Positions 1-64,000 of a stretch of 64,000 bases of DNA are shown here, in pieces. Numbering within the stretch: the first letter of the stretch is position 1; every line of letters begins with the position of its first letter. The position numbers and the translations under genes are program-made. Source of the DNA: Mayamaea pseudoterrestris (taxonomy: Eukaryota); NCBI GenBank assembly GCA_027923505.1, contig BROI01000001.1, forward strand, positions 1,860,001 to 1,924,000, read 5' to 3'. The notes under the pieces were generated by a model. It was not told where the DNA came from, did not search any database, and was given only the letters and a program-made list of their open reading frames with translations.

Positions 1-646
1 TCAAGATGAGTAGCTTTTTGACAACATCGTTGATGTCCACTTTATCGTACTTGGCGGCTTGGATTTCAGTCACGATGTGACCATCGTCGGACGTCGGATC
101 ATAAACGGACGTTAAGTAGCAGTTAATCAACGCCTCTTTCAATTCTTTTGGTCGTCGACCATTCAATTGTGTCATGTTAATGAAGGGGACTGCGTCGCCA
201 TCCCATATGATCTCATTGCGCTTAAAGTCAAGCGTCATGCCTAGTTGCTGCATCAGTTTGCGGCCAATGATCATGTCATATCGTATGTCTTGCGTGTATA
301 CGTGAGCCTCAATCTTGTCGACTCGTTTTGATTGCGAAAAGTCGGGTAACGTTGAATCCATAAGGTCAATCTTTTGAGCGCTTTCCATCTTTCCCATTAA
401 GGTATGTGATATCATTCGCGCTGTAGTTTTCCTTTGGATCGTTGGATTCAATACTCGTTGGCTGATCCAGGAGCTTGTTGAGCCCGTGTCGAGGAGCGCT
501 GTCAATGCCTTCTTCATTGGCGTTCCGTTCATCTTGCCTACTAATAGTAACACTATGGGCACATGGTCATCAACCCTTTCATTATCAATGTTATCTATCT
601 GATTTACTTGAGCGTTTTCAACTGCTAAAGACTCGGCGGGTCTTTC
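1..646 (-). mobile_element. pol: Ty3/Gypsy pol, N-terminal part (aspartic protease), runs off the window end
   Basis: Hand translation of the minus strand is open from 646 to 1: ...KKALTALLDTGSTSSWIS...YDMIIGRKLMQQLGMTLDFKRNEIIW..., i.e. retropepsin DTG and IIGR motifs. Confidence 0.85.
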
Positions 647-2008
647 TCATTCTTCTTTCTTTTCATCCTCCATTTCGTCATCGTTAATATCGAGCGACTC
701 GAGTTCTTCTTCAAGATCTTCGATCCCAATGTCTTCCATATGGTGTGGCTCTTCGTCCGCTTCCATTGGTTCATCTCCATCCTCCTCTTCGGAAGGCATC
801 TCTTCATCCTTTGTCTCTTGTTTGGATTCTTCAATGACGTGTTGATCTTCATCGTCGTTGGATTCGCTGTCGTATGCGACATCGTCGATAGCGTGGCGAT
901 CGTTGTTATTGTTGTTGCTCCTTGAAGAATTCTTCTTCGAGCTAACCTTTGTCCATCTTACCTTCTTCTTTGCAGGATCCTTGTCTTCTTCTTCTTCCTC
1001 GTCTTCAACGCGGTAAGGGTTCTCAGGGCAATGGATCCACAGATGGTTATGTCCTGGTTTGTAACAACGAACGTTGCTGCGGCGTGAGTTGAAGCCTCGG
1101 CCTCCGTTGCCTCTGCCTCCATTGCCTCGACGGCCTCTTCCTTGTGCTGCGCGAGCACGGTAGTTGTCTTCGGCGTCCGTCTTGTTGCGGCGCTTGCGCT
1201 GAGTCTCTTCTTGAGCGCAGCGGCGAGCTGTCTCTCGGATCTCGTCACGTTGAAGCTTGTCGAAATACTTGCATAGCTCTGCTACCTCCATATCTTGGTA
1301 ACTGACGTGTGGCATCGCGTTCAGCGTCTGCTGGTGCTTGGCAGGTTGCTTGGTAAACATCCAATTGCGAATCTGCACTTGGGTGAAGATGTCATCGTTC
1401 ACATCGGGGTTGCCTGTACGAGGAAACCACTTGGTAAGCTTGTGGATCATGTCAAAGCGTTGCTTAAACTCGCTTGTCGACTTGGAGAAGGGCTTCGGGG
1501 CAGTCTCCAAGTAAGTCTTTTGCTCAACGAAATCTTCGTCGGTGGTCATGTAAAGCAGGAGCCATTCTCGTTGGCATCTGCCGACGGCGGTGACACGCGC
1601 CTGGACGTTGCCTTGAGCCAAAGGATTGATCGTGGCGACGATTCCATCAAAGGCGTCCTTAAAGACCTCTCCGAGCATCTGTCGAAAGGTGTTAATGAGC
1701 TCAACTGGGTTGTTCACAATGTTGAGTACCTTGGCGGCCTCGCCATGGTTGACAATCGTGCGGATGAGAACCTCCGGGTCTTGTACATCGCAACGATGAG
1801 CCTTGTACTTGCGGCCGTTTCCGTAGATGGTGACACTTGGCAAGTCTTCGTACACATGCCATGGTTTGAAGGGTATCGGGACGTCGTCGTCGTCCTTCAT
1901 GGTGATGGGATGCTTGCTTTTCTTAACTTGATTTCCAACTGGTTCTGAATTCAGAGTGATACGTCGGGTGGTTAAAATGAAATTATGAGCTCTTTTATCC
2001 ATCGACAA
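647..2008 (-). mobile_element. gag: Ty3/Gypsy gag-like ORF
   Basis: 453-aa ORF with an RGG-rich tract, a zinc-knuckle-like CYKPGHNHLWIHC motif and an acidic tail, directly upstream of the protease. Confidence 0.75.
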
Positions 2009-2208
2009 CTATACTAATAAACGTGAGCTACAGCTCCAAATGTTTAGTCGTGGGCGTTGGCCCGTGGCAACGCCAATTTAGATAGCTATTGGGCGAGTAG
2101 CTAAATCTGAAGTTGAGAAGCCCGCCCGTTCCAACGCTATGTCGCAACGGTACGGATCTTTCAGGTTGAATCGATCCTTTCAAAGATGTCATAACTGATT
2201 CGTCGACC

Positions 2209-3840
2209 ATGGCGTCTCGGCCGTCCTCCTGGCTGCTGCGGGCAGTGACTGCCGTCACTGCGACTCCGTTTGTTTTGTGCGAAGATTCTGAAAGTAAAGC
2301 CGAAACAGTGAATTCGAAGCAGCAACCGCGCTTCTCCTCCTTCTCTTCGTTTCCATCTACCAAGCAAAACGTCGCTGCACCTACACCGACAGCTAATGCC
2401 AAGCCTCGTAGCAGCCTCTCCTCGCCATATATTGTAGCAACGCAAAGCAGAGTCCTACTAGAGTTTGATCCATCGTATAATGATGCTGAACATACAAGAA
2501 CTGGTGACAGCAAACCGTCCGTCACGGAAGACGACGGTGACACGGCCAAGGAACATGATGCCCATGATTCAACGACGGAAAAGGAGAAACATGCTCAGGA
2601 AGATTCCTATCCAAATTTTTCGCGGCACGGCAAGAATGCGTTACTACCAAAATACTTGACCAAGGAACTATATATGGAGCTAGTCAACGAAACGACGGAA
2701 AACGGCGTCAACTTGGAGCATGTGATTCGCGCCGGCGTTTGCCTGCCCCACGGCGCCCAGCCGCCCCGCGGCATTTCCGGCGTCTTTGCCGGAGACGCTT
2801 CCAGCTATCGGACCTTTGCCAAACTATTTTTGCCGCTGCTGGAAGACTTTCACCATACACCAAAGTATCGCAAGCACAATAACAAGCAAACGCAGCAACA
2901 GCAACAACAAGATCAACAACAAAAGCAAACACCCCAAAATCAGTCACGTTCCTTGCAACGCTTCCAATCCAACCTGAATCCGCAACACTTGCTCAAGCAC
3001 CAGCTCGACCCGGACGGCACGTACATTTTGTACACGCGCATGCGCTTGGCGCGCTCCATTGAAAGCTTTTCGTTTGGTCCCTGCATTTCACGCTCCGACA
3101 GAAGAAGGGTGGAAGGGTTGCTCAAAACGTGCGTGCAGGATTGGAACCTCAACAAGCACAACAAGCTTACGGGTGGCAAGTACTTGAGCTTATTGGAAAT
3201 GACCAATGCGCAGCATGAGGACTTGATACGCCGGCGACTGCTCTTTCGCGATCCCAGTGAGTTTGACATTTCGGCAGGCTTGGGACGCGACTGGCCGGAT
3301 GCGCGCGGCATTTTCTGCGACGACTGGGAAAATACGTCTATCATGATTTGGGTGAATGCACCGGAGGACCACTTGTGGATCATTTCCAACTCCAAGGGAG
3401 GAAACGTTCAATCTGTTTTCACCAAGCTTTCGCAAGCCGTGTGGGCGCTTGAAACGAGTCTAAAGCACCAAGGCTACTCGTTTGTGGAAGACAAGCGTCT
3501 TGGCTTTTTAAACTCGTGTCCATCCAACATTGGACCCGCGCTCAAGGCAAGCGTCTATGTCAAGCTGCCGCGGATATCACGACTCCCGGGCTTTTACAAG
3601 CTCATTCGCAACTTGCGACTGGAGGCGATTTCCTCGTACGAGCGATCCGACAAGCGATTCACTGGCATTTTTGACATTGCCAATGCCGAGTCGCTAGGTA
3701 AGAGTGAAGTGGAGCTCATTAACATTATGATTCGGGGCGTTGGCATTTTGATTGAATTGGAAAAGAAGCTTGAGAATGGAGATCAAGTTGATTTATACAC
3801 TGAAATTGACAAGCTAGGTGGCGCGCCTTTGAATGATTGA
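2209..3840 (+). CDS. ATP:guanido phosphotransferase (arginine/creatine kinase family), divergent
   Basis: Motifs TRMRLARS, GRDWPDARGIF, WVNAPEDHL, LGFLNSCPSNIG, FDIAN..LGKSE. Confidence 0.85.
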   Translation: MASRPSSWLLRAVTAVTATPFVLCEDSESKAETVNSKQQPRFSSFSSFPSTKQNVAAPTPTANAKPRSSLSSPYIVATQSRVLLEFDPSYNDAEHTRTGDSKPSVTEDDGDTAKEHDAHDSTTEKEKHAQEDSYPNFSRHGKNALLPKYLTKELYMELVNETTENGVNLEHVIRAGVCLPHGAQPPRGISGVFAGDASSYRTFAKLFLPLLEDFHHTPKYRKHNNKQTQQQQQQDQQQKQTPQNQSRSLQRFQSNLNPQHLLKHQLDPDGTYILYTRMRLARSIESFSFGPCISRSDRRRVEGLLKTCVQDWNLNKHNKLTGGKYLSLLEMTNAQHEDLIRRRLLFRDPSEFDISAGLGRDWPDARGIFCDDWENTSIMIWVNAPEDHLWIISNSKGGNVQSVFTKLSQAVWALETSLKHQGYSFVEDKRLGFLNSCPSNIGPALKASVYVKLPRISRLPGFYKLIRNLRLEAISSYERSDKRFTGIFDIANAESLGKSEVELINIMIRGVGILIELEKKLENGDQVDLYTEIDKLGGAPLND

Positions 3841-3902
3841 TTTAGTAAAGCAAGTATAAGCTGCTACCATAGTCTTTAATATTACATATCCAGCCATAAT
3901 AT

Positions 3903-4928
3903 TTACTTCTTGTTATTAGAAAATAGTATGGGAGCTGCCGCTCGAAAATACACACTGCCACTCGTCACTGTGATCAACGCCGAAGCGTACAGCATGACTT
4001 GCGCGGGCACATAGAGTTTACCCAGCGCCGCACTAGCCGTCGTGACGATTCCAGCACTATCATTTGCCGGCACTGCCAGCAGCAGCGTCAACGCCACCAT
4101 GGTCAGTGCCGCCTTGACCTTGCCCTGCATGCCCACCTTGACCGTTTCTCGCGCGTTGCGCGTCGCCATCCACTCGCGGAGCGCCGAAACGGCCATCTCG
4201 CGCGCCAAAATGACGCATGAAGGAATGGCCACTCTGACGCCGTAGCGGCCCGTCAGTAGTATCAAGCAGGTGCTCACCATTAACTTGTCGGCGACGGGGT
4301 CCAAAAAGGCGCCAAACGAACTGGACACGTCCCACCGCCGCGCCAGGTAACCGTCCAGCCAGTCGGTCAATGAGGCGACGGCGAAAATGAGACTCGTAGC
4401 AACGTGCATGTTGGGCTGGTAAAAGGTGTAGACAAAGAGTGGAATGGCGGCGCATCTCAGATAAGTCAAGTAGTTGGGGAGCTCGTGCCACGGAAATGAC
4501 GGAAACGCTCTTCGAATAGCTCCGGCTGGTGTCGCGTTTGGTCCGAGTAAGCTGTTCGTCTGCGGAGGTGGTTTGACGGATGGAGTGCTTGTGACGGAAG
4601 TGTCGGTGATGACTGGAGGAACGGGGTCAGGAGCCAGTAAGTCGGTAGATGCTGCTGGCAATGTAGTAGCTGCCTTAGCATTAACTGCAGCAGGCGCCGG
4701 TGCCAACGGCGTGACGAGTGTCGTTGGTGCCGGACGGTCTCCCATGGGCATGGTGGCCTTTTCCGTTTCCGAAAGCTCACTGCTGCCACTGCTGCTGCCT
4801 CCCCTCCAGCGCCGGACAAGGTTGCGTTGATCCACCATTTTCGACGGCATGAATGAGGTAACGGCGTACGATGAAAGAGTGAGACTCAAAATCACCGTCA
4901 GGGAAAAGACGAGGCGCGATCGAGACAT
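3903..4928 (-). CDS. pgsA: Phosphatidylglycerophosphate synthase (CDP-alcohol phosphatidyltransferase), probably plastid-targeted
   Basis: LPNYLTYLR and TDWLDGYLARR...FGAFLDPVADK signature. Signal and transit peptide follow the ATG at 4928. Confidence 0.9.
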   Translation of the reverse strand: MSRSRLVFSLTVILSLTLSSYAVTSFMPSKMVDQRNLVRRWRGGSSSGSSELSETEKATMPMGDRPAPTTLVTPLAPAPAAVNAKAATTLPAASTDLLAPDPVPPVITDTSVTSTPSVKPPPQTNSLLGPNATPAGAIRRAFPSFPWHELPNYLTYLRCAAIPLFVYTFYQPNMHVATSLIFAVASLTDWLDGYLARRWDVSSSFGAFLDPVADKLMVSTCLILLTGRYGVRVAIPSCVILAREMAVSALREWMATRNARETVKVGMQGKVKAALTMVALTLLLAVPANDSAGIVTTASAALGKLYVPAQVMLYASALITVTSGSVYFRAAAPILFSNNKK

Positions 4929-5198
4929 GAGAGAGAAAGAGTCTGTAAGAGGTGCCAAGGGAGTTGCTGCGGATAAAAGCTTCACAAAGATACGCACGTT
5001 GATGTTGCATGTCATGGTCGACGGTCGCAAATCGTTTTCGAAAAGTAAGTACCGCTGCGATGAAAAAGCAGTCGTGTTCGTGACTCACAATTGCGTGGCT
5101 GTCAAGCGTCGTCGAGAGATCAAACTGCAACTGTTCCTTCATCACTGGTCCCGCCGCCTACCGACTGCACTTTACACCTTTATAATATATAATTCAAG

Positions 5199-5513
5199 AT
5201 GCATCTAATGTATTACCTTGATACAAGTGGAAAGCGGGTGTATACGCTCAAGGTGAGTTGCGATAATGTGGAACAGAAGACAGCCATGTCGATTGACTGA
5301 TTTTGTTGCTGCATGCTGCTAGGTCTTGCTTGATACAAAACTTCCTCATGAATTACTGCTCTTTTTACACAGAAAATGACACCGACCGAAAAGGTGACGG
5401 AGAGTGCCCATCCCGCACGTTTCTCGCCCGACGACAAGTTTTCGAGGCAGCGCGTCGCCTTGAAGAAGCGATTTAATATCTACCTTCCAGACTCGCCGCA
5501 GAAGCAATTTTAA
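5199..5513 (+). CDS. NOP10: H/ACA RNP subunit Nop10 (exons 5199-5252 and 5373-5513, 64 aa; missing from ORF track)
   Basis: Spliced translation [52 protein letters not shown]... across a GT-AG intron at 5253-5372. Confidence 0.95.
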
Positions 5514-5678
5514 AATGATTGAACATATATATATAGAAACAAAAAAGTTGCAATGAATATATTTATTACTATTGTATGCGTGCATTCAAGGGGCAGGCAG
5601 AAAGGAGCCGCGTTCATTCATCAGACAGAAGCAATCCATGGCAGGGCATTTCTTTCCGTGTATAGAGCAGCAGAAAAG

Positions 5679-6023
5679 CTAGACTCGTTTTCGCTTCTTC
5701 GCTTGCCCATCACGAGCACTCGCTTCATCCATCTTTCGCTTTTGACTCGACACCTTTTGCAGCATGGGTGCCGACTTTAATAAATCCGGAAGCGCAATGA
5801 ATCGAATCGATTTGCCGCGCAAGTACACCGTCGGTAGCTTGGATATTTGACCAGTCCGCGACGTGCGCAGTACTTCGGAGAGGCTCACGTTCATCGTGTC
5901 TTCGGCGCCCAGCAGCAAGCCGCGGTAGATTTCGCCGCTCTTGAGTTCGACGGTGATTTTCATGCCTTCGGCTTCGTACAGCAGCTTGATGGGAATGCCA
6001 ACAGTGTTGGTGGTGGAAGTCAT
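5679..6023 (-). CDS. SmD3: Small nuclear ribonucleoprotein Sm D3-like
   Basis: VGIPIKLLYEAEG..ITVELKSGEIYRG..AEDTMN..VYLRGKSIRFIALPDLLKSAPM. Confidence 0.9.
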   Translation of the reverse strand: MTSTTNTVGIPIKLLYEAEGMKITVELKSGEIYRGLLLGAEDTMNVSLSEVLRTSRTGQISKLPTVYLRGKSIRFIALPDLLKSAPMLQKVSSQKRKMDEASARDGQAKKRKRV

Positions 6024-6700
6024 GATGATTGCTATTTCTTTATATGTTTACTAGTGCTTTTCACTGTTATGCTTAGGCTGCGTTTTTGTTCGTTGATGCG
6101 TCGGCAGGTAAAGTTGATGTGTGCACGCTGGATCCATGGTGGAGCCAGACGCTGCGTAGTTACTACGAGAACCACTGCGATGCTTGCTATGATCCGATTC
6201 CATTGAGCCGGATGTACAATACAATGCAGTATAAGTACTATATTGCATCTCCCCTTTTTACTACGCTGGAGAGCATTAGAGCAGCCATTAACATTTTTAT
6301 AGATTTCGAGTCTGGCCTGTGAGGGGGAACAAGTACACGCGTACGCGTAGGTGTCGATGTGCATTCTGCGACTGCTGCCATGATCGGGTTATAAAAAGGA
6401 TTGAAGCCTTACTCTAGCAGCAGACGACGAATTTAAGCTTGCCGACGAATAGACATCATGTCGAGCATGTTGCACAGCATAAGTTGGTGTCAATGGATTG
6501 GCGCGATTAACTGTAAGGTGATCAACAATTCGCACCCTCGCTTTCAGTGCTTCCGCTATCTCCTATCGGGTATAATTTAAACTGTTGTAAAATCTTTATT
6601 TGATACTGTAATTGGTGCTATCCTAATGTGCTATCGTACTGCGAGAAAACATTCGAAAGCGAGCACATGGCCGATGCACGCTCTCTAAACACTCCTTTTC

Positions 6701-7495
6701 TTAAAATGCCACTGATAGTCGCTTGCGCATCTTGGCCATTTTGCCACGCAGTCCACCCTTTCGTCGCTGATCCTTGGGATCAATGGCCGCACCCCCAGAA
6801 TGTTCATAAACGTTTTCCATGCCATCGTCCGAAATGCTCGAGCGAGGTCCTCGACTCTTTGGTTCGCGGTGCTTCTTTGTAGGACTTTTGGTCACTTTAG
6901 CTTCCTGCGAATGATCCAAGTAGGTGGAAGAGTTGTCATTGTCATGAACCGGGTCACGAATGACTTCCTCCTCCTCGGCTGGCTCGGGTTCCTTTGGCTT
7001 GGTGGGCGCTGCAGTCTTTACGTTCGCCCCCGGCGGCGGCCCAGCAAGATGCTGCAGCATGGCAAGACGGTCTCCGTCAAAGTGAGCCGGAGGCGGCGCT
7101 CCATTTGCTTCTCCTTCTCCCGAAACCAGTGAATACTTGGTCACGGAACATCGGCGCTTGACTTGTCCGCGTCGCTTGGGAGCGGAACGAGCACCACCAG
7201 GGGCTCCTTCATCGTCACTCGTTCCATAGCCCATGTTGTTGCCATCATCGCTCGAGCCATATCCCATGTCTTGGTCGGGCTTGGCGTCACCGTATCCCAT
7301 GTCTTCCGCCGGAGCCGCATCGCCGTATCCGTAGTCTTCGGCTGGTGGAGCAGCATCGTCGTCTCCATAACCGTAATCCGTTTCCGGAGCAGCATCGCCG
7401 TAACCGTAGTCGTCTGCGGAAGGCTCAGCCTTGCCATAGCCGTAGTCTTCCTCCTCGGCTGCTCCGTATCCGTAGTCAATGTTTGCCATGGTCAT
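6701..7495 (-). CDS. Low-complexity protein with YGYG/MGYG repeats
   Basis: 264-aa ORF with eight [DM]-x-GYG units in an acidic N-terminus. Confidence 0.7.
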   Translation of the reverse strand: MTMANIDYGYGAAEEEDYGYGKAEPSADDYGYGDAAPETDYGYGDDDAAPPAEDYGYGDAAPAEDMGYGDAKPDQDMGYGSSDDGNNMGYGTSDDEGAPGGARSAPKRRGQVKRRCSVTKYSLVSGEGEANGAPPPAHFDGDRLAMLQHLAGPPPGANVKTAAPTKPKEPEPAEEEEVIRDPVHDNDNSSTYLDHSQEAKVTKSPTKKHREPKSRGPRSSISDDGMENVYEHSGGAAIDPKDQRRKGGLRGKMAKMRKRLSVAF

Positions 7496-8101
7496 GCCAA
7501 AATGCTTTGATGAGTGTTTGTGAGTTGAGGGAAGCTTGGGTGCGTGTGACAGAGAGGGCGCGCGGCGATTGGAGAGGCCGCTTTCGAAAATGACCCGAAA
7601 TGACTCTCTTGTTAAGCCGATGGTGTTCGTCGCACGAAGAAACTAAGGTTCGGGTTCAATTCACGAATAGAATTTAGCTACGCATCATGAAACAGGGGAA
7701 AGTTACACCTGACCTTCCGTACTCGTAGGTTGTAGATTTGAGGTAGACACTTGTGAATAAATGTGTATGCGATTACAGGTCTAATTTTTTTTGTAATCAG
7801 TCCATAGTCTGTTGTTACCATGAAAACACTGTGTTTGTGTTCGCGTCACCAATCATTACTTACAACTATAGCATTTGGTCGCATTTCCGTACATCATAAA
7901 GCTTGTCATGAAGGTTAGTGTCAGTGATGTTATTAGTTGCGGCTACAGCGAAGATACGACGCTTTACAACCGAGTTGCAATACTACTGTACCGTAGACGG
8001 GCAGCTTTCAAAATATGCATGCCTCCATCACTTTCAGCAACACATAGACTGCAAAATCGCCAAGTAACGACGCAACATATACTAGACTACATCCAATTGC
8101 A

Positions 8102-8800
8102 TTAAGAATCTTTCTTTCTCATCATGAAATTTGGATCTCGTCGAAACTTTGCTTCGAATCGCTGAAACCATCGATCAAAGATATTCTTTGGCACCACCAT
8201 TTGATTGGACCCTCCACTCCCAGTGTCAAACGACTGCATGAAGGTGAACAAGTCGTAGGCAATCGTTTGCGCCACCATTAATCGGCGATTGTGCATGTCG
8301 GCAGGTGCATTGGAAACGTTTAACACATTCTGCAGTGGCTCCAGTGCGACGCCAATGGTAACGTAGACGGGTTGGTTGCTGCTGGATACTTCCAAGAGTT
8401 GCTCATGCTCGCTCCAACCAGTCGCAAAGACGCGGGATGGTATCGTTGGTGTCAATGAACCTAGTAGTTCAAAGCCAGTGGATGGTGGCACTTGGTTGGG
8501 AGCCACTGGAACGTCGGCTGTGATTTGCCAGTAGACGAGCACGCCGTAGTTGGGCGGTAACGGAACGTTTGGCATGAGGAATAGTACAATTTCGGATATA
8601 CTGGAGAGTGGAGCTGGTAAATCGCCTGGACAATGGAGTCTTAGAGCAAATTTCTGACCTGATGCGTCGACTGGAGCAAAGTCGGTTCGGACTGGACAAC
8701 CATTGACGACGAGGCCAAACAGGTGCTGTTGCTGCTGCTGTGGCTGCTGCTGGGCAACTGTCGGACCTCCATTTGTCTGTGTAGGTAACGTAAAGTTCAT
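8102..8800 (-). CDS. Hikeshi/OPI10 (DUF775) family protein
   Basis: FGLVVNGCPVRTDF at the N-terminus and VVPKNIFDRWFQRFEAKFRRDPNF at the C-terminus. Confidence 0.85.
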   Translation of the reverse strand: MNFTLPTQTNGGPTVAQQQPQQQQQHLFGLVVNGCPVRTDFAPVDASGQKFALRLHCPGDLPAPLSSISEIVLFLMPNVPLPPNYGVLVYWQITADVPVAPNQVPPSTGFELLGSLTPTIPSRVFATGWSEHEQLLEVSSSNQPVYVTIGVALEPLQNVLNVSNAPADMHNRRLMVAQTIAYDLFTFMQSFDTGSGGSNQMVVPKNIFDRWFQRFEAKFRRDPNFMMRKKDS

Positions 8801-9037
8801 TGCAAGTATTAGAAGCACACCAACGGTTTAAGTGACGGAACAAGTGAGATCGCAGCCTTTGACGTGGAATGTGATGGAATGAAGAAACGACGATGAGCTC
8901 TCACAAATCTTCGCGTCACATCGGTTATGAGTGGGCCTAAATCGTACCGGTACTCGGTTTGATCCGACGACGCGTTCCATCTTTCCATCACTTCGTGCGG
9001 CACGATCAAGTAAATCAGCATCAAGACTATTGCCATA

Positions 9038-9688
9038 ATGGGACGCGGACAACTTGTATTCAAGGGTGAGAAACCATCGAAGAAGAAGAAGGCGACCAAA
9101 CACAAATCGGATCCTTTGCGCGAGGAACAACAGCACGTGACGCAAGCAGAAGCAGCCGACTCTGCGCCAGCACAACCTTCCATGTTAGTTGCAGCAGCAA
9201 CAACAACAGCATCAACAAAACCACCATCTACTCCAACCGTACAAAAGGGCATTGGAAAGATTACAACGTCGGGGACCGTCGTGACGGGACACGGAACGCA
9301 ATTCACCAGGCAACTTAACGTTGGCGACGCCATGCTTGTGACGCAACAGGGGCAGCAGGAAATGCGCGTGGTTACCATGCGACTCAGTGACACGTCCATT
9401 AATCTTTCGAGCGTTTTGAGTAACGATGTAAAGCATCCAAGTGACTTTGAATTCATCGTCAAGCCTCGAGCAGCAGCATCCTTGTCGAAGCAATCGAATA
9501 ACGACAACATACTCAAGCAGGAGGAGCAGGCAGCCTTTGGCACGTTTAGTAGTCACAAGGAGCTGATATACCACGAAAAGACGGAGCATGGGTCCTATCG
9601 CATCAAGAAGCAAACGGTGGAGGGAGACGTGACACGGAGCGACTTGCTGCAAATGCGGGCCAAGAGAAAGAGTGACAAGTATTGTTAG
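9038..9688 (+). CDS. Probable nuclear protein with FRG1-like termini
   Basis: N-terminal QLVFKGEKPSKKKK and C-terminal LLQMRAKRKSDKYC resemble FRG1 ends as recalled from memory. Confidence 0.6.
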   Translation: MGRGQLVFKGEKPSKKKKATKHKSDPLREEQQHVTQAEAADSAPAQPSMLVAAATTTASTKPPSTPTVQKGIGKITTSGTVVTGHGTQFTRQLNVGDAMLVTQQGQQEMRVVTMRLSDTSINLSSVLSNDVKHPSDFEFIVKPRAAASLSKQSNNDNILKQEEQAAFGTFSSHKELIYHEKTEHGSYRIKKQTVEGDVTRSDLLQMRAKRKSDKYC

Positions 9689-10056
9689 AGTAGTCAATAG
9701 TGACAGTGGCGACGATAAGATTGCAATGAGATGACGGATGGACGGATGATGAATGAATAAGTACTGTATTTAAAAAGGTGCTTAGTTTTCTTTGTCGTTT
9801 GCAAGATGCCATTCACTTCGAGGGAATTCTGGTCATTGCAATGGCCCACTATGGTACGTTTCGTGAAGGTTAAGATGTCAAGATATTTCACATCACCTTG
9901 CTATATTTGCAATTGTAAACAAAAGTTCTTTTATTAAAATGCAGTTTAGTAATCACAAAAGCTGTACGTGAGGCAGCAACAACGTGGCCGACACACGATA
10001 CATCCAAGCCCACAGTGCCAAGTTCTGTGTAATGCAGCATTCGAGCCATGCCTTGT

Positions 10057-10662
10057 TCAGTTTATAGATCGCCTCCTCGATGGTCTTATCACTTTAATGA
10101 TGGCTGACGATACTGCATCAAAGACACGCTCCCAACTAGCTCGCGTATTTGCGTCAAACTTGTCGCCCAGCGTTTGTTCGAGCGCCGACATCATGGATTG
10201 CTCCAAGACTCGCCAATGCTCTGGTCGTATTTTCGCAAACAATCCAGCTTCGTTTCCCATTTCCATGAGTTGCGAAAATAGCATGTCCATGTCTGGTCCC
10301 AGCGAACATACAATAAAATCAAGTGTTGATGCACATTCGCGTGCGCTTGCTTTAAATTGAGGAGATTCGTACATCTTGTCGCCTTTCGTTCCGAATGGAA
10401 GGAAGACTGCAACAGCGAATGGATCTAATTCTAGTGACCTGTAGTTACAATGAATGTCAGACATGAAACAATCCCTGAATTATTCCCCTTCGACTGCACC
10501 TTGACAGCGCCAGAAAGACTGTCGAAGCAATCAACGATCAACGCAAACGCACCGTCGAATCATTTTGGTCCCAAACGAGTCTTCCCAATTTGGATCATTT
10601 CTAACAGCATCCCAGCTATTGCTGATGGCCATGGTGGTGTCGTAGCTTACTGGAGTGATCAT
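10057..10662 (-). CDS. Single-domain globin-like protein (exons 10662-10553 and 10438-10057)
   Basis: Spliced: MITPVSYDTTMAISNSWDAVR..FGTKMIRR|SLELDP..LGPDMDML..ALEQTLGDKFDANTRASWERVF, with GT-AG intron 10552-10439. Confidence 0.8.
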
Positions 10663-11184
10663 GGAAGCTTGCTATGACTTGCCGTCTCATGTCGAGTGAT
10701 GGCGCGGCAAAAGCGGCGCGCCATTTCGGACGTCGAGCACGCGTGTTATTACCACTGTGATGTTTAGTACCGATGCGATTTTGGTCGTGCTTCCCTTTGA
10801 TTTTGGCGATCACGATTTACAGGTTAGAATGATGAAACGGACTGCCTGAACCACTGACAGCGTGGACAGACACAACATAAAACGCCGCTCGTCTGTCTCC
10901 CGAAACGGACGAGCACGCGCTAAGTGGGAGATTGGATCGGACCGTTACGAAGTTGCCGTGATGACTGTCACGACTGATGATGTGGAGTGTGGAAGGAGCA
11001 GCTATTGTTACGACCGCGCTCGCCGCTTTCATTGATCATTCTTCCGTCCTGCTTTACAATATAGCTGATCCCTCAAAAGTGATAGAGAGAGTGTGTAAAG
11101 ATCATTAACCTGTTGAAATCAGAAGACTTTACTAGAAAGAACTTTGCAGCCACGTGCCTGTGTCAGTAGCACCCTCTCGAGCAT

Positions 11185-11288
11185 TCCGGAAGCGATTAAC
11201 GATCGACTTACTCATCACCCATCGCCCAAGAGATCCGGAAGCGATTAACGATCGAACTACAGTACTCATCACCCATCGCCCAAGAGAT
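11185..11288. repeat. Two-unit tandem repeat of about 50 bp
   Basis: tccggaagcgattaacgatcga...tactcatcacccatcgcccaagaga occurs twice. Confidence 0.85.
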
Positions 11289-11315
11289 TCGACACCAAGT
11301 AGAAACGTGTGAACT

Positions 11316-12188
11316 ATGCTTTCCCAAATCCAAGTATTCATTGACAAGTACAAGACGCCCAAAGAACGATACGAGCAAGAACTGACATTGTCATCGCGTA
11401 TCAAGAATATGGCGATTAAGACAAATACCACTGATGAGCAATTTGCACTTGATGAAATGGACGAGCCGGAACGTCAAGCTTGGCTCGGCTATAAGAACAG
11501 CTTTGGACTCCAAAAATTCACCATGCTTAGTGGGCTTGCAGCAGGAGCAGTGACAATGCTAGCTTTGAATTGTGTTAGGCGCAAGCAATTCAATAAAGCG
11601 ATGCTCAAAATGCAGCAACCCCAGCGACGATTTCACGCCGGCAGTAGCGAGCCACTTAGGAGCACAGTTGCTCCGAAGCACGGAAATGCACGCCCTAAAT
11701 CGTTTTTGAATAACCCTCTTGACGTTTCAGTTTCGGTACTTGTTGCATTTGTGACTATGGACTTTATGTGTCGCCATGGATATGATTCCAGAGATCTCAT
11801 ACACATGAGCAAGATCCCATTGTTGGAAGGCAAATCTCATTTCGCTGCTTTAGCTTGCCCAGACGTCGTTTACTTCTACAAGTTTTTACACCAAAAGTAT
11901 CCAGAAGACAGAGACATGTTGGAGCATCCTCAAACAATTCACCTCAAGGCGATGCAGGAGCTTGTCATGAACTGTCAGCGCGGCAAACGACAGGAAGACT
12001 TGCTGCGAAAGTCGCTGAGGTTGGATGCGAAGGAGCTGGTATCGATTCCTCCTCCCGGAGTGACAGTACCTGCATATGAATCACTCTTGTGGATGGATGA
12101 TGATGGATATGACGATGATGAGGCCGATGCTGGATGCCAAGGCAATGGCGCCTTCGATCAGTTATTGCACGAGGATGGGGCGCTTTAA
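11316..12188 (+). CDS. Hypothetical protein with two hydrophobic segments
   Basis: 290-aa ATG-initiated ORF; no family recognised. Confidence 0.7.
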   Translation: MLSQIQVFIDKYKTPKERYEQELTLSSRIKNMAIKTNTTDEQFALDEMDEPERQAWLGYKNSFGLQKFTMLSGLAAGAVTMLALNCVRRKQFNKAMLKMQQPQRRFHAGSSEPLRSTVAPKHGNARPKSFLNNPLDVSVSVLVAFVTMDFMCRHGYDSRDLIHMSKIPLLEGKSHFAALACPDVVYFYKFLHQKYPEDRDMLEHPQTIHLKAMQELVMNCQRGKRQEDLLRKSLRLDAKELVSIPPPGVTVPAYESLLWMDDDGYDDDEADAGCQGNGAFDQLLHEDGAL

Positions 12189-12424
12189 TGGAACCAACTG
12201 TATTGAGGTCGCTGGAGAGGACATGCACTGTGTATTGTTTAATTGGCATAATCACACCATTAAATCCGTATTGGAAATCACTTTATAAAACATTCCACAT
12301 AGTAAGAGATGACAACATCTATCACTATACATCTTGAAGATCAAGATGAAAGCCTTTGTACCCCTTACAGATGAATGCGGCTCAAAAAGACCTGCATGCC
12401 AGCTTTCGTCAGCCTGTCAACTCA

Positions 12425-13267
12425 TCAACTCTGCACCAAATCAAAGTAGTCCAAATGCGACCCACTCTCAAAGTCGTCCTTGGCCAGCAAGTCAACCAAG
12501 ACGCGCGCCGAATCGTTTGGATCCACCAGTTGCTTGTCGTAGTGCGGCTTGAGCGAAGCATCCAAGTGTGGCGCCGCCCGAATCGTTTCGCTCATGTCAG
12601 TCTCCAGTGGGCCTGGCGCGTAGTTGAGCACGCGCAGTGACCATGCGTCGTTATGAGCATTATTGGCGCGACTCGCTGCTGCCGCCTCCTCCTCTTTCGC
12701 CATGCACAAGTGAAATGAATCGCGCGCCGCCTTGGTCGCCGAGTACAGTCCCAGCGACGGAAAGGGTTGCAGTGCGACCAAAGATGATACGTTTACAATA
12801 ATGCATGGCACGTTCCAAACGTCACGCGCCAATTGAGCTATCTTCGTCGACATGAAAAAGCAGCTAGTCACGTTCAAGTCAATGTTGCTTCGCAAGTCTG
12901 ACAGTGACGCATGGTCGATGCATGGCCCAATGTGTCCAAGGCTGCCGTGGTTGTTGATGAATATGACTCTGTCAAAGGGCTTTGTCGCTCCCGAGATACT
13001 GTCCAATACAACGTCAAGTCGACTGTCTAATTGATCCAAGTCGCTCAAGTCAATCGCATGTGTGTGCATTGTCATGTTCGTCTTGTTTCGCATCGTTGAT
13101 TGCAACATGCGACTCGTCGTTGCAAGATCCGACCGTGCCATCAAGACAAAGTGAATCGGATGCCACGCTTCATATTGAGCAAAAGCTTGCGCAATGGCTC
13201 TTCCCAAGCCACGCGAAGCTCCTGTGACAAATAGCAGTAAATGATTGCCTTTGGTAATGCTGCTCAT
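12425..13267 (-). CDS. Short-chain dehydrogenase/reductase, sepiapterin reductase-like
   Basis: VTGASRGLG, NNHGSLG, NVSSL, YSATK, LNYAPGPLETDM. Confidence 0.9.
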   Translation of the reverse strand: MSSITKGNHLLLFVTGASRGLGRAIAQAFAQYEAWHPIHFVLMARSDLATTSRMLQSTMRNKTNMTMHTHAIDLSDLDQLDSRLDVVLDSISGATKPFDRVIFINNHGSLGHIGPCIDHASLSDLRSNIDLNVTSCFFMSTKIAQLARDVWNVPCIIVNVSSLVALQPFPSLGLYSATKAARDSFHLCMAKEEEAAAASRANNAHNDAWSLRVLNYAPGPLETDMSETIRAAPHLDASLKPHYDKQLVDPNDSARVLVDLLAKDDFESGSHLDYFDLVQS

Positions 13268-13439
13268 GGTGGGTGGGTGGGTTTTGTAATCGCGACAAAA
13301 ACGTCCGTTTCTTCTTCCGTCACGTTCTGTCTTAACGGTACTCAACGGAACGAGTCGACGCGAAAGAACAAAACCAAACCACTCAACAAAACCTCTTGCA
13401 TTTGAGATCCTTCATGCATGTTATAGATTCTTACATGGA

Positions 13440-15905
13440 ATGATTCGAGCCAGTTCATTCTGTCGAAGAAGGGTCGAGAAGTCGCATCAAGTTCGTCTCG
13501 TCATTGACGGTTTTGATAGCGACGACGACGATTCGACCGATGCATCATGCTGCTGCTGGGTCGACCATGCGTTTCTGAAACAAACAAATCTTCTTCAAGG
13601 TAGCTTGGTATGGATCAAGTACAAGCAAAGCAAATTTATGGTCAAACTCTTGGTTCGAAAATGCAGCGAGAATAATAGCGCCATGGAGCAAGACGACGAA
13701 ACATCAATTTCACTTGTCAAGCTTTCACCTTTAGCGGCTGCCAATCTTGGCATATATTTGAACGATGCAAGCACTACAAAGCAACTTGCTAGTTTGTCGC
13801 CGTGCCGAGAGAGTCCCGTGGCTGCCGACAATGTGTTTCTACGGCTATACGCACGACCAAACGAGTCGTTGCGGCGGCGGCGGCAAGGCCCCCATGCTCG
13901 CGATGCGACGGCGCCGGTCGGAGACGACGCTAATAATGACGACGACGCTGACAACCCTTGGCCCTTGCCGCTAGCGAATACACTACTGCAGCCAAATGTG
14001 ATCATACGAGTCAAGCGAGAAACGGATGGCGAATCATTTTGGTACCAAGTCTTGAAAATCAACCATGCAGCGAGCAGCAGCAGCTTTAACAACCATTCAT
14101 TGTTTCAATCGAAAGCATCCACAACCTACTCGCTCGAGGCACCGCCCTTTGCGCCGTGCCCACGACTGCCTCCACTGACAAGTCACGCTGCGCCACATCC
14201 AAATTTGAACGAATTGACGAAACGTTTGCAATGCACCCGCGTGTCGCGGCCGGCCGAGTGTTTGCTGCATTTAATGGGAACCAACGACAATCATCACCTC
14301 GACGCACTCGTCGCAGCGGCGGCAACGCAAAGTGGTCGTCGACTCGTCACGCTGCCGCGCGGATGGGCCGCGTACTCGTTTCGTGCGAGTGGCAACTTGG
14401 TGGCAAATGGCGGTTTAATGGACAAGTTGAACGGGCTGCAAGAGGCCTTGGTGCACGCCAAGCGATGCGTTCCGGCATTGTTGCACGTTTGTTTCGACGC
14501 CGTGGAGTTTTCCTCGCACGACGACGAACAGTATTTTGACGAGCAGAGTCGAGTATGGAGCATGCTCATGGAGCAACTGAGTGCTTGCGACTATAGTCAG
14601 TGCAGCAATCACAATGACTACGAGGCATTAGTACCTCCGCTTTTGGTCGTCCTTTCGACTGCGAATCCGCTCAAGCGAGGTCCACTGACGGAGAATTTAG
14701 TGTTTGAGCCAATCCAAGCATCTACGCCGGATAGTGACTACATCAAATATCTGTGGAAGAATGTGCCGAATGTTGAGATGGAACAACTCATGAGCATTTT
14801 GACTGGGCGTCCAGCCTGTGAAATCGAGACGCTACGAGATCAGTTTCTTCAAATAGCTCATACCACCGCTGCCTCAAATTTTCTTAGCGTAATTCAGGAG
14901 CTTGCCAAGGAACTCGACAAGAAGCGTCGCTCTGGTTTGGCACGCATCCCGCAGGTGCAGTGGAGCGACGTGGGAGGACTACAGTCAGTGCGCCGCGAAA
15001 TACTCGACACGATTGAGCTGCCCTTGCAGCATCCTCATTTGTTTTCTGGTCGTCGAAGTGGTATATTACTCTATGGACCACCTGGAAGTGGAAAGACACT
15101 TGTCGCCAAGGCTGTGGCCACCGAATGTAATTTTCCGTTCCTGTCCGTCAAGGGACCAGAGTTGCTGGGCTCTTACGTTGGCGAAAGTGAAGAAAATGTC
15201 CGCACCATTTTCTCTCAAGCCCGGCAGCTGGCCAAAGCAAATCAGATACCGGGATGCGTCTTGTTTTTCGATGAACTGGATAGCTTGGCGCCTCGTCGTG
15301 GTGACCAAGCCAGCGGTGGCGGAAGTGTCATGGATCGAGTCGTGGCGACGCTGTTTGCTGAGCTAGACAGGAATCAAAATGAGGCCGCTGTATACTGTTT
15401 GGGAGCAACGAATCGGCCTGACCTTCTGGATCCTGCTCTGTTACGTCCTGGAAGATTGGATCGATTGGTCTACCTTGGCATGTCGTCGCGTGATGACCAA
15501 ACTAAGATTCTGGCAGCGCAAATGCGAAAGTTAACGCTCGAACGAGATGTTACAGAAATGGCCCAATTAATCACAGATCGCTTACCCGCCAATCTCAGTG
15601 GGGCAGACTTGTCGATGGTTGTCAGCAAAGCGCTCATGCGGGCGACCGAAAGGCTCTGCGACGAAGCTGATCGAGAGGCCGCTCTCGAGCGAAACAAGGG
15701 CGACGAAACCATTTCCGTCGACCAGGTGTTGGCCTCCTGGGATGATGAGCGCTTGACACCTATCGTGACGCTTGATGACCTTCAATGGGCATCGCAGCAC
15801 GTTGTCCCTAGCGTCAGCGAGGTAGAGCTCAAGGGCTACGAGCGATTGCGCGACCAGTTCCAGGTCGAATTATCAGGTTCCACAACTTGTTACGGAAAAT
15901 GCTAA
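13440..15905 (+). CDS. PEX6: Peroxisomal AAA ATPase PEX6-like (full-length copy)
   Basis: IPQVQWSDVGGL, RSGILLYGPPGSGKTLVAKAVATEC, FFDELDSLAPRRG...GGSVMDRVV, LLRPGRLDRLVYLG. Confidence 0.85.
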   Translation: MIRASSFCRRRVEKSHQVRLVIDGFDSDDDDSTDASCCCWVDHAFLKQTNLLQGSLVWIKYKQSKFMVKLLVRKCSENNSAMEQDDETSISLVKLSPLAAANLGIYLNDASTTKQLASLSPCRESPVAADNVFLRLYARPNESLRRRRQGPHARDATAPVGDDANNDDDADNPWPLPLANTLLQPNVIIRVKRETDGESFWYQVLKINHAASSSSFNNHSLFQSKASTTYSLEAPPFAPCPRLPPLTSHAAPHPNLNELTKRLQCTRVSRPAECLLHLMGTNDNHHLDALVAAAATQSGRRLVTLPRGWAAYSFRASGNLVANGGLMDKLNGLQEALVHAKRCVPALLHVCFDAVEFSSHDDEQYFDEQSRVWSMLMEQLSACDYSQCSNHNDYEALVPPLLVVLSTANPLKRGPLTENLVFEPIQASTPDSDYIKYLWKNVPNVEMEQLMSILTGRPACEIETLRDQFLQIAHTTAASNFLSVIQELAKELDKKRRSGLARIPQVQWSDVGGLQSVRREILDTIELPLQHPHLFSGRRSGILLYGPPGSGKTLVAKAVATECNFPFLSVKGPELLGSYVGESEENVRTIFSQARQLAKANQIPGCVLFFDELDSLAPRRGDQASGGGSVMDRVVATLFAELDRNQNEAAVYCLGATNRPDLLDPALLRPGRLDRLVYLGMSSRDDQTKILAAQMRKLTLERDVTEMAQLITDRLPANLSGADLSMVVSKALMRATERLCDEADREAALERNKGDETISVDQVLASWDDERLTPIVTLDDLQWASQHVVPSVSEVELKGYERLRDQFQVELSGSTTCYGKC

Positions 15906-16038
15906 TGGTTCTATTACACCAACGCCCGAATGTTCTACCGCAACAATCACAGCAATGAGATATTTGTTTTCGCAGCAATGCTGTTACAATTACAGTGAGT
16001 AAATACATGTTGTGCACGAGATGCTGGTATGATACATA

Positions 16039-18034
16039 TTGGCGTTTCGCTGCAACATGACATTTCGATCGCTCGGGCAAAATCGAGTGTGACCGCCCAT
16101 CGCCCATCGCCCATCGCCCAAGTCTCCACTTTCGCCTTTTAAAGCTTATAATAGTCCGTTTTTGTTGATTTAAAGCAGTAGATCTATCAAGTAAGTCAAG
16201 CGGGTTCGAATGGTGTGATTAGTTTTGCTCGTCATTGAGTATTGGTCCCGCCGCGGCACGATTTGTGTTTTTGTTGCGTCCTTTTTTCGTCGGCCCCCTC
16301 CAATCCATTCTTGCTATTGCGCCACAAGTCCTTTTTGACGCTGATACCGTGCATACACTTGCTCTATAGTGTAATGGATCGATATGCGAAGTTGGGCCGA
16401 GTTATGATGCGTATTTAAAGTAAAGTAGCCCTTGAACGGCGACCTCACATTTTGTGCAAAACGTTGAGACGACTCACTCGTTTCGTTTGATGGCAATAAG
16501 CACCTTCTCATTCCATTCTCCGCTCTATATTCTTTATACAGACGCAAACGATCTAATTGCCAAAGAGAGCGGAGTTTAAGCAACATTTAAATGACTTCGT
16601 ACCGAATCACCTGCACCAGCAACAAAACGCTGGCCCTTTCAAGATGCCGACACTGTCAACAATCATTTGAATGCTTTGCGCATGACACCATCACTTGGAT
16701 TCCATTCCTTGGTATCCTGGTTGGTTGAGCATGCCATGGAGATGCCCATTTCATCAATTGTGGGCAGGTTTTAGCCATGGCAAGTTGGTGCCTTGCGCCT
16801 TGCGCCATCCTGTCGCTGCAGTTGTACTAGCCGCAAACGTCAGCTACACGCTGCAAGACTGTTTTGACGCTTGTCTTTCACGCTGTATGATGGACTCTAT
16901 GGTGCAGGAAGGACGTCTGCATGCAGTGGTCTACTTGTCACATTGCCACGCTTGCTAAAGCGGCAAATGGCCTGCTGCACTCCTGCTTTCCTTTTAAAGG
17001 AAGCAGGCAAGACAAGAAGACAGCCTGGGATGTATAATTACCTCTTCTTTAATTTGGAAGAGCTTGATTGCTTGCCGGATAGCCCTTCTAGTGCTAGGGT
17101 GAGGCCACATTTAGCCGCAACACCGCAACGGGCATGTCCGTACTAATACACTAACTCAAACTGATACTGCAATCTCTTTTTTACACTTTAATAATGTTGT
17201 TTGTGTTGGCAAATGTACTTCAAGTTGTATTGTTACTCAATGGCGGTTCCCGCGGCGGATTGGTAATGCTCCTGCCATTGCCCAATGGCGGCCTTGATGT
17301 TTTTAGCGTAGAAATGCTCAATAAACACAAACAGCTGTTGCACAGCTGCATCTTCTAATATATTCAACTTGTCCAAGCGGGTGGGCGTGGCATTACTATT
17401 CCTGGCGAGTATCCTCCATCCTCCATTGTAGGGCAGCAGGAGAGAAGCCTGATGGACGCGCAAAAATGGAACGTTTCAGCCTTCAAAAACCATCAATCTT
17501 GCTCAATTGTATGCTTACACATGCCATTTACAAGATTGGTCAAGAATATGACGTGCTCAATAGCTTTGGGAGCGCCAGCTATAGAGCCTTTGTGGAGGTT
17601 CATTCCGTCAGCGTTTTCTGACTTGCATCGGCAACCTTCTTCTGTGACATGCTAACGCGCCATTTAATGGATTCAAGTAAATCTTTTACGCAAAATCGAT
17701 CCTGTATAAAGTGTAGAAGCGATGTGTAAGTGTATACTATAGGAGGAAATAGAATAGCGCTGTAAATTTGAGGCTGTGACTGACGACGAGGAGGAAACGG
17801 ACGCAACAAAAACACAAATCGTGCCGCGGCGGGACCAATACTCAATGACGAGCAAAACTAATCACACCATTCGAACCCGCTTGACTTACTTGATAGAACT
17901 AGTGTTTTAATCAATGAAAAAGACTAAGTATAGGCTTTTAAAGACGAAAGTGAATGCTTGGGCGATGGGTGATGGGCGGTCACATTCGTGAATTTTTCAA
18001 AACGTCGAAATGTCATTTTCTATCGAAACGCCAA
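16039..18034. mobile_element. Non-autonomous DNA transposon with about 245-bp TIRs at a TA site
   Basis: TA|TTGGCGTTTCG...CGAAACGCCAA|TA. The empty site gatacaTAgcaaaattc is present in the paralog near 33085. Confidence 0.9.
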
Positions 18035-18316
18035 TAGCAAAATTCAGAAAGGCAGAAGGCGAATCTTGAACGCATGTGTGTCATTGCCCGAATTGTTGCT
18101 CAGGCCGGATTCTGATCGTATTGCCCTTATATACGCATCCTCATTGTTTGTGTCATCAAGCGCAAAGGAGTGGCCCAAGTACAATCCAGTACTATCTAGC
18201 CTGTTGAAAGTGCCGCACGGCGTTAGTTTTGGCCCATAACAAGCGAATGCTCCGTCAGAGTTACCCCGCGGATCTTCTTGCCGCATTCTCACCTCACAAT
18301 TTCTCAGATTCATCTT

Positions 18317-21300
18317 CGTCGGGTAGCTCCTACAAAGAAATATACCAAGGAGCTGCTGCGGGCTGCGCACGTGGAATTTTTTGCTGTCCTCGCACGAGCC
18401 TGCGCATCCAACAAGGATGCCGACACGACGGGACTCGGACTGGTCCTGTCTCGAGGAATACAAGGCCGCAAAAGAAAGAAAGCATGTCGAGCGCGTGCGT
18501 GTATACTCCGACTTCCCTCTTCTCACCCGTGTTGTATGGGCAATGCACGGAGCGTATGAAGGATCGTGTCAAGTCGCACGCCAAGTTCGAGACGACCTTG
18601 AGGAGGACATGGACGGAATTGTTGCTGGCGATTATCAAGGAGATCTTGCACACGTATGAGGCCGCTGCAAACTTAAGGATCAGTGTGACATTCAAGCTGC
18701 AGTTGTCGGACGTACTTGGAGCGCGAAAGCCTGCAGAAATATACGCAAGCACGGTCACGCTTGGCAGCGTGAAGGCGGTTGGCGTCACGATGCTTAACGA
18801 GATTGTGGCGCTGAACATCGCCAAGGATGAACTAACAAGGCAAAAGATACTCAAGGCCGGCCCGAGTTCCCTCGAGCTTGCGATGCTTCGCGTCAGGCGT
18901 GGCGCAACGGCCATGAATCACGCTGGGTATTGCAAGCACTTGCGCAACTTCGCTACCTCGACGGGCCACGACAAACTTCCCTTGACGATCCCACTTGATG
19001 CATACAACATCATGCAGCGTCGTGAGCATGCGGATGGAGAATATACGTTGCCAACGAACGAGGGCGTGGCGTTTCACACGACTAGTATGCAGCGTGGGCG
19101 TCCAATGTTTGGCCGGGCGGTAAGCAGCGAGTTTGTCGAAGACTGGCTCTGGAGCTGCTATGTTTGCAAGAGCTTTTTTCGAAGGGAGCAAGCGCGGTGA
19201 TGTCAGGATGGAGTGGCGTGCGACTCGGTGAGGCGATAACCGACACTAACTACACCAATGATGACCCTGACTGCTGTTAGGCTAGGGAACTGCAAATCAA
19301 AATTAGACTGACCAAGCCTCCAAGGACTCCACCTGCGCCGTTACTAGCAATCAGTGCCGAACTGTCCCTGTGTATCGAGACGTTACTCTTTGTGCTGACA
19401 TCATGCCTATATCGAACAAGGTCCCCATGTTGGTGACGTTCTTCCCCCAGCATTCGTTTGCTCACGATCGAGGTGATTCAAAACCGTACGCTTCCGGTTA
19501 TGTTGAAGGCAATTGAGTCTGTGTTGAAGATTTACGCGACGCGGTGGGTTACTCGTCTCGTCGCGGCTCTGATGGATGGGGAGTTCGGCTCCAATGCTTG
19601 CGCGTTGGCTGATCTCGGAGTGGCGCTCAATGCGACGTCTGAGGATGAAGCACGTTGGCGAAATGCGAACGTTTTATCCGAATGCGTGAAGGCACGGGTG
19701 CTTGCCGGCTACAACACGCTGCCCCTTACACGTGCCGGCACGATTGGTTGCTCGAAATGACGAAGTCTGCCGTGTTTTTGGTTGAAGCGTTTCGAACGAG
19801 CGTGGCATTTCGAAGGATCTCAGTCCACGCACCATTGTGACTGGTCAGACAGTTGACTTTAATCGGCATTGCAAGTATGAATTTGGTCAGTATGTGCAAA
19901 CGCATGAGTCGCACAGTAATGACATGCAGGCGCGCACGATTGGTGCGCTGGCTCTGCGCCCGACTGGTAATGTGCAGGGTGGGTTTTATTTCCTCAGTTT
20001 GTCTTGGGCAAAGTCCTGAATCGTAAGCACGCTACGCCTTTGCCCATGCCTGATGATGTCATTGAGCGCGTGCATCGTCTCGCTCGTCAACAGAAGGCCA
20101 ATCCGGGTATCGTGTTCATGGACCGCCACCGTGTTGCGGAGGCTGCTGAGCCAGTCATGTGGCACGAAGATGACGCCGAGGATGATGATGACTCTGATTA
20201 GGATGACGACGCTTCTCGCGGTGACGACGACTCTGCCGGCGGAAGCGAAGGAGTGAATGCGACCGATGACGACGACGACGACGACGATGGTGCTGACGGC
20301 GCACCGAAGGAGTGCCGAACGACGAGGATGGTGAGGCCATGACGGCGAACTTGACGACGCGCCAGCCGTGGATGATGGCGAAATTGAAGGAGTGCCCGAT
20401 GAAGGCGAAATTGAAGGAGTGCCAGCTGCTGCAGACGAAGAGGATTTCGATGCGCGCTATGGCCCACGCACTGGTCGGTATGGCCTGCGTGCGCGCAAAC
20501 CTCGCTCGTTCGCTCATTTGTTCACGCTCGACGCTGCAGAGGAAGTGTCGGAGCCACTCGTCACGGCACAGATGAATATGCGACAAGGTTTAAAGGCTTT
20601 TGGCGATGCTGGAGTGGAGGCAGTGCGCAAGGAAATGCAGCAGCTACACGACAGGCACGTCATGAAGGCAGTCCCCCCAATGCACTCTGACTCCGCAGCA
20701 GCGCAAGGACGCTCTGGCGTATTTGATGTTTCTCAAGCGCAAGAGATGCGGGACTGTGAAGGGACGCGGATGCGCGGATGGACGCAAGCAACGAGCATAC
20801 ACTGCAAAGGAAGACGCAGCATCTCCAACGATAGCGACAGAGGCCATCTTTCTGACAGCTATCATTGACGCTATGGAAGGGCGCGAGGTTGCTGTGGTTG
20901 ATGTACCGGGTGCTTTCATGCAAGCGGAAATGGACAAGTAGGTGCACGTTCGTTTCACTGGGAAGATGGTGGAGCTACTGTTGGAAATTGATCGCGAGAT
21001 GTACGAGCCTTGCGTCACAATGGAGAATGGCGAGAAAGTCATGTATGTTGAATTACTCATGGCGCTTTATGGTACGCTTCGAGCAGCGCGACTATTCTGG
21101 GAGAAGTTGTCTGCAAAATTGCTTGAGTGGGGGCTTCGAGAAGAACCCGTACGATCCGTGTGTGTGTAACAAGATTGTCAATGGGAAGCAAATCACCGTG
21201 GGATGGCACGTGGACGATTTGAAGATTTCGCACGTCGACGTGAGCGTAGTGGATGCGTTCATCGAGCAGATGGATGAGGAGTTCGGCAAGGAGACTCCAA

Positions 21301-22737
21301 TGAACAAGTCACGCGGAAAAGTGCACGACTACCTCGGCATGGTATTGGACTATACTAAGCCTGGAGAAGTAGCAATCAACATGGTTGATTATGTGAAGAA
21401 CATCCTTCATCATGCGCCAGACGACATGGATGGAACGGCAGCTACTCCGGCAGCCAGTCACTTGTTTCAGATCTCGGAAAATCCTGTCATGCTGAGCGAA
21501 GCGAAGAAGCAGATTTTTGTGACGATTGTGATGCAGTGTCTGTATCTGAGTCAGCGAGCGCGACCGGATATTCGCACAGCGATTTCTTTCTTGAGCACGA
21601 GGCTGCAGCAGCCCGACGAAGACGACTATAAGAAGGCTGCAAGAGTGATTAAATATTTACCGCGGAAGCGTGGACATGGTGTTGACGCTGAAGGCGGACC
21701 AGTCGGGATAGTCCAGTGGTGGGTGGATGCGTCGTACGCGGTGCACCCAGACATGAAGGGTCACACTGGTGGAACAATGACACTTGGTCAAGGATCAGTG
21801 TACAGTACGTCGGCTAAACAGAAGTTGGTAACAAGAAGCTCGACGGAGAGTGAAGTCGTGGGAGTTCATGATGTGCTACCGCAGTTGCTGTGGACAGGAT
21901 ATTTTCTGAAGGCACAAGGTTTCGGGGGTCAAGGACACGAAATTGTACCAAGACAATATGAGTTCAATGTTGTTGGAAAAGAATGGCAGAAGCTCAAGTA
22001 CAAAGCGCACGCGACACATGAATGTTCGGTACTTCTTTGTGAAGGATCGCGTGGCAGCTGGTGAGGTCAACATCGAGCATTGTCCGACCGGAGACATGGT
22101 CGCGGATTTCTTTACGAAACCATTGCAGGGAGCCCAGTTTGGCAAGCTCCGCAACCTGGTTATGAATCTGGCCTCAAGCAGTAAGTACTACTTGGACCAA
22201 AGGAGTGTGTTGAGCATGGATGAGAACCCAAACCGAAGAGACAGCGGTGACGTCACGAAGACGGTCACGTTTAAGTAAGCGCGGTAAGCGGCAACCGAAG
22301 GAGTGGATCGAGGACGATCACTTCTTGGAGAAAATAAGTAAAGTGGTTTTATTGACTCTGTTCTGCTTAATCATTAGTGTCGCTTCAAGGGCGCGCAAGA
22401 TATATTCTAGATCCAACAAGCTGATCGATTGAGCCAGATGGCGAATCTGCCGGGTGGTTTGCCGGGTCCACGTATTCCGGGCCAGCTGTGGGTAGTGAAA
22501 AGGTTTTTGTTACTTCGGCTCGTTCTTCTTCGTCGTAAAAAACGCCTGTCCTCATACACCACCCAACTCGCTGCCAAGCTCGTTTGTCTCGGTCACGCTG
22601 GCTGCTTGCTTGCTTCGCCCGCCGCCGTCACCAGCCGATACCCCCTTCCGCAATCGTTATCCCTTGCTCGTACACCCGTACCTTCTTACCCTTTAATTCA
22701 GAAAACGCTTATTGCGGTTGAATTAATATGCTCAACA
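18317..22737 (+). mobile_element. 5'-truncated, frameshifted Ty1/Copia (CoDi-like) retrotransposon
   Basis: gag VLYGQCTERMKDRV; integrase FGQYVQTHE..RTIGALALRPTGNVQGG; RT VKGRGCADGRKQR, VDVPGAFMQ, WHVDDLKISH; RNase H VDASYAVH, SSTESE, DMVADFFTKPLQG. Many frameshifts and stops. Confidence 0.93.
22208..22737 (+). repeat. Copia 3' LTR (530 bp)
   Basis: Starts after AGGAGTG; termini TGTTGAGCAT...ATGCTCAACA form a 10-bp inverted repeat. Confidence 0.85.
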
Positions 22738-22838
22738 AAACGATGATGATACTACAGTGGTATTCGTGTATTTATTACCAAGTCAAAACGAACAAAACTA
22801 AAAGTTTTTAAAACCAAAATCGTACTGAGTAACTATTT

Positions 22839-23760
22839 TCACAGCACTCCAAACATGCGCCGAGCTTCCTCCGCATCTTCGTCATCCATGGTGTCAAAGG
22901 ACTGCTTGCCGTTATTGTCCAAATGCCCCAAATCTTTGGTCGGATTCAACTGATCGCGGAGCATTTGCTTGATGGTTTTAATGTCTGGAAACTCGCCTCG
23001 TTCGGCACGATCCCATACGAGCACGTCATTCACATAGATTTGAAAGGTACCTCCTTGCGTAGGAGGGCGCGTTGGAAGGAGCGAGACGGAATGCAAATCG
23101 TCCGAAAAGGTTTGCAGAAACTCTTGGGCAAACCAAGCGGCCCGAAAGAGCCACTTGCAACCAGTGCAGTAGGCGATGGATATGCTTGGGATAGGTGCGT
23201 TTTGCAGCGATGGAAGAAGAAACGGAACTGAAGACGATTCTTTTGCCGAGTCAGTTAATGAATTTGTTGTTGCGTCCGTCACCGTCGTTCCTGCTTCCTG
23301 CATTACTTTTCGAACATTTGTATCGCTATGACCCAAATAGCGAGACGGCTCGACTTGATCGCGAAGCAGCTGCTTGAGCTCCTTCATTTCCGGAAACGAG
23401 CCCTTTTCTTTGCGATCCCAAAGAACATGATTCTCATTGCTGCCAGCATGACATGTGACAGTAAACTGTCCGGCGTTGGAGCTTGGTAGAAGCGAAACGG
23501 CTTGTAGATTCGCATCGTCTTCAAAGGTTGTCAGCAGCTCCTGCGCCATCCAAAAGCTTCTCAAGCCCCAGCGACAGCCAGTGCAGTAGGCAATGGAGAC
23601 TTGGTAGGGTGATGGTAGTGGCATGGGTGATGTCACATCATTTTCCGACGAAGCTGACTCGCGCAGTAGTGAAGGAGTAATTTTGCTGTTAAGAATAGCT
23701 GATCGGTGAGTGGAAGAAAACGAGTCCGCCTGCACCAAGCATAGTATACATATCACAAGC
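22839..23760 (-). pseudogene. Tandem double SelW/Rdx-domain gene, 5'-truncated copy
   Basis: Two IAYCTGC.W..R..W.AQE domains. Homology to 34253-35197 stops at 23760, so the start codon and first ~9 codons are missing. Confidence 0.7.
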
Positions 23761-23766
23761 TAACCC

Positions 23767-24462
23767 TTGACGGCGTCTGTTTCCGAACTACTGGAGGATC
23801 GAGCGTGGTTGGCACTGGCGGGGCCGAAGCAGAAGCAGTTGCTGGCGTCGGCGACCAATTCGTCGGCGGTGGATATCAGAACTGGTAATAACAGTAGTAC
23901 CAGCGATGTGGAGAAGTATAACGATGCGGATGACTACAATGGTGACAATGACAATACCGATACTGCCTTGCAACCATCTCCACCGTCAACACTCTTTGTG
24001 TTGCCCGGCATGCCTGCTCGCGCGTTACCCATCTTTCAGCGCAAACCGCTCGGCTGGTTCGCCGTTCCCATTGTCAATGGCATGAACCGCAAGAAGCAAA
24101 AATTGGCGCAAGCGGACGAAAATGACGAGACACTCTTGTTTGTGAGTGATCCACAATTATACGATTTGGTGGACTATGAGCAGCGTCGGGGCGTTGTTTG
24201 GGAGAGTGGCACACACGAAAAAGTCGTATTGTCGCTGCGAGCCGTATCCAAGCACGAGTGCGACCAAGTCACGTTTGGTATGGCGGAGCATTACGGCAAA
24301 CATGATGTTGCGGCGAGTGACTCGAAACAGCGTGGTATCAGCTTGTTTTCACCCGATCGCATACACCCCAACGAGCAAGGCTACGAGTTTTGGGGACGAA
24401 GCATTGGCATGGAGATTGCGGCCAGTTACAAGGTGGCGGCTGGAAAGAAGGACGAAACATGA
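23767..24462 (+). pseudogene. 3' fragment of an SGNH/GDSL hydrolase
   Basis: C-terminal SPDRIHPNEQGYEFWG (DxxH block). No GDS block or ATG is seen; the ORF starts at the duplication breakpoint. Confidence 0.6.
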
Positions 24463-24707
24463 TGCATGATGCATGATTGCCGCATCGACGATCAGCTCCG
24501 AGCCGCGATTACGTGTACATATATCGGGCCGCTGTCAAAGCTACTATGGCGGTCTTGTCAGAGTAAAAGAATTTGACGACTAGTTCTATTTCGCAACTAT
24601 CAGACTTACAGTTAGCCTATAGCACGCGATGCTTGAAATACCGGAACGTCATCACGTCGCATCATGATCCAAAATGCTTCATCCGTGTTCGATCGTCACA
24701 AACCACC

Positions 24708-24903
24708 ATGGCAATCCTCTCCAAGTCGACGAAGGCAATGTTTCAACGGCTCATTCTACTGCTACTATGCCATTCTGTCAATGGGTTTGCTTCATATCGA
24801 CTCGGTAGAACGAAAGGCTTACAGCAACGAAAATCAGCAGCAATACGGAATCATCCACTCGTTCCATTAGCATTACGAAACATTCGTCATGGTTCACTCC
24901 TAC

Positions 24904-24957
<54 letters not shown>

Positions 24958-26861
24958 CATTTACTATGGATGACACTGCCACTAAGGACGAGTATAACAT
25001 TCCCTTTGTAGAAAACGTGATTGTCGGTGGAGGTCCCGCTGGACTCTTGACGGCCATCATGCTGGCGCAGCAAATGCAACAGCTAGAGGGATCATACGAC
25101 GAGAAACACGGTACTACTGCGTCATCATCATCATCATCTTCCACTACATCTCATGCCATTCACGTCTACGACCGCCAGCCCTACGCCGCTCCCTCGCCCG
25201 ACGACTTTGAAACCTGGAGCGCGGACGCTGCCAAGTACTACTTGATTGGCTTGGGCGGTCGCGGTCAATTGGCGCTCAAGCGATTGAAAGTTTGGAACCA
25301 TGTGAAACAACACTGCGTGGCCGTGGTGGGCCGCAAGGATTGGCAGCCGGGTGCCAGCAATGGAGTGGAGCGGGTGTTTACGACACGCGATAAAAAGACG
25401 ACGGCGCAAGTACTGCCGCGCGAAAAGCTAGTGGGCATTTTGCAGCAAGTGATTCAAACGCAATATTCAAATCAAGTGGTTATTCATTACGGATGCCAAG
25501 TGGAACCAATCGAATTTGAGTATAAGAATGGAGCGAGTGTGTTGCTGCAAGTGACAAAGTGTGTTCCAGCAAGCGACAGTGATGTTGATCGAACCATGAC
25601 TCCATCGTCGGCAAATACACCCGACATTTTCTGCAGCATTGACGACGACACCAATCCACCCTCGTTGCTGGAGGCTGGCTTCGTCGTTGCCGCCGACGGC
25701 ACGCAGCGCACCTTTGCCAACGCCATGGAGCAGGCGAGTCGGGCGCGAAATTTACTCCATCGACTCACACATCCAAAACCCATTCGAGTCACACGCTACG
25801 TGGACGACAATCAACGCGTCTACAAGACCATTCCACTCAAGCTGCCATCCGACTGGCGATGCGACCTAAACTATAGCGCGCGCACCAAGGGATCCAACAT
25901 GAATTTGGACGCCTTGCCGGCCAATGCACGTGGAAACTACTGCGGCGTCTTGTTGCTGCTTGCAGACGATCCATTGGCCAAGGCAAACACAACTCTACAG
26001 CAACTGCGCGAGCGCATGGATAACGAGCTGCCGCAGTTTAGTAAATTAATGAGCGACGACGTGACCGCCGCCGTGGCAATCAAGCCAGTGTCGTTCCTGC
26101 CAGCCTTTCGATACGTTGGTCCGCGACTGCATCAGGGCAAGCGATGCTTGATACTTGGTGACTGCGCGCATACCGTCAAGCCGTACTTTGGACTGGGAGC
26201 GAACAGTGCGTTGGAGGATGTGCTGGTGCTGCGAGACGTGTTGAGGCAATGTGGCGGCGACGTGACCGTGGCGGTTCCGGAATTTTCGAAGCGACGCGCC
26301 CCCGAGGCCAAGACCATGGTGCGACTGTCGCGCGAACTGGATCGACCCGGCAAGCTGGGGTTTGTCACGTTCATATTGCCCATCATTTTGGATTCCATCT
26401 TTCATGGACTGGCGCCAAAACTGTTTACGCCCAACATTATTGCCATGATGCAGCGCGAGGAATATACATTCACGCAAGTGGCGCGACGGAAACGCATCGA
26501 TCGAATCTTGCAAGTTGCAATCATCTTCGGTGGGCTTGGAGCAACCGGCTGGCTGGTCAATGTAGGGGTGCGAGCATTGGCAGCAGCGTTGAACAGTAGT
26601 GTCAAGACGACAGCCACCGTTACATTTGCTGCTGTAGCGAGTATAATCGTTTTGCAAAAGCTGGTGCCGGGCCTTGGTCCTCGCGCCCTGCTTTCCAGCA
26701 TGGCAGGCAAAATTACCAATTCGAGGACGCAGTTGACGCCGCTGCGCAACTGGCTCGCTCGTTGGAACCGCAACGAAGGTGGTCGTAATGGGGAATCCTT
26801 TCTGACGCCGCTAGGCTTTCAAAACAAGGATGCAAATAACTCGACCGACAAACCAATATAA
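24708..26861 (+). CDS. FAD-dependent monooxygenase, kynurenine 3-monooxygenase-like, probably plastid-targeted
   Basis: IVGGGPAGL, VAADG, ILGDCAHTVKPYFGLGANSALED; signal peptide ending VNG-FAS. Confidence 0.85.
24906..24956 (+). repeat. (GCA)17 microsatellite encoding poly-Ala
   Basis: Perfect GCA run inside the CDS. Confidence 0.9.
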
Positions 26862-26990
26862 TTTGGATGATAGCAAATGGTTAACAAAAAAGTGTTGCTC
26901 ATACGGCCGCTAACTTTTTAAATAATTGAAAGTTACCTTCGTCGGAACGACAGCCGTGCACTGATATATCATGCATCCACAAGAAAATCA

Positions 26991-28508
26991 TTAGTATGGA
27001 ATCCATGAATGTCCATAAGGTGCAACGTTAAAGGCTGATTCGCTCCACTCCTCCTTCAACGTCATTGGTTGAAACGCGGTTGGGTCTACCGTGAAGCGCG
27101 TCCACATGGTCAGCGCCTTGGCCCCGCCCTCGACCATGTGCACTCGCAAGTTTTGGTTTGAAACGGTGCGGCTGCCACCGCGATTGTTCAAATCCGAGTT
27201 CATCCGAAGCGTTTGATAGCGGTGACCATCGGCGTGGACGACCGTAAACTGCAAATTTGGATACTTGAGTGCCACTTCCGTGAGCTTGTCGAACAATGGG
27301 TCGTAGGCACTGTCGATATCGGTGCGGCCGGCAATCGTCTTCATGTACTGCTTAAACTTAGTTTCCGAGTAGAAACCGCCACTCGGTTGCGAAATGGGAT
27401 CCATCCCATAGTTGCTGTAAAAGATGCCTTGAAAGGTAAAGAAGATTGCCCGCTTGCCACTATCCGACGCCTTGAGGGCACTCACTTCGATCCAATCCAT
27501 GGCACACTCCATGGCGTTCAAATACATACCGAACCGATCCATGAGCGGATCCACATCGTCCTGCAACGTGTATCCGTTGCGTGTCTCGTCCGCCAAGTAC
27601 CACAGACTGCCAGGCACTTCCAAGGTAACGACGGCATAGTGATCAAGTTCCACGTACTTGTCAAAGTCGCACGAGTACGTGTAGTTGGTACCCGGCACGG
27701 TTTCACCCTTCTTGTAGTTAAAATGCGTATCCACCAAATACTGCAGCGTCAAGTCCTTGCTGCGTCGCTTCCGCACCTCATTCGCACCAAGCTGCAACGC
27801 GTCCACCAGAAACGCTCGCGCGTCTGCCGCTTTATAAAAATCGGCCGGTTGCACATACGGTCCACCCGCACTCGCCGACCGGTGACAGTCGTTCAACTCA
27901 TTGTCACCGGGCGTGTACAACGCAATGGCGCCATGCCGCTTGGCGGCGTTGCGCATCCACTGGACGCTCTTGACCATGTTGCTGCGGTTGCAGGCCATGC
28001 CGGATGGTTTCGTGTCGCCGACGTGAATGACAATGTCGCAGGTTTGCGCCATTTCCTCCACCATGGCCATGTACTTGGACACGCCAGTGTCGGTGCGCGT
28101 GAGCTCCACGTAGGGTGTGCAGCCAATGACGCACAAGCCCTGGCGGCCCTTTGTGGAAGATGATGCTGCTGCGGCAGTGGATACTTGTCGTTGATTGTCT
28201 GATGGTTCAGTTGGCTGCTGGGTGGTTGCAGTGGGGTTGCGATTGGCTTTTCGAGTGCGCTTTCGTTGCGCTGCTGTTTGACCGGACGATCGAAGTCGCT
28301 GATTCGGATAGTCAAAGAAGAGCTCCCGACTTGTTGTGGTTGATGTTGCTACTGTATCCGAAGTTAATGCATCGGCGGAGGCGTGTAGTGGTCCATGCTC
28401 GTCATTGACTTCGGCTGTAGCTAGAGCCAAAAGACTGACGAGAGAAAGAGCCAGTATTCTTTTCAGCGGTCGGCAATGAGATGAGCGAGTTCTGGTTTTA
28501 ATAGTCAT
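26991..28508 (-). CDS. Secreted calcineurin-like metallophosphoesterase-fold protein
   Basis: Signal peptide; IVIHVGDTK, YTPGDNELNDCHR, VHADGH. Confidence 0.7.
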   Translation of the reverse strand: MTIKTRTRSSHCRPLKRILALSLVSLLALATAEVNDEHGPLHASADALTSDTVATSTTTSRELFFDYPNQRLRSSGQTAAQRKRTRKANRNPTATTQQPTEPSDNQRQVSTAAAASSSTKGRQGLCVIGCTPYVELTRTDTGVSKYMAMVEEMAQTCDIVIHVGDTKPSGMACNRSNMVKSVQWMRNAAKRHGAIALYTPGDNELNDCHRSASAGGPYVQPADFYKAADARAFLVDALQLGANEVRKRRSKDLTLQYLVDTHFNYKKGETVPGTNYTYSCDFDKYVELDHYAVVTLEVPGSLWYLADETRNGYTLQDDVDPLMDRFGMYLNAMECAMDWIEVSALKASDSGKRAIFFTFQGIFYSNYGMDPISQPSGGFYSETKFKQYMKTIAGRTDIDSAYDPLFDKLTEVALKYPNLQFTVVHADGHRYQTLRMNSDLNNRGGSRTVSNQNLRVHMVEGGAKALTMWTRFTVDPTAFQPMTLKEEWSESAFNVAPYGHSWIPY

Positions 28509-29460
28509 GTTCGTCCTGCCTTTTGGTGTCTTTAGATAGCGTTGTTCCTTTGTTTCTTGCGTCTCTCGACAATCTCGTGTAAGCCGATTCTCGATCACTT
28601 TCTTCTCAAAGCAATTCCTTTCGACTTGACTGTAACGCTGGAATGTCTTTTGTTTTTCGAAGCATTTTTGCCTTTGAAATATTGTTTGTCGGTGCGCCGT
28701 GCGCCATGACTGGGCGTTGAATCGCGTGCGCCGTTCGACGCGAAACGGTCCAACGTTTGACGCTCAAACGCATGCTTGTCAACCGCGAAAAGCTGCAAAG
28801 AAGGGGAAGACGGGACGACTTTTCGATATCCAAATGTAGTCCTTGGACATTTACATATAGCAATATATCCCCCAGTAGCCTGTTAAGACGTCAATCATTT
28901 GACATGATCATTAACTGTAAGCATCGCGTCGCACATCGCGCAGGTCAGTCGTGTCAATGTGATCGATCGGTCACGCGTTTCACAATGGAGCCAATGAAAC
29001 AGCTGACAATCGAACTTGGAGTAACAATAATATTAGCGAGACGATCGTCGCCATGTACAAACGGCTAGCCGAGTTTGATGAAAGCAACACAGTCAAGTGA
29101 GGAACTTAGCGCGCGCTGGAGCATGAAGAAGGCGAAAGGTGCTAATATTGATCTTCTCGCGTGCATTAGATTTTGCATGAGCTGCATAAGGTTTGACGAC
29201 TTGCGACGAGCCAATAAAATGCTTTCGGATGAATGTAAACAACCTCTGTTCCGGTAGCAGGAATATGGATCGCGAGCAGTACACGAAAAGTCTTGAATGA
29301 AGCTATATGCTTTACAGTTAATAAGGACGCGTCGGGGTGTCGTACAGTGCAATGGCCAATGACAATCTAATAAGCAATATTGTTTAGCGTACGCACTCTA
29401 GACCGACTGCTCATTACTCACTGATTGCAAGCTATAGAACCTTCTTTGTATCGCTGTGCG

Positions 29461-31059
29461 TTAGCCAAACATGAACAGGTTGTCTCGCAAAAAGACAAGA
29501 ATGCAGTCGACGTCGTCCACGACTTGCTCCAAGACCTTGACAGCCTTGCGTGCGTTTCCTGGGTCCTCTTTCAACTCACCTCGACCACAACGATTGAGCC
29601 GCAGCAAAACGTTCATTTCCGTGAGCATGTCTTGATCCCATGGAAATCCTGGAAACAAAGACTCCGCATTGACGACTTTTGGCAAGACGATGAACTTCAT
29701 CTTGTAGTTCGTCTTTAATGCTCCAAGCAGGGCTGGGAATCGCTGGGTCGGCGCCTCGTCATCAGAACAAAACCCGTTGATATGCAACTTTTCAAGATTC
29801 GAATTTGCGCGTAAACATTCCGCCAGTGCTTCATCCAAGCTTGTCGTAAATTCTGAAATGTGAAACTGTAGTGCTCGAAGGCGAGGACACAGAGTTGCAA
29901 CTTGCATCAGCCTTACTTTAGCTTCAACATCTTTTAGTTGATAGCACGTGCAGTCAAGTTCCTCCAACTGCTGCATAGTTGGAAGCAGTCGCAGCAACTC
30001 GTTGAGAAGAACGGTACTAGCAAACTCGTGGCCCGACAAATCGGAATCGTCATCACTACCGTCACTATCCGACTCGGTCTCCAAGCCAACAATCTCCATA
30101 GGCTCCATCAAGAAAATGTTTCCAAAGCTCAAATGTTTAAATCCAGAAGCAGTGATTGCCTGAATTAGCGACGAGGCTTGATCATTTCCAATGAGAATAT
30201 CATCCAGCGTCAGGCTTCGGGCCAATGAGCCAGCGATTCCGTCGCAAACGATATGATACGATTCGTCATTGCCAATGGCATGAGACTTGATACTGACATC
30301 AATCGCGTCAACGGCTAAAAGATTTGCAATCGCTTGCGCCTCCCCGGGTTCGAGTGCAGCAGGCAATCCCCATTCGCCGCCATTTCCTTCGACAACTACC
30401 TCTTCCAGTAGCGGCAGTGACAGCACAATGGGGATAAAACTGGAGTAAAACCTTGAGCAGATTTTCATAGTAACCGACTTAATGCATGGATGCTGAGCAA
30501 GGCCTTGGACAATCTCCGGTACAAAACTATCATCTTGATAACGATGCCTGGCCACTCGAATCGTGTCAATTGTTTTCATGCGCTTGATAACTCGACCAGG
30601 CAATATCAGTCCATTAGCACCGCCGTATGCAGTAATTTCAGCAGATTTAATAGTTGTGATAGAATCAAGACATTCGTATAAACGATCAAGATGAGCATGC
30701 TTTTCTTCCAGCGGCCTGCGCAATCCAGAGTCAACTGCAAGGAAGAATTCAAATAGACACAAGTGATTAATAGGCGTCGCACCGAGCGCCGACAAAAGCA
30801 AGACCGTATCACTTTCATCGAGACAAAGGTAGTGCTCGACGAAGCTATCAGAAATGAAGACTCCAAGTGACGCCCCGTCCTTCGCCTTCGATTTTTCTCG
30901 AATGGCTTTTGGAATCTCGTCTCTCACAAAGTGGCAAAGAGAAACCCCTCTTTCCCATTTAAGTTGTACCCCTATCAATGAATTCATTAAGAGAATGTAG
31001 TACAAGCAATTGGTAAGCACAGAGGAGTGAAGCGCTGCCTCGTAATCGAATGACTTCAT
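29461..31059 (-). CDS. RNI-like leucine-rich repeat protein (diatom-expanded type)
   Basis: LxxLxL repeats and C-terminal LRLNRCGR..VDCILVFLRDN. Start and possible intron uncertain. Confidence 0.7.
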   Translation of the reverse strand: MKSFDYEAALHSSVLTNCLYYILLMNSLIGVQLKWERGVSLCHFVRDEIPKAIREKSKAKDGASLGVFISDSFVEHYLCLDESDTVLLLSALGATPINHLCLFEFFLAVDSGLRRPLEEKHAHLDRLYECLDSITTIKSAEITAYGGANGLILPGRVIKRMKTIDTIRVARHRYQDDSFVPEIVQGLAQHPCIKSVTMKICSRFYSSFIPIVLSLPLLEEVVVEGNGGEWGLPAALEPGEAQAIANLLAVDAIDVSIKSHAIGNDESYHIVCDGIAGSLARSLTLDDILIGNDQASSLIQAITASGFKHLSFGNIFLMEPMEIVGLETESDSDGSDDDSDLSGHEFASTVLLNELLRLLPTMQQLEELDCTCYQLKDVEAKVRLMQVATLCPRLRALQFHISEFTTSLDEALAECLRANSNLEKLHINGFCSDDEAPTQRFPALLGALKTNYKMKFIVLPKVVNAESLFPGFPWDQDMLTEMNVLLRLNRCGRGELKEDPGNARKAVKVLEQVVDDVDCILVFLRDNLFMFG

Positions 31060-31570
31060 TTCATGGTTGAAACGGAACAACAACGGTTGAACGTCACGGC
31101 GTGCCACGCTGTAGCTTCAAACCGTCATCGTATCGTACCGGTATAACGACTCGAGCTTGCCCTTCGACGCACGACGTCGTACGCTATTAAAACACATTCG
31201 CGGGGCGGGGAGGTGGTAGGATCAATGGTTTTACAATGCCTGCAACGAACTTTTGCGCGCTCCGCGCGCACAAAGATTGCCAAACAGCTGACGCAGTATA
31301 CTAAATCAACTGGCCCAGGGTAGAAGATGTCGCAGAACCACCGGCCATTTGTGAGTCATTGGAGTAGACACACGAACGCCAAGAAGTACGGCATGTCGCA
31401 CCAAGTTACACCCATTAATGTCGTGAAGCATGTCCGGATATCTCCTACCACAACTATGTTCTTCTACCAATATTCGACATAGTCCGCGACATTATACTCA
31501 GCGCAAGTGTCGACGGCTATGGCATTCTGAGAAATTTTTAATCGCTACTTGTTGCAATTTTCCATCTAAT

Positions 31571-32953
31571 GACGACGAACAGTATTTCGACGAGCAGAGT
31601 CGAGTATGGAGCATGCTCGTGGAGCAACTGAGTGAATGCGACTATCGTCAGTGCAGTCGTCACCATGACGAAACACTGGTACCTCCGCTTTTAATCATCC
31701 TTTCGACAGCGACTCCGCTCAAGCGAGGCCCACTGGCGGAGAATTTGGTGTTTGAGTCCATCCAAGCATCTACGCCGGATAATGACTACATTAAGTATTT
31801 GTGGAAGGATGTGCCGAATGTTGAAATGGAGCAACTCATGAGCATTTTGACTGGGCGTCCAGCATGTGAAATCGAGACTCTACGAGATCAGTTTCATCAA
31901 ATAGCTAATACCACCGATGCCTCAAATACTGTTAGCGCAATACAGGAGCTTGCCAAGGAACTGGACAAGAAGCGTCGCTCTGGCTTGGCACGCATTCCGC
32001 AGGTGCAATGGAGCGACGTAGGAGGACTTCAGTCGGTGCGCCGCGAAATACTCGACACGATTGAGCTGCCCTTGCAGCATCCTCATTTGTTTTCTGGTCG
32101 TCGAAGTGGCATTCTACTCTATGGGCCACCTGGTAGTGGAAAGACGCTTGTTGCCAAGGCTGTGGCGACCGAATGCAATTTCCCGTTCCTGTCCGTCAAG
32201 GGACCAGAGTTGTTGGGCTCGTACGTTGGCGAAAGCGAAGAAAATGTCCGCTCCATTTTTTCGCAAGCCCGGCAGCTGGCCAAAGCGAACCAGGTACCGG
32301 GATGTGTCTTGTTTTTTGATGAACTGGATAGCTTGGCGCCTCGTCGCGGCGACCAAGCTAGCGGAGGCGGAAGTGTCATGGATCGAGTCGTGGCGACGCT
32401 GTTTGCTGAGCTGGACAAGAATCAAGTTGATGCCGCCGTATACTGTTTGGGAGCTACAAATCGACCTGACCTCTTGGATCCTGCACTGTTACGTCCTGGA
32501 AGATTGGATCGATTGGTCTACCTTGGCATGTCGTCGCGTGATGACCAAACTAAGATTCTGGCAGCGCAAATGCGAAAGTTAACGCTCGAACGAGATGTTA
32601 CAGAAATGGCCCAATTAATCACAGATCGCTTACCCGCCAATCTCAGTGGGGCAGACTTGTCAATGGTTGTCAGCAAAGCGCTCATGCGGGCGACCGAAAG
32701 GCTCTGCGACGAAGCTGATCGAGAGGCCGCTCTCGAGCGAAACAAGGGCGACGAAACCATTTCCGTCGACCAGGTGTTGGCCTCCTGGGATGATGAGCGC
32801 TTGACACCTATCGTGACGCTTGATGACCTTCAATGGGCATCGCAGCACGTTGTCCCTAGCGTCAGCGAGGTAGAGCTCAAGGGCTACGAGCGATTGCGCG
32901 ACCAGTTCCAGGTCGAATTATCAGGTTCCACAACTTGTTACGGAAAATGCTAA
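31571..32953 (+). pseudogene. PEX6: 5'-truncated PEX6 paralog (C-terminal AAA domain)
   Basis: Homology to 14520-15905 begins abruptly at 31571. The frame is open from an ATG at 31430 in unrelated DNA. Confidence 0.75.
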
Positions 32954-33391
32954 TGGTTCTATTACACCAACGCCCGAATGTTCTACCGCAACAATCACAG
33001 CAATGAGATATTTGTTTTCGCAGCAATGCTGTTACAATTACAGTGAGTAAATACATGTTGTGCACGAGATGCTGGTATGATACATAGCAAAATTCAGAAA
33101 GGCAGAAGGCGAATCTTGAACGCATGTGTGTCATTGCCCGAATTGTTGCTCAGGCCGGATTCTGATCGTATTGCCCTTATATACGCATCCTCATTGTTTG
33201 TGTCATCAAGCGCAAAGGAGTGGCCCAAGTACAATCCAGTACTATCTAGCCTGTTGAAAGTGCCGCACGGCGTTAGTTTTGGCCCATAACAAGCGAATGC
33301 TCCGTCAGAGTTACCCCGCGGATCTTCTTGCCGCATTCTCACCTCACAATTTCTCAGATTCATCTTTGTTGCGATAGCTCACACTTACACC

Positions 33392-33814
33392 ATGAAGCTC
33401 TTCTACCTCCTCCTTGCCGCCGCCTTCCCTTCCCTCGCCGTTGCGAGTGTCGAGTACTTTACGTCTGTGATGAACGGCGCCCAGAGTGGCTGCTACAAGT
33501 CCGAGGCCCTCGGTAACGCCGTCGCCACCTTGAGTGGCTCCAGATTCTGCATTAACCTTTCTTACATTGGCCTCTCCAGCCCTGAACTCTATTCCCACAT
33601 TCATGGACCTGCCACTGTTGGAATTTCCAACACGGCAGACGTTCTCTACACTCTTTCTACAGGAGCTGTCAAGACACCCGCCAAGGGAGATTGTTTCCAG
33701 ATCACGGAATCGGAGAAGAAGGATCTCATGAAGGGCCTCTGGTACTTTAACGTTCACACGAAGCAGTGCCCCAACGGAGAGATCCGTGGACAAATCTTTC
33801 CTGTCGCAATGTAA
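33392..33814 (+). CDS. Secreted CHRD-domain protein
   Basis: Signal peptide; GLSS...SHIHGPA and GLWYFNVHTKQCPNGEIRGQI. Confidence 0.9.
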   Translation: MKLFYLLLAAAFPSLAVASVEYFTSVMNGAQSGCYKSEALGNAVATLSGSRFCINLSYIGLSSPELYSHIHGPATVGISNTADVLYTLSTGAVKTPAKGDCFQITESEKKDLMKGLWYFNVHTKQCPNGEIRGQIFPVAM

Positions 33815-33835
33815 GAGTGTGTAATTGATGCTAGG

Positions 33836-34143
33836 TGATCGATTGAGCCTGATGGCGAATCTGCCGGTAGTTAGACGAGTACGAGATTCTGTACCGGTAT
33901 AGCTGTAGGATATAGAAAATCATTTGTGCCACTTCTATACATTCTTCGTCTTAAAATACGCCTGTCTGATCACATACTTCACTGCAACTGGTGCAGTAGC
34001 TTATCTCGTAAAGTCGAGGTCGGGAGGCCTTCTGCAGACCGCATGTGCAATACCTCGCGCAATATTGATACTACCTCGTGAGCAATACCTCGTACCTCTT
34101 CTATTAGATCAAAAACGCTTATTGCGGTTGAGTTTGCTCAACA
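33836..34143 (+). mobile_element. Diverged Copia LTR remnant (3' part)
   Basis: Shares blocks tgatcgattgagcc-gatggcgaatctgccgg, acgcctgtc, aaaacgcttattgcggttga and tgctcaaca with LTR 22208-22737, and has the same right flank aaacgatgatgat. Confidence 0.75.
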
Positions 34144-34252
34144 AAACGATGATGATACAACAGTGCTATTTGTGTATATGGTATAATTAAGTCATAACGA
34201 ACAAACATTAATAAAGCATTTTCCAAAACCAAAATCGTAACTAGGCGTATTT

Positions 34253-35197
34253 TCATAGCACTCCAAACATGCGCCTGGCTTCCTCCGCATCTTCGTCATC
34301 CATGGTATCAAAAGACTGCTTGCCATTATTGTCCAAATGCCCCAAATCCTTGGTTGGATTCAGCTGATCGCGGAGCATCTGCTTGATAGTTTTAATGTCT
34401 GGAAACTCGCCCCGTTCGGCACGATCCCACACGAGCACGTCATTTACATATATCTGAAAGCTACCTCCTTGCGTAGGAGGTCGCGCCGGAAGGAGCGAGA
34501 CGGAATGCAAATCGTCCGAAAAGGTTTGCAGAAACTCTTGGGCAAACCAAGCGGCCCGAAATAGCCACTTGCAGCCAGTGCAGTAGGCGATGGAAATGCT
34601 TGGAAAAGGTGCATTTTGCAGCGTTGGAAGAAGAAACGGAACCGACACTGCTTCTTTTGCCGAGTCAGCTGATAAGGCTGTTGTTGCGTCCGTCGCCGTT
34701 GTTTCTGCTTCCTGCATTACTTTGCGAACATTTGTATCGCTATGACCCAAGTAGCGAGACGGCTCGACTTGATCACGAAGCAGCTGCTTGAGCTCCTTCA
34801 TTTCCGGAAAAGAGCCCTTTTCCTTGCGATCCCAAAGAACATACTCTTCATTGCTGCCAGCATGACATGTGACTGTAAACTGTCCGGCGTTGGAGCTTGG
34901 TAGAAGCGAGACGGCTTGTAGATTCGCATCATTTTCAAACGTTGTCAGCAGCTCCTGCGCCATCCAAAAGCTTCGCAAGCCCCAGCGACAGCCAGTGCAA
35001 TACGCAATGGAGACTTGATAGGGTGACGGTGGCATGGGTGATGTCACATCATTTACCGACGATGCTGACTCACGCAAAAGTGAAGGAGTAATCTTGCTGG
35101 TAAGAATAGCTGCCCGGTGATTCTGAGAAAAAGATTCCGCTTGCACCAAGCATAGTATGCATGTTACAAGCCTTGTGAATCGCTGAAGGACCGCCAT
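34253..35197 (-). CDS. Tandem double SelW/SelT/SelH (Rdx) domain protein, likely plastid-targeted
   Basis: Two CxxC Rdx domains; signal peptide ending AES-F. Confidence 0.88.
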   Translation of the reverse strand: MAVLQRFTRLVTCILCLVQAESFSQNHRAAILTSKITPSLLRESASSVNDVTSPMPPSPYQVSIAYCTGCRWGLRSFWMAQELLTTFENDANLQAVSLLPSSNAGQFTVTCHAGSNEEYVLWDRKEKGSFPEMKELKQLLRDQVEPSRYLGHSDTNVRKVMQEAETTATDATTALSADSAKEAVSVPFLLPTLQNAPFPSISIAYCTGCKWLFRAAWFAQEFLQTFSDDLHSVSLLPARPPTQGGSFQIYVNDVLVWDRAERGEFPDIKTIKQMLRDQLNPTKDLGHLDNNGKQSFDTMDDEDAEEARRMFGVL

Positions 35198-35383
35198 GGT
35201 GACATACCGGTACGCAATGATGTGATGCGCGATCCTTACAGAGTTTCAAAACCGGTCCGACTTGAAAGATCGCGATGTTGATGTCGCAAGCGCGCTCATC
35301 ACCCATCACAAGCATCATGGCCACGCACCATGACAGAAGGTCAAGTCGGATGGCAATCACAACACTATCATAATCACACCACC

Positions 35384-36117
35384 ATGGCCAAACAATCTCT
35401 GATAAAATTGCTGTTGCTGGTCCTCCTTGCCGGCAGCGTTGCTCCATTCTCGCCGCTTGCTTTGTCATCAAGAACATGCGATTCGCATTCATCGACAGCC
35501 TTGCAGGCATCGTCTCGCCGCCAACTTTTAACGACTGCAGCTAGTGCCATTGTACTCGGAAGCCTTCCTTTGGTTGCCCTGGCCAACGTAGATGAGCTTG
35601 CCATGCCAACGGCGGACGAGCAAGCGTCAGCGGATGCGGTACGTGCCTGTTGCGACCATGCTTTCGAACTTTCGAACAATTATAGTTTTGCCTGTGAATA
35701 CACATCCATCCATTCATTGCGCACATTGCTTGATGCAACTATCATGCAAACCCCCTAGACTCGACTCAATTTGCAGTGTCGCGCAGCTTCCATCTGCACC
35801 GAGCTGCCTCCTTTTGGAGCAGGGGAATATTATACTTGGCGTGCAGCTGAGTCCTTTTTCATTCCGTAAAAGATGTCTCTATCCCAACACGTTCTACATT
35901 TTCATATATATATACCAACATTTTTTGTGTTTGTTTTTGTAAGGCTGCCATGGCGGAGCGAATTCGGCGAAAGCGAGAGCTGCAGAAGAAGGCATCCTCG
36001 CCCGTCAAGTTCACCGACAAGTTCTCCAAGGAGCAGGAAAAGCAAAAGGAACTAAAGTCGCAGACTCAAGAGGAGCGACGAAACGCATTGTGCGAAGAGT
36101 TGGGACGGGGTTGCTAA
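35384..36117 (+). CDS. Small putative thylakoid-lumen protein (exons 35384-35638 and 35944-36117)
   Basis: Signal, transit and twin-arginine SRRQLL..ALA peptides; in-frame splice to ...ERRNALCEELGRGC*. Confidence 0.75.
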
Positions 36118-36271
36118 ATGAATTGAGATTGGTTTATTCTCTGCCTCTTCTTCGATCGCATTCTCTTGGAGAGACTAATGCTAACATGCCACCTTTGCTA
36201 CAAAACGCAAACAGTCCAGTGTTTCGATCGACCCTGTAATCGTCTGCTAGCTATTTAAAGTCTTTATTATA

Positions 36272-36787
36272 TTACAATTCTGGTTCTAGACCGCCTTCAA
36301 CGACTGCCACAATATCCCTTGCTCTCATGAAGCTAAGTTTCTTGCCGTCTATCGTCTCTTCGTCCTTCGGCCCAATGCCCCATGGATTCTTCGAAACAAT
36401 GACATCACCCGGCTTGATGTTTGGCATGGGCAGAATCCTTCCATTCTCCGCTTCTTCACCGGGTCCAACACTGAGAACTTTACACAGGAGCAACTTTGGC
36501 AAATCAACGTCAGGAACAAATAGACCAGACTCCGTCTTGGGTCGTCCCTGGATGCGCTCCACCAGAACCATGTCATAGTGGCAGCGCCAGTTTTGCGTCG
36601 AGTCGGCCGTTTCCACCACCAACCGACCAATTCCAGCTCCTCCTTGGTACTTTTTGTTCACGTTGCGGCCAATGGCAGCCAGTCGCTCGGGATCAGCGGC
36701 TGGTAACGAGGACAGCGCAAGGGCAGTAGTTGAAAGAAGGCATAGCCATAGACAGGCCAATGCCAGGCGATATTGGGGAAGCTGCAT
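36272..36787 (-). CDS. GroES/Cpn10-like co-chaperonin, organelle-targeted
   Basis: YDMVLVER..KTESGLFVP..VLSVGPG..IKPGDVI..DGKKLSFMRARDIVAVVE. Confidence 0.85.
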   Translation of the reverse strand: MQLPQYRLALACLWLCLLSTTALALSSLPAADPERLAAIGRNVNKKYQGGAGIGRLVVETADSTQNWRCHYDMVLVERIQGRPKTESGLFVPDVDLPKLLLCKVLSVGPGEEAENGRILPMPNIKPGDVIVSKNPWGIGPKDEETIDGKKLSFMRARDIVAVVEGGLEPEL

Positions 36788-37351
36788 ATTGCTGGATTTA
36801 AAGCAGAGCTAGAATATCAAGAGACAAGCAGTTGCGACGATTGTTCCCAACATTAACAAGTCAAAGGAAGCGACGGTCGCAAACGACGGCCATCACAAAA
36901 GGGATGAACGTCAGTCAGTCACGATGCGACCTAAGACAGCGCGAGCCCCACCCTGACGAAATATCACAGGGCGTCATCGTTTCGTGAATAGCCAGAAGTA
37001 TAGTAGCCTTTTGTGCATTTGCGAGAATTCTGACACCACCATGACCCGGTAGGAACAGTGGAGTAAATTCCGCGAAGGAAAGGTTGCTTGCCTTATTCCA
37101 CGCCTCACAATCGGTCGTTGAACGTGTTAATGGATCTGCAACGACTGTAACGAACATGACAAAACTAGCATAATGCGACTGCGATCCCTTTGCGTTATTG
37201 GCGCTTGCTGGAGGCTGCCAAAGGCCACGAGTACTGAGAATGCGACAAGAACGAAGCGCAATCTTCAGCACTTTCCGGTGAGTAGCAAGTATAACAGATA
37301 TTTTGCCGTGCGAAACACCAGATCGTTATACTGCTAATAGCGTTCTCACCC

Positions 37352-39022
37352 TTGAGTGAAAATTTTCAGTACATGCAGCTTAATGATGCTAACTTTCCTC
37401 GATTTCAGCCAGATGCAGACATGGATGATGCCAATCTCGATGTGAAACAACGCAAATACGACAAGGCTTTGGGCAGCATAAATCCGGATGGAGACATTGT
37501 ATACGCATCGTTTTTCGCGCCCAAACCAAGAGATATTCTCCAGGGTGTGCTTGGATCCTTAAGAAACGTTGTGCTTGGAAGTTTCATGTGCCTGGCAGTC
37601 TTTGGTGCCTCCATTTATTTGGCTTTTATCGGCAAAGGGTTCTTTTGGGGACTCATTTCAATACTTGTCGGATCCGTCATTTCCGTTGGCGTTGCGGCTT
37701 ATACAGTGCTCCAAATATTATATCAACTGTTGGTTGGCTTGTACAAGACGCCAAGTTCAGTAAAGGCTTGGCGGAACGGCGAAGTCTGGCATCCCGAGCA
37801 ACGAGTGTGGACAAATTACACGCTTGCGGAGGAAAAGCAAGAACTGAAGCAACGCGAAAAGCCTTATTTGTACGTGCCAATCAACCAGACGTATTACGCC
37901 ATGTTGGGCGTACCATTTGGCGCAACCGCTTTAGAAGTTGGAAAGGCGTACGACATTTTGGCAAAGAAACTAAAAGACGACAATATTGATGACGTAACAG
38001 CTCACTCTAAACTTGTCAACTTTTACCAAGCGTACCGGACTTTATCAAACAGCACGTTACGGGACGAGTATGACAGGATTGGTGTGACCTCGGACGATCA
38101 TGATATATTCCCATTCAACACCCAGGCTTTCGTCGACACTCTGCTGGACTGTGAAAAGGCTGCGTCAACGTTCGGAGAGTTGCGGGTGATTACTTTTGTC
38201 GATAGGATCAAGGATATGATTGTTCTTGTCAGTATACACGAAGGGGAAAATGTTCCCGACGTTATGGAGCTGAACCCTCACGTTAAAAGCGGAATCGAAA
38301 GTATGCTTGCCGACATTATAGTGACGGGCTGGGGAGACTACCAGCGTAATCGTCAGATCAGAATTGCCGAGACATTTCTGGAACTTATAGATGGATATGT
38401 GAATGAGCTAGTTTCGAGAGAGGACTTTGAAGTTGCGTGTCGCGCATTTGCTGAAGCAATCGGTGATTCATTGTTCGGCCACAAGTTTCTCTCGTTGATA
38501 GGAGACGCGCTTGTCAATGAGGCTGATGAATACAGGAGACCGTTCTCGTTTTTCAGTTGGTCAAGTTTTTACTATTGCGCGTGGAACATTATGATCTCAT
38601 CGTTCCAAGTCTTGACCACGCATCAGTCTATTATTAATCGTATCAAAGCCAACGCCAATGCCAATGAAAACGAGATCAAGGTCAGCAAGAAAACGCTGAC
38701 GGATAAGTTGCAGTCTATTCTCCCTTTGTATATTGATGGAATGTGGTCCGTCATGGCATACGACATTGCCGAAACGATGAATCGGGTTTGCTGGAGGCTG
38801 CTATCCGACACTTCAGTTACCTCAACGACGCGACGGCGCCGCGCGAAAGCGCTCCTCCTATTAGGACGCGCAATGCGAGAAGTACAAGATGCGACATGTG
38901 CTGTACTAAAAGACCGCATTGCGCCAGCTATCAAGGCTGCCACGAGTGCTGGCAGCAACCTGCAGAACGAAGCGATGAATGGATCCGACTTGACAGACTA
39001 CCAGCATACACAAACAGCTTAA
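37352..39022 (+). CDS. Membrane DnaJ-like / DnaJ-X domain protein (5' exon uncertain)
   Basis: YYAMLGVP..AY..LA..AYRTLSN..RDEYDRIG J-fold plus C-terminal RRRRAKALLLLG X-domain-like motif. Confidence 0.7.
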   Translation: MSENFQYMQLNDANFPRFQPDADMDDANLDVKQRKYDKALGSINPDGDIVYASFFAPKPRDILQGVLGSLRNVVLGSFMCLAVFGASIYLAFIGKGFFWGLISILVGSVISVGVAAYTVLQILYQLLVGLYKTPSSVKAWRNGEVWHPEQRVWTNYTLAEEKQELKQREKPYLYVPINQTYYAMLGVPFGATALEVGKAYDILAKKLKDDNIDDVTAHSKLVNFYQAYRTLSNSTLRDEYDRIGVTSDDHDIFPFNTQAFVDTLLDCEKAASTFGELRVITFVDRIKDMIVLVSIHEGENVPDVMELNPHVKSGIESMLADIIVTGWGDYQRNRQIRIAETFLELIDGYVNELVSREDFEVACRAFAEAIGDSLFGHKFLSLIGDALVNEADEYRRPFSFFSWSSFYYCAWNIMISSFQVLTTHQSIINRIKANANANENEIKVSKKTLTDKLQSILPLYIDGMWSVMAYDIAETMNRVCWRLLSDTSVTSTTRRRRAKALLLLGRAMREVQDATCAVLKDRIAPAIKAATSAGSNLQNEAMNGSDLTDYQHTQTA

Positions 39023-39130
39023 AAGTTTAGTGTGACATGTCAAGCTTTAATGTTAGCATAGCGTACATACATTGCATCTGCGTCGTATAAGCATCTTTGT
39101 ACAATGTTTCAATTCGTACAACTGTCATGA

Positions 39131-40093
39131 TCAAAAACCATATGCAAGCTCCAGACTCTGGTAAATTTGTTCAAAGTCGGCGTTGCTTCCAATCGGAACA
39201 GCCGCCGCAACGCTTGCCATAAACTTCTGCAAACGACTCTCGGCAACGCCGTCCATGCGCGCCGCATATACAACACTGGCCAATCCAACCAAGGACTCCC
39301 TGCAGCCAATCATGGTGCCAGCCGTCATGGCCAGCTCGGTCAATGTCAATGCCGTGTTTTGCAGTCGCGTCGACTGCAGTTCTTTTGGAAATACTTGGAG
39401 CAGCAACTTGACATGTGAAGCACTCGTCGGCGGATTCACGCGGTAGTCGAGTCCCTTGAGCAAGTCAAGCTCCGTCAAGCTAACATCCGTTTCCGAATAA
39501 AATCCGCGCGACATGTTGACCAGCGACTCGATTCCAATCTTGCGCGGGTACGGCTCGTTGAGTTTAATCACTAGATAGAGACACGTCATGCTGAATAGCT
39601 GAAAGTCGTCGCGGGTAATGGGAGCCGCCTGCGGCTTGCGTAGTTCGAGAGACACGTAGCGATCCAGCAGGTTCATGGACATTTGCACCAACTCGCGATC
39701 CATGTTGAACGAGTCAACCACGACGGTGGCCCAGTCAATCATTTGATGTCGCCAAAAGCGAAAAGAGTTTGTATTGGCAGTGCTGCTATGAGGTTGTTGT
39801 TGTTGTTGTGACGTAGCTGCTGTCCGAGATTGTGACTGCTGAATGCGGCCAATCTCTTGAACGTCCTGCAGCGATGTGCTCGATAAAGAGTTCTTCATCA
39901 ACGTTTCGTGGCTGCTGGATGAACTTGAATCGTCAGTCAAAACTGTCGAAGCGACTGCTGCAGCTGGAGAAGAAGATACGGTTGGCTGTCTGCTCGTGTA
40001 GTCGTACTTGACAATGTAATGCCGATCCTCGCAGTCGACCAATGCTGCAAGGCTGTCCAGCACGCTATCAATGGTTGCTTGTTCGTTATCCAT
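39131..40093 (-). CDS. Cyclin (diatom-specific type)
   Basis: Cyclin box WRHQMIDW..VVD..DRELV..MNLLDRY..FQLFSMTCLYLVIKL. Confidence 0.9.
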   Translation of the reverse strand: MDNEQATIDSVLDSLAALVDCEDRHYIVKYDYTSRQPTVSSSPAAAVASTVLTDDSSSSSSHETLMKNSLSSTSLQDVQEIGRIQQSQSRTAATSQQQQQPHSSTANTNSFRFWRHQMIDWATVVVDSFNMDRELVQMSMNLLDRYVSLELRKPQAAPITRDDFQLFSMTCLYLVIKLNEPYPRKIGIESLVNMSRGFYSETDVSLTELDLLKGLDYRVNPPTSASHVKLLLQVFPKELQSTRLQNTALTLTELAMTAGTMIGCRESLVGLASVVYAARMDGVAESRLQKFMASVAAAVPIGSNADFEQIYQSLELAYGF

Positions 40094-40517
40094 GATGAGA
40101 AATGTGAGTGATGAGATGAGATCTTTGCAGTACTGTAGCAGCAGGAAAAAGCCTCTTGCACCGATTTTATGATCCGACGAGAAAGAGTTGCACTTGAACC
40201 AAAGGCCAATAAAAATCGGATGTGGTGGATGCAACGTGTGGTTTCAGACGCATCCGAAACTTCCACGTCGACTCATTTTGAAGTTGGGATTGCAACGTAG
40301 TGTCAAAGAAAGTGTACGCAGCTGTTGCGTAGACAATGTGGCGTGACATACGTCGCTGGTCAGCGACGCGATCTGGAGCGTCCGGTAAAACGTCTTTTCG
40401 CCGAAAAATGTCGTACTGGTACTCATTTTTCCGTTGAGAAGCTTTAAAGCCGTTGAATGCTTGGCCGGCGCGGCGAGCCGGCCTGTCCAGCTGTTTCGTA
40501 AGCGGTGAAATCGCATA

Positions 40518-40600
40518 GTCAGAAGAATTCTTTCTATCTATGACTCAGTAAGAAGAATTCTTTCTATCAATGACATAGAAAGAAGAATTCTTTCTATCTA
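40518..40600. repeat. Subterminal repeats AGAAGAATTCTTTCTATC x3 (related copies at 45252-45340)
   Basis: Directly visible near both ends of the transposon. Confidence 0.8.
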
Positions 40601-40745
40601 TTACTTCGACAGAAATGTCATTAAAACACTCTACTATACAAAATAAAGTACTAAGTTGAAGTCGGTAAGTATCATTGGTCACTAAAAGTCATTTTAATGC
40701 ACCGCCATCCTTGACGTGGAACTTGTCGCCGTCGATGCTCATGGC

Positions 40746-41252
40746 TTACCGCTCGTTGCGACGCCAACCGTAGTCAGCATTGAACCTGCGCGTTCGTAAA
40801 ACCTGCTGGATCTTGTCACTAAAGACCTTTAAAGAATACTCCTGGTACTCGTCCCGCGAGGCATAAAGCTCTTGTGGCGTGGCATTCCCTTCAAGGTACT
40901 CGTCAATGTCAGCGTCAAGGAACAAGGATGCTGCAGAACCTTCCCATCGAGGCTCCCCTCGTTCGTTATGCGTTGGTTTTGGATACAAGAGACGATCATG
41001 ATTATACGCTTCAGTATCAGAGACAGCTCGTTCTTTTCGATCTAAAAGGATCTTTCGCAAGCTTCGCAAACGTCCGGCAAACTTGCTGTAGTCCGTTGCC
41101 TGGTACTCGGGACGAAGATTGTATACATCCTTTGGCTTCATGTAATTAGATTCAAGTGGTACTCGTCCGCTTTCCAAGTCCTCCTGTAGAAGCTTCTTTG
41201 CTTGGCTGCATTCCCAGCGGCCGAAGGCCGCTGCCCCTTCATGCGCCGCCAT
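40746..41252 (-). CDS. Transposon accessory protein with two W..S.A..L..D repeats (putative DNA-binding partner)
   Basis: RWECSQAKKLLQED..RPEYQ and RWEGSAASLFLDAD..RDEYQ internal duplication; lies inside the TIRs. Confidence 0.7.
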   Translation of the reverse strand: MAAHEGAAAFGRWECSQAKKLLQEDLESGRVPLESNYMKPKDVYNLRPEYQATDYSKFAGRLRSLRKILLDRKERAVSDTEAYNHDRLLYPKPTHNERGEPRWEGSAASLFLDADIDEYLEGNATPQELYASRDEYQEYSLKVFSDKIQQVLRTRRFNADYGWRRNER

Positions 41253-41798
41253 GGTGAAATACGGAATGCGCGCAAATGTAATGGACGGCCGACACGTCGA
41301 GGAACCCGTCGGAGTCGCCATTGGAGCTACTTTAGCTTCCGGTTGAAACTCTACGTAGATCTCTACGTAAAACAGCTGCGTCACGCGTGTCAATGGTGTC
41401 AGAATTTAAACTGCGCCTCATTGAGCGATATGCTCGCCGCTCCGCGCACAATCGAGCATGGAGCGTCGCCAAGTTGTAGATCCTCCATCTGACTCTTCTT
41501 CTTCTTCTTCCTCCTCCTCCTCCTCCGGCGACGAGTCCGGCAGCGAAGACGAAGACAGCTCTTCCTATCGCTCACCAAGACGCATTGTATCTCCTTCTCG
41601 TTCGAGAGCGGACGGCTTGAAACTTGCAACTCAGCGCAAACTTGTACGTGCGCTCATAGCAAGCGGCGGGCTCCATAACGCTTCTCTTGCTAGTATTTGC
41701 AGACGCGATACTCAAGCTTTTGGTAAAACAAACACTGCTCTTCGCAAGGCGGTCCAAAACAAAGTTCAATTTTGGAAGAACCTTGGTCCGGCAGAATA

Positions 41799-42474
41799 TA
41801 GCAGGTTGCACACGAAAAACAGCAACCAGAGCGATACCTTTACTTGTCATAGTGCATGGTGCCTTGTATGCAGCATATAGTACACTAGCAGACGGAAAAG
41901 TAGCAGCGTGTTTAGAGGTGATATAGCCGGTTATCCTTGGTTCGATTCCGAGGTGCGCTACTTTTAACGGCATAGTGATACTACTTTCTGTTGCATACCT
42001 GCTATGGTAGCGTCCCTATCGAGAGATCTGGACTGAGGCTGCTGGTTCGAGTTGCGATCGAATCAAGCGAAGAAAAAGCAAAAATTCACTGGTTGCACGG
42101 GTTTGTCACGAACGAACGATGGGGAGTCGCGGACCCTGGGGAGTGCACAAAGATGCGCCGAGCCCGAAACGCCGCAGGAAAAACTGAAAAGTGACATTCC
42201 CCCGCGAGACGAAAATGCCAGCTGAAACGGAAGACGAGTTAGCACTATGACGCGCAAAGCTAGGGGAGTAGCAGGTTGCACACGAAAAACAGCAACCAGA
42301 GCGATACCTTTACTTGTCATAGTGCATGGTGCCTTGTATGCAGCATATAGTACACTAGCAGACGGAAAAGTAGCAGCGTGTTTAGAGGTGATATAGCCGG
42401 TTATCCTTGGTTCGATTCCGAGGTGCGCTACTTTTAACGGCATAGTGATACTACTTTCTGTTGCATACCTGCTA
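41799..42474 (+). mobile_element. TRIM (miniature non-autonomous LTR retrotransposon), 676 bp
   Basis: Identical 206-bp LTRs at 41799-42004 and 42269-42474; PBS TGGTAGCG at 42005; PPT AGGGGAG at 42262-68; AATA target duplication. Confidence 0.93.
41902..41960 (+). ncRNA. tRNA-like Pol III module in the 5' LTR (second copy at 42372-42430)
   Basis: T-arm CTTGG-TTCGATT-CCGAG, acceptor-like AGCAGCG/GTGCGCT+A, A-box-like GTGTTTAGAGG, followed by TTTT. Confidence 0.7.
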
Positions 42475-43389
42475 AATACGAGCAAGTCGTTCACGCTTTA
42501 CTTGGAACCAGCTCGACACCGGTACAACAGCCAGCAGCATCCTCTCAAAAAAGTCGCCGTCCATCAACTCAAATTGAGCAGCTTACAATGGATCCTTCTT
42601 CTTCTCTTTCGCTTGTTCGGCCTTGTAAGTTTTTCTCGAGTCGCATCGGTGTGCACACATTGGTGCGCGCTGCGCTTCCTTTCTGTTGCCCTTCAATTGA
42701 TCACAATCGCCTCGTCATCTTGCTCTCTACTAACGCGCTGTATCTTTTCATTAGTGGTCATTCAAGTCGACGTTACCAATCCATGGAATAATGGCGAATT
42801 CAACGTTTGGACCGTTCGGGATTACGAGCTTGCAAACAACCGGGGTTTTATTGACGGGTACGAGATTGAGTTTGCCAACGCCAACCTTCGCGACTTTGCC
42901 AAAGGCAACTATGAAGCGCGCCTTATCAGCAAGAACACGGTAGAGATGCGCCTTCCAATCCTTCCTCTTTTGTTTTTGCAAGACGACGCTTACTTGGGCA
43001 GCGCCATCAATCCGTCCTCCAAACCACGCCTCGATCTTCGAGCCGCCTTTCTTGCCAAGCAGGTACAACAAATGCATCGTTTTGTACATTTGCGCTTCCC
43101 TGATGACATTACCAACAAGTTCTTTCTTCCTGGTGGACGGACCGACGAGACGCTCCTTGACATTGAATCATTCCCCCACACTGGCAGCATCGAGTTGCCT
43201 GAGGCGACTATCCGGAGCCTCATGCTTCGTCAACAACCACTTGTTGCTCATTTATGGCGCGAGACGCGGCTTGTTTGGCGAGTTGCCCTTAATGTTGAGC
43301 CGCGCGTTTCAGTCATGCCTTCTATTCGAGCTGATGGTTCGTCTCAATTGGAATCATTGTTTACCGGCCTTGGAATTTAGTAGTGTACA

Positions 43390-43914
43390 ATGATACTAAC
43401 CGTTGAGTTTCTTGTCTTCTACATTGTCACTTTAGGTATGCACGCTTTCTTTTCTAGCGTATATGGTCCAAGTGCTGCCTCGCAAATGCAAGCAGTTGTT
43501 CCGTTTGTTGCTGCGCCCGTCGCTCCTGCTCCTGTCGCCTCGTCCTCTGCCATTGCGGCTGCTCCTGTCGCCTCCTCTGCCATTGCTGCTCCTACGCTCG
43601 GATCATTGCAGCTTGCGGAACTGCTGGCTGATACTGATGCGCTTATGGTTGATCTTAATCGTCGAAAGCGATTGGCCGCAGAAGTCGGAGAGCGGCAGAA
43701 TGAGGACGAGGACGAGGAGGAGGAACACGTGTCGTTCGAGTCACCGCGAAAGCGCCAAGCAAAGGAGAATGAGCTTGTCTTGCAGCACCAACCTGATCAA
43801 GTATGGGGGGCATTGCCAGTTGAAGATATTGATGTTGCGGAAGAGGAGGAGGAGAAGGAGGACGACCCGTACGACCCGTTTGACTACGGCGTAGATGGCG
43901 ACCCTGATATGTAG
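43390..43914 (+). CDS. Ala/Glu-rich ORF inside the transposon (extra exon or fourth gene)
   Basis: 174-aa low-complexity ORF; splice-like signals near 43436-43457. Confidence 0.35.
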   Translation: MILTVEFLVFYIVTLGMHAFFSSVYGPSAASQMQAVVPFVAAPVAPAPVASSSAIAAAPVASSAIAAPTLGSLQLAELLADTDALMVDLNRRKRLAAEVGERQNEDEDEEEEHVSFESPRKRQAKENELVLQHQPDQVWGALPVEDIDVAEEEEEKEDDPYDPFDYGVDGDPDM

Positions 43915-44091
43915 ACGGGACCACGAATGATCATGAGATGTAGCTGGTACTTTGCTACATAATTATCTTGTAATTATCAAGCCATTGCATTAATTATAGT
44001 AATTAGATTGGAATAGATACATGCGTCTTTGCAGGAGGCAAAAGAGCTGCAGCAGAAAAGCGGTGCGCAGCAACGGCAGCAGGTCCCAGCG

Positions 44092-45044
44092 TTACACGTC
44101 AAACAATGCGGAACCATTTTCAAGCTGGTACTGGCAAATCACACAAACAGCTTCAAAGGCAACCTTGTGCTTGTCAATGCCATGGCGGAAGACTTGTTTG
44201 ATGCAGTGGAAGGCTTTAATTCGAGCATTAAACGTCTCGTGGCGAGCGCGAGCGCGGCTTTTAAACTTGCGAACGGGAGCTGGATCACTGGAATTTGGCG
44301 TGCTAATTATGTTCTTCTCTCCACGATAACCATTATCACCGATAACTCTCTTGCCTTGCGGAATCATATCTTTGAGTCCCTGCTCGCGAAAGATTTTAAT
44401 GTCGGGTTGGCCGGCTGGAAACGGTCCGTTCATCCATACAAGCTGGTTGGTGAATACCGAAATGCCAAGCTCGTAATCTAGTGCTGGGCCATTGCTTTTA
44501 TGCGAATAAAAGGCAGGATTCTTGGAGCGAGTGGCATGCTTTGGCTCGTTGATTGAGCAATGGATACCATCCACCGTCATGATGAAGATGGGAGACGCAT
44601 CGTTCGTCATTTCTGGCCAAAGAATCTAAACAAAGGATGAGTAGCGGCACAAAACGTGGACAAACACGATACCGAATGGTTTACCTTTGATTCTTTGAGC
44701 GCTTGGATCCGCTTGGCAAAATAAAAGCACCATTTGCGTGCCGTCTTCTCGCTCATTTGGAACGTGACGGCGAGCTGCTCTTCCGTAGGATAGCGCTTGA
44801 GCCAGTAAATCGTCATCAGAAAATAATCAATAAAGGCTTTTGTAGGATCAATGCGTGCTTCTTGAATGTTTGTTGTTTGTAAGTCTCTCCAGACTTTGGC
44901 GAGTACCTTTGGTTTCGAGCCGAAGTGCGCTTTGAAGCGACTAATTTTTGTCTTCTTGGTCAAGCGTTCCTGCTGCGCTACACTCACATTAAACACTGCA
45001 AGCCCTTTTGCAAGTAGCTCGTTGCGGCCAAGATGTGCAGCCAT
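44092..45044 (-). CDS. Harbinger-type transposase (HTH + DDE_Tnp_4-like), intron 44626-44684
   Basis: YWLKRYPTEEQLA..SEKTARKW; VDGIHC, YSHK, GPFPAG.PD, IGDNGYRG, RARHETFNARIK. Splicing gives K|ILWPEM in frame. Confidence 0.9.
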
Positions 45045-45709
45045 GGTTTGCAACGAGTGGTATTGGCTCTGGCTAGCCTGCTGCTTGTCGAAAGTCCCAT
45101 GGTCAACGTCGTCGAACACTCAAGTTCTGCTACAGTCATACAGTCATACCATTATATCAACTGACACAAAACAGCTGTATTCACGACCAATCATAACCCA
45201 TATTTTTGACAAAGAAGCATTCGCTAATGTCAAAAGTTCTCTTTCAGCATTTTACTTAGTAAGAAAAATTCTGATTGACATTTACTTAGTCAGAAGAATT
45301 CTGTCAGAAAACAGCTTAGTCAGAAATTTTCTTTCTATCCAATCAGCGATCAATTTGCGCGCAAGCATAGCCAAGCTCGGCGCGCGCGCACATAATCGTT
45401 TGAAATCCTTATCCACGACTGAAAACGGTCACGGTGCGACATTTTTGGCGAAGAAGACGTTTTACCGGACGCTCCTGTACTGACGACGACACAGTGACCA
45501 GTGAAGGACGTGTCACTCTTTTGCGCACGATTGATCTGACATCAAGCATGCTGGAAACCCGCTCGGACACGGTAATTGTCGTTGCTCTGGTCCGGCGCGC
45601 GCGCCGATCGCCGCGCCAATGCCGCTCAAGCGGAGCCGCTGCTGCTTCCAAGATCATAATTTTCTTGTTGTTGCTGCTGCAGCTTGTTAAAACGTTCAGC
45701 AGCAACACC

Positions 45710-47398
45710 ATGACTGCATCAGCAGCTGGTAGTAAAAATGTCGTTCGTCCGCCGTATAGTCGTGCGGAAGAAGCAAACAGCAAAGTCAAGGTGGAGCTGC
45801 GAGAAACGGATGTCTTGTTGGTGAGTTGCGGCTGCCATCGCGACGAACATGTCACGCTTGACTGTTTCATTTTGCTTGTTTGATTACGACATACCAATGC
45901 TAACTTTGTGTGTCGTTGATATTTGTCAATTTCCAGGGTCGAGGAAGTGTCATGGCCAAATTTCCTGGCAATGGTACGTTGATTTGATTCATGACGGATG
46001 AGAAAGTGAATACCATCGTCAAACGCAATTTGTTCCTCAAACATTGTCATTTGCATTAACCCTTTTTTTACAGTCACATTCCGCTGTCTTCTATGGGGCT
46101 TTCGCAAAGAGTACCAGAATGCCGCCATGAAGGACAAGTCAATCATTGTCGACAAGGTGATTCGACTCGTTGGCAGGCAAACTCCTCCAGGACGCTTTCT
46201 AGAATGCTCCAACGCGAAAGGCAGCGACGTGAATGAACCCCATATCATGAATAGCAAAGCTTCGAACTGGAGCTACCACATTGCTCATCCGCGCCGCGTC
46301 TACGACAAGGTGAGCGCGACGCTGCGCGCCAAGCTCATGGATCCCTTTCGCGACTTGGATGAAACGGAAAAGATAAAAATTCACCGCTTTGTAGATAGCT
46401 TTAACAGATCTTTTGCCAAGAGTTTGGGCAACAAGAAATGTATTTCCGAAACGAATAAAAAGAGTCGCCCATCTAAAAAATCCAAGGGTATCTCGGTCCT
46501 TGGTTTGACTTTCCGACCGAGACGCAAGGAATCCATTGATGATACGGCATCCGAGTCATCCTCGTCGTGTGGCGACGAAAGGGTTGCGGCAGCGCCTGGA
46601 TTGACATTTAACAAGAGAGTATCTGGATCGAAGAAGGAGTCTAGTTTGAATATTGTTGCGCCCGCGCCTCCAGCGGAACTGGTGTTGCAGGCGGTGGATG
46701 TAGTTTGTCACGGAGACGCCATTGATGACTATGTCAGCGTCTGCGACACGTTTCCAGGCAATGTAGCTTTTACCAACTTTGTCGCAGGCTACGCAAAGGA
46801 GTACTGGGAAATGACCAATGTCGTCAAGTCCAGTCGCGAACAAAAGATGCTCTTCTTTGACCGCATTACCAAGGACTATGCCGCCAAGGAACCAACGTCG
46901 CGCTTTGTCGTTTTGGTTCGCAATACCAAGTTGGAGGAGCGACGCTGCAACTATGCGAGTCTTGACTTTATTCACACCAAGATTTACAGCAAGCTCTGCC
47001 TTGCGCGTGCGACGCAAGCCATTTGCGCCAAGGGCGCTCGAAGCGATGTCCGTCAGCCACGACTGACACTAGCGGAGCGTACCAACAACAATGGCGAGGT
47101 ACCGCAGCTTGTGTGCAACAAGCGACAGCTGGAATCAAAGAATAATCAAATGGAGGATGCCTCTGCTTCATTGGGCGCGCAGCCGGCGTTCAAGAGGCCG
47201 AGGCTTGGTGTATCGCATGCAGCAAACGTTAAACAATCTGCTGCTACAACTACGAGTGAGGAGACGCAACCGGCTCGCATCAATCTCCTTGCGATTGATG
47301 ATGGTTTTCTTCCAGAGGCGACAACCTTTTTTGAATGGCAAGCATTCATGGCCAATGCGCAAGAATATCTTGCTGCTGCTTGCGCCAAACAAAATTGA
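45710..47398 (+). CDS. DUF6824-like diatom protein (exons 45710-45820, 45937-45973, 46074-47398)
   Basis: DVLL|GRG....FPGN|VTFR...EY...PPGRFLE, plus a second DVVC..FPGNVAF copy. Confidence 0.8.
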
Positions 47399-47565
47399 GT
47401 TAAAAATACAAAACAATTACCAGAAATCAAGCCGAAACCTTAATTTGGCATTTATATATTAAAACAAAATTTAACGTCATCGTTCAACTAATAACGACGT
47501 GTCGCATTTAACAATAGAAAAAGCCTGCTTGACCAACTTCCAGCCACAACTCAGAATTACGTCAC

Positions 47566-50469
47566 TTACGAGGCACCAAGCTGCGGGATCCATAAATAAG
47601 TGTCTACCGTGTCACCTCCTTTTGGCTTAATTCGCGCCAAGTCAATGTTGGAAACCAATAGGTCGCCTGCCATTGTCAGAGCAATGCCCACACCCAGCGT
47701 CTTCGACGAACGATGAGGTGTCTGGCTCGTTGCCGCCGACATGTCCTTTCGAACTAGAACCTGGCTACACATGTAGCGAAAAGCAATATCTGTTGCCGTA
47801 GAGAACTTCCCATTGCCGGACAAAATAATCAAGACTTGCTGACAATGAGGAGCAATGTCATATGTTTCTGACTCCATGCCAAACACCACATGAATGCCCG
47901 ATGTAACTTCATACGTTAGTTTTATCGAAAGATAAGAGTCAACAGAGCCATTGATAGCGACGAAATAAAGACAGCCTTCACCGTGGATGCAGCACAAAAG
48001 TGCGCCTCCAGCAACAGGGTACAGTAGTTTGTGATTGCGGCGTAGAAGATCCTTGTGTAAAGCGATCAGCACGGCCTCAAGGGAGAGTTGCTGGCAGGTG
48101 GAAGCAACGATTTCAACTGCAGACGCGCTGTAAGCTGACAATCGAAAAGTAAAAGCGTCAAACTTTGCGCCAATGCAGGAGAAGGGCACACAGATGTATT
48201 CATATATGGCTGGATCAAGAAATACTTCGGCACAAATCGTCCGCTTGACTCCAGCTAGAATCACAGTTTCGCAAGCCCAATCAATTTCCTCATGTTTGCG
48301 CTTCAAAATCATAAATGAGCAATCACAGTAGTAGTACTTCCAGCTAGTATTCGCCCGCTTCTTGGGCTGGACGAGGGAGATGAAAGCCCACGTGCGATCG
48401 GCTGCTGTGAGTTTGTATATTGTCTGCGAGGAATTGATCGGATCGTTTGATTGCTGAAATAATCCATCGGCCGAAGAGAACACCCATCCTTGACAAGTTT
48501 TTGCTACATCCATATGATGGAATCGTTGTATCATGTCCCCAAAGGCCATGAAGAACGTTCCGTCACCTTTGGCGTAAGTTGTGCTGCCGAGTCGAGTTCG
48601 CAGTGCCTTGGTCCATCTTTCGCTGTCGGCGCTCCATTCACCCTTCCATTCGCGCTTGCCCCAAGGGTTTCGGATGCGCACCAGTCGAATTGTCTGTCGA
48701 CGCTGTGATGATCCGGACTCAACGATCTGTACTTGGTCGCTGGCAGCAGAGCTCGAGCCAAAAAAGTTTGTCATCTTTGCCTGTTCGCCAACCATTAAAT
48801 CTGCAATCTCAATGACATCCAAAATACTATACGCATGTCCACCGACCAGCCCATCGCCTCCTCGCGACGTTGCCACGCCCATGATGAACCCTGCTTGTGC
48901 AAACGATAACAGTCGGGCCCACAATTCATCGTTATTAATCAGTGCACCTTCGTCCAGCAAGATAGTTTCCGTCGGTGCCCCCGTCAAGTCCGTCAAGCCT
49001 TCCTCGATGAATCCACCTGACAAATTTGCATAAGAGCCATGTGCCTTGGCGTATGCCTTTTCAATCAGCGCCGGCCACAGCTGCTTGTCCGGCGTTGCAC
49101 AGAACGCTGTCCGATAATTAATCAGAGAGGAACTACTAGTGCCGCCACCACCACTGGTGCTCGATGCAGCCAGAGTCTGTTGACGAAGTTGCTGTACAGG
49201 CGAACCTTTTTGCTTCTTGGGTGATTGTTGACTCGCTGACTGCTTGCCGCCCCTTTTGCCATGTTGCAGCAAGTCCCTTTCCACAACTGGCAGATACGAG
49301 TCAACAATGACAGGCGTCCACTTTCCATCCAAACACAGATTAACCTGATACACGCCCTTGTCATTCAACTCCACATGCGGTAACACTCGATCAATCAAGT
49401 ACGGTTGCTCGGCAACTACCGCCAGTGCCGACAGAAACCAGCAATTGCCAATGGCACCTTGCTGAATGCTGTGACTCTTGCTGGTATGGTGTTGACACAA
49501 GACGTGCTTCGTTTCCAGTCCAAAGTGCTTCCACTGCACCTTTTGAAAGCGTCCCATGGCGTAGGCGTCATGTAGCGCTGCACCGTGCGTGCCGTGGCGG
49601 TCCCACTGGAAAAAGTCGCAGCCGAAACGTTGCGGCGGAGTGGATGGAGTAGTAATTGTAGTAGTACTTGCATTATCTGCTGTAGTTATCTTGTGTTTGG
49701 CATATGGATTCTGAATTACACTACTAGTGTTCGTTGAACTCGTCTTGCTGCTTTTTGCCGCCTCGTCGCTTTGTTTCACTGGAGGCGACCGCTCGCGCAA
49801 CACTGGCGCCCGCCTTTTAAAGGTTCCCTTGTTGCCGCACGCCAAGTAGAAGCGTCCATAGTCGGGACCTTCGGACTGCACCGACATTGGCTTGGCCAAG
49901 ACGTTGCAGTAACACTTGACGGTGAGTGTTGCTGCTGCGGCTGTAATATTGTCGGGCTGTCGCATGCGGCCATCAATGGATGACGATTCGGGTCGAAAGG
50001 TTGTATCAATATAGTATGAACCAGACTCACACGCTTGCTTGTAGGCTTCCTGCCATTGTCTAGACAATTCTGATTGTATCAATCGCGCCTTTTTTGCGCT
50101 TACGTCGTCTGCATTTAAATCACAGTCAGGTTTCCATTGTGAATGCTGATGCCGTCGTCTTGCACTTGACTTAAACAAGGATCGCTTTACTGAATCTCTA
50201 TTGCATTCCTTCCTTTCCATGAGCAAGTGAGACACTGCCTTCTGCAAGTCATGGTCGAATCGCTGCAACGTTTCTTTCGCAAACGCTCGATCGGTGAGTT
50301 GCATCACGTCCATGAGCGAGTCAATCATGGCTGATGCTGCTTTGTTGACAGACGGTGGCGCAGCTAGTGGCTGGCGTGGCGACTCTGCATCGCCATCACT
50401 ACTGCTGTCATCTAGTAGTACGATGCAATTGTTTTGATCGCGGCCGCCGTTAATGTTGTTACTAGACAT
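47566..50469 (-). CDS. Calpain-family cysteine protease with UBA-like and zf-GRF-like N-terminal domains
   Basis: Catalytic triad motifs QGAIGNCWFLSAL, GHAYS, RIRNPWG; CYC..GRFYLAC..CDFFQWD. Confidence 0.9.
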   Translation of the reverse strand: MSSNNINGGRDQNNCIVLLDDSSSDGDAESPRQPLAAPPSVNKAASAMIDSLMDVMQLTDRAFAKETLQRFDHDLQKAVSHLLMERKECNRDSVKRSLFKSSARRRHQHSQWKPDCDLNADDVSAKKARLIQSELSRQWQEAYKQACESGSYYIDTTFRPESSSIDGRMRQPDNITAAAATLTVKCYCNVLAKPMSVQSEGPDYGRFYLACGNKGTFKRRAPVLRERSPPVKQSDEAAKSSKTSSTNTSSVIQNPYAKHKITTADNASTTTITTPSTPPQRFGCDFFQWDRHGTHGAALHDAYAMGRFQKVQWKHFGLETKHVLCQHHTSKSHSIQQGAIGNCWFLSALAVVAEQPYLIDRVLPHVELNDKGVYQVNLCLDGKWTPVIVDSYLPVVERDLLQHGKRGGKQSASQQSPKKQKGSPVQQLRQQTLAASSTSGGGGTSSSSLINYRTAFCATPDKQLWPALIEKAYAKAHGSYANLSGGFIEEGLTDLTGAPTETILLDEGALINNDELWARLLSFAQAGFIMGVATSRGGDGLVGGHAYSILDVIEIADLMVGEQAKMTNFFGSSSAASDQVQIVESGSSQRRQTIRLVRIRNPWGKREWKGEWSADSERWTKALRTRLGSTTYAKGDGTFFMAFGDMIQRFHHMDVAKTCQGWVFSSADGLFQQSNDPINSSQTIYKLTAADRTWAFISLVQPKKRANTSWKYYYCDCSFMILKRKHEEIDWACETVILAGVKRTICAEVFLDPAIYEYICVPFSCIGAKFDAFTFRLSAYSASAVEIVASTCQQLSLEAVLIALHKDLLRRNHKLLYPVAGGALLCCIHGEGCLYFVAINGSVDSYLSIKLTYEVTSGIHVVFGMESETYDIAPHCQQVLIILSGNGKFSTATDIAFRYMCSQVLVRKDMSAATSQTPHRSSKTLGVGIALTMAGDLLVSNIDLARIKPKGGDTVDTYLWIPQLGAS

Positions 50470-50720
50470 GATGATGCTATACACTGCGAATGGTGTATTC
50501 GTGTTTTGTGGGTGGGTTTTGTGATTTCCGCTTGCATCGCCGAGCATGTCGCAGAAAGACTCGCATTGGTACTCAGCTCGTCACAATGTCGCACCGCGTG
50601 ACGCGAAACCTTCGCGTTGCATGTTCCATGTGACGCCGATCCATGAATGACCCACGAAATCCTTCCAGAGAAAACCATCATCCATCATCCATCATACAAA
50701 ATAGCAAGATTTGTACCATT

Positions 50721-51317
50721 ATGCGTTCCAAATTCTCCACCCTCTCCTTACTCTCGCTGGCACTAACTCTATTCTACAGCTCTCGCTGCTGTCACGCCCG
50801 CCCCCTCCAGTACCAGTCGTTTGTCACCAAGCTTGGCGACGAAGACTTTGAGCATGCGACGCAAGCCTCGTCGGGTCAAACGACTGGATCGTGGCTCGTC
50901 TACTTTTACGGAACCGGCGAGCGCATTGTCATTCAAGGCAAGCAGCCGCCCAATGAATACTGGGATGAGAAACATGTCGTTGTTGGTATAGTCAATGCAC
51001 TCGTTCACCACGAAACAGTGGAGCGATTCAACATGCAATCCAAAGTTCCAGGACTGATTTACATTCATCGCGGCAAGTACTACGAGTTTGACGGCGACAA
51101 GACGTGGGAGCGAGTCGTGCAAATGATCGAGGATCCAAATGCCATGTTTCCGGCGCGCAACGTTCCGCCGCCGCCCAGCGAGTTGCAGAAAATGATCAAG
51201 AAGCTCAAGGGTCCGGCCGGTTTGCCGTTTTTGGTGATTGGCTTTTTCCTAGTCTTTGTGCGCGTTCTGTATTGGGTCTTTGTCGAGCCGCATCAGGTCA
51301 AGAGAAAGAAGAATTAA
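50721..51317 (+). CDS. Thioredoxin-fold membrane protein without CxxC
   Basis: Signal peptide, LGDEDFEHATQASSGQTTGSWLVYFY, C-terminal TM and KRKKN. Confidence 0.75.
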   Translation: MRSKFSTLSLLSLALTLFYSSRCCHARPLQYQSFVTKLGDEDFEHATQASSGQTTGSWLVYFYGTGERIVIQGKQPPNEYWDEKHVVVGIVNALVHHETVERFNMQSKVPGLIYIHRGKYYEFDGDKTWERVVQMIEDPNAMFPARNVPPPPSELQKMIKKLKGPAGLPFLVIGFFLVFVRVLYWVFVEPHQVKRKKN

Positions 51318-51572
51318 AGATTACAGTAGGAGAAGACGCTAAATATGTAATGATACAAGTTAGGGTATTCCTTTATCCACAGTATCCATAAGCGATGACC
51401 ATCCAAAAATATTATTATACTCACTGTCATTCCGTATAAAATCCAAAGGTATTTACAAATTAGTATGCGTACAAATTTGTGGCCCGACGAGCGTCGCCAA
51501 GGCCCAATAGATTGAGGCAGACTCGTCGCTGCGCATGGAACTAGTTCACACCGACGCATTTTCGCCTCATTG

Positions 51573-53575
51573 TCACCTCGGCGGCGGCGTTTGAAAGCCC
51601 GAAACCATCCATGGATGATGTCGCACTTGATCCAAGCTTAGTCGATCCTTTGAATCCAAAAACGGCATGCGCTGCAGCAAGTCCATGGCATCCGCACTCA
51701 GACCAAGGTACCACTCCGTCAGCATTTGCACCAAGTAGCCAGCCGTCATGTACTTGAAACGTTCGTCTGACATGCAGGCTCGTTCCCATGGTGGAAAGCC
51801 AGTCAGCATGAGAAAGAGAATCACGCCAGCCGCCCACATGTCAACGGCGTATCCGTCAAAGGGTTCACTGTTTTTGTAAATTTCAGGCGACATGTAAATC
51901 CACTTGCCGCAAGTGCCTTGGGGCTGAATGAGGTAGCGCGGCCGTTGTCGATGTGAACGAATAGTCAGTTTTGAAGAATCGGATGAACCAGAGTTGCCTG
52001 CCAAAACGTCATCTTGACTCGTCTCCATGCTCATGTTTTGCATTTCCGTTGTCAATTGTTTACTCGTATCGTCGTCGTAATGAGGAATGCGAAGGCACAT
52101 GCCAAGATCAATGATTAAAGCGCCCGACTCGTGGACTAGAAGGTTCTCCAAACTAATGTCGCGGTGACATATCTGCCGTGGACGATAAAATATGGTGGCG
52201 CAAAGAGTAAGGTGACAGTGGTCGACGAGTCAAGGCAATGCTCATACACAGTCAAACGCAAACACTATACGACATGCCGCAATAGATAACTTACACCAGC
52301 ATGTTGCAGAGTTTCGACGCCCTGCCAAAAATGTAGATTATTAGAGTCGTTAGCATTGTAGCAGAGTAACAACAGCAACAAAACATCATAATACAAACAG
52401 ACTTTGCACGTAATTGGACTCACATTTAGTATTTGCGCCATCCAGTAGCGAGCCTCCTCCTCGGAAAACTTTTCGTTCAAATCCAGCCGCTCAAACAATT
52501 CGCCGCCGTTGCAGTAGGGCATGACGCTGTACAAGTGTCGATCATCGGACAGCAAGTCGAGCGGCATCATAATGTTTGTCTGCAAAACAGCCTTAAACGA
52601 GTCGTAGACAGCTGTCGAAGCATTGCTGACATTGTTGTTGCTTTGGTGGTGGTTTTGACTGTGTATATCGCCATCGCCATATGGAGCAACACTGTTAATA
52701 TTGTTATTGTTGCTGCTGCTTCCTATACTCTTATTGCCACTACTACTCATTGTTTGACCATGTTCATCGCCATGATGTTCATTCACAATCATCATATCCA
52801 TCAAGTACTGCATGGCTGCCACTTCCGTAATGGGGTCTTCGGCCAGTCGATCCCTTTCACGCCGAATGTGCTGCCAGCTGAGTTCCTTGACAGCCACTTG
52901 CTGCGTCGTGACCATCCAGTCGGCCTGCAGTGTTGCGTGTGAATCGTCGCCCTGGGGTGTGTGCTGCTGCTTCATGGGTATTAGTACCAGTGCAAAGACG
53001 ACCCTTCCGTAAATGGCGTCGCGAATGGTACGCTGCAGCCAATAGGCTCGTTGTGGAGCTTGGTGCCCATGTATATCGTCTTCGGAATCATGATGGTTGT
53101 TGTCATCATCGTCATCCGTCATCATGCTACTTTCGCTCGTTTCTAAACTGCTGCTGCTACTGCTCATGGCGTCGTCATGACACACACGTTGGTCCTCTTG
53201 ATCGGAGAGACTCACCAAGTGTGTTTGCGATGACGAGGCAGCGACTGCTCCAATCGCATGATTGTTTCGTCGTCCGTTTCCGTTTTGCGCCGCAGTGTCA
53301 CTGCCATGAAAGGGACGACTACTTCCACCCGTCGCCACAAGCACGTTTTGCACCGTCGCCACTTGTTGTCGCGCCGGGTGATAGACGCGCGTCGTGATGC
53401 GAGCGCACGTGATTGGATGGGCGGGCGGAAATTCCAGGGGGGCTGCCGCCGCGACTGGCGTGTAACAGATTGGTGTGTTGCTGCTTTTGTTGCGATTGTC
53501 ACTGCTGCTCATCTCCGCTCCATCAGCGTTGCCTCCTCGCAAGCCAGGATAGTCTGAATTGTATTGAAATTGCAT
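51573..53575 (-). CDS. Ser/Thr protein kinase (exons 53575-52424, 52321-52295, 52172-51573)
   Basis: VAVKE, MPYCNGGELF, ICHRDISLENLL, DLGM, YMSPE, DMWAAG. Confidence 0.9.
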
Positions 53576-54437
53576 ATTCAAACGTTCAATTAATGTCTTG
53601 ATTGATATAATGTTCTCCTGCAATGGCAGCCGATGTGAGAGGCTTGACTGTGAGCACTGTAACACAACTCTTTGTCGACTGTATTGCTAGGCTGCTGCTC
53701 ACTCTCGCAGATGCCTCCCTTCGCTTGAAACGTCGCGCCAATTATAGCCTTCGAGTAGTATTCCAAGACTCCAATCACACAGTTATAAAATATCAATCGA
53801 GCCTAGCAGTAGATTGCCATGTAATCCAGCTGAATGATGTTGTAGCGTTGATGGATCGAACGAACGATCAGACGACGCCGCAAATCGACTCGTTGCCTTG
53901 GCTCCACTGCGAAGATTAACAAGAGTCCTTTTGCAAATTCTTTTCTCTTGACTGCAACTGAGCAGGAAAGAACAAGCAGCTAGCAAGCGTAGACTCCAAG
54001 TGTGTATTGCGCTTGGATGGATGCCGAAGATTGATACTGCTGCGAGCGAACGGATGGGTGCGTTTCGCGGGCGCGCGCGGTAGTACCGGTCCGATACAAA
54101 GTGATAGCCAGTGAGACACTAGTGGTGTGGTTGCCAGTGAGACAACATGCGTGACTCGCTGCCTTCGACCACGTTGCGGCTCGTTCCGCGACGACGACGA
54201 CGACGACGACGGAGCGATGCTGCTGCTTGTTCCACCATGGCGCAAAAACATTAAGTCACCTCTTGGTTGCACCCATTGTTAACATCAAAACGGTTTCAGT
54301 ACTTTAATCAGCAATCGGCATATCATTGACATTAAGCAAGCGGCTGGACTCCATCGCACGCACGCAGCTCTTGCTCATCAAACATTGAATAGTATATACT
54401 CATCGGACAATATAAAGAGCAAGCACGCGACAAAGTA

Positions 54438-56612
54438 ATGATGAAACCTATATTAACTGCAGCTGCTTCTACGACATGTCTGCTCGTCTTGATTGTGAAT
54501 TATCCATTCGCAGCATGTGCATTCACAGTGACTGTTCCTAGTACTTCAGCATCATCATCATTATCCAGTCGTCTCTACAGTTCCTCCAATCAGCAGCAGC
54601 CATCGTCGTCGTTGGATGAAGAAACTTTGCGCAACGAAATTGCCTTTCGCAACGAACAGGTTGACAATGAGGAGAAGTATGCCGTGGCGGACGGAGAAGG
54701 ATTGTACCAGGCAGTCTACGATGCGCAGCAGCAGGCTGCTGGAGTAGTCATGGAAGGAGGAAACAATGATGAAACAACAATAACTGCAGCGAATGACAGT
54801 CAAGACAAGCAAGCGGCAGCAAGCGCATTCAACCAGCCGACGGAAGATGCATCATCAACATTATCAATTCCATCTGCCGCCAGCGCATCGCTCCACGCAA
54901 AAATGAAGCGTCTCGTCAAGCCGCGCGCCTATCCACTCTTTCTGGCGGAAAAGGCAGCCGAGTTTGCCGAAGCAGTTTTGCACGATGTGCTGCATGGCAG
55001 TAAAAGTATGCAGCAGCAGCAGGCATTGAAGGAGCGCATTGTCATTCTTGGATCTGGATGGGGAGCCGCGTCCTTTCTCAAGGCGATTGACACAAGTTTG
55101 TATGATGTCACTGTCATTTCGCCTCGCGTAAGTAAACATGCATGAGACTTGACGACAATGACGACATGTTTTTACTGCAAAATGTATATAAATCAAGCGT
55201 TTGAATCAAGCACATGTTCATTGACACTCATTCGTTTGTTTCCCTTGCTGCTTGCATCACAGAACCACTTTGTCTTTACTCCAATGCTTGCCGGCGCCTC
55301 GGTCGGAACGGTGGAATACAGAAGCATTTGCGAGCCCATTCGCGAAATAAACCCGCAGGCATCCTACTTGGAGGCGACAGCTACTGGCATTAACGCAGAC
55401 GCACAAACCATTACCTGTCAAGCTGTGGTTTGTGAAGGCAACTCGTGCGACATTAACGAGTTTGACGTGCAGTATGATCGACTCGTCGTCACCATTGGCG
55501 CGCAAACCAACACCTTTGGCATTCCCGGAGTGCGTGAGCACTGCAACTTTCTCAAGTCCGTCGAGGACGCCCGGCGCATTCGCACGGCCATTGTCAATTG
55601 CTTTGAGCGAGCCAATCTGCCTGGCTTGACGGACGACCAGCGAGTGCGCGACTTGACGTTTTGCGTGATTGGTGCGGGACCGACAGGCATTGAGTTTGCC
55701 GCCGAGTTGCGCGACTTTATTGAACAGGATGGTCCAAAGTACTATCCCGAGCTATTGAAATATGTACGCATCAAGGTGATTGAAGCAACGGCAACCATAC
55801 TGGCTCCGTTTGAACAATCGCTCCAGCAGGAAGCCATTCGTCAGTTGCAGCGACCAGTCAACATTCGCGACCCCGAGATTCGCATGTTGCTGCCCGAGCA
55901 GTTTCAATTGACGGAACTCTTACTGGAAGCGTCTGTTAAGGAGGTTACTTCCAACATTATATATTTGAAGGACGGCACGAGCATTCCTTATGGCATTGCC
56001 GTTTGGGCGGCTGGCAATGGACCTGTGGCACTCACGCTCCAAGTCATTGACGCTCTAGGCGAGGACCAAGCGTTGGAGCAAGCGACGGCCCGCGGCCGCC
56101 TAGCTATTGACCCGTGGATGCGCGTTATTGGTGGCAACGGCAAAGTACTCGCGTTTGGGGACTGCAGCTGCAACACGGCATCGCAACTACCAGCAACCGC
56201 CCAAGTGGCCTCGCAGCAGGGTGAGTACTTGGCGCATGTATTGAACAAGAAGTACGACCTGAGTCCAGCGCTCGTGGATGGTCTCTTTCCTCCACCCGTC
56301 AAGGACGCGGCGCGCACGTCCATTACATTTTCCGATCGCATTGCCAATTTTGCCTTGAACAATAGTGGCGAGTTTGCCAAGCCGTTTCAGTTTCTCAACT
56401 TGGGTATCCTGGCATACACGGGAGGCGGAAGTGCATTGGCGCAAGTAACTCCTGCTCCAAACGCAGCTCCACTGACTGGTACGGGTGCCGTTGGTAACGC
56501 CGTGTGGAAGGGAGTCTATTTGAGCAAGCAAGTGAGCTGGCGCAACCGGTTGCTGGTGATGAACGACTGGACAAAGCGACAACTATTTGGTCGGGATATT
56601 ACGAGACTGTAG
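54438..56612 (+). CDS. Type II NAD(P)H dehydrogenase, probably plastid-targeted (intron 55128-55262)
   Basis: ILGSGWG, ISPR|NHFVFTPML, IGAGPTGIEFAAE, LPATAQVASQQG, FGRDITRL; ACA-F targeting motif. Confidence 0.92.
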
Positions 56613-56902
56613 TAGACCTGACATATAATGCTTACTGTAATTAGAACAATTTACTAGCATTTGAGCTTGTCATGCTTTCGAGCTAGTGCTATTGCTCGTT
56701 CATGATATCGTACCATGCAGTTAATTCTTGCGCCGGATGGCTAGCTCGCATGTCCGCGGCGTTCAGTCTTGCATGTGAAGCATGTCCGGATATATCCTAC
56801 CACAATTATAGAATCATTGATCCAAAATTCATTAAAATGTTGTCTGCAGATGCTAGTATTTCGCAATAGGCTCGCAGCATGGCTTGCAACCGACCTTGAA
56901 TG

Positions 56903-57029
56903 ATGGTGATTGGCTTGTTTCTAGTCTTTGTGCGCGTTCTACATGGGGTCCTTGTTGAGCCGCATCGTCAAGAGAAAAAATTAAGATTTAGAAGAAAAAG
57001 CTAAATATGTAATGATTCAAGTTAAGGTA
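56903..57029 (+). pseudogene. Degenerate copy of the 3' end and UTR of the gene at 50721-51317
   Basis: Aligns to about 51232-51367 (ggtgattggc..ctagtctttgtgcgcgttct..gagccgcatc..gctaaatatgtaatgat). Confidence 0.8.
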
Positions 57030-57238
57030 AACCGTACACGAAGCATGGTGTGCACGGCGATTAAGGGTTGCGTGACATATGCATCTGTTTCCATATTCGA
57101 CTGCTGCGACCCTTTCTTCACCCTGATTGGAATTAAGCCTGCGGCTATGGAATAAGAACGCAGCGTGGCAGGCATCCGATTTTGATAATCTGCTGCGTGA
57201 CAAAAATGTAGAATGCTTCACATTTTGTCAATCTTGAT

Positions 57239-58471
57239 TTACAAGACTTTTTTGACCTTCATTGGCACCGCCTGCGGCGGCGGCGTGGCATCCGCCGCCA
57301 GCGCCCGCTCGATGCGCGCCAGCGTCAAACCCTGCAAGCTCCAGGCGCTCAGTAGCCACATGTGCAGCAGCGTGTTAATACTTGCCAAACTCCAATCCGT
57401 GTACTGCACCAGCAACGGATACATTGGCAGCAGCGGCGCGTTCAGTATGAATCCGCAGATTCCAATGATTCGCGTCGACTTGCAAATGGAACTCGTCGGC
57501 AAGCCTGCCCACAGTATACTCATGACGTAAAAGGTGGACGGAAACTGCGTAATGCCGGCAATGAAAATGTCGCAGGCGGGTCGCTGGAAGGAGAGGCCGC
57601 CGTAGACGCATATTAGCGTGGCGCTAGTGCCGTAGGCCCACCAGAACGACGTTGGTATCCATGGCACCACGTTTTGAGCGCAGTGCTGCATTAGCTCGCT
57701 GCCAATGGGTCCCATGAACGCCGATGCAGCCGTCACGGTGCCGACGCAGATTGTCCACAGCAGGCGAAAGCTAAAGGAGTTGCGTTGCTCCAAGGTCGTG
57801 TAGCATTGATGCGCCACACCTCCCGCCATGACGCTCACCATGTAGCAAAGCAACAGCCCGCGGCTGCGCCAAGCCAGTGTGCGACTCGCTGAGTGATTGG
57901 TGGAAATCTTGTAAATGAGCAAGGCCATGCATGACGCCAACAAGTAGTCGGTGCCGTAGGTCCAGATGGTATTGTCAAAGAAATGATGCTCGTCTTGGTA
58001 GACGAAAAAGGCTGTATAGTACGTTTGCGAGGCGGCCATTGGTGCGAGAATAAAGGGAAAGTAGACGGAAAAGGCCACCATTGCGAAACCAAAGATGGAG
58101 CCGAGCAAGACATACATGGAGGTTTCCGACCAGCTACAAGTCTTTCGGACTAGTTTGGATGGATATTGTGAAAGAGTAGTATTCGTAGTCGCTGGAATTT
58201 GGATATGGCGCTTGCTGATGGCATGACGATTCATAGCAGGCCAATCGTCGTGAGCGGCGTCATGATCGGCGTTTGCTTTTTCGGATCGACACATGACGAG
58301 AGAGTTGACCGGTAGACTGTACATGTAACGTGAGGAGCTTGATGTAATTGTGTTGAAAGCTAGTAGATGGCGACGGAATTCTGAGAGCAGAGCAGTTGGG
58401 TTGTGGTTGACAAGCGACGATGCGGTTGTTGGCGTCGTCGTCGTTTTCTTGTTCCGCCATTGGCTCGTCAT
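57239..58471 (-). CDS. Multi-pass membrane protein
   Basis: Several TM segments; GTDYLLA and AGGVAH motifs. Confidence 0.75.
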   Translation of the reverse strand: MTSQWRNKKTTTTPTTASSLVNHNPTALLSEFRRHLLAFNTITSSSSRYMYSLPVNSLVMCRSEKANADHDAAHDDWPAMNRHAISKRHIQIPATTNTTLSQYPSKLVRKTCSWSETSMYVLLGSIFGFAMVAFSVYFPFILAPMAASQTYYTAFFVYQDEHHFFDNTIWTYGTDYLLASCMALLIYKISTNHSASRTLAWRSRGLLLCYMVSVMAGGVAHQCYTTLEQRNSFSFRLLWTICVGTVTAASAFMGPIGSELMQHCAQNVVPWIPTSFWWAYGTSATLICVYGGLSFQRPACDIFIAGITQFPSTFYVMSILWAGLPTSSICKSTRIIGICGFILNAPLLPMYPLLVQYTDWSLASINTLLHMWLLSAWSLQGLTLARIERALAADATPPPQAVPMKVKKVL

Positions 58472-58653
58472 GGCGCAAAATGCCACGTCACTCGACGAGT
58501 ATCACTGGAGTGTCATGAAAACGTGCTTGAAGGTATCTTTTGAGTCATTGTGCGACACACATGACCGATGCCAATGACAGTTTCGCGCGACTCGCCACGC
58601 TCGCGTCTTCCTTTCGATCACGCGACGATGCATCCATCACGATCACGACGACC

Positions 58654-59862
58654 ATGGCCAAGAAGCATCCGCCTCCTCGCCCCGAGCACGACAACGAGCA
58701 GCACTCCAGCGGCGAGGGCAGCGACTTCTTTTCACCCCTGTCAATGTCATTCTTCGCCAAGCAATCCAAGAAGCAACTGAATACGATTGAGAAACGCCTG
58801 CGACCACCAGACTCCTGGATTGGCGTGCGGCTCAGTCCAATCAATTCCTTCGACAATGAGCCGCACCACGACGACGACCCAGACGAAACGCATCACTTGG
58901 CGCTACACGAAACGCTCAACGCCGCTCCCTTTGTCACGGAGCGCACCAGTCTACTCATGGGGCGGCATGCGCAGCAATATCAACACGACAGCCATGATTA
59001 CTACAATAGCAATACACAATCCTATCAGCAGCAGCAGACATATCAAGCGAATGGAGCCATTCACCCAATGTGGAACAACAACTCGCGCAAACGTATACGT
59101 ACACGTGTTCAGGCGGACGTATTGTGCGGCGTTCGCATACCCTGGGGATTGATCGTCTGCTCGGTTGCCGGCACTTACTGGCTCGTCATGATGTTGATGG
59201 ATGTTTTGTTGCTGCATCATTCCGTTTTGAATGGATCATTGCAATGGAACAATACCAACGACTGGTCCATTCCGTGGCTGCATCCATCTCAATCAACGCT
59301 CGTTTCGTGTGGCGCGCTCGTTCCGGAGCTGGTGAAGCGTGGCAGCTACTGGCGCGTATTCACGTCGTCATTCATGTGCACGTCGCTACTGGAGTTGCTG
59401 TGGATGATGATGGCATGGCGACTGATCTTTTTGGCGGCGACGGGACTGCGCTGGTATCGCTGGTCGGGCTTGTACGCGACTGCCGTATTGACGGGCCAGC
59501 TGTGGGTCATGGCCTTTGACGACAAGACGGGAGTGGTGTGTGGATGTGCATCCTGGGGCACGGCGGCGGTGCTTTGCGCGGTGGGCGTGCGCTCGCCGCG
59601 TCGGCGATTTGTGACCTTTGTGACGGCCGCAGTAGGCTTGTACATGAGCTACATGATGCATCCGTTTGGTTCCATTTTTGGCATGGTAGGCGGCGCCTTT
59701 TGCGGTTGGGGCATGGCTAGCTCTGATGCTTCTGTCGAGACTCTTAAGGCAGGCCGACGCATTGAAGACGTGAATGCTGCAAGCTCGCTCTCGGTGTGGG
59801 CGTCTCGTGGCCTCACTGTGGCGTGGACGGTGGCTCCAGTCCTGGTCATTGCCACGAGGTAG
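58654..59862 (+). CDS. Rhomboid-like membrane protein, probably inactive
   Basis: PSQSTLVSCGAL..YWRVFTSSFM and GCASWG, with no catalytic His. Confidence 0.65.
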   Translation: MAKKHPPPRPEHDNEQHSSGEGSDFFSPLSMSFFAKQSKKQLNTIEKRLRPPDSWIGVRLSPINSFDNEPHHDDDPDETHHLALHETLNAAPFVTERTSLLMGRHAQQYQHDSHDYYNSNTQSYQQQQTYQANGAIHPMWNNNSRKRIRTRVQADVLCGVRIPWGLIVCSVAGTYWLVMMLMDVLLLHHSVLNGSLQWNNTNDWSIPWLHPSQSTLVSCGALVPELVKRGSYWRVFTSSFMCTSLLELLWMMMAWRLIFLAATGLRWYRWSGLYATAVLTGQLWVMAFDDKTGVVCGCASWGTAAVLCAVGVRSPRRRFVTFVTAAVGLYMSYMMHPFGSIFGMVGGAFCGWGMASSDASVETLKAGRRIEDVNAASSLSVWASRGLTVAWTVAPVLVIATR

Positions 59863-60021
59863 CATGTATGCAGCATTACGAGTTGCAATTCCTAACAAGT
59901 AGCTAAGTCAAAGGCTACAGCTGTACTACAATTTAACGCATAAGAATGTTTTGTTACTCTAGTCTACATAGGCATTTAACGACTAAATCAACGGAAAATA
60001 ATCATGCATCCAAATCAAGCT

Positions 60022-62090
60022 CTAAGATAGTTCCCAAAACGGCCTGAGAACAATAATCAAAATGCTCACATTGTCTCGACTCCTCCGGACGCGAATGGCT
60101 TGGTCACTCAAAATACGCGCCACTTCGGCAGGCTCGCCGCGATGCGCAATCAACTCTTGTCGCGCCAAGGCAATGGCGTCTTGCGATCGAAAGACATCAA
60201 ATAAACCGTCGCAAGCAAGCAGCAAAAACTCGTCACTGTGCGATAGAATCATGGATGCAATTTCAGGTTCAGCGCTAACCAGTGGGGCATTCAGGTCTCT
60301 ACTTTGATCTGCTCCATTATTGCCGCCGCCGTCTTCCGTTTCTTCCAGCATAGCCTTGATACCCATCTTGAACGACTTGTCGCCAAAGGCCCGTGTAATC
60401 GCTAGCTCACCCATGACTCGCTTGTGAAGAATAAAGCCGCCCGCTGCCCGCACTCGAGCAGCCTCATCTGGACGGCTTGGTTTATGATCACTCGTCAGCT
60501 CAATGCACTGCCCGCCCCCACGACACAGCACCACACGGCTGTCTCCCACATTGGCAGCAAGCAGTCGTCGTCCAAATAATAATACAGTGGCAGCAGTTGA
60601 ACCGCTCTGAGGAGCATCCTTTGGTGTGATAAAATCTGCATCAGTCTTTAAATATGCAGTTTTTAATATCTTGCGCATCAAGTCTGAAGCAGCATCTTCC
60701 GTTTGCTCTTGCCGCGTTGCCATCTCAACGGCTCGTTTCAAATTATCATTCTCGGCCAACATGTGCTGTCGAATTTGGTGAGGCAAAGTCTCTACCAGGT
60801 AGTTGGAACATTCGTCTCCGCCGTGGCCGTCAAAAACAGCGGCAAAGCTCGTCATGGCTAAAATCTCCAAGTCTTCCTTCGTTTCATTCTTGTAATAGCC
60901 ATGTGACGGCTCCATGGCAAGAGTTTGCAGTACAACCGTTCGATCTTCCATCGTAGGTCTTGCTCCAATAGCTTCGGAAATGCCAAAATCGAATCGATTG
61001 ACCGAAAAACCGGTTCGTCCAACAATAAATTCGTCGCCAATGGATAGCGAACCGAATCCGCTTGTACCATAGGGACCAACCAGCCGCATATAAGATCCGT
61101 TCTGTAGAAACCAAGAACAGTGCCATTTAATGTGAGATGACGTTCTCAGTAAATTAATACATCAAGTTGTAACTCGCCACGAATACTCACCGTGCTTTCC
61201 AAATCTACAAGGATAAAGAATCCGCCGCCTGGACCCTTTCCAACGCCTTTGCTTTTGTTAACATACAAAATGGCTCCATGTTTCCGGCTCAACTCTCGAT
61301 CCATGATACATAAATCGGCCTCATGCGCTCGCCCAAATACATATGGACACCGACTCGCGTACACATCAATGAGTTTGCCTCGCAAAGGCCCTTTCGAACT
61401 CTGAATCGTTAACTTCTGCTTTGCCTCGTCAAATTGGTCCACATTAAAAACAGAATTACCCGCCGCAAACGATGCTCCCTTGCACAAGACCCATCGATCC
61501 GCATCAAGCGACAATATTTGCGCATCTCTTCCAGCGCCATCCGAGCTCGCCTTGTTCGTCGAAAACACCTTGGCTTTGCCGACTCGAATTGCCGCATCGC
61601 CACGATCTCCTCGTAATTGCCATCCCACAGAAAAGGCCGATCGCATAGCCGTCTGCGCCGCCTCATCCCCATCCGAGTCCGTAATTCGAACCAATACACC
61701 AGCCGCAGGACCGCTCATGGAGTCATCCATGCGTCGGCAAATCGTATCAGGCGTTCCAGTCGATGGACCTGCATTTCCAATCGTCGCCACTTTGCTATAA
61801 TGCGTCCAAAAGGCTGTGCAAGCTTCCGGTTTGCCTTCGTCTTCATCCTCCGACGTTGTAAATTTGAGGCAAAGGCGAAAGAGGGAGCGCGTGTAAATTT
61901 CTCGCTGCGATTGAAACTGTCGGCCGCCCTTGGTCCAAGCCTGCGGATCAGCTCGGCCTTCCGGCTTGGTATTGGAAACGCCAGTGACAAAATTAATCAA
62001 GGCATTGCCGCTTGATTGAGCAGCAGCGGCCGGGTTGGACGACCAAGATGCATCTTGTGTTGTAGCCATGGTTGTTTTTGCTGCAGCCAT
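60022..62090 (-). CDS. FHA-domain PP2C protein phosphatase (intron 61190-61102)
   Basis: FGR..ELSRKHG..DLEST|NGSY (FHA); RPTMEDR, VFDGHGG, ANVGDSR, LACDGLFDV, DNVS. Confidence 0.92.
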
Positions 62091-63121
62091 TCAATTTGAT
62101 TGTATCAATGAGCAATTCCTGTTAGTGCTCGTTCGTCGTTACACGGTGAAACAGCAGCAGTAATAGTCACACAGGATAAGTCTAGCGGATAAGAAACGAG
62201 CGGAAGGGATCGGCTGCTGCGCGCTGCTCGTCGCGGAGTCGGCTGCGGAGCCGTAGGATTTTCACGTGAGCCGGCGTACGTGCGACACGAATCAGTCGTT
62301 GCAAAAATGACTGTTGCTGCGGAAACACGTTGCTGCAAGCAGAAATCAAAGAGCGGAGCCTGTTTACAATCAAGACTACGCTTGTAGTGCTACTTTGTTG
62401 CTGTAGTTGCTATTGTAAGCAAGACAATGGAGAAGAGTCAGACAAAACAAGTTCCTTGCTTGTCTCGGAGAGCAGCTGGGCGCCGAATTTGCCGTTGCGA
62501 TCGCGCAGCGAGGGAGCGCCGGCGTGAATATCGTGCATAGTTAAAGTTAATGGGTAGCTATGATTTACTATCTCTATGCGGCCATTCTTTTCCGTCATAC
62601 ACCCAGTCAATTGATCTGCCATCGTTTCGAGAAAGAAAGTAGATGTATATAACAAACTATCTAGTTATTTAGTGACCCAATTTTGCTTCTTGACTGGCAT
62701 TGTCATTGGCGCACGTATTTGGTTCCTGCATCCATCGAGGAAGTGCAAGGATGTGTCTTTTTGTACCCATCCGACCAGCTACCTAATGAGCAATGTAATT
62801 CTCCTTTTTCTTATACTCATTGCTGGCGGGAAAAGTCGAGTGATCAAAAGTAATTATTTGTCTGCAGATAGACAACTTAAAGTTGGAGGGGGTGTCATAT
62901 TGTCATATTGCACGGAAGCGAGCTATACAAAGGTGGATAAACCACACTGTGCAGTTCGTGAAGAACGCACTTGTCAACTTGGTAGTTGTATAAAATTCTA
63001 CAATTTAAGCTATGGCGCACTACTCCTATCTTAGTACGTCGCAAAAGCAGAGGGCGAGCAGCAGGCAGGCAGCAGCAATTGAAATAAACTACGCCGCGCA
63101 AAGGTATATTGCCAAATCATA

Positions 63122-63430
63122 CTACTTTGATTCGGCGCTACCAAGCATTTCTTCCAAATCCATTGACGTTCGGGTCCACGCCGATCCTAGTCCAAGGCCA
63201 GCGCCTAAGCCTGCCACTCCTTTTCGGGCGGCCGACGACCCTCCTCCGCCTCGCATCAACACCAAGCCTGCCAAGCCTCCAATTACAAGACCAGCACTTG
63301 ACTGAATAATCATCCTTTCGAAACCTCTTTGGAGAGTCGCAGACACCAATTGATCGGATCTTGGAGCTGTTCTTCTAGCGTCGGAATCGAATTCCATGTT
63401 GCTGCTGTTGTTTGCGGAAGGCGACTGCAT
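63122..63430 (-). CDS. MIC10: MICOS subunit Mic10-like
   Basis: Two glycine-zipper TMs, GLVIGGLAG and GLGAGLGLGSAW. Confidence 0.75.
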   Translation of the reverse strand: MQSPSANNSSNMEFDSDARRTAPRSDQLVSATLQRGFERMIIQSSAGLVIGGLAGLVLMRGGGGSSAARKGVAGLGAGLGLGSAWTRTSMDLEEMLGSAESK

Positions 63431-63823
63431 GATTTCCTACCCCTTTTTTTCGGATGAATGTGGAAAGTAAGATTTTTTCAATCTGCAGCAGGCAATCACT
63501 TAGTTTTGACTTACTATAAGCTGCTCGTGACAAATAAACTTGTTACTTTGCGCGCAAGTCTGCGAAGAATAATCATGGTCGCGCCGACGCTCGTTGTGAT
63601 GAGTTAGTCCCGCTGCGATAAACGGCAACACCGGAACGACATTACGCACGCGCGAAACGATGGCCGTCCGCAAAACAGCAGCAAGCTGCTGCATGAGGCC
63701 GACCGACTTGCATGTCAGTTGCTATAGATTTGCGTTCGTCCTTGATATAATTGAAAGCAACTGTTGCTTGGCGTCTTCAATAGGGTTTGACGTTTATAAT
63801 TCAGCCTGCTAACGTTAACTAAA

Positions 63824-64000
63824 ATGTACAAGTCACCATCAAGTCGAGGAGGAGGAGGATCATCGACTCCCTACAAACATGGCATTCCCAGCAGTGGTCC
63901 AATTGCCGAGTTTAGCCGCGTCATTGAAGAAACTCCACCCGATCAGTGGCAGCCCCGCAGTGCCGCCTTGCGCAAAATAGTCGATTCTGTTCCGGAAGGT
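63824..64000 (+). CDS. 5' end of a gene running off the window (possibly HEAT/TOG-like)
   Basis: Open frame from ATG 63824: MYKSPSSRGGGG...DQWQPRSAALRKIVD. Confidence 0.45.
   Translation, partial: MYKSPSSRGGGGSSTPYKHGIPSSGPIAEFSRVIEETPPDQWQPRSAALRKIVDSVPEG

Follow-up and report, generated by a model that had tools for sequence, protein, structure and literature searches.

The stretch of DNA analysed here, referred to as the window, is 64 kb long and comes from the diatom Mayamaea pseudoterrestris, or else from a strain nearly identical to it. A 365-aa protein encoded in it is 99% identical to one named from M. pseudoterrestris, which bears out the diatom location given earlier. This protein is the product of the gene MPSEU_000066800 and starts at ATG 42588; protein match and annotation place the first exon at 42588–42624 (MDPSSSLSLVRP...), and according to the annotation it is followed by an intron at 42625–42754. 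A non-coding element of 676 nt (41799–42474) precedes the annotated start by 110 nt. All positions are those of the window, and all features described below are on the + strand.

The element is bounded by two direct repeats of 206 nt each, which are 100% identical and are spaced 470 nt apart. The 3' LTR (42269–42474) was recognised by repeat comparison, and the 5' LTR (41799–42004) is defined by its identity to the 3' LTR and by a unitig of exactly 206 nt in sequencing run X1. Both LTRs end in 7-nt inverted termini (TAGCAGG...CCTGCTA), and direct reading of the sequence places a target-site duplication, AATA, on their outer sides at 41795–41798 and 42475–42478. The primer-binding site TGGTAGCGTCC (42005–42015) begins at the first base past the 5' LTR and has one exact match within the window; its complement ends in an acceptor arm of the A1:U72 type followed by CCA. 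The polypurine tract AGGGGAG (42262–42268) adjoins the 3' LTR. Repeat and ORF/Pfam analyses delimit an interior of 264 nt (42005–42268) without recognisable coding, as none of the five ORFs of the element (58–144 aa, stop to stop) has a Pfam match at E ≤ 1. The interior includes an A-rich tract (42070–42084) at which the contigs assembled from run X6 are broken and have longer runs of A. A TATA-like heptamer of putative function, CATATAG, is read in each LTR (41874–41880 and 42344–42350). The order of LTR, primer-binding site, 264-bp interior, polypurine tract and LTR and its coordinates are as described in the first-pass annotation of this DNA.

The element combines identical LTRs of 206 nt with inverted termini, a target duplication, a primer-binding site and a polypurine tract and is on these grounds identified as a TRIM, a miniature non-autonomous LTR retrotransposon, as had been proposed, and its 676 nt are within the TRIM size (up to about 1 kb). 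Our analysis indicates that it is very probably a young, high-copy TRIM of the Helenus type that is mobilised in trans, a judgement that concerns the kind of element and does not extend to the choice of polymerase. The presence of a single copy in the window, where no further copy was found, would also agree with a tandem duplication of 470 bp at this locus or with an assembly artefact. However, each structural hallmark (primer-binding site, polypurine tract, inverted termini and 4-bp duplication) is where it belongs, and both junctions between flank and LTR are contained in contigs of two runs from two studies (left junction, 41391–41826 in X1 and 41391–41825 in X2; right junction, 42447–43400 in both). 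Moreover, LTR and interior unitigs reach 61–130 times the flank depth and show several different flanks as loose ends. The probability that the locus holds something other than a mobile element is therefore negligible.

Since both LTRs are identical, the insertion of this copy is very recent. When the element and one AATA are removed in silico, the frame is open for 161 codons upstream of ATG 42588, and the stretch of open frame preceding the element (41458–41798) is in frame with the host gene. The insertion thus interrupts an open frame upstream of MPSEU_000066800, and the continuity of this frame suggests an insertion into coding sequence. No homologue of the interrupted upstream frame was found among longer or similar-length proteins. 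The copy would be a tangible example of a diatom gene disrupted very recently by an insertion.

Eight sequencing runs, none of them recorded as RNA, are listed as containing the element; the contigs used here are from X1, X2, X5 and X6, and nothing is drawn from X3 and X4 (share 0.31) or from X7 and X8 (share 0.28). In the DNA-like run X1, flank unitigs have a depth of 27.7–30.7, the 206-nt LTR unitig a depth of 3938 and the interior unitig a depth of 1980; in the likewise DNA-like run X2, the values are 74.5–90.7 for the flanks and 5549 for the interior. Per flank equivalent, the unitig depths of X1 and X2 correspond to about 61–74 interiors and about 130 LTRs. On this basis the family is estimated at about 65 near-identical full copies, a figure drawn from unitig depth, which is no copy number, and the 2:1 ratio of LTR to interior implies that solo LTRs are few. 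Identical LTRs, the target duplication and unitigs at about 65 (interior) and 130 (LTR) times flank depth suggest recent activity of the family, in agreement with the activity ascribed to it in the first-pass annotation. A 500-nt contig without flanks and with a depth of 15.6, about 0.3% of the depth in X2, is present in run X5, which belongs to the same study as X2 and is labelled as a different organism; the signal is probably due to carry-over between libraries and was not taken to show the element in another species. Public viral contigs gave 0 matches to the patterns of the element. One metagenome locus (L001) is alike over 25–28 nt around the pattern, and one locus in a prokaryote genome (L002, a Nitrospinota MAG that matches one of the two patterns, the other giving 0 matches) over the same short length; both were treated as chance.

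Each LTR contains a segment that resembles a tRNA gene. The T arm (CTTGG-TTCGATT-CCGAG; 41936–41952, second copy 42406–42422) is perfect and is the sole hairpin present in every fold. The B box inside it (GGTTCGATTCC; 41939–41949 and 42409–42419), located by sequence reading and pattern search, agrees at 11/11 positions and contains GGTTC. The B-box pattern GGTTCGANNCC occurs at two places in the 64 kb, both in the LTRs, against an expectation of 0.32, and the canonical T arm and B box claimed for each LTR are thus corroborated. Around this core, two parses were obtained. Sequence reading together with RNAfold gives a 59-nt module with a bulged acceptor stem (41902–41960, second copy 42372–42430), and the bulged stem that had been described, AGC-A-GCGU / GUGCGCU, is indeed the one chosen by RNAfold for 41900–41965. 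ARAGORN at a lowered threshold gives an 83-nt cloverleaf with a long variable arm and an 8-nt anticodon loop (41879–41961, second copy 42349–42431). The delimitation to 59 nt, with almost no anticodon arm, is one of at least two possible parses, and the 83-nt cloverleaf, in contrast, has all arms. The unit may be one of 83 nt with all arms rather than one of 59 nt without an anticodon arm. One base past the discriminator position, a T4 run is read (41962–41965, second copy 42432–42435); this run and the upstream CATATAG are found as first described, and both are duplicated in the 3' LTR.

The likeness of the segment to a tRNA, judged from its letters, is real but worn. The 83-nt cloverleaf passes ARAGORN at 98% of the default threshold and fails at 99%, and at the default threshold 0 tRNA genes are called. 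Shuffled windows give 14 ARAGORN hits in 20 × 64 kb at the 90% threshold. When the T arm is kept fixed and the remaining LTR is shuffled, 45 of 2000 controls pass the 98% threshold, as the real LTR does, and 20 of 2000 pass even the default threshold, which the real LTR fails. With its 8-nt anticodon loop, its 4-base 'anticodon' and its stem mismatches, the cloverleaf is not that of a functional tRNA gene. A search of the LTR for tRNAs, which had been suggested as a check, was negative with the Rfam tRNA model at E ≤ 10, both in 1101 nt and in 111 nt. Candidates for the A box were scored against the A-box consensus, with 7/9 positions matching at 41901 (TAGCAGCGTG) and 6/9 at 41886 (TAGCA...CGG, 41886–41895); among 5000 random 40-nt windows, 5.9% reach 7/9 and 36% reach 6/9. 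The resemblance to an A box that was noted in the first-pass annotation is therefore no greater than expected by chance. The description of the unit as tRNA-like is upheld in part, by the perfect T arm and by the cloverleaf at the 98% threshold, but not by Rfam or the A box. Folding energy was rejected as support for a tRNA-like structure (z from −0.99 to +1.38, no better than shuffles), and a bacterial promoter and terminator scan was set aside as irrelevant here. All in all, the worn segment in each LTR is probably derived from a tRNA gene, and this derivation would place the element with the Helenus type.

Diverged relatives of the element were met as variant contigs. In four out of four of these, TA is changed to AT at 41886–41887 (5' LTR coordinates), so that one A-box candidate loses its TRGC. 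A 634-nt variant contig of 90% identity has two changes in the B box (41944 G>A and 41949 C>T) and one in the T stem (41953 G>A), and its T4 is lost through changes at 41962 and 41964. The contig has nine listed changes within the 83-nt unit, compared with 15 over the 148 nt that align, and the unit thus shows no better conservation. Conservation of the boxes among copies, which had been named as a test, is accordingly contradicted in the few diverged contigs seen, where one A-box candidate is altered in all four and the B box in one. However, the diverged contigs may be dead copies, and the active lineage is too uniform for conservation to show.

Which polymerase transcribes the element is a matter of two main readings. 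In the first, which develops the proposal of the first-pass annotation, the element is a Pol III-driven TRIM (TRIMp3): TFIIIC would bind the B box together with a weak A box, transcription would start at about 41870–41902, part of the transcripts would read through the T4 of the 5' LTR and stop at the T4 of the 3' LTR, the tRNA-like unit would serve as R, and an uncapped RNA without poly(A) would be the template. In the second, it is an ordinary Pol II-driven TRIM, in which the TATA-like box would set a start near 41905 and the tRNA-like segment would be a passenger relic, namely a captured tRNA gene or the head of a SINE. The perfect B box and T arm speak for Pol III, as does a T4 that follows the discriminator by one base, and so does the TATA-like heptamer located 22–28 nt upstream of 41902. 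The same CATATAG is at the usual TATA distance from 41902–41908 and is in this respect compatible with Pol II, although as a TATA box it is weak. The two T4 sites, one per LTR, are the only T runs of at least four on the + strand of the element. However, this scarcity was rejected as support, as 52% of 2000 shuffles are likewise without any other T4. The chance-level A box also weakens the Pol III reading, and so do the TA>AT change in all four variant contigs and the altered B box, T stem and T4 of the 634-nt contig; in addition, the T4 of the 5' LTR would halt Pol III after about 65–90 nt.

The degenerate cloverleaf, with its 8-nt anticodon loop and without an Rfam match, points to Pol II, and so do boxes that are no better conserved than the remaining LTR in diverged relatives. 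Most TRIMs are, moreover, Pol II elements, the 'TRIMp2' of Kojima (PMC10886601). On the other side, the LTR shows no evident poly(A) signal, and among the loose ends listed for X6 none is a poly(A) tail placed within the LTR. In type 2 promoters, an intact B box is expected to bind TFIIIC, and the intact 11/11 B box would be expected to do so here whatever its origin. Two further points agree with transcription by Pol III: the length of 676 nt falls within both the Helenus and the Cassandra ranges, and the LTR, apart from its last 25 nt, is unrelated to that of the candidate partner described below, which is what Kojima predicts for TRIMp3 (PMC10886601). Weighing these points, we give somewhat less than an even chance to the ordinary Pol II-driven TRIM and regard the Pol III-driven TRIM as somewhat less likely still. 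The chance that the tRNA-like segment binds TFIIIC and yields a short Pol III RNA comes nearly to even, while it is rather doubtful that Pol III makes the unit-length RNA used for reverse transcription. The full model, an active diatom TRIM with a Pol III unit in each LTR that has its own start and T4, the tRNA-like unit as R, a short RNA and a 540-nt read-through template for a copia partner, is on balance unlikely.

Run X6, which is not recorded as an RNA run, contains no part of the flanks. Its main contig (453 nt, depth 871) runs unbranched from interior through LTR to interior and is a circular permutation of the element: it steps back 470 nt, and 206 letters fit on either side. The piece with extended A runs has a depth of 694.7 against 871 for the main contig, and it could, speculatively, come from capture of a tail-less RNA by its internal A tract, as would suit a Pol III transcript. 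The element is probably abundant as RNA. The circular permutation is also what would be seen if the element were an analogue of retrozymes without a ribozyme, in which tRNA-processing enzymes would cut both tRNA-like units and the resulting 470-nt RNA would be ligated into a circle; retrozymes, which are TRIM-like, give circular RNAs of 600–1000 nt (PMC5680766). However, the same contig is expected from linear R-to-R transcripts, from one-LTR DNA circles or from tandem copies, and the run that provides it is not recorded as RNA. Cleavage at the tRNA-like unit would strip R from the template, and neither a hammerhead nor another ribozyme is among the four Rfam matches of the element at E ≤ 10. 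A circular RNA of this origin is thus highly improbable. Retrozymes share with the element the TRIM-like size and layout and an RNA seen as a circular permutation, while the lack of a hammerhead match sets the diatom element apart from them (PMC5680766).

A linear transcript leads to the following cycle. The RNA would begin within the 5' LTR and end within the 3' LTR, which is consistent with the unbranched interior-LTR-interior contig of X6. A tRNA with a 3' end complementary to TGGTAGCGTCC would prime reverse transcription; since the complement of the primer-binding site gives an A1:U72 acceptor arm, which we take to indicate an initiator tRNA, the primer would be that tRNA. The second strand would be primed by AGGGGAG, the proteins would be supplied in trans by an element of the Ty1/copia type, and integration would produce the 4-bp AATA duplication. 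A candidate for the supplier is a 5454-nt contig of X5, which matches the element at 41980–42015 only, with four differences, and then continues with related sequence. Common to both are the final 25 nt of the LTR, the primer-binding site and, close by, a GAGATCTGGA stretch, and the same two loose ends are also present in X1 and X6. This 5.4-kb contig is likely to be the autonomous partner of the TRIM, and it may be of copia type. Ty1-copia elements dominate the repeats of M. pseudoterrestris. Diatom Ty1/copia elements (the CoDi groups and Blackbeard) are the likely source of the proteins; their target duplications are of 4–5 bp (4 bp in Blackbeard, as here), some CoDi families are without TG/CA termini, and their insertions have been described as haplotype-specific and recent (PMC2806351). 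These elements are, however, autonomous and several kb long (PMC2806351), whereas the 676-nt element has no ORF of recognisable coding, and its likeness to the 5.4-kb contig is confined to the end of the LTR, the primer-binding site and a few bases further on.

Comparison with known systems suggests that the element fits the Helenus/TRIMp3 class of Kojima and hence a known type of element. Like Helenus, it is short and non-coding, combines LTRs with a primer-binding site, a polypurine tract and a target duplication of 4–5 bp, and has in each LTR a tRNA-like segment with GGTTC in box B that is unlikely to encode a working tRNA (PMC10886601). As in Helenus, its LTR has little in common with the LTR of the presumed autonomous partner, and its length is within the reported range of 311–1263 bp (PMC10886601). 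Differences are found in several details (PMC10886601). The host is a diatom. Box A is weaker here, TRGC being followed by A and not by Y as in the TRGCY and YGG of Helenus. Many Helenus units are called by tRNAscan-SE, while the diatom unit fails both ARAGORN at its default and Rfam. A T4 directly follows the unit in the diatom element. Finally, its primer-binding site pairs with the 3' end of a tRNA, whereas that of most fungal Helenus elements pairs with the anticodon loop. Pol III transcription of Helenus itself is described by Kojima as unvalidated (PMC10886601).

The Cassandra elements of plants are alike in being TRIMs, of 565–860 bp, with a segment from a small-RNA gene and Pol III signals in each LTR (PMC10886601, PMC13570524). 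However, the segment is 5S-like in Cassandra and tRNA-like here, and Pol III transcripts have been reported for Cassandra, whereas the diatom element is known from its sequence alone (PMC10886601, PMC13570524). No 5S rRNA match is among the four Rfam matches of the element at E ≤ 10. Cassandra and Helenus, named in the first-pass annotation, are real published classes, and the Helenus host table of Kojima (Table 1) has only fungi, animals and Selaginella and no stramenopile (PMC10886601), in line with the remark in that annotation that no diatom example is known. Within the open-access literature searched, no report was found of Helenus/TRIMp3 from stramenopiles or of a diatom TRIM with tRNA-like LTRs. 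Non-autonomous LTR elements of the same supergroup have been annotated as putative TRIM/LARD in Phaeodactylum tricornutum (27 copies, 7,291 bp, as pipeline counts; PMC5859163) and in Ectocarpus (PMC3145265), so a diatom TRIM is not new in itself. The passages concerned in these two reports consist of counts and are silent on tRNA-like sequence in the LTRs, on a burst of copies and on a partner (PMC5859163, PMC3145265).

The TRIMs with small-RNA genes (Cassandra, Helenus and Ajax) pose the question of whether a Pol III transcript can be the template for LTR retrotransposition. The present family would extend the Helenus type to stramenopiles and, if transcription by Pol III holds true, would be the first case of TRIMp3 in a host that is not a fungus, an animal or a plant. 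In that case, about 65 near-identical copies in a culturable alga with a genome of roughly 30 Mb would make a workable system for Pol III templates. The family appears unusually favourable for such a test, with dozens of near-identical copies by unitig depth, a small genome and a candidate partner recognised through the shared primer-binding region. Should the tRNA piece be no more than a relic, the element is an ordinary though well-preserved TRIM. Independent of the polymerase, tRNA look-alikes borne by LTRs can mislead the annotation of tRNAs and genes.

The element at window positions 41799–42474 is a complete TRIM (terminal-repeat retrotransposon in miniature). Direct-repeat search places its LTRs, which show 100% identity and a spacing of 470 nt, at 41799–42004 and 42269–42474 (206 nt each), with an interior of 264 nt between them. 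As read from the sequence, each LTR starts with TAGCAGG and ends with CCTGCTA, forming a 7-nt inverted terminus. The primer-binding site TGGTAGCGTCC (42005–42015) begins at the first base past the 5' LTR, the polypurine tract AGGGGAG (42262–42268) abuts the 3' LTR, and the target duplication AATA (41795–41798 and 42475–42478) flanks the element on both sides. LTRs, primer-binding site, polypurine tract and interior had been reported in the first-pass annotation and were all found; the target duplication and the inverted termini are added here. Both additions fit diatom copia elements, for which passages in PMC2806351 describe duplications of 4–5 bp (TTCC in Blackbeard) and a few families without TG/CA ends. 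None of the five ORFs of the element matched a Pfam domain at E<=1, and BLAST of the LTR and the interior against the 64-kb window returned only the element itself, the next best match being at most 18 nt. A 21-nt stretch of each LTR (41835–41855 and 42305–42325) is 81% complementary to interior positions 42242–42262, just before the polypurine tract. Such complementarity may let the RNA fold into a hairpin around the polypurine tract and the start of the LTR, or may be due to chance.

Eight public sequencing runs carry part of 41300–42975, none of them on record as RNA, and contigs of four (X1, X2, X5 and X6) were aligned to 41000–43400. In X1 and X2, which come from two separate studies, all 30 bins are covered. 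An unbranched contig connects the left flank with the LTR (41391–41826 in X1, 41391–41825 in X2), and a second contig spans the junction between the 3' LTR and the right flank (42447–43400 in both). Even cover of the intergenic flanks suggests that both are whole-genome DNA runs. Depth in X1 is 27.7–30.7 for the flank unitigs, 3938 for an LTR unitig of exactly 206 nt and 1980 for an interior unitig (42003–42152); the corresponding values in X2 are 74.5–90.7 for the flanks and 5549 for the interior (42145–42251). If these are whole-genome DNA, we estimate that each flank equivalent corresponds to about 61–74 interiors and to about 130 LTRs, bearing in mind that unitig depth is no true copy number. 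The 2:1 ratio of LTR to interior would be hard to reconcile with many solo LTRs or long tandem arrays. Element copies in both runs are identical at the 31-mer level, and several different sequences adjoin the LTR ends, as other insertion sites would give. Because some 65 copies, as counted by depth, are uniform and the LTRs of the copy at 41799–42474 are identical, the data point to a very recent burst of the family. The activity proposed earlier is supported by the identical LTRs, the high depth relative to the flanks and the varied neighbours of the LTR ends.

A 1495-nt contig, aligned within 41391–43400, has a depth below that of the flanks (13.6 in X1 and 58 in X2). It aligns piecewise on both sides of the element with about 82% identity and is too short to hold it. 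It represents either an allele that lacks the element and has diverged strongly, or a host-gene paralogue. The aligned contigs showed no near-identical empty site.

Run X6 bears the same organism label as X1 and amounts to 15.7 million letters. It covers no flank, but one of its contigs, 453 nt long and of depth 871, has the order 42080–42268, LTR, 42005–42062, in which the alignment 'goes back 470'. X6 is most likely an RNA run, because a DNA run in which about 65 copies reach depth 871 ought to have yielded flank contigs as well. The unbranched path from interior through LTR to interior fits element-length RNAs with both ends inside the LTRs, and fits one-LTR circles or tandem copies equally well; the contigs of X6 reveal neither transcript starts, transcript ends nor strand. 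They break at an A-rich tract (42070–42084), where longer A runs of 15–23 or more are found, one piece having a depth of 694.7 versus 871 for the main contig. Among the rows listed this break occurs in X6 only, and a unitig of X1 spans the tract in its reference form. Differences in the A run between copies, priming at the tract or tails could account for the breaks.

A 5454-nt contig in run X5 matches the stretch at 41980–42015 only, with 4 differences, a segment that comprises the final 25 nt of LTR sequence and the primer-binding site. Past the match it reads TGTCGCGAGATCTGGAG..., resembling CTATCGAGAGATCTGGAC... of the element, while the 30 letters ahead of the match are unlike the TRIM LTR. 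A common LTR end, primer-binding site and leader start combined with a different LTR body is the usual mark of an autonomous element that supplies the proteins, and on this pattern the contig is a candidate autonomous partner of the TRIM. Loose ends at 41980 and 42015, as in this contig, are present in X1 and X6 as well. Runs from the study of X2 that are labelled as other organisms (X3, X4 and X5) carry the element without flanks. In X5 it appears as a 500-nt contig at depth 15.6, close to the 16.6 of the candidate partner, and carry-over from another library appears a likelier cause than a true occurrence in other species.

The first-pass annotation had described a tRNA-like Pol III gene in each LTR. 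The T-arm part of this description stands. GGTTCGATTCC lies within a perfect T arm (CTTGG-TTCGATT-CCGAG, 41936–41952), the hairpin of which is kept in every fold, and within the window the B-box pattern GGTTCGANNCC is confined to the LTRs (expectation 0.32 per 64 kb). With its threshold lowered, ARAGORN draws an 83-nt cloverleaf at 41879–41961. Its acceptor stem AGTACAC/GTGCGCT forms 6/7 pairs, the loop of the D arm contains GG, the anticodon arm is weak and its loop (ttag) has 8 nt, and the variable arm of 4 bp is like that of class II tRNAs; the T arm, discriminator A, C and TTTT follow in that order. The cloverleaf passes at 98% of the default score and fails at 99%. Shuffled windows (20 x 64 kb) gave 0 matches at default and 14 at the 90% threshold. 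In a fairer control, with the T arm kept and the rest of the LTR dinucleotide-shuffled (n=2000), 20 sequences passed at default and 45 at 98%; the arms beyond the T arm therefore give modest support for a tRNA origin, about p = 0.02.

However, ARAGORN at default called no tRNA, and the Rfam tRNA model gave no match at E<=10 in either 1101 nt or 111 nt, the best Rfam matches being chance-level snoRNA and miRNA models (15–16 bits). Minimum-energy folds contain no cloverleaf and are no better than those of shuffles. Upstream of the B box, the A-box consensus is matched at best 7/9 (at 41901) and 6/9 (at 41886), which is chance level, since 5.9% and 36% of 5000 random windows, respectively, reach these scores. 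The LTR has three copies of TAGCAG, one at its first bases (41799–41805) and two within the tRNA-like region, at 41886 and 41901, the inner copies being these same two A-box candidates. The 59-nt module proposed earlier (41902–41960) uses another 5' strand for the acceptor stem; RNAfold favours it if the input extends over the flanking AAAA and TTTT. This module and the 83-nt cloverleaf of ARAGORN, which has an anticodon arm, are two candidate parses. The unit is not a working tRNA gene. Its 3' half derives with high probability from a tRNA gene, and the whole unit probably does.

Conservation of the boxes was judged from contigs only, on 5' LTR coordinates. All four variant contigs (summed X1 depth 104, about 3–4 flank equivalents) carry TA>AT at 41886–41887, which destroys the TRGC of one A-box candidate. 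A 634-nt contig with 90% identity over 41858–42005 (15 differences in 148 nt) has changes in the B box (41944 G>A, 41949 C>T), the T stem (41953 G>A) and the T4 (T>A at 41962 and 41964); 9 of its 13 listed differences fall inside the 83-nt unit, about the LTR-wide rate. Thus the boxes are not conserved in the relatives seen, which the first-pass annotation had listed among the grounds for refuting its reading. These relatives may be dead copies, given their low copy number and many C>T and G>A changes, and the lack of conservation counts only mildly against function; the active lineage is too uniform for comparison.

In our judgement, there is nearly an even chance of any Pol III recruitment by the unit. 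The B box is intact, a T4 lies one base past the unit with none elsewhere on the plus strand (as in 52% of shuffles), the LTR body is unrelated to that of the candidate partner, and the size is inside the Helenus and Cassandra ranges. However, the A box is at chance level, the boxes are unconserved in relatives, and the T4 of the 5' LTR would have to be read through; that Pol III makes the transposition template is rather unlikely. A plain Pol II TRIM carrying a passenger tRNA relic is a serious possibility, somewhat short of even, and a start about 25 nt past CATATAG is equally compatible with all observations.

Helenus denotes TRIMs with tRNA-derived sequence in their LTRs, for which TRIMp3 is proposed as collective name, and Kojima describes their use of Pol III as unvalidated (PMC10886601). 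On its sequence features the present element qualifies as Helenus-type under the operational definition in that paper: TRIM features and box B are present, the evidence on tRNA derivation is mixed, and the A-box match is chance-level. Table 1 of the same paper lists fungi, six animal phyla and Selaginella as hosts and no stramenopiles, so a diatom would be a new host group. In P. tricornutum, 27 copies of putative TRIM/LARD elements have been annotated (PMC5859163), and such elements are mentioned for Ectocarpus (PMC3145265); the TRIM/LARD passages of these papers make no mention of tRNA-like LTRs. No diatom TRIM with tRNA-like LTRs was found in the open-access literature searched. Identity with Cassandra or a retrozyme was rejected, as neither a 5S nor a hammerhead match was obtained at E<=10. 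The first-pass annotation was right on class and activity; the tRNA origin is plausible and the Pol III role unproven. The element is of moderate interest, chiefly because its family seems sufficiently active and uniform for experimental work.

The ORF downstream of the element has one protein match, the NCBI hypothetical protein MPSEU_000066800 of Mayamaea pseudoterrestris (99% identity over 94% of 208 queried residues). Its model of 365 aa begins MDPSSSLSLVRP, corresponding to the ATG at 42588, 110 nt past the right-hand AATA, and contains an intron at 42625–42754 (GTAAGT...TTAG). In-silico deletion of the element together with one AATA leaves the frame of this ATG open upstream to 41425, over 161 codons, with a Met at 41458; by our own arithmetic, an equally long open stretch is expected in about 4 per 10,000 random frames. 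Judging solely by frame continuity across the empty site, it is very probable that the insertion split a first exon that was formerly longer. Protein searches found no homologue of the upstream part.

For M. pseudoterrestris, the genome description in PMC9724779 gives a diploid strain, a predicted size of 27.2 Mb and 19% repeats, chiefly Ty1-copia. The surroundings of the TRIM are gene-dense and form no repeat island. Neighbouring ORFs carry cyclin N-terminal and DUF6824 domains (39131–40243, minus strand, and 46010–47398, plus strand). Close to the host gene there is also a mobile element of another kind, an ORF with a PIF/Harbinger-type transposase domain (DDE_Tnp_4, 44092–44625, minus strand, E 3e-11) at a distance of 1.6 kb downstream from the TRIM. 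Two plus-strand ORFs, at 13290–15905 and 31427–32953, have a common AAA and AAA_16 domain pattern, and low-threshold ARAGORN chance calls also come in pairs (15807/32855 and 18203/33253), which together suggests a segmental duplication of several kb inside the window.
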